From assembly GCA_038321865.1 (NCBI GenBank), contig JBBQFH010000039.1:1-21367 (forward strand): a stretch of 21,367 bases of DNA, given 5' to 3'. Both the position numbers and the translations under genes were made by a program. Positions 1 to 21,367 of this stretch are shown piece after piece. The DNA comes from Gemmatimonadales bacterium (lineage in GTDB: Bacteria > Gemmatimonadota > Gemmatimonadetes > Gemmatimonadales > GWC2-71-9). The notes beneath the pieces are model-generated. The model made no database searches. It was not told the DNA's origin and was given only the letters and a program-made list of their open reading frames with translations. Every line of letters begins with the position of its first letter. The first letter of the stretch is position 1.

Positions 1-195
1 GAACGTCCCGTACGTGTTGTTGTCCGAGAAGTAGGCTTCCTGCGCCGTCTCCAGGTTCCGGAGGTCGGTCTTGATCGAGGCCAGCTTGGCCTTGTCCTTC
101 GTCGCGGCGAACTTCGGAATCGCGATCGCGGCAAGAATGCCGATGATGACGACCACGATCAGAAGCTCGATCAGGGTAAAGCCCTTGCGGTTCAT
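1..195 (-). CDS. Type IV pilin (prepilin with N-terminal methylation motif); runs off the left edge
   Basis: Not in the ORF track; translated by hand from ATG at 195: MNRKG^FTLIELLIVVVIIGILAAIAIPKFAATKDKAKLASIKTDLRNLETAQEAYFSDNNTYGTF... Class III signal (G^FTLIE, E5); GGAGG RBS at 205-209. Confidence 0.95.
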   Translation of the reverse strand, partial: MNRKGFTLIELLIVVVIIGILAAIAIPKFAATKDKAKLASIKTDLRNLETAQEAYFSDNNTYGTF

Positions 196-272
196 GATGC
201 GATTCCTCCGAGGGTGATGATGACGGCCGTCGCCGGCATGGCAGACGGAACCGGACTCAGGCAACCGGAAAG

Positions 273-287
273 GCAATCGGTATGCCG
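273..287 (-). promoter_or_regulatory. Sigma54 (-24/-12) promoter for the pilin gene
   Basis: Minus strand reads CGGCAT-ACCGA-TTGC, i.e. GG-N10-GC matching YGGCAY-N5-TTGC, 77 nt upstream of the pilin ATG. Confidence 0.8.
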
Positions 288-464
288 CCGCGGAGGACGC
301 GGGCCAATGGTGTGCGGGGCCGAGAGTTAGCGCGAGATCTGCAAGGAGTGGCGTCATCCGCGGGTGGTCGGCACCGCCGGATTTTGCGGCATGGGACGAA
401 GCAGCCGGCTGGCCCGGTGACTGGTGCCATCGGCCGGCCGACCCGTATCTTGCGGGGACCGATC

Positions 465-1196
465 ATGCGCGCCGCCTCCGCCCTCGCCATCCTCTGCCTC
501 GCCGGCTGCAGCAACGACATCACCATCGTGTCCGACGGCCACGGCGTCGCGACGCGGCTGGTGTTCGTCGCCGGGCCGCCCTCCGCGATCGCGGGTGGAG
601 CGCTCCTCGCCCCGATCCGGCTCGCGGCGGTGGATTCCGCCGGCGTGACCGACAAGCGCTTCGCGGGCGACGTCATCATCTCGCTCCGCGATAACCCGAC
701 ACGCACGTTCCTGTTGGGACGCGACACGGCGCGCGTGGTGGACGGCATCGCGACCTTCGAGGATCTGCGGGTGCCGGCGGCGGGGTCGGGATACACGCTC
801 ACGGCGATTACGTCCGGTTTCGCCTTCGTCACCAGCAACCGGTTCGACGTGGTGCAATCGGCGCGACTGGCCTTCACCGGCGAGCCGGCGACCTTCGACG
901 CCGGCGTTCCGATCGGGCCGGCCGTTGCGGTGAGCGTGCTCGATGCAACCGGGAATCCGATCGCGTCGTATTCCGGGCCGGTCACGATGTCGCTGGCCGC
1001 CGGCAGCCCAGCCGGCGGATCACTCACCGGGACCACGACCGTGGACGCCGTGGACGGGATCGCGACATTCAGCAATCTGATCGTCAATCCGTCGGGTACC
1101 GGCTACATGCTCCGCGCCGGCATCCGGACGTTCACCCCCGCCATCAGTCGGCCGTTCGCGTCGCACGACTTCGTGCTGCTCTCGGGCGCCGACTAG
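465..1196 (+). CDS. Lipoprotein with two tandem Ig-like beta-sandwich repeats (243 aa)
   Basis: ATG at 465, MRAASALAILCLAG^C lipobox. Two ~100-aa repeats: RLVF..P...AG...VDGIATFEDL.V...GSGYTL.A and RLAF..P...AG...VDGIATFSNL.V...GTGYML.A. Confidence 0.8.
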   Translation: MRAASALAILCLAGCSNDITIVSDGHGVATRLVFVAGPPSAIAGGALLAPIRLAAVDSAGVTDKRFAGDVIISLRDNPTRTFLLGRDTARVVDGIATFEDLRVPAAGSGYTLTAITSGFAFVTSNRFDVVQSARLAFTGEPATFDAGVPIGPAVAVSVLDATGNPIASYSGPVTMSLAAGSPAGGSLTGTTTVDAVDGIATFSNLIVNPSGTGYMLRAGIRTFTPAISRPFASHDFVLLSGAD

Positions 1197-1270
1197 CCCC
1201 CTGCTGGGCCACGTCGCTGATGAGTTCGGCAGACTTCCAGTTTGCGCGAGATTCATTGCAAAGGACGACC

Positions 1271-1735
1271 ATGCCGGATCCGAATCCCGTCGTGTCGCTG
1301 CAGACGGCGCTCCCGCGGGGGATCGCCGCCGTCCACGCGCGCCTTCCGGCCGGGCGTGTCTCCGCCGTCTTCGGAACGTACCTCGATCAGGTCTACGCGG
1401 CGGGGCGTGCAGGCGCGGTGGCGCTGGATGGGCAGAACATCTTCCTCTATCGCGACGGCGGGGACGGGCAGCTCGAGGTGGAGTTCGGCGTCGGGGTGGC
1501 GGGGCCGTTCCCCGGGGCGGGCTCGGTGCGATACGTCGAGCTGCCCACGGGCCCGGCCACTACGGCGGTGCACCGGGGCGACTACGGCCGGCTCGGCGAG
1601 ACGCACGCGGCGGTGATCGCCTGGTGCCGGTCGAACGGGCGGGCGCTGGCGGGGCCGCGCTGGGAAGTGTACGGCCACTGGAGCCCGGGCGGCGGGCCGC
1701 CCCGGACGGACGTCTACTATCTCCTGGCTGAGTAG
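1271..1735 (+). CDS. GyrI-like small-molecule-binding domain protein (154 aa)
   Basis: AAGGA RBS before ATG 1271. Motifs LPTGPATTAVHRGDYGRLGETHAAVIAWC and GPRWEVY...RTDVYY are typical of GyrI-like/effector-binding domains. Confidence 0.85.
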   Translation: MPDPNPVVSLQTALPRGIAAVHARLPAGRVSAVFGTYLDQVYAAGRAGAVALDGQNIFLYRDGGDGQLEVEFGVGVAGPFPGAGSVRYVELPTGPATTAVHRGDYGRLGETHAAVIAWCRSNGRALAGPRWEVYGHWSPGGGPPRTDVYYLLAE

Positions 1736-1799
1736 CGCGGCGAAGTAGCAGTGAACGGTGCTGCCGAGCAGCGGTGCGGGCTATCGTCGGCGAGGGGTG

Positions 1800-1852
1800 A
1801 TGCATAGAATCCACATGAAATACTGGTGTAACTGCGCATTCGGCCTTATGAT
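1800..1852 (+). promoter_or_regulatory. AT-rich promoter/operator region for the cytochrome gene
   Basis: AT-rich island in GC-rich DNA. Dyad ATG-N11-CAT at 1800-1816 contains a T-N11-A (1801/1813). -10-like TATGAT at 1847-1852 with a poor -35. Confidence 0.45.
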
Positions 1853-1923
1853 CTGCGGTACCCGGCTTCGCCCGCACGAGGGTGCGGGCGGAGGCTTCGG
1901 GTTTCTCGATCGTGGAGGTTGCC

Positions 1924-3120
1924 ATGCCGATCGCAGCGCACCGACTCCCCACCGCCATTCTGCTCTGCACACTGCTCGCCTGCGCCGATCCCGCCCCGCC
2001 GAGGGAGGCGGCGCAGGTGGCGGCTACGCCGGCGCCGGATTCCACGGCCGATGGCCAGCGCATCTTCCGCCACGAGACCTTTGGCGACGAGCAGTTCTGG
2101 ACCGACACCGCGCGCATGCAGGAAGTCATCCAGGCGTCGGTCAGTCCCAAGGTGGCGCTGTCGGTCGGCCTCAAGGTGGACGCCGAGGCGGTCCCGCCCG
2201 ATGTTGCCGCGGGGATCAAGAGCGGGAAGGTCGATCTCACGAGTCCCGCCACGACCGTCGCGCTCCTGAAGCTGGGTGCCGTTGTCGGAGTCGAGGGCAG
2301 GGTGGAGACGGTGGGGGGTCGGGACACGCTGGTCCGCGTCGGCATCACTTGCGCGCTCTGCCATTCGACGGTGGACAACTCGTTCGCGCCGGGGATCGGC
2401 AAGCGGCTGGACGGCTGGCCCAACCGGGATCTCGACGTCGGCGCGATCATCGCCCTCTCGCCCGCCGTCACGCCGGCCCAGAAGGCGGTCTACAAGTCAT
2501 GGGGGGCCGGCAAGTACGATCCGCGCTACAACATTGATGGGAAGAGCACCCCGCTGGTGCTGCCGCCGGCATACGGACTCGCCAGCGTCAGGAACGAGAC
2601 GTATACCGCCGAGGGGCCGATCTCCTACTGGAATGCGTACGTCGCCGTGACCCAAATGCACGGGCACGGCAACTTTTCCGACCCCCGGCTGCACATGGAC
2701 ATCAGGCAGTCTCCCGACATGGTGACATCCAGGCTTGCGGCGCTGCGCGACTATCAGCACAGCATCCAGGCGCCGGTTGCGGCGGCGGGGAGCTTCGATG
2801 CGGTCGCGGCCGGACGGGGGCGCACCGTGTTCGATCGGAGCTGCTCCTCCTGCCATGTGGGCGGCTCGGGCACCGACAACAACGATGGCACGCTGCACGC
2901 GCCGTCGGAGACGGGAATGGACGGCGGCTACGCCATGCGGACGGCGAACCACATGTATCGCACGACGCCGCTTCGCGGGCTGGCGCAGCATGCGCCGTAT
3001 TTCCACGACGGCAGCGCGGCGACGCTTACCGAAGTGGTGCGGCACTACAACCGGGTTCGGCACCTCGGCCTGAACGACCTTCAGCAGAAGGATCTGGTGG
3101 AATACCTGAAGGGGCTGTAA
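1924..3120 (+). CDS. Di-heme c-type cytochrome lipoprotein, bCcP/MauG-superfamily-like C-terminus (398 aa)
   Basis: GGAGG RBS at 1914-1918; lipobox-like LLA^C. Two CxxCH motifs: CALCH (2350-2364) and CSSCH (2842-2856). C-terminal YRTTPLRGL...APYFHDGS.ATL..VV.HY...L..YLKGL. Confidence 0.85.
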   Translation: MPIAAHRLPTAILLCTLLACADPAPPREAAQVAATPAPDSTADGQRIFRHETFGDEQFWTDTARMQEVIQASVSPKVALSVGLKVDAEAVPPDVAAGIKSGKVDLTSPATTVALLKLGAVVGVEGRVETVGGRDTLVRVGITCALCHSTVDNSFAPGIGKRLDGWPNRDLDVGAIIALSPAVTPAQKAVYKSWGAGKYDPRYNIDGKSTPLVLPPAYGLASVRNETYTAEGPISYWNAYVAVTQMHGHGNFSDPRLHMDIRQSPDMVTSRLAALRDYQHSIQAPVAAAGSFDAVAAGRGRTVFDRSCSSCHVGGSGTDNNDGTLHAPSETGMDGGYAMRTANHMYRTTPLRGLAQHAPYFHDGSAATLTEVVRHYNRVRHLGLNDLQQKDLVEYLKGL

Positions 3121-3147
3121 CCGTCGCGGGGGATCGCAGCCGGCGAT
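3023..3147 (+). repeat. Direct repeat copy 1 (3' end of cytochrome gene plus ~27 nt downstream)
   Basis: Aligns without gaps to 9764-9888 (offset 6741). 16 mismatches in 125 nt by hand count; 40-nt identical core 3093-3132. Confidence 0.95.
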
Positions 3148-3189
3148 CACCGCGCCGCGCAAGCTGTGCCGTGCCCCGTTCGCGGGTGA

Positions 3190-3423
3190 TCACGATGCCT
3201 TCCGCGGCGTGGACGGGTTCGCCGGTTCGTCCGTGCATCCGAAGGCATGCAGCCGGCCGAGGATCCGCTCCAGCGGGCAGAACTGCGTGAAGCTCGACTG
3301 CACGAGGTTCAGGCCCACGAACGCCGTGAAGAGAAACCACAGCGGATTCACCAGCCAGCCGAGCGCGACTGACGCCAGAATGAAGGAGCCGGCGAAGCGC
3401 CGGATGATCCGGTCATTGCACAT
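3190..3423 (-). CDS. YgaP-like / DUF2892 small membrane protein (77 aa)
   Basis: ATG 3423 with AAGGA RBS. MCNDRIIRRFAGSFIL...WFLFTAFVGLNLVQSSFTQFCPLERIL shows the DUF2892 pattern (R..AG, two TM segments, FCP). Confidence 0.9.
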   Translation of the reverse strand: MCNDRIIRRFAGSFILASVALGWLVNPLWFLFTAFVGLNLVQSSFTQFCPLERILGRLHAFGCTDEPANPSTPRKAS

Positions 3424-3463
3424 GTTGCCTTCCTTTCGCCGCGTCGTGCGGCGCATCGGGGGG

Positions 3464-3754
3464 TTAGAAGAACCGCTCCACCGGCAGTTCGGCCACGTGC
3501 AGGCGCTCGCCCGGTACGGCGGCTCCGGCCAGGTCCCGGAGCGCGGCCGACAGCGGAGCCACGGCATCGTCGGCCAGCACGGTGAAATACACCTGCGAGT
3601 CCCCGGGCCACGCCCGGCTTCCCTCGCGCCGTCCGCTGCGCCCAGCGCCGTGCGCGTTGGAGAGCTGGGTCCAGCCGATGGCGCCGTGGTCATCGAGCAG
3701 GCCAGGAATCAGCTCGGGCCGCGGCCCGCCGTAGATTATCACCAGCATTCTCAT
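3464..3754 (-). CDS. P-II-like transporter-associated small protein (PG0541-like, 96 aa)
   Basis: ATG 3754 overlaps the RND stop (ATGA). MRMLVIIY...GWTQLSNAHGAGRSGRREGSRAWPGDSQVYFTV...LHVAELPVERFF resembles the GlnB/P-II fold with a GxGxxG loop. Confidence 0.75.
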   Translation of the reverse strand: MRMLVIIYGGPRPELIPGLLDDHGAIGWTQLSNAHGAGRSGRREGSRAWPGDSQVYFTVLADDAVAPLSAALRDLAGAAVPGERLHVAELPVERFF

Positions 3755-6700
3755 GGCGTAATACCCTCCGGATGCTCGCGGCGGCGCAGCTCCCAGTAGA
3801 GGAGTGGCACGACCACCATCGTGAGGAGCGTCGCCACGACGGCCCCGCTCATCAGCGCCACGGCCAGCCCCTGAAAGATCGGATCGAGCACCATCACGAG
3901 CCCGCCGACGACGACGGCCGCGGCCGTGAGCGCGATGGGGCGGAACCGGACGGTCCCGGCCTCGACCACTGCGTCCGCCAGCGACGCCCCGCGCTCCTCG
4001 GCGAGCTGAATGAAGTCCACCAGGAGGATCGAGTTCCGCACGATGATGCCGGCCAGGGCGATCATGCCGATCATCGAGGTGGCGGTGAAGAACGCACCGG
4101 TCAGCGCATGCCCGGGCAGGATGCCGATCAGCGTGAGCGGGATCGGCGCCATGATGACGAGCGGAATCCTGAACGACTGGAACCACCCGACCACCAGGAC
4201 GTAGATCAGCACCAGCGCGACGGCAAACGCGATCCCCAGATCGCGGAAGACTTCGAGGGTGACCTGCCATTCGCCGTCCCACTTGAGTGCGGTCTCGTCG
4301 AGCCGGTCAGGCTGGACGGCGTTGTAGCGCCGGATTTCCGCCCCGGCGACCCGCACCGCGTCGAGCCGACGATTCATCGCGAGGATGGCATAGACCGGCG
4401 ACTCGATCGCGCCCGCCACGTCGCCAGTGACGTAGATGACCGGGCGGAGATCCCGGCGGAACCGCGCGCTCTCCCGCGTCGACGAGTCCACCGTGACGAA
4501 GCGCGCGAGCGGTCGCGGCCCGTCGGCCGTCGCCACCGGCAGCGCGAGCAGCGCCTCGGCGTTTGTGCGGCTCTCGAGGGCGAGCCGGGGTACGATGGCG
4601 ACGCCCTCGCGGGCGTCCGGCTGGGCCGCGAGCCCGACGATGCGGCCGGACTGCGCCAGGGAGACGGCCTGAGTGATCTGCTCGACGCTGGCTCCGGCGG
4701 CAGCCGCGCGTACCCGGTCTACCCGGAAGGTGAGCTGAGGCTGCGGCGCTTCGATGGTCCAGTCCACGTCCACGACGCCGGGTGTGGACTCGAAAACCGC
4801 CTTCACGCGGCGCGCCGCCTCGAGCCGGCTGGCGTCATCACCGGCATACACTTCGGCGACCAGCGTCGAGAGCACCGGCGGGCCCGGCGGGATCTCGGCG
4901 ATCTTGGCGCTGGCCTGATAGCGCCGGGCGATCGAGTCGATCACCGGCCGGACAGCCACCGCGATCGCGTGACTCTGCCGCTTGCGATCGCCCTTCGGGC
5001 GGAGATTCACCTGCAGGTCGGCGACGTTGGGGCCGCGGCGGAGGAAATAATGCCGCACCAGCCCGTTGAAGTTGAACGGCGCGGCCGTGCCTGCATACAC
5101 CTCGGTGCTCGCCACCTCGGGCACCGAGCGGAGATACCCGGCGATGTCGGCGCCGAGCGCCGCGGAGGTCTCGAGCGTCGTTCCTTCCGGCAGATCGAGC
5201 ACCACCTGGAATTCGCTCTTGTTGTCGAACGGCAGCATTTTCACCGAGACCAGCCGCACGGCCACCAGTCCCATCGAAAGCACCAGCAGGCCCAGCACAC
5301 CGCCGTAGAACGCGCGGCGGCGCCCGCGGCCGGCCATGAGCCCAGTCATGACCCGCGCGTAGAACCGGCCGAACCGCGCGCTCCCGCCTCCGGCCGTGTG
5401 CGCGGCGGTGTGCCCCCTGAGGAGGCGGAGTGCGAGATACGGCGTGATGATGAACGCCACCGCGAGCGAGGCGAGCATCGCCACGGAGGCGCCGACCGGA
5501 ATCGGCCGCATGTACGGCCCCATCATTCCGCTCACGAACGCCATCGGCAGGATCGCGGCGATCACCGTGAAGGTGGCGAGGATCGTCGGGTTGCCGACTT
5601 CATCCACTCCCTCGACCGCGGCGGTCTCGGCGTCCTTGTCGCCCATGGCGAGGTGGCGGTAGATGTTCTCCACCACGACGATGGCGTCGTCCACCAGAAT
5701 GCCGATCGAGAAGATCAGGGCGAACAGGGTGATGCGGTTGAGGGTGTATCCGAGCGCGTAATACGCAAAGAGCGTGAGCGCGAGGGTCACCGGCACCGCG
5801 ACCAGCACCACCAGCGCCTCGCGCCAGCCGAGGAAGAGCCAGATGAGGAGCGTCACCGAGACGGTGGCGATGCCGAGGTGCAGGATGAGCTCGCTCGCCT
5901 TGTCGCTCGCCGTCTCCCCGTAGTTCCGGGTCACGGTGACACGGACATCGGAGGGCAGGAGCCGGCCTCGGGCGGCGTCCACCCGCTCGAGCACCGCCTC
6001 CGCCACCCGGGTGGCGTTCGCGCCGTGGCGCTTCGCGACGCTGATGGTCACGGCGCTCTCAGGGGCTCCCGTCCCCGCGGCGTGGGAGACGTAGTCGGCC
6101 CGCTCCCCGAACTCCTCTGTCACGGCAGCGACATCACGTACGGACACCGCCGTCCCGCCCCGGGTGGAGACGACGACACTCCCCACATCGGCGGCGGTGC
6201 GGAGGGGCGCGCCGACCCGAACCAGGTAGACCCGGTCGCCGCTGGTCAGCTCCCCGGCGGGCAGCCGGGCGTCGGCGGCCTGGAGCGCCATGCCCACCTC
6301 ACCCGGCGTCACGCCCGCAGCCGTCAGCCGCATTGGATCCAGCGTCACCCGCATCTGCAGCGGCTGTCCCCCGGTCACATAGGTATCGGCCACGTCCGGC
6401 ACCGTGCGCACCTCGTCGCCGAGATGGCTGGCGAGCTGTCGCAGCTCGTTCGAGCCGTAGGCGGGCGAGTGCACCGTGAGGGTCACGATGGGGACGTCGT
6501 CGATGGAGTGTGGCTTGACCAGCGGCGGCGTCGCGCCGAAGGGGGCTTCGTCGGCCGCCGCCAGCAACTTGGCGTGCACCTTCACGACGCTCGCTTCCTG
6601 GTTCTCGCCGACCCGGAAGCGCACGGTGACGAGGGCGAAGCCGTCGCCCGCGGTCGAATAGACGTGCTCCACGCCGGGCAGCTCATACATCCGGCGCTCG

Positions 6701-6909
6701 ATCGGACGCGCCAGCAGATTCTCGGTTTCGGTCGGCGTCGCGCCGGGCAGCGCCACCAGGACGTCGATCATGGGGACCGAGATCTGCGGCTCCTCCTCCC
6801 GCGGCGTCGCCAGAATCGCCAGCAATCCGACCGCGAGGGAGGCGAGGGTGATGAGCGGCGTGAGCTTCGAGCGAAGAAAGCGCCCCGCGATGCGCCCGGC
6901 GAGACCCAT
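3751..6909 (-). CDS. RND efflux transporter permease, AcrB/AcrD/AcrF family (1052 aa)
   Basis: ATG 6909, 1 nt after the MFP stop. Motifs PREEEPQI, GILVDDAIVVVENI (TM4 DD), GIIVRNSILLVDF and RFRPIALT. Confidence 0.95.
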   Translation of the reverse strand: MGLAGRIAGRFLRSKLTPLITLASLAVGLLAILATPREEEPQISVPMIDVLVALPGATPTETENLLARPIERRMYELPGVEHVYSTAGDGFALVTVRFRVGENQEASVVKVHAKLLAAADEAPFGATPPLVKPHSIDDVPIVTLTVHSPAYGSNELRQLASHLGDEVRTVPDVADTYVTGGQPLQMRVTLDPMRLTAAGVTPGEVGMALQAADARLPAGELTSGDRVYLVRVGAPLRTAADVGSVVVSTRGGTAVSVRDVAAVTEEFGERADYVSHAAGTGAPESAVTISVAKRHGANATRVAEAVLERVDAARGRLLPSDVRVTVTRNYGETASDKASELILHLGIATVSVTLLIWLFLGWREALVVLVAVPVTLALTLFAYYALGYTLNRITLFALIFSIGILVDDAIVVVENIYRHLAMGDKDAETAAVEGVDEVGNPTILATFTVIAAILPMAFVSGMMGPYMRPIPVGASVAMLASLAVAFIITPYLALRLLRGHTAAHTAGGGSARFGRFYARVMTGLMAGRGRRRAFYGGVLGLLVLSMGLVAVRLVSVKMLPFDNKSEFQVVLDLPEGTTLETSAALGADIAGYLRSVPEVASTEVYAGTAAPFNFNGLVRHYFLRRGPNVADLQVNLRPKGDRKRQSHAIAVAVRPVIDSIARRYQASAKIAEIPPGPPVLSTLVAEVYAGDDASRLEAARRVKAVFESTPGVVDVDWTIEAPQPQLTFRVDRVRAAAAGASVEQITQAVSLAQSGRIVGLAAQPDAREGVAIVPRLALESRTNAEALLALPVATADGPRPLARFVTVDSSTRESARFRRDLRPVIYVTGDVAGAIESPVYAILAMNRRLDAVRVAGAEIRRYNAVQPDRLDETALKWDGEWQVTLEVFRDLGIAFAVALVLIYVLVVGWFQSFRIPLVIMAPIPLTLIGILPGHALTGAFFTATSMIGMIALAGIIVRNSILLVDFIQLAEERGASLADAVVEAGTVRFRPIALTAAAVVVGGLVMVLDPIFQGLAVALMSGAVVATLLTMVVVPLLYWELRRREHPEGITP

Positions 6910-6910
6910 A

Positions 6911-7942
6911 TCAGCGCCCTCCCTCGTGCGGCTGCGGGACAAAGACCCGGTCGCCGGCGCGCAGACCGGAGAGGACCTCGACGGCGCCGTCCGTCGCGGG
7001 GCCGAGCCGCACCCAGCGACGCTCCAGCCCGACCGCGGTCCGGATGCGCACCCCGGTCAGATCGCCTTCACGCACGAAGGCGGCGTCCGGAATCAGGATG
7101 CCGACCCGCGTGCCGCGCGGGATACGCAGCGTGGCCGCTCCGCCGGCCGGGTGCTCGCCGCGGGAGTTGGCCACCAGCGCGTTCACTGTGTAGAGCGCAC
7201 CGGTCGCCGTTGGGGCGACGCCTTCGACCAGCGCCTCCACCGGCTCGTTCTCGATGGTGCCACGCAGGCGCGCTCCCGGCGCAAGCAGGCCGGCCGCGCC
7301 CGGCGCAACCGTCACGGAAATCCGGAGTCGGGATCCGTCCACCACGGTAACCACCGGAGCACCCGGTGCGACGAACGCCCCCGGGTCGACGAAGCGCCGT
7401 GAGACGACACCGGCGAAGGGCGCCCTGAGCTCGGCGTACCCGCGCATCACGGTCACCTCGCTCGCCGCCGCCCGCGCGGTCCGCACGCCCGCCTCGGCCC
7501 GGGCCAGCCCGGTCTCCACCGCATCGAGCTGCGCCCGGGTCGCCGCGCTGTCGGCATACAGCGCCTGGAAGCGGCGCGCCTGAGTGGCGGCGTCGCGCTG
7601 AACGGCCTCCGCCTCCGCGATCCCCGCCTGCGCCTGCGACTGGCGCGCCGTCAGGTCACGCGCATCGATCCGCGCGAGCAGCTGGCCCGCCCGCACCGGC
7701 TCGCCCTCGTGCACCGGCACGGCGGTCACGGCGCCCATGAGCTTCGTGCTCAGCGTCGCGCGCTGCACCGGCTCGGCGGTGCCGGCGGCCTCGAGGACGG
7801 CCGGTATCATCGTGTCCCGCACCTCGATCACGCTGCCGTCGAGCGCCGCCGTCGCGGCGCCCCGCACCGGCTTCGCCGGCTTCCGACCGCAGGCGGCCAG
7901 CGCTGTGAGGCCGCCGACCAGGAGCACCGTCGTCAGTCGCAT
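6911..7942 (-). CDS. RND periplasmic adaptor (MFP) lipoprotein (343 aa)
   Basis: ATG 7942, 1 nt after the TolC stop; LAA^C lipobox. Lipoyl-half motifs GAVTAVPVHEGEPVRAGQLLARID and LRAPFAGVVSRRFVDPG; C-terminal VEVLSGLRAGDRV. Confidence 0.93.
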   Translation of the reverse strand: MRLTTVLLVGGLTALAACGRKPAKPVRGAATAALDGSVIEVRDTMIPAVLEAAGTAEPVQRATLSTKLMGAVTAVPVHEGEPVRAGQLLARIDARDLTARQSQAQAGIAEAEAVQRDAATQARRFQALYADSAATRAQLDAVETGLARAEAGVRTARAAASEVTVMRGYAELRAPFAGVVSRRFVDPGAFVAPGAPVVTVVDGSRLRISVTVAPGAAGLLAPGARLRGTIENEPVEALVEGVAPTATGALYTVNALVANSRGEHPAGGAATLRIPRGTRVGILIPDAAFVREGDLTGVRIRTAVGLERRWVRLGPATDGAVEVLSGLRAGDRVFVPQPHEGGR

Positions 7943-7943
7943 G

Positions 7944-9302
7944 CTACCGCTCCGTTGAGTCGAGACTGGTGAGGATTGCCAGGGTCTGGCCGGCGGCGCG
8001 CCGACCTTCGGCCAGCGCGACGATCGCCTGATAGCGCGCCTCCGCGAAGCCGAGGCGCGCGCCGGTCTCCTCGGTGGCTGCATCGAAGAGCGCAACGGCC
8101 GTGGCGAGACCGCCTTCGTATTTCCGGGTGACGATCCGGTGCGCCTCCGCGCTCTGCCCGACGGCCTCCCCGGTGAGCGACATACGCGCGCGGGCCACTT
8201 CCAGGGCGGTGGCCGCCTGCTGCACCTCCAGGCGGCCGCGTGCGGCGGCCGCCTCCGCCGCGGCTGCCGCGGCGTCGCGCCGCGCAGCCGCACTGCGGCG
8301 CCCAGCGAGCTCGGCACCACCGCTGAACGGGGACCAGCTGACCATGATACCGGCGGTCCACGCATCGCGGCCGCCGAACGGCGCGTGCGGCGCGTTCCAG
8401 TCGAGCCGGCCGAACGAATTGACGCGAGGGAGGAACAACGCGTTCGCCCGCTGGTGGTCGGCGGCGGCGGCATCGCGCCCCAGGCGTGCGGCACGGACGT
8501 CGTCACGGTCCGCCGCGGCGCCGGTGTCGGCGGCTGCCGCGAGCGCGGCGATGGCGGTTGTGTCGGGGAGCCGATCGGGAAGCACGAACCCGATATCCGC
8601 CGGTGCCCCCAGCGCGAGCGCGAGCTGGGCCCGGGCGAGGCGGACCGCGCCGCGGGCGGCGATCAACTGGAGTTCCACCTGTCCCGCCCGCACGGCGGCG
8701 AGCAGCGCGTCGGAGCGGGTGACCAGCCCGTTGCGATACTGCGACTCGGCGACGCGCTGATGGGAATGCGCGGCGCGCGCCGCGCTGTCGAGGGCGGCGA
8801 GCGCCTCACCGGCCAGCACCGCGCCGTAGTAGGCGCGCACGACAGCGAGCTGGGTTCCGGCACGGGTCCACGACTCCGCCGCGCGGGCGGCCGCGCCGGC
8901 GCGGAGGGCGGCGCGGCGCCCGAAGAAGGCGTCGGCGTTGAAGATCGGTTGTTCGACGATGAGCGCAGAGGTGAGATTCCCGATGGCGGCGGGATCGTTG
9001 AGCCGCGCGGGCTCGAAGGCGCTCGGCGTCACGCTGCGCTGGCGGAGCGTCGCGCCGAACGCGCCGAGCGGGTCGGTGGTCCGGACGTAGCCACCTTCGA
9101 TCCGGACGGTTGGCAGGACGCCGCGGAGCGCGAGACCCGCGTTCCCTTCCGCCGCCCGGGCATCGGCCGCGGCGATCCGGTTGGCGTACGCACCCCCGCC
9201 GGCCAGCCGCAGCGCGTCGGCGAGCGACAGGGCCTGTGCGGCGAGACCGGCGGGCGCGGAGCCCGACACGAGCAGGACGGCGATCAGACGGCGAAACGAC
9301 AT
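7944..9302 (-). CDS. TolC-family outer membrane efflux protein (452 aa)
   Basis: Signal peptide then LSLADALRLA; repeated OEP helices (YRNGLVTRSDAL / YEGGLATAVALFDA); first gene of the tripartite operon. Confidence 0.92.
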   Translation of the reverse strand: MSFRRLIAVLLVSGSAPAGLAAQALSLADALRLAGGGAYANRIAAADARAAEGNAGLALRGVLPTVRIEGGYVRTTDPLGAFGATLRQRSVTPSAFEPARLNDPAAIGNLTSALIVEQPIFNADAFFGRRAALRAGAAARAAESWTRAGTQLAVVRAYYGAVLAGEALAALDSAARAAHSHQRVAESQYRNGLVTRSDALLAAVRAGQVELQLIAARGAVRLARAQLALALGAPADIGFVLPDRLPDTTAIAALAAAADTGAAADRDDVRAARLGRDAAAADHQRANALFLPRVNSFGRLDWNAPHAPFGGRDAWTAGIMVSWSPFSGGAELAGRRSAAARRDAAAAAAEAAAARGRLEVQQAATALEVARARMSLTGEAVGQSAEAHRIVTRKYEGGLATAVALFDAATEETGARLGFAEARYQAIVALAEGRRAAGQTLAILTSLDSTER

Positions 9303-9360
9303 GCGGGCTCACGATTCAGGCCAGGTTTTGCGGCACTGGCGGGGCCAGGCCAGCGTGATT

Positions 9361-9389
9361 AGTATATAACGATATAGTTGTATAGTCAA
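9361..9389 (-). promoter_or_regulatory. Sigma70 promoter of the efflux operon overlapped by an imperfect palindrome (putative ArsR operator)
   Basis: Minus strand TTGACT(9389-9384)-N17-TATACT(9366-9361). Dyad TATATAAC-gatata-GTTGTATA (9363-9384) spans the spacer. Confidence 0.85.
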
Positions 9390-9436
9390 TCAATTCTTCC
9401 TCCCACTCTTTCTCCGGCGTCCTCGCCGAGGTTTTC

Positions 9437-9769
9437 ATGGCCCGCAAGGAGTTGTCCCCAGAGTTGCTGGCCGGCATTGCCGACCGCTTCAAGGCGCTGG
9501 CCGAGCCGGCGCGGCTGCAGCTGCTTCAGCGCCTCCGCGCGGGCGACGCGACCGTGTCCGCCCTGGTCGAGCGAACCGGCCTGACCCAGGCGAACGTCTC
9601 CAAGCACCTCCAGCTTCTCCTCAGCCTTGGCTTCGTCGCCCGGCGGAAAGAAGGCCTCTACGCCTTCTACCGCCTCGCCGACGACGACGTCTTCCGCCTC
9701 TGCGACCTCATGTGCGGCCGGATGGACCGCGAGCTCAAGGCGCGGCAGCGCATCCTCGCCTCCCGCTGA
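9437..9769 (+). CDS. ArsR/SmtB-family transcriptional repressor with C-terminal CxxxC (110 aa)
   Basis: FKALAEPARLQLL...TQANVSKHL..L...GFV..RKEG...YRL winged HTH. Its only cysteines are in LCDLMC. Divergent from tolC. Confidence 0.93.
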   Translation: MARKELSPELLAGIADRFKALAEPARLQLLQRLRAGDATVSALVERTGLTQANVSKHLQLLLSLGFVARRKEGLYAFYRLADDDVFRLCDLMCGRMDRELKARQRILASR

Positions 9770-9888
9770 CCGACGTAGTGCGGCACCACGATCGCGTCCG
9801 GCACCTCGGCCTGAGCGACCAGCAGCAGAAGGCTCTGGTGGAATACCTGAAGGGGCTGTAACCGTCGCGGGGGCTCCCAGGCGGCGGT
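9764..9888 (+). repeat. Direct repeat copy 2: orphan 3' fragment of the cytochrome gene
   Basis: Encodes LTDVVRHHDRVRHLGLSDQQQKALVEYLKGL* versus LTEVVRHYNRVRHLGLNDLQQKDLVEYLKGL* in the intact gene. It has no start or upstream part and contains the arsR TGA (9767-9769). Confidence 0.95.
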
Positions 9889-9900
9889 ACATTATCGCGC

Positions 9901-11040
9901 ATGCCAGATCGCATCCGAATGGCCATCGCCGGACTCGTGATTCTCGCCGCGGGCGCGGCGGTGGCCGCGTTCGGTAGCCGGCGGGCGCCGGGGACCACCC
10001 GGACCTACTACGTCGCGGCCGACGAGGTGGAGTGGGACTACGCGCCGACCGGCCGCGACGAGATGATGGGCCACGCGCTCGACTCGGTCGAGATGAGTGT
10101 GAGCAACGGGCCGGCCGGGATCGCGAGCCGGTTCCTCAAGGCACGCTACCGCGAATACACCGACAGCACCTTTCGCGTGCTCAAGCCGATCCCGCCGGAA
10201 TGGGCCCATCTCGGGATCATGGGCCCGGTGCTCCGCGCGTCGGTGGGCGATACGCTGCGTGTCGTCTTCCGCAATCACGCGCGCCATCCGTTCAGCATGC
10301 ACCCGCACGGCGTGTTCTACGACAAGGGCTCGGAAGGGGCGCCGTACGCCGACGGCGCGAGCGGCGCGGACCACGAGGATGACGCGGTGCCGCAGGGCGG
10401 GACGCATGTCTATCTCTGGCCGGTACCCGGGCGCGCCGGTCCGGGACCGAACGATCCGTCGTCCATCGTCTGGGCCTATCACTCGCACGCGCATGAGTGG
10501 CGCGACGTGAACGCCGGGCTCATCGGGCCCATCATCGTCACCCGGCGTGGCGAGCTGGCGGCGACCGGCCGGCCGCGTGGGGTGGACCGCGAGTTCGTGA
10601 CGCTCTTCGGCGTCTTCAACGAGAACGACGGCTCCTACACATCGGAAAATCTCCAGCGCTACACCGGCGACACCCTCCGCAGCACGAAGAAGGGCCCGAT
10701 CCTCTTCTCCGGTGTCGGATACCAGGCGATCAACGGCTTCGTATACGGCAATCTCCCCGTCTCCACCATGCGTATGCGCGAGGGCGAGCACGTCCGCTGG
10801 TATGTGTTCAGCGCCACGACGGCGGACGACTTCCACAGCCCGCACTGGCACGGCGCCACGCTGCTGGTGGGCGGCCAGCGGACCGACGTCGCGAATCTTG
10901 CGGTGCCGCTCCTCATGCTCACCGGCGACATGGTGCCCGACTCGCCGGGCATCTGGATGCTTCACTGCCACGTGGCCGAACATATGGCGGCCGGGATGAC
11001 GGCGCGGTTCGAAGTCGTGTCGAGGGACGCAAGCTTTTGA
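9901..11040 (+). CDS. Secreted two-domain multicopper oxidase, ceruloplasmin-like (379 aa)
   Basis: Hydrophobic signal peptide. Copper motifs MHPHG, WAYHSH, HSPHWHG and HCHVAEHMAAGM (T1 Cys/His/Met only in domain 2). Confidence 0.92.
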   Translation: MPDRIRMAIAGLVILAAGAAVAAFGSRRAPGTTRTYYVAADEVEWDYAPTGRDEMMGHALDSVEMSVSNGPAGIASRFLKARYREYTDSTFRVLKPIPPEWAHLGIMGPVLRASVGDTLRVVFRNHARHPFSMHPHGVFYDKGSEGAPYADGASGADHEDDAVPQGGTHVYLWPVPGRAGPGPNDPSSIVWAYHSHAHEWRDVNAGLIGPIIVTRRGELAATGRPRGVDREFVTLFGVFNENDGSYTSENLQRYTGDTLRSTKKGPILFSGVGYQAINGFVYGNLPVSTMRMREGEHVRWYVFSATTADDFHSPHWHGATLLVGGQRTDVANLAVPLLMLTGDMVPDSPGIWMLHCHVAEHMAAGMTARFEVVSRDASF

Positions 11041-11237
11041 AAGACAACCGGCGTCGACGGTCTGCGTGGTGAGCACAATCACAGAAGCGCCGCCGATCGT
11101 AATTCATGCTTGCATTGCCGAGAGGCCGCGGCCGGCAGCTCGCGTTCCATGGCCGGCCGCAGGGTGGATCCGGGGGCGGGCAGGGTGGCTCGGGCGGGGG
11201 CAGCAGCCGGCAGTCGCTGCGCACGCCACTGAATCAG

Positions 11238-11270
11238 AACGCGGGGGTCCGGCAAACGGACCCCCGCGTT
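11238..11270. terminator. Strong hairpin, probable intrinsic (possibly bidirectional) terminator
   Basis: Perfect 14-bp stem AACGCGGGGGTCCG / CGGACCCCCGCGTT with loop GCAAA; only short U-tracts on either side. Confidence 0.65.
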
Positions 11271-11370
11271 GGCGTGGTGTTCCCTTTCCGGACCCGGGTA
11301 TCAGGGCGCGCGGCCCGTCCTGCTCGGTCGTCGCCTTGTAGCGGCCGGTACCGCCCGGTATGCTCCGTGT

Positions 11371-11760
11371 ATCACAGCCTCCCGGCTACCGGTACGCATC
11401 CTCGTCGTCGACTCCTGTTCCTCCCTGCGGGCGGTCGTGGCGCGCGCGCTCCACGACGACGGTTACGTCACCGAGATCGTCGATGACGGCGAAGCCGCGT
11501 GGGAGATGGCCCGGCGCGCCAATCCGCCATTCGGGCTCGTCATCACCAATACCTGGATAGGAACGACGGCGGGAGACGACCTCATGACCGCACTGCGGGC
11601 CCGGTATCCGGGGCTCCCGATTCTGCACCTGTCCGCTGCACCCGAGCGCGACCGGCACGATTTCGATCACGGGGCGCCACCCCGGCCCGAGCCGTTCAGC
11701 GTCCCGCGATTCCTCCGCACCGTCCGCGGCATGCTGGCCGAATCCGATGTTGCCGGGTAG
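11371..11760 (+). CDS. Atypical (pseudo-)receiver domain protein; start uncertain, may be a pseudogene
   Basis: RILVVDS...GYVTEIVDDGEAAW...LVITN...PGLPILHLS...PEPFS receiver fold with phospho-Asp to Asn and conserved Lys to Glu. No in-frame ATG/GTG near the domain; ATC at 11371 follows a promoter. The ORF-track TTG (11269) lies inside the hairpin. Confidence 0.65.
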   Translation: MTASRLPVRILVVDSCSSLRAVVARALHDDGYVTEIVDDGEAAWEMARRANPPFGLVITNTWIGTTAGDDLMTALRARYPGLPILHLSAAPERDRHDFDHGAPPRPEPFSVPRFLRTVRGMLAESDVAG

Positions 11761-11769
11761 GTGCGGAGG

Positions 11770-12147
11770 TCACGCGGCGGGAGGAAGGGGCACCAGCCGG
11801 GTCACATGCCGCATCAGGTCGGCGAGGTCGAACGGTTTCGGCAGGAAGGCGACCCACGCGGGCAGATCGAGCGGCGCCGAGTACGCCGACATCATCAGGA
11901 TCGGCATGTCGCCGTGGTGCCGGCGGATGGTGCCGGCGAGGACGGTGCCGTCCATCCTCGGCATCCGCACGTCGGTGATCACGAGCTCCACGGTCGAGCC
12001 GCGGAGCAGCTCGAGCGCTTCGAGTCCGTCGGTGGCCTCGACGGCGCGATAGCCCGCCCCATCGAGCGCCCGGCGCAGCATCGTCCGCAGCACGGGCTCG
12101 TCGTCGACGACCAGGACCGTGGGCCTGTGAGGTACCTGGGTTTGCAT
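11770..12147 (-). CDS. Single-domain response regulator (CheY-like receiver, ~125 aa)
   Basis: VLVVDDE...LVITDVRMPRMDG...ILMMSA...FLPKPF with all catalytic residues. Start at ATG 12147 (alternative 12159). Confidence 0.9.
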   Translation of the reverse strand: MQTQVPHRPTVLVVDDEPVLRTMLRRALDGAGYRAVEATDGLEALELLRGSTVELVITDVRMPRMDGTVLAGTIRRHHGDMPILMMSAYSAPLDLPAWVAFLPKPFDLADLMRHVTRLVPLPPAA

Positions 12148-12202
12148 GCGCGGCAACATATCACCGACCGGGAGGCGCCGTAAGCTGGCGGTCAGACTGG
12201 CC

Positions 12203-12901
12203 TCACTCCCCATCGAGCCGGTATCCAACGCCCGGCTCCGTGGTCAGCAGGCGGGGCCGCGCCGGGTCGTGTTCGAGCTTGTGCCTGAGCTGCCCCATGT
12301 ACACCCGCAGGTTCTGGGTCTGGCTCACGTAACTGGGGCCCCATACCAGCTCCAGGAGCTGGCGGTGAGTCATGACGCGTCCCGGGTGGCGCACCAGCAC
12401 CGCCAGCAGCTTGTACTCGGTCGGGGTCAGGTGCACTTCGCGGCCGTTCGCGAAGACCCGCCGTGCGGTCAGGTCCACTCGAACGCCGTGCGCGGCAAAG
12501 GCGGCGTCCTCCGATCCGCGATCCGCCGCGCGGGCGTGCCGAAGCGCGACACGGATCCGGGCCAGCAGCTCCACCGTGCCGAATGGTTTGGTCAGGTAGT
12601 CATCTGCCCCCGCGTCGAGCGCCGCCACCTTGTCGTGCTCCCGTCCCCGGGCGGAGATGACGATGATCGGCGCCCGGGTGAGCGTGCGCAGCTTCCGCGT
12701 CAGATCCACGCCATCGGCATCGGGGAGCCCGAGATCGAGCAGGATCACGTCGGGGTTCCGGCCGGCGGCCTGGGCTGCCGCCTCCCGGCCGGTACCGGCC
12801 TCGATCACCGTGTACGCGCTGGTACGGAGCGCCGTCACGAGGACCCGCCGCATCGCGACGTCGTCCTCCACCACCAGCACCGCCGCATCCGTGCCGGTCA
12901 C
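12203..12901 (-). CDS. kdpE: KdpE-type OmpR-family response regulator (232 aa)
   Basis: GTG 12901 overlaps the kinase stop (GTGA). LLDLGLPDADG, ALDAGADDYLTKPFG, LTPTEYKLL and LRVYMGQLRHKLEHDPARPRLLTTEPGVGYRL are KdpE signatures. Confidence 0.92.
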   Translation of the reverse strand: MTGTDAAVLVVEDDVAMRRVLVTALRTSAYTVIEAGTGREAAAQAAGRNPDVILLDLGLPDADGVDLTRKLRTLTRAPIIVISARGREHDKVAALDAGADDYLTKPFGTVELLARIRVALRHARAADRGSEDAAFAAHGVRVDLTARRVFANGREVHLTPTEYKLLAVLVRHPGRVMTHRQLLELVWGPSYVSQTQNLRVYMGQLRHKLEHDPARPRLLTTEPGVGYRLDGE

Positions 12902-13998
12902 ACCGCTTCCGCCTCCGCCTCCGCCGGCACAGCCGCACCGGGCACGACGTCGAGCGGCAGAGTGAAACGGAAAGCCGCGCCGCCGTTCGCGCTCCGCTCG
13001 ACCCAGATCCTGCCACCGTGCGCCGTGACGATGCCCCGGCAGATCGCCAGGCCGAGGCCGGAACCCGACGGCGGGGTGACGCCGGCCGGCGTGGCCCGAT
13101 AGAACTTTCGGAACACCGCTTCGCGCTCGTCCGGCGCAATGCCGGGCCCGTCGTCCGCCACCTCCACCGTCACGGTTGCGCCGGTGTGCGCCGCGCTCAC
13201 CCGGATCGCCGCGTGGGCCGGGGAGTAGCGCGCGGCGTTCTCGAGCAGGTTCACGAATACCTGTTCCAGCAGGACTTCGTCCACCGACACGAGCGGCAGG
13301 TTGTGCGGAAGCGCGACCGCCACCCGGTCGCTCCCAATCAGCGGCTCCAGCCGGATGAGCGCCACGCCGAGGCATTCCTCGAGCGGCTGCCAGCTGCGGT
13401 GGACGGCGAGCGCCCCGGTCTCGAGCCGCATCATATCCAGCAGGTTGGTGACGAGCTGGGCCAGCCGGTGCGACTCATCCACCACTGCTTCGGCCAGCTC
13501 GCGTCGTTCGCCGGGCGACAGCGCGCCGGCATCGGCCGCCAGTACCGTCGCGGCACCCTCGATGGTGCCGAGCGGGGTGCGGAGGTCGTGGGACAGGGAG
13601 CTCAGGAGCGCGGTACGGAGCTGCTCGGCTTCGATCGCCGCGCGCGCGCCGGCCGCCGCCTCCCCCTGTTCGCGCACCATGCCGGTGAGCCGACTCATCG
13701 TGATCGCGACCGCCAGCATGACCACGAAGGTCGGCAGGTAGCGCGCGTCCCCAATGTCGAGGGTGTAGTAGGGCGGCACGAACAGGAGGTCGAAAAGCAG
13801 CATGCTGAGCACGGAGGCAAGGAGCGCGGGTCCGCGCCGGACCCGCGTTGCGATCACCACGACCGCGAGCAGCAGCAGCATCGCGATGTCGATGAGCTGG
13901 AGGCGATCGCGCAGGGCGAGGCACGCGAAGCTCGCCGCGACGATGATCGCCGCGGCGCCGGCGTACTGACCAAGTGGACTCTGCTTCGAATCGCGCAT
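12898..13998 (-). CDS. kdpD: KdpD-like sensor kinase, truncated: 4-TM (DUF4118) + HisKA + HATPase only (~366 aa)
   Basis: Four TM helices with FVPPYYTL; EQLRTALLSSLSHDLRTPL H-box; EQVFVNLLENAARYS; DDGPGI; GSGLGLAIC. Only 73 nt separate it from the divergent gene, so there is no room for N-terminal KdpD/Usp domains. Confidence 0.85.
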   Translation of the reverse strand: MRDSKQSPLGQYAGAAAIIVAASFACLALRDRLQLIDIAMLLLLAVVVIATRVRRGPALLASVLSMLLFDLLFVPPYYTLDIGDARYLPTFVVMLAVAITMSRLTGMVREQGEAAAGARAAIEAEQLRTALLSSLSHDLRTPLGTIEGAATVLAADAGALSPGERRELAEAVVDESHRLAQLVTNLLDMMRLETGALAVHRSWQPLEECLGVALIRLEPLIGSDRVAVALPHNLPLVSVDEVLLEQVFVNLLENAARYSPAHAAIRVSAAHTGATVTVEVADDGPGIAPDEREAVFRKFYRATPAGVTPPSGSGLGLAICRGIVTAHGGRIWVERSANGGAAFRFTLPLDVVPGAAVPAEAEAEAV

Positions 13999-14026
13999 CG
14001 GGGGTGTAAGGATTCTATAAGGATTC
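13999..14026 (-). promoter_or_regulatory. KdpE-type binding site (11-bp-period direct repeat)
   Basis: TAAGGATTC at 14007-14015 and 14018-14026. Minus strand CTTATA-GAATC-CTTACA-CCCCCG parallels the E. coli KdpE site as I recall it, TTTATA-CTTTT-TTTACA-CCCCG. Confidence 0.75.
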
Positions 14027-14071
14027 GCCTTCCGGGGCTGATTCCGGGACCGGGAGCGTACAGCTTCGGGC

Positions 14072-16063
14072 ATGACCTCCCCGAGCGCTCCGCCGGCGTC
14101 CGTGGCCCGACGGGTCGGCCGCGCGGTCTTCGGCCGCCCCCGCGATCTGGCCGACAGCGGGCTCTTCCATCGCCTGGCCCTGATCCCGTTCCTCGCCTGG
14201 GTCGGGCTCGGCGCCGACGGCCTGTCGTCGTCCGCCTATGGCCCGGAGGAGGCGTTCAAGGCGCTCGGCGCCTATCCCTTCCTCGCGCTGGTGCTCGCCG
14301 CTGTGATGGCGTTCACCGTCCTCCTCATCTCGGCCGCCTATAGCCGGATCATCGAGGAGTTTCCGACCGGCGGCGGCGGCTACGTGGTCGCCTCGAAGCT
14401 GCTGGGCGCCCGGGCCGGGGTCACTTCGGGCAGCGCGCTCCTCGTGGACTACGTGCTGACGATCACGACCTCGGTCGCCGCCGCGGGCGACGCCATCTTC
14501 AGCTTCGTGCCTCCCGAATGGCACGGCGTGAAGCTCAGCGTCGAGGTGCTGTTCCTCCTCCTGCTCACTACCCTCAACATCCGGGGCGTCCGCGAGTCGG
14601 TGCTCGCGCTCCTGCCGCTCTTCCTGCTGTTCCTCATCACCCACGCTGTGGTGATCGGCGGCGGCGTAATCGGCCACCTGCCGCAACTGTCCGGGACCGT
14701 GGCAGGGGTGCGCGAGAGCTACGCCCGCGGGACATCGCTGCTCGGCATGGGCGGGCTCGCGCTGCTCTTTCTCCGGGCCTACAGCCTGGGCGGCGGCACC
14801 TATACCGGCATCGAGGCGGTGTCCAACGGCCTGCCGGTGATGCGGGAGCCGAGGGTGCGGACCGGGAAGCGGACCATGGCGTACATGGCGTTCTCGCTGG
14901 CGATCACCGCCAGCGGGCTCCTCCTGTGCTACCTGCTCTGGCAGGTGACGCCGGTGGCCGGCAAGACGATGAACGCGGTGCTGGTGGAGCGGATCACGCG
15001 GGGGCTGCCGTTCGGGCACGCGTTCTCGGTGCTGACTCTCTTCACCGAGGGGGCGCTGCTGGTCGTCGCCGCGCAGGCGGGATTCCTGGATGGCCCCCGC
15101 GTGCTGGCCAACATGGCGGTGGACAGCTGGGCGCCGCACCGCTTCGCCTCGCTCTCGGAGCGGTTGACCACCAAGAACGGCATCGTGCTGATGGGTGGTG
15201 CGGCGCTGGTGGCGCTGCTGTATACGCGGGGGAGCGTGGGACACCTGATCGTCATGTACTCAATCAACGTGTTTCTCACCTTCTCGCTCTCCATGCTGGC
15301 GATGCTGCGCTTCTGGATCGGGGCCGGACGGGCGCGGCCGGAGTGGCGGCAGCGCGCCGTGCTCTTCGCCTCCGGGCTGCTGCTCTGCGTCACGATCCTG
15401 GCGGTGACGGTGTTCGAGAAATTCGCGCAGGGCGGGTGGGTGACGGTGGTCGTGACCAGCCTTCTCATCGGCGGCTTCATGCTGATCCGGCGCCACTACG
15501 ACCGGGCGGCGGCGGAAATGAACCGCCTCTTCCAGGAGCTGGGCGACCTGCCGTCTGCCGGAGGCCCAGGGCGGTCGCCGGGTGCGCTCGATTCGAAACA
15601 GCCGGTGGCGGTGGTGCTGGTGGCGTCGTACGGCGGGATCGGGATCCACACCCTGCTCAACGTCGTTCGGGCCTTTCCGGGCTTCTACCGGGGCGTGGTG
15701 TTCGTGACGGTGGGCGTCGTGGATTCGGGTGAGTTCAAGGGTGAAGGCGCCGTGGCCGATCTGCGGCGGCGTACGGCGGCCACGCTCGACAGCTACGTGG
15801 CGCTAGCCCGGACGCTGGGCCTGCCGGCCGAAGGGCGGATGGCCGTGGGCACTGATGTCATCGACGAGGCCGAACGGCTTTGCGACGAGGTGGCGCGCGA
15901 CTACGCGCGGCCGACGTTCTTCGCCGGGAAGCTGATCTTCCAGCGTGAAACATGGTGGCAGCGATTTCTGCACAATGAGACCGCGTTGGCCCTGCAGAAG
16001 CGGCTGCAGTGGGCCGGCCGGACGATGGTAACCATGCCGGTGCGCGTGCGGGAGGCGGCGTGA
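14072..16063 (+). CDS. APC-superfamily transporter, KimA-like K+/H+ symporter (663 aa)
   Basis: About 12 TM helices plus a cytoplasmic C-domain. Motifs ADGLSSSAYGPEE, GGGGYVVAS, LLVDYVLT and TGIEAVSNG correspond to KimA DALSSVAYG, DYILT and TGVEAISN. Confidence 0.85.
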   Translation: MTSPSAPPASVARRVGRAVFGRPRDLADSGLFHRLALIPFLAWVGLGADGLSSSAYGPEEAFKALGAYPFLALVLAAVMAFTVLLISAAYSRIIEEFPTGGGGYVVASKLLGARAGVTSGSALLVDYVLTITTSVAAAGDAIFSFVPPEWHGVKLSVEVLFLLLLTTLNIRGVRESVLALLPLFLLFLITHAVVIGGGVIGHLPQLSGTVAGVRESYARGTSLLGMGGLALLFLRAYSLGGGTYTGIEAVSNGLPVMREPRVRTGKRTMAYMAFSLAITASGLLLCYLLWQVTPVAGKTMNAVLVERITRGLPFGHAFSVLTLFTEGALLVVAAQAGFLDGPRVLANMAVDSWAPHRFASLSERLTTKNGIVLMGGAALVALLYTRGSVGHLIVMYSINVFLTFSLSMLAMLRFWIGAGRARPEWRQRAVLFASGLLLCVTILAVTVFEKFAQGGWVTVVVTSLLIGGFMLIRRHYDRAAAEMNRLFQELGDLPSAGGPGRSPGALDSKQPVAVVLVASYGGIGIHTLLNVVRAFPGFYRGVVFVTVGVVDSGEFKGEGAVADLRRRTAATLDSYVALARTLGLPAEGRMAVGTDVIDEAERLCDEVARDYARPTFFAGKLIFQRETWWQRFLHNETALALQKRLQWAGRTMVTMPVRVREAA

Positions 16064-16548
16064 TCGCGCGTGCGGGATTCGGGCTCGCGCTGCTGATCGC
16101 TGGAGCCGGCTGCCGGGTCGGGACCGCCGGCGTCGGCAATCTCGACACGCCTGCGGCGCGGCGCCTGGTCGGCGTATGGACGCTCCAGCTGGTTCGCCGG
16201 CCGGAGCGCTTTGCGCCCGCCGGCGCCCGCCCCGACACGCTCGATGGCCCCGTCGCGATCATTCCCAATCGGTCGGACCCCGGCGCCAGCTGGAACGCGC
16301 ACCCGATGACCGCGGCGGGCGCCTTTGATCTCGCGCTGGACCGGTGGGGCCATCCCGGCGGCGCACACGAGCTCATGGGCCGCACCTACGGTGATTCAGT
16401 CGAGATTCTGCTGGACCCCCGCGCGGGGAGTGCGGCCACCTGGCTGGCGGGTGTCTGGCGGGGTGACCGCGTCACGGGGGAGTGGGTATCCGATCGCGGC
16501 CGGGGCGCGTCCGACGCGGGTGCGTTCACGCTGGTGCCGCAGCGATGA
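16060..16548 (+). CDS. Hypothetical lipoprotein (162 aa)
   Basis: GTG 16060 overlaps the transporter stop (GTGA); GGAGG at 16051-16055; MIARAGFGLALLIAGAG^C; beta-rich body (GVWRGDRVTGEW...GAFTL). Confidence 0.7.
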   Translation: MIARAGFGLALLIAGAGCRVGTAGVGNLDTPAARRLVGVWTLQLVRRPERFAPAGARPDTLDGPVAIIPNRSDPGASWNAHPMTAAGAFDLALDRWGHPGGAHELMGRTYGDSVEILLDPRAGSAATWLAGVWRGDRVTGEWVSDRGRGASDAGAFTLVPQR

Positions 16549-16569
16549 ACATCCGGGCGGGGGCGCCCA

Positions 16570-17895
16570 TTACATCGCCATTCCGGCCGCAGCGACCGTC
16601 TTCGCGAGCCGGAGCCGTCCGAACAGCATCACGCCAAGCGGATAGCGTCCGCCGTAAAACCGGCTCAGCTCGGCCGGTACGAGGTTGACGGTCCCGCGGG
16701 TCCCGATGCCCAGAGTGATACCGTGCGCCGCGCCGACCTCGCGGATGTAGCCCAGCGAGAGACTCGCAACGGTGAAGCGCCGGTCCGTCGTAAACCCCGC
16801 GCCACTGTCCGCCAGCACCAGGTCCTCGGCCGTCTTCTGCACGATCTCGACTCGCGCCAGCAGGGTGTTCTGACGGTCCAGGATCGCCTGGAGCTCACCC
16901 AGGGCGCTCGCCGCGCGCGAGACGCCCGGACGCAGGTTGACGCCGTAGACCGCCGTGGCCGCGAGCTGGCCGGCTGCGCCGAGCCGACGGCCATAGAGCA
17001 CCGACGCGACGGCGCGCCGGAGCGGCCGGTCGGGCTCGGCCGCCTCGGGGCTCTTCAGGTAGCCGTATCCGAGTGTCGCGCTCCAGTGGGCCGACGGGTT
17101 GAGCGTGAGGCGTCCGGACCAGGAATCGGGGGTCCCCAGGTCGAAGCCCCAGCGATGCTCGTCCGGCTCCCGGCCGTTGAACCACGATCCCTCGAGCTTC
17201 CACTGGCGGCCGAACACACCGGCCGTGAGGACGCCGAAGCTCACGTGGGTCGCGTCCTGCCAGTGGTGGCCGATCGGCGCGGCCGGATCGTCCACGGCAG
17301 ACGGACGGTGCATGAACGCGACCGGGCCAAGCGCGGGCTCGCCCGACGGCGCGGCGTAAAGCTCGAGGGCGGTGTTCCGGGCGACGGGCCGGAGATACAG
17401 CGCGCCCAGCTCCATCCAGAAGTCGTGCGGATGCTGGCGGTCGTGCAGCGTGGCGCCCTGATACGACTCCCCGGTCTGCAGCAGGAGCGGATAGCCGCGA
17501 CCGGTGACGGAGGCCGGGTCGAGACTCAGCATGGTGCGCAGCTGGAGCATGCCGCCGGCGAGACTGTGGCTCGCCATCAGCATCGCCCAGTTGAGACTGC
17601 CGAACTGGTCGCCGCCGCGGGGACCGCCCTGGCGGTCATACTGGGCGAAGAGAAACCCGTGGTAGGTCAGCTCCCAGCGGCCGAGCTGCGCCATGCCGGT
17701 GGGGATCGGAGAGGCATCGGGGATCCAGGTGGTGCCGGAGCCCATGCGGGTCATCGGGATGCCGAGCGGCGTGGTCATCATGGCACCCATGTCGTGGGCC
17801 ATGGCCGAGTCGGCCGGCGTCTGGGCGGTCAGTCGGGCGGTTGCACCGACGGCGCAGGCCGCCGCGACAAACGCGGTATTGATGAAGCGGAACAT
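16570..17895 (-). CDS. Uncharacterised secreted / outer-membrane beta-barrel-like protein with His/Met motifs (441 aa)
   Basis: ATG 17895 with AAGGA RBS; signal peptide; MAHDMGAMM, GSGTTWIPDASP, DRQHPHDFWMEL, GEPALGPVAFMHRPSA, GHHWQDATH; alternating amphipathic strands in the C-half. Confidence 0.8.
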   Translation of the reverse strand: MFRFINTAFVAAACAVGATARLTAQTPADSAMAHDMGAMMTTPLGIPMTRMGSGTTWIPDASPIPTGMAQLGRWELTYHGFLFAQYDRQGGPRGGDQFGSLNWAMLMASHSLAGGMLQLRTMLSLDPASVTGRGYPLLLQTGESYQGATLHDRQHPHDFWMELGALYLRPVARNTALELYAAPSGEPALGPVAFMHRPSAVDDPAAPIGHHWQDATHVSFGVLTAGVFGRQWKLEGSWFNGREPDEHRWGFDLGTPDSWSGRLTLNPSAHWSATLGYGYLKSPEAAEPDRPLRRAVASVLYGRRLGAAGQLAATAVYGVNLRPGVSRAASALGELQAILDRQNTLLARVEIVQKTAEDLVLADSGAGFTTDRRFTVASLSLGYIREVGAAHGITLGIGTRGTVNLVPAELSRFYGGRYPLGVMLFGRLRLAKTVAAAGMAM

Positions 17896-17938
17896 GCACG
17901 GTCCTTGAAAAACGTGAGCGCGAGCTACGGCTGACGGA

Positions 17939-18337
17939 TCAGAGGGCCGGCTGCGGTGGGGGAGTGGGGGGGAGTGCGGGCGGAGCGGGGGCCAATCGGT
18001 CGGCGACCGGTGGCCGCGAACGGCCGGCCGCATCAGCCGGCGGAAGCCGGGGCGCGGCAGACGCGGCGGTCGGCGTCGTGCTGCCGCACTGAATCGCCGC
18101 GGCACATTCGGCCGGCGGGCAATGGGGACAGTCGGGCGACGGCGACTGCATCGCTGTGATAGCCAAGGGAGCGGCGGGCCCGGCGTGACCCGCCATTCCG
18201 CCCATCGCATGGTCCGCCGCGCCCGGCCGCGCCGAACAGTGGCTCGCCGACGCCTCCAGCGGCGCTGCGCCTACCGAGGCGGCCATGAGCAGCAGCATCG
18301 CGATGCGGGCGGTGCAGGCAGAGCGTGAACGGCGCAT
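17939..18337 (-). CDS. Small secreted Cys/His/Met-rich protein with CxxC and polyproline C-terminus (CutF/CruR/DUF2946-like leader, 132 aa)
   Basis: Signal-like N-terminus; HC...DHAMGGMAGH; DCPHCPPAEC...QC; ends PAPPALPPTPPPQPAL* 43 nt before the barrel gene. Confidence 0.72.
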   Translation of the reverse strand: MRRSRSACTARIAMLLLMAASVGAAPLEASASHCSARPGAADHAMGGMAGHAGPAAPLAITAMQSPSPDCPHCPPAECAAAIQCGSTTPTAASAAPRLPPADAAGRSRPPVADRLAPAPPALPPTPPPQPAL

Positions 18338-18349
18338 GCCGGAAGATAG

Positions 18350-19423
18350 TCAGCTCGCCACGGGGCCGGGCACGGCGCCGGCCGGGAAAAACCGGCGGGC
18401 CCAGAGCGAGACGTACACCAGCGCCACGAGCACCGGCACCTCGATCAGCGGGCCCACCACGGCGGACAACGCCTCGCCCGACGTGATGCCGAAGGTCGCG
18501 ACGGCGACGGCGATCGCGAGCTCGAAATTGTTGCCGGCGGCGGTAAAGGCGAGCGACGCACTGGCGGGATAGGCGAAGCCCATTCGCCGGGCCAGCACGA
18601 GGGACGTGCCGAACATCACGAGGAAATAGACGACCAGCGGTGCGGCGATCCGGAGCACGTCAAGCGGCAGGGCGAGGATCCGGTCGCCCTGCATGGCGAA
18701 CATCAGGACGATCGTGTAGAGCAGGCCCAGCAGCGCCGTCGGCCCGAACCTGGGCATGAAGGTGCCGTCATACCACGCGTCGCCCCGGCGGGTGACGAGG
18801 ATGCGGCGGGTGAGGAATCCCGCCACCAGCGGGATACCGAGAAAGATGATGACGCTTTTCGCGATCTGGGCCATGGACACGTGGACTACTGCCGCCGCCG
18901 ACCCGAACCACCCCGGCACCACCGTCAGAAAGAACCAGCCCATCACCGAGTAGGTGAAGATCTGGAAGACCGAGTTGAGCGCGACCAGGACGGCCGCGAG
19001 CTCGCTCGAGCCCCGGGCGAGCGAATTCCAGATCAGCACCATGGCGATGCAGCGCGCGAGTCCGATCAGAATCAGCCCGTTGCGGTACGCGGGCAGGTCG
19101 GGGAGAAAGAGCCAGGCGAGCCCGAACATCACCAGCGGGCCGATGATCCAGTTCAGGACCAGCGAGGTCCCCAGGAAGCGGGTGTCGCGCGCGTGCTGGC
19201 CGATGGACTCGTACCGCACCTTGGCCAGCACCGGGTACATCATCCACAGGAGGCCGACGGCGATCGGCACCGACACGCCGGCGACCTTGACCTGGTCCAG
19301 CACCGCGCCCAGGTCAGGCCGGAGACGTCCGAGCAGCAGGCCCAGCGCCATCGCGCCAACGATCCACGCCGGCAGGAACCGGTCGAGGAAGGAAAGGCGC
19401 TGGCCGCCGGCGGCAGGGCTCAA
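18350..19423 (-). CDS. acr3: ACR3-family arsenite efflux transporter (357 aa)
   Basis: LSFLDRFL, GLLWMMYPVLAKV, GLARCIAMVLIW (conserved Cys), GNNFELAIAVA, GPLIEVPVL. TTG start overlaps the upstream stop. Confidence 0.96.
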   Translation of the reverse strand: MSPAAGGQRLSFLDRFLPAWIVGAMALGLLLGRLRPDLGAVLDQVKVAGVSVPIAVGLLWMMYPVLAKVRYESIGQHARDTRFLGTSLVLNWIIGPLVMFGLAWLFLPDLPAYRNGLILIGLARCIAMVLIWNSLARGSSELAAVLVALNSVFQIFTYSVMGWFFLTVVPGWFGSAAAVVHVSMAQIAKSVIIFLGIPLVAGFLTRRILVTRRGDAWYDGTFMPRFGPTALLGLLYTIVLMFAMQGDRILALPLDVLRIAAPLVVYFLVMFGTSLVLARRMGFAYPASASLAFTAAGNNFELAIAVAVATFGITSGEALSAVVGPLIEVPVLVALVYVSLWARRFFPAGAVPGPVAS

Positions 19424-19887
19424 TACGTCACGTCGAAGACGCCGTTGGTGACCGACCGCTGCGCGGGAGAGGCGTTGCCGATGGCGACGCCGGTGAACGA
19501 GAATGTGCCCGCGATCCGCGTCGCGGTGAGCGTGGTGACGGTGATCGTGCCGGTTCCGCCGATCACGCTCGCCGACCAGCTGTTGCCGTGCTCGATCAGC
19601 ACGGCGTTGGTCGGGCTGGCGTTGTCGATCGGGTAAGTGCCGGGACCGGTGGTGACGAACGCGAATGCGATCGATTCGCCGGCGGTATTCGCGCCGGATA
19701 CCGCGATGATGGTTCCGGCACCGCCTGAGGCGTTCTGAGTCACCGCCGCCGAGGTGGATGACCAGCTCGTGCCGTCGATCTTTGCCGTCATGGCGCCGTT
19801 CTGGCCGGACGGACCGCTGTTGTCGCTGCTGCAGCCGATGGCGAAGGCGAGTGTCGCGGCCAGCAGGACCGACCGTCGCGCTGTCAT
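19420..19887 (-). CDS. Hypothetical beta-rich lipoprotein (DUF6252-like, 155 aa)
   Basis: AGGAG RBS, ATG 19887; AIG^C lipobox; MTAKIDGTSW...GTITVTTL...RIAGTFSFT...VTNGVFDVTY. Confidence 0.8.
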   Translation of the reverse strand: MTARRSVLLAATLAFAIGCSSDNSGPSGQNGAMTAKIDGTSWSSTSAAVTQNASGGAGTIIAVSGANTAGESIAFAFVTTGPGTYPIDNASPTNAVLIEHGNSWSASVIGGTGTITVTTLTATRIAGTFSFTGVAIGNASPAQRSVTNGVFDVTY

Positions 19888-19993
19888 GGGACTTTCTCCT
19901 GGCGCCGGGGCGCCGGTGCGGGGGGGGAACCGAACTTCGGGCACTACGATAGCTCCGGTTCCGCGACCGGGTAAGCTGACAGAGTTTCCCCCC

Positions 19994-20764
19994 TCACTGG
20001 ATCGGTCTTTCCACGGTTGGCTTACCGCCGGTCCGCAGGTGGTCCGCGAAGGCGTGCGGCAGGTCGCTGGACAGAATGTCGGCGGCCGCTCGCTCGACGT
20101 CGTAGGACACCCGGACGAATTCGAGTTCGACCGGCCCCGCGCCGATGTTCACGATGACGTAGCCCGCCCGTGGATCCCCGTCCTTCGGCCTTCCCACACT
20201 CCCGGTGTTGATGAACTGGATCCCGTCCACCACCCGGTGCCACGGCTTGTGGGTGTGGCCAAACGCGATCGCATCGCCGGCGCTGAGCCCGGCCACGCCG
20301 GCCATCTTGCGGCAGAAGTCATCGGGGCGGTCCTCGGTCCAGTAAACGGTGTTGAGCGTCGGGGTGCCGTGAACCAGGGTGAGCCGCGGCCCGGGCAAGT
20401 GTCCGCCGTTGGGCATCAGATCCAGGCGGAAGGGCAGGGCGGCGAGGATGCGCCGCGTCGCCTCGGTGATGTGGCGCTTCGTCCATTCGAAGCTCCGGTG
20501 GGCCTCCTCGGCCTGCACCGGATCCTCGTACTTGCAGCCACAGTGCTTGTAGTCCAGGCCGACCGTCGAGTCGTAATTGCCCGCGATCCCCGCAATCCGG
20601 CGGCTGCCGAGCAGCTCGACGACCTCGTCGGGCCGGGTGGCATAGCCCACGAGGTCGCCGAGATGGTACGCGGCGTCCAGATCGGCCCGCCGGGCGATGT
20701 CTTCGAGGACCGCCAGGAGGGCGGGGAGGTTGGCGTGGACGTCGGAAAGCAGGGCGTAGCGCAT
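19994..20764 (-). CDS. Calcineurin-like metallophosphoesterase with a CGC insert (256 aa)
   Basis: DVHAN, GDLVGY, GNYD, HGTP, GHTH and NTGSVGRPKDGDPRA motifs; YKHCGCKY follows motif III. Confidence 0.93.
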   Translation of the reverse strand: MRYALLSDVHANLPALLAVLEDIARRADLDAAYHLGDLVGYATRPDEVVELLGSRRIAGIAGNYDSTVGLDYKHCGCKYEDPVQAEEAHRSFEWTKRHITEATRRILAALPFRLDLMPNGGHLPGPRLTLVHGTPTLNTVYWTEDRPDDFCRKMAGVAGLSAGDAIAFGHTHKPWHRVVDGIQFINTGSVGRPKDGDPRAGYVIVNIGAGPVELEFVRVSYDVERAAADILSSDLPHAFADHLRTGGKPTVERPIQ

Positions 20765-20769
20765 GGGTC

Positions 20770-20797
20770 AATATATCAACGGTTATTGGTTGGTCAA
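20770..20797 (-). promoter_or_regulatory. Leaderless sigma70 promoter with overlapping ArsR-type operator
   Basis: Minus strand TTGACC(20797-20792)-N16-TATATT(20775-20770) with a TGn extension, 5 nt before the ATG. Dyad ATCAA-N6-TTGGT at 20775-20790. Confidence 0.8.
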
Positions 20798-20919
20798 TGC
20801 GCGAGGAGTTCTTCCCGGCCCGGCGGCGCGATGCGCCAAGCGGGCGGCGCTGGCGGAAGCTGACGGCGGGGAGTACGATGGGAAAGGTATTTCCGATCAA
20901 CCGCAGGTGAGGCCGTACG

Positions 20920-21367
20920 ATGCGCATCGTGAGTCTGCTGGCCGTGCTCGCTCTCCTCGCTACCACCGCCGCCGCACAGGGAGTCTCCCGCGCTGATTCG
21001 AACAGGCGAGCCCGCGCCGATTCGATTCGGCGCGTGCGCGATCAGGAGTACCGGGCCGATTCCACCGCCCGGGCCCGGAGCGTGACCCTCCGGGCCGATT
21101 CGCTGGCTCGGAACCGCGCAGCCGAGCGGCATAGCGATTCAGTCCGGATCGCGAACCGTCCCTGCATGCCCGGTGACGTCCTGATGAATCTCTGCGCCCC
21201 GGCGGATACGATCTACGTGGACCGGAAGGCAGTCGCCGTCATCCGGCGCAACGGCATCCGGGAAATCCCCGCGCGTCGCGTGGATACGGTGTACGTGGCC
21301 TGTCTGGGTGATGGGCGTACGGGCAGCGCGTCGGATACGATCTATGTCGAGCGGGGGACGGGCAGCG
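20920..21367 (+). CDS. Secreted hypothetical protein with RADS and DT(I/V)YV repeats; runs off the right edge
   Basis: Not in the ORF track; open from ATG 20920 to the window end: MRIVSLLAVLALLATTAAA^QGVSRADSNRRARADSIRR...RADST...RADSL...DTIYV...DTVYV...DTIYV. Confidence 0.8.
   Translation, partial: MRIVSLLAVLALLATTAAAQGVSRADSNRRARADSIRRVRDQEYRADSTARARSVTLRADSLARNRAAERHSDSVRIANRPCMPGDVLMNLCAPADTIYVDRKAVAVIRRNGIREIPARRVDTVYVACLGDGRTGSASDTIYVERGTGS

What the first reader, a model, noticed from the sequence alone, without database searches (positions are those of the whole stretch)
3023..9888. Efflux cassette bracketed by a duplicated 3' end of a cytochrome gene, with no integrase
Seen: the last 32 codons of the di-heme cytochrome gene plus ~27 nt downstream (3023-3147) recur in direct orientation at 9764-9888. 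The offset is 6741 nt, there are no indels, 16/125 positions differ, and a 40-nt core across the stop is identical. Seven of the 12 coding mismatches are at third codon positions and the orphan frame stays open to the same TAA. The repeats enclose exactly one complete unit (arsR plus tolC-mfp-RND-PII-like-ygaP), and the arsR stop lies inside copy 2. Inference: the copies diverged while both were coding, as expected if a circle carrying a homologous 3' end integrated Campbell-style and restored the target gene. A crossover in the core would rejoin the cytochrome to the oxidase and release or amplify a 6,741-bp unit with arsR intact.
Basis: partly seen in the sequence, partly recalled or inferred. 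Interest (0 to 1): 0.8.

Follow-up and report, generated by a model that had tools for sequence, protein, structure and literature searches.

The report
Recombination scar around an efflux operon
A six-gene efflux-pump block in an uncultured Gemmatimonadales bacterium sits between an intact cytochrome gene and a decaying copy of that gene's last 125 bases, which is likely the scar of a single old insertion by ordinary recombination, a known and recurring kind of footprint rather than a new mobile element.

Summary
The repeat is real as described: 125 nt, offset 6741, 16 mismatches, 40-nt identical core. Both junctions lie on read-derived contigs with flat depth (7-9.6x), so no amplification is seen; that run is probably the source sample.

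The orphan copy has decayed, losing an invariant Tyr (147/147 homologues) and a conserved Asp, but keeps family-typical residues at four other sites. 'Diverged while both coding' is only mildly favoured (likelihood ratio 2-13), because the working gene alone can supply such changes.

The arsR-orphan join lies on a probable 6-nt microhomology at arsR's native stop. The cassette is native to the genus (82% nt in a congener, in another context). None of 22 relatives' cassettes showed a gene-end duplication at both ends, and 0 of 173 cytochrome loci lie beside the pump genes. No empty site or close relative was found.

Best reading (0.45): a one-off single-crossover capture of a non-replicating circle from a close relative, which has a laboratory precedent in E. 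coli. Local duplication with loss, or deletion of a second full copy, are close rivals. The scan noted the same footprint in several other genomes. Ordinary; low interest.

The parts
1924..3120 (+). Intact secreted c-type cytochrome gene with two CxxCH motifs (398 aa), from a large uncharacterised family weakly like di-haem cytochrome c peroxidases; target of the duplication
   Evidence: ORF; Pfam Cytochrom_C and RoxA-like weak; NCBIfam below cut-off; PDB di-haem peroxidases E 5e-5; 7890 relatives at E<=1e-100 among 8000 scored
3023..3147 (+). Repeat copy 1: last 31 codons plus stop of the cytochrome and 27 nt of tail
3093..3132 (+). 40-nt identical core in copy 1 (partner 9834-9873); candidate crossover stretch (inferred)
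   Evidence: P=0.021 by random placement; read-derived contigs break at it
3132..3148 (+). Perfect 6-bp hairpin between the convergent cytochrome and ygaP genes; 3 of the 4 tail mismatches fall in its stem and break it in copy 2
   Evidence: read from the sequence
3190..3423 (-). ygaP-like (DUF2892) small membrane protein
   Evidence: PF11127 E 6e-13
3464..3754 (-). Small transporter-associated protein (PG0541-like; 'PII-like' not confirmed)
   Evidence: NF045581 35.6 bits, cut-off 45; no Pfam hit
3751..6909 (-). RND permease (AcrB/AcrD/AcrF family)
   Evidence: PF00873 E 5e-158; 90% aa to G003
6911..7942 (-). Periplasmic adaptor (MFP)
   Evidence: TIGR01730 above cut-off
7944..9302 (-). TolC-type outer-membrane efflux protein
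   Evidence: PF02321 E 3e-34
9361..9389 (-). Sigma-70-like promoter for the pump operon, overlapped by an inverted repeat at about 9363-9382 (likely ArsR operator)
   Evidence: 1 found, 0.1 expected; the strict pattern also matched 2 of 22 relatives' loci
9437..9769 (+). ArsR/SmtB repressor; its last codon and stop overlap the first 6 nt of copy 2
   Evidence: NF033788 above cut-off; close homologues in G214 and G296 end at the same length
9764..9769 (+). Right junction: probable 6-nt microhomology (CGCTGA) shared by arsR's native Arg-stop and the cytochrome fragment
   Evidence: G214 arsR ends in Ser-Arg-stop at the same position; junction lies inside one read-derived contig, 8721-9863; microhomology is inferred
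9764..9888 (+). Repeat copy 2: start-less, decayed cytochrome 3' fragment whose tail runs into the multicopper-oxidase promoter
9880..9903 (+). Region just upstream of the oxidase start with a -10-like TACATT, similar in congener G004, which has no cytochrome there; likely a leaderless promoter
   Evidence: not picked up by the consensus scan
9901..11040 (+). Two-domain multicopper oxidase
   Evidence: PF07731/PF07732; 81% aa in G004 in a different context

Best explanation
The efflux operon lies between an intact cytochrome gene and a decayed copy of its last 125 bases, and likely got there once, long ago, when a non-replicating 6.7-kb DNA circle from a close relative integrated by a single ordinary crossover. 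Steps: (1) Shown: both junctions and both alleles are in read-derived contigs, and no recombinase gene lies inside. (2) Inferred: the ancestral site was cytochrome-tail-oxidase, because copy 1's tail stays alike right up to the oxidase's -10 box. (3) Inferred: a related strain carried the cassette straight behind its own cytochrome allele. A fragment of it closed into a circle at a 6-nt microhomology joining arsR's stop to codon 368 of the cytochrome. (4) Inferred: RecA-type single crossover, most easily in the 40-nt identical core, inserted the circle and left the target gene whole. (5) Shown: the orphan carries substitutions at an invariant Tyr and a conserved Asp, and no amplification is seen; inferred: it has decayed since the event, roughly 4% neutral change. 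The operon itself is probably an ArsR-repressed pump for reactive sulfur or related stress (inferred from neighbours in relatives), native to the genus.
For: Topology of an insertion-duplication. The orphan holds family-typical residues at 4 of 6 changed amino acids: D370 99/147, D376 39/147, S384 67/147, Q386 25/147, against copy 1's E 6, N 98, N 11, L 0. The five closest proteins carry D376 in 5 of 5 and D370 in 4 of 5. Only 2 of 12 coding differences are damaging, against 3.6-5.7 expected if the copies began identical; likelihood ratio 1.8-12.7 for prior divergence. Central 40-nt identical run, P=0.021. Tail similarity of 11/15 beyond the core (P 3e-4 before allowing for post-hoc choice) reaches sequence shared with G004's oxidase upstream region. 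Probable microhomology at the join. comEC and dprA are in the genome, though they are also in 10-11 of 14 control genomes. Laboratory precedent: 109-950 bp gene-end duplications from re-circularised donor DNA, about 10 times commoner than HFIR (PMC3240628).
Against: No donor (cytochrome next to cassette) and no empty site were found: 0 of 173 cytochrome loci carry the pump genes and 0 of 29 relatives' oxidase loci carry a cytochrome within 1.5 kb. All of these are distant (83% aa or less). The divergence test is weak (P 0.03-0.25 for the null). The cassette's 82% nt identity to G003 is only just above the 74-81% of the long (1 kb or more, best-scoring) core stretches, so no foreign origin shows. 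acr3 and an omp gene lie near the cassette here and in 2 of 22 relatives, which fits long local residence. The model needs a donor with a prior rearrangement, and only 125 nt of 87% homology.
Confidence: 0.45

Rival explanations
1. Local tandem duplication followed by differential loss. A segment running from cytochrome codon 368 through the oxidase to a then-downstream cassette was duplicated with its join at the 6-nt microhomology. Deletions then removed the oxidase from one copy and the cassette from the other. The two 125-nt copies began identical and drifted.
For: Needs no donor; duplication-then-loss is a described route to gene-order change (PMC7055797, abstract). Identical-at-birth is not rejected (P 0.03-0.25). 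The cassette is native to the genus and near acr3/omp here and in G003 and G082. A second gene-end duplication with a frameshifted orphan is on contig C59.
Against: Fewer damaging changes than expected (ratio 2-13 against). By my reading of homologue codons, 7 of 11 polarisable changes fall on the constrained working copy, P 0.013-0.05. No remnant of a second cassette was found to the right or elsewhere in the genome. The pump's orientation relative to acr3/omp is opposite to that in G003 and G082, so an inversion is also needed.
Confidence: 0.2
2. Decay of a full second copy. Two complete, slightly diverged cytochrome genes once flanked the cassette, and a deletion at the microhomology removed most of the second, fusing its 3' end to arsR's stop.
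For: Explains prior coding divergence and the microhomology. Some genomes carry two full cytochrome paralogues (G034 and G045; L183 and L229).
Against: In those genomes the second copy matches the query about 3-14 points less well than the first and none lies beside the cassette. It does not explain the central identical core, and it needs an additional event.
Confidence: 0.2
3. Homology-facilitated illegitimate recombination. A linear donor fragment was anchored by homology in or before the cytochrome and joined illegitimately at arsR's stop to the resident allele's last 125 nt.
For: HFIR joints typically show 3-10 bp microhomology (PMC3240628 introduction). Competence genes are present.
Against: HFIR usually gives a deletion, not a duplication, and inserts of about 1 kb (same passage). 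In that study it was 10 times rarer than circle integration.
Confidence: 0.07
4. Remnant of an integrase-driven element (e14/icd type) that targeted the cytochrome 3' end and later lost its integrase.
For: Same gene-plus-orphan-end topology as icd/icdC (PMC13626634, passages). The genome has tyrosine and serine recombinases that could act in trans.
Against: No recombinase match on this contig. The target is patchy: full-length in 12 of 60 relatives. The first mismatch is at base 5 of the repeat. The core pattern has 0 hits and the cytochrome 0 loci in viral contigs. The intact arsR runs straight into the orphan, leaving no room for element-end DNA.
Confidence: 0.04
5. Assembly artefact, or a chimera of two strains joined across the 40-nt core.
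For: Read-derived contigs (k=31 graph) cannot phase across the core. Only one run holds the locus.
Against: Both alleles and both junctions lie on contigs with 0-2 differences. Depth is flat: 7.0-8.5 inside, 7.0-9.6 outside. The alternative graph path would need a replicon-less circle at one copy per chromosome.
Confidence: 0.03

Closest known systems
Single-crossover (Campbell-type) integration of re-circularised donor DNA, giving 109-950 bp duplications of a gene end (E. coli lacZ; PMC3240628, passages and Discussion read)
   Same: Insert bracketed by a direct duplication of a gene's end of the same size range; no site-specific recombinase; an illegitimate join at one border.
   Different: Natural rather than engineered. 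The copies are 87% identical, the orphan has decayed, and neither donor nor empty site was observed.
Prophage e14 in E. coli icd, leaving the icdC C-terminal pseudogene (PMC13626634, passages read)
   Same: Intact gene, cargo, then a diverged orphan 3' end; recombination between the copies would restore an empty site.
   Different: e14 is a prophage with site-specific, SOS-induced excision at a core gene. Here there is no integrase or phage gene, the target is a patchy accessory gene, and excision in the core would leave the protein unchanged.
Homology-facilitated illegitimate recombination (HFIR)
   Same: One homologous border and one microhomology border.
   Different: HFIR normally deletes recipient DNA and inserts about 1 kb; here there is a duplication and 6.6 kb.
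Duplication followed by differential gene loss (SNAP model; PMC7055797, abstract read; PMC9016547, search listing only)
   Same: Rearranged gene order with a small duplicated leftover and no mobile element.
   Different: No second remnant of the duplicated segment was found.
ArsR-regulated reactive-sulfur operons (BigR/SqrR/YgaV with YgaP, rhodanese-dioxygenase, TauE); general description recalled, not from a call
   Same: ArsR plus YgaP-like protein; an MBL-rhodanese fusion and TauE lie beside the cassette in 8 of 22 relatives.
   Different: This ArsR scores far below the BigR cut-off (42.7 vs 155 bits) and has its two cysteines near the C-terminus. The pump's substrate is untested.

Membership tests
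Site-specific integrative element at a protein-gene 3' end (e14/icd type) | Integrase or recombinase encoded within or beside the element | tested here: not met
   Six enclosed genes are pump and regulator only; PF00589 matches are on C1, C21, C3, C2, C93 and PF07508 on C34, none on C39
Site-specific integrative element at a protein-gene 3' end (e14/icd type) | Displaced 3' end left as a pseudogene beyond the cargo, target gene intact | tested here: met
Site-specific integrative element at a protein-gene 3' end (e14/icd type) | Conserved target gene (recalled feature) | tested here: not met
   Full-length cytochrome in 12 of 60 relatives; no shared neighbour with this window among 173 loci
Site-specific integrative element at a protein-gene 3' end (e14/icd type) | Empty site in close relatives | tested here: inconclusive
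   No close relative exists in the collections searched
Campbell-type insertion-duplication by homologous recombination | Insert bracketed by direct copies of a target fragment, with the target restored | tested here: met
Campbell-type insertion-duplication by homologous recombination | Circle-closure join between cargo end and fragment start | tested here: inconclusive
   Join is present on a read-derived contig; the 6-nt microhomology is inferred from arsR homologues; a deletion or duplication join would look the same
Campbell-type insertion-duplication by homologous recombination | Donor with cargo adjacent to a homologous fragment, and recipient with an empty site | tested here: inconclusive
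   0 of 173 cytochrome loci beside the pump genes, 0 of 29 oxidase loci beside a cytochrome; all are distant relatives
Repeatedly mobile recombinase-free cassette | Same cargo bracketed by gene-end repeats at other sites or in other genomes | tested here: not met
   22 relatives' cassettes scanned: 8 had some bracketing repeat. Only G118's lay within 300 nt of both ends, and it is a multi-copy intergenic element. The other 7 begin 350 nt to several kb away on at least one side and were judged from coordinates and ORF lists
Repeatedly mobile recombinase-free cassette | Free circle or tandem amplification | tested here: inconclusive
   Flat contig depth, 7.0-8.5 inside vs 7.0-9.6 outside; contigs drop rare forms
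Composite transposon / IS-flanked unit | Transposase and terminal inverted repeats with a short target duplication | tested here: not met
   No transposase among the enclosed genes; flanking repeats are direct and cytochrome-derived
Integron gene cassette | attC site at the cassette end | tested here: not met
   The genome's attC-like pattern matched 16 times, all on contig C3; no BLAST hit between the window and C3 at E<=1e-5
BigR/SqrR-type persulfide sensor operon | Repressor passes the BigR family model | tested here: not met
   NF040642 42.7 bits vs cut-off 155
BigR/SqrR-type persulfide sensor operon | Derepression by sulfide or persulfide | not testable with these tools
   Needs an experiment; only the gene neighbourhood (8 of 22) bears on it

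The most novel reading that the evidence does not exclude
A reactive-sulfur efflux operon circulates among close Gemmatimonadales strains as a recombinase-free 6.7-kb circle addressed by a piece of a cytochrome gene. It pops in and out, and amplifies under stress, through a 40-nt core that is kept identical by repeated recombination.
Probability: 0.07. Interest if true: 0.6.

Novelty: new member of a known kind. Interest (0 to 1): 0.22.

Why it matters
As it stands, it is one more natural example of a cargo block bracketed by a duplicated gene end without an integrase. It is useful only as a data point on how accessory operons move by ordinary recombination in uncultured bacteria. It also shows that a third-position excess between a gene and its orphan does not by itself prove two coding alleles. 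It would matter more only if population reads showed live excision, amplification, or the same cassette with the same join in other strains.

Tried and rejected
Empty-site search: the family-wide DNA search (309 of 401 genomes scored, 92 not scored), the oxidase search and the cytochrome locus scans found no close relative, so the result is uninformative rather than negative.

Run X2 (5% of words) holds only other organisms' fragments and was not used as evidence. One search was laid at 85% likeness, so its binned-depth and joint tables are dominated by other organisms; no 6741-nt joint appears among the rows shown (133 rows were cut). I used only the table of long pieces.

G118's bracketing repeats looked like a second case but are multi-copy intergenic elements (part of that output was cut). 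A 9-nt match between arsR and the cytochrome, 7 nt off the repeat diagonal, was rejected as the join because the bases after it follow G003's arsR. A remnant of a DUF302 start after ygaP was considered; the similarity is too weak and DUF302 was not found in this genome.

Codon GC3 does not separate cassette, cytochrome and flanks (0.85-0.93 for most genes). Plasmids: 0 records cover 80% of the unit. Viral contigs: nothing. No tRNA in the window.

Literature searches for YgaP+ArsR+RND+sulfide and DUF2892+persulfide+ArsR returned 0 papers in the held library; this does not show absence from print. No supplements were read.
Full report
Setting. The window is a whole 21,367-nt contig (C39) of a 3.4-Mb, 68.7% GC, 90% complete genome. 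Its best-scoring named cytochrome relatives are Gemmatimonadota MAGs, and an earlier scan note on this genome calls it Gemmatimonadales.

Observation. Every stated number checks out: 3023-3147 against 9764-9888, offset 6741, no gaps, 16 of 125 mismatches, 12 coding with 7 at third positions, a 40-nt identical core at 3093-3132, and an orphan frame open to the same TAA. It is the only within-contig repeat at E<=1e-5. The enclosed genes are ygaP-like, a small PG0541-like protein, RND, MFP, TolC and ArsR, with no recombinase. The genome's tyrosine and serine recombinase matches are on other contigs.

Assembly. One public run (X1) holds 94% of the sampled words and is probably the source sample, so it is not independent. 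Its contigs cover 2400-3122, 3103-4087 and 8721-9863 with no differences and end at the 40-nt core, as a k=31 graph must. Both alleles, the tail-ygaP junction and the arsR-orphan junction are therefore in the reads. Depth is 8.4, 8.4, 8.47, 7.0 and 7.3 inside, and 7.1, 9.59 and 6.96 outside: no amplification. Phasing across the core was not shown, but the alternative path would need a replicon-less circle at one copy per chromosome.

Did both copies code? Ten codons differ: 4 are synonymous only, 6 change the residue. Against 147 distinct homologous gene ends, the orphan has family-typical D370 (99), D376 (39), S384 (67) and Q386 (25), where the working gene has E (6), N (98), N (11) and L (0). 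But the orphan also has H for an invariant Y375 (147 of 147) and A for D390 (130 vs 1). The five closest proteins (80-83% identical overall) carry D376 in 5 of 5 and D370 in 4 of 5. So the orphan is a fairly ancestral sequence that has decayed, by roughly 3-5% per site on two events.

I compared two models: identical copies at birth (neutral orphan, constrained gene), and previously diverged alleles. About half of all single changes would be damaging. Prior divergence is favoured but not established. The core length has P=0.021 under random placement, without allowing for the conserved C-terminal residues it covers.

Junctions. The close arsR homologues in G214 and G296 end at the same length as this one, G214 in Ser-Arg-stop, while G003's is two residues longer. 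The last Arg and stop here are therefore probably native and share 6 nt (CGCTGA) with the cytochrome fragment: a microhomology join (inferred). On the other side, copy 2's tail runs into a stretch also found upstream of G004's oxidase, which has no cytochrome there. Copy 1 still matches 11 of 15 bases beyond the core. This implies that both copies descend from a cytochrome-tail-oxidase arrangement, and that the cassette begins at about the oxidase's -10 box (inferred).

Relatives. No close relative was found. The cassette is widespread in the family: the arsR orthologue is in 60 of 300 genomes, and there are many long matches. Congener G003 has it at 82% nt over window 3234-9760, between acr3 plus DUF302 and an omp gene, with no cytochrome. 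Long core stretches between the two genomes are 74-81% identical, so the cassette is native to the genus. The cytochrome is patchy: full-length in 12 of 60 relatives.

Of 173 cytochrome loci (many short, at least one contig counted twice), none carries the pump genes or a second short 3' fragment; one has a 27% oxidase and one a 32% ArsR nearby. None of 29 relatives' oxidase loci has a cytochrome within 1.5 kb. Of 22 relatives' cassettes with wider flanks (three with under 3 kb on one side), 8 had some bracketing repeat. Only G118's is adjacent on both sides, and it is a multi-copy intergenic element. No plasmid record covers 80% of the unit, and viral contigs gave nothing. The cassette therefore shows no sign of repeated mobility. 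A second gene-end duplication with a frameshifted orphan is on contig C59 of this genome.

Mechanism. All viable models are one-off rearrangements that share the microhomology join. I commit to single-crossover capture of a non-replicating circle from a close relative (0.45). It explains the prior divergence, the central identical core and the join together. Such events were recovered in E. coli as 109-950 bp duplications of a gene end, about ten times more often than HFIR (PMC3240628; passages and Discussion read). comEC and dprA are present, as in most control genomes. Rivals are local duplication with differential loss (0.2; PMC7055797, abstract), deletion of a full second copy (0.2), HFIR (0.07), a stripped integrase element of the e14/icdC type (0.04; PMC13626634, passages) and artefact (0.03). 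A crossover in the core would give an unchanged cytochrome C-terminus followed by the oxidase, and a 6741-bp circle with intact arsR. That is possible at low frequency (own knowledge), but nothing here shows it happens.

Cargo. A strong promoter-like site for the pump operon overlaps an inverted repeat that also matched in 2 of 22 relatives, likely the ArsR operator. An MBL-rhodanese fusion and TauE flank the cassette in 8 of 22 relatives, suggesting reactive-sulfur stress. This is untested, and the ArsR fails the BigR model. Two literature searches for this operon returned nothing in the held library.

Novelty. It works like a Campbell insertion-duplication and fails membership tests for integrative elements, transposons and integron cassettes. 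The scan has noted the same integrase-free footprint in several other genomes (unchecked AI notes). Verdict: real, ordinary, a new member of a known kind; interest 0.22.

Noticed in passing
G000:C3:51305-52336 (L330) and C3:10933-63700: Chromosomal integron: an IntI-like tyrosine recombinase (PF00589, PF13495) next to an array. Sixteen attC-like sites matched my pattern, all with ATT/AAT where the canonical core is GTT/AAC (canonical form recalled). A whole array with a non-GTT core could merit its own look; a literature search gave 6 general papers, listing only.
   Followed up: partly
G000:C59:4-151 and 1487-1632: A second duplicated gene 3' end (94% identical, the second copy with a 2-nt deletion) bracketing a 337-aa membrane-protein ORF; the contig starts inside the first copy.
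   Followed up: partly
window 1924-3120: The cytochrome belongs to a very large (7890 of 8000 scored proteins at E<=1e-100), patchily distributed two-CxxCH family with only weak similarity to solved di-haem peroxidases. No characterised member turned up in these searches.
   Followed up: partly
window 9880-9903: A -10-like hexamer 7 nt before the oxidase ATG, similar in G004, suggests a leaderless transcript.
   Followed up: partly
window 12190-16063: A short KdpD-like kinase (DUF4118-HisKA-HATPase) with a KdpE-like regulator, divergent from an APC-family permease; the block recurs in congeners G002, G003 and G004.
   Followed up: no
window 1-211: The contig begins in a type IV pilin-like gene whose N-terminal DNA recurs at the starts of contigs C33, C48 and C57: multiple pilin copies, probably the cause of the assembly break.
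   Followed up: no
G000:C15:26809-33236: Three 114-nt palindromic intergenic elements (REP/MITE-like).
   Followed up: no
L313:5020-5251, 11780-12130, 12650-12853, 18500-18800 (G118): A multi-copy intergenic element flanks G118's efflux cassette on both sides.
   Followed up: partly
G000:C37:4990-5074 and C81:1101-1287: Short duplications of gene 5' ends with upstream DNA: a truncated start of a repeated gene on C37, and a lipoprotein-like start on C81.
   Followed up: no
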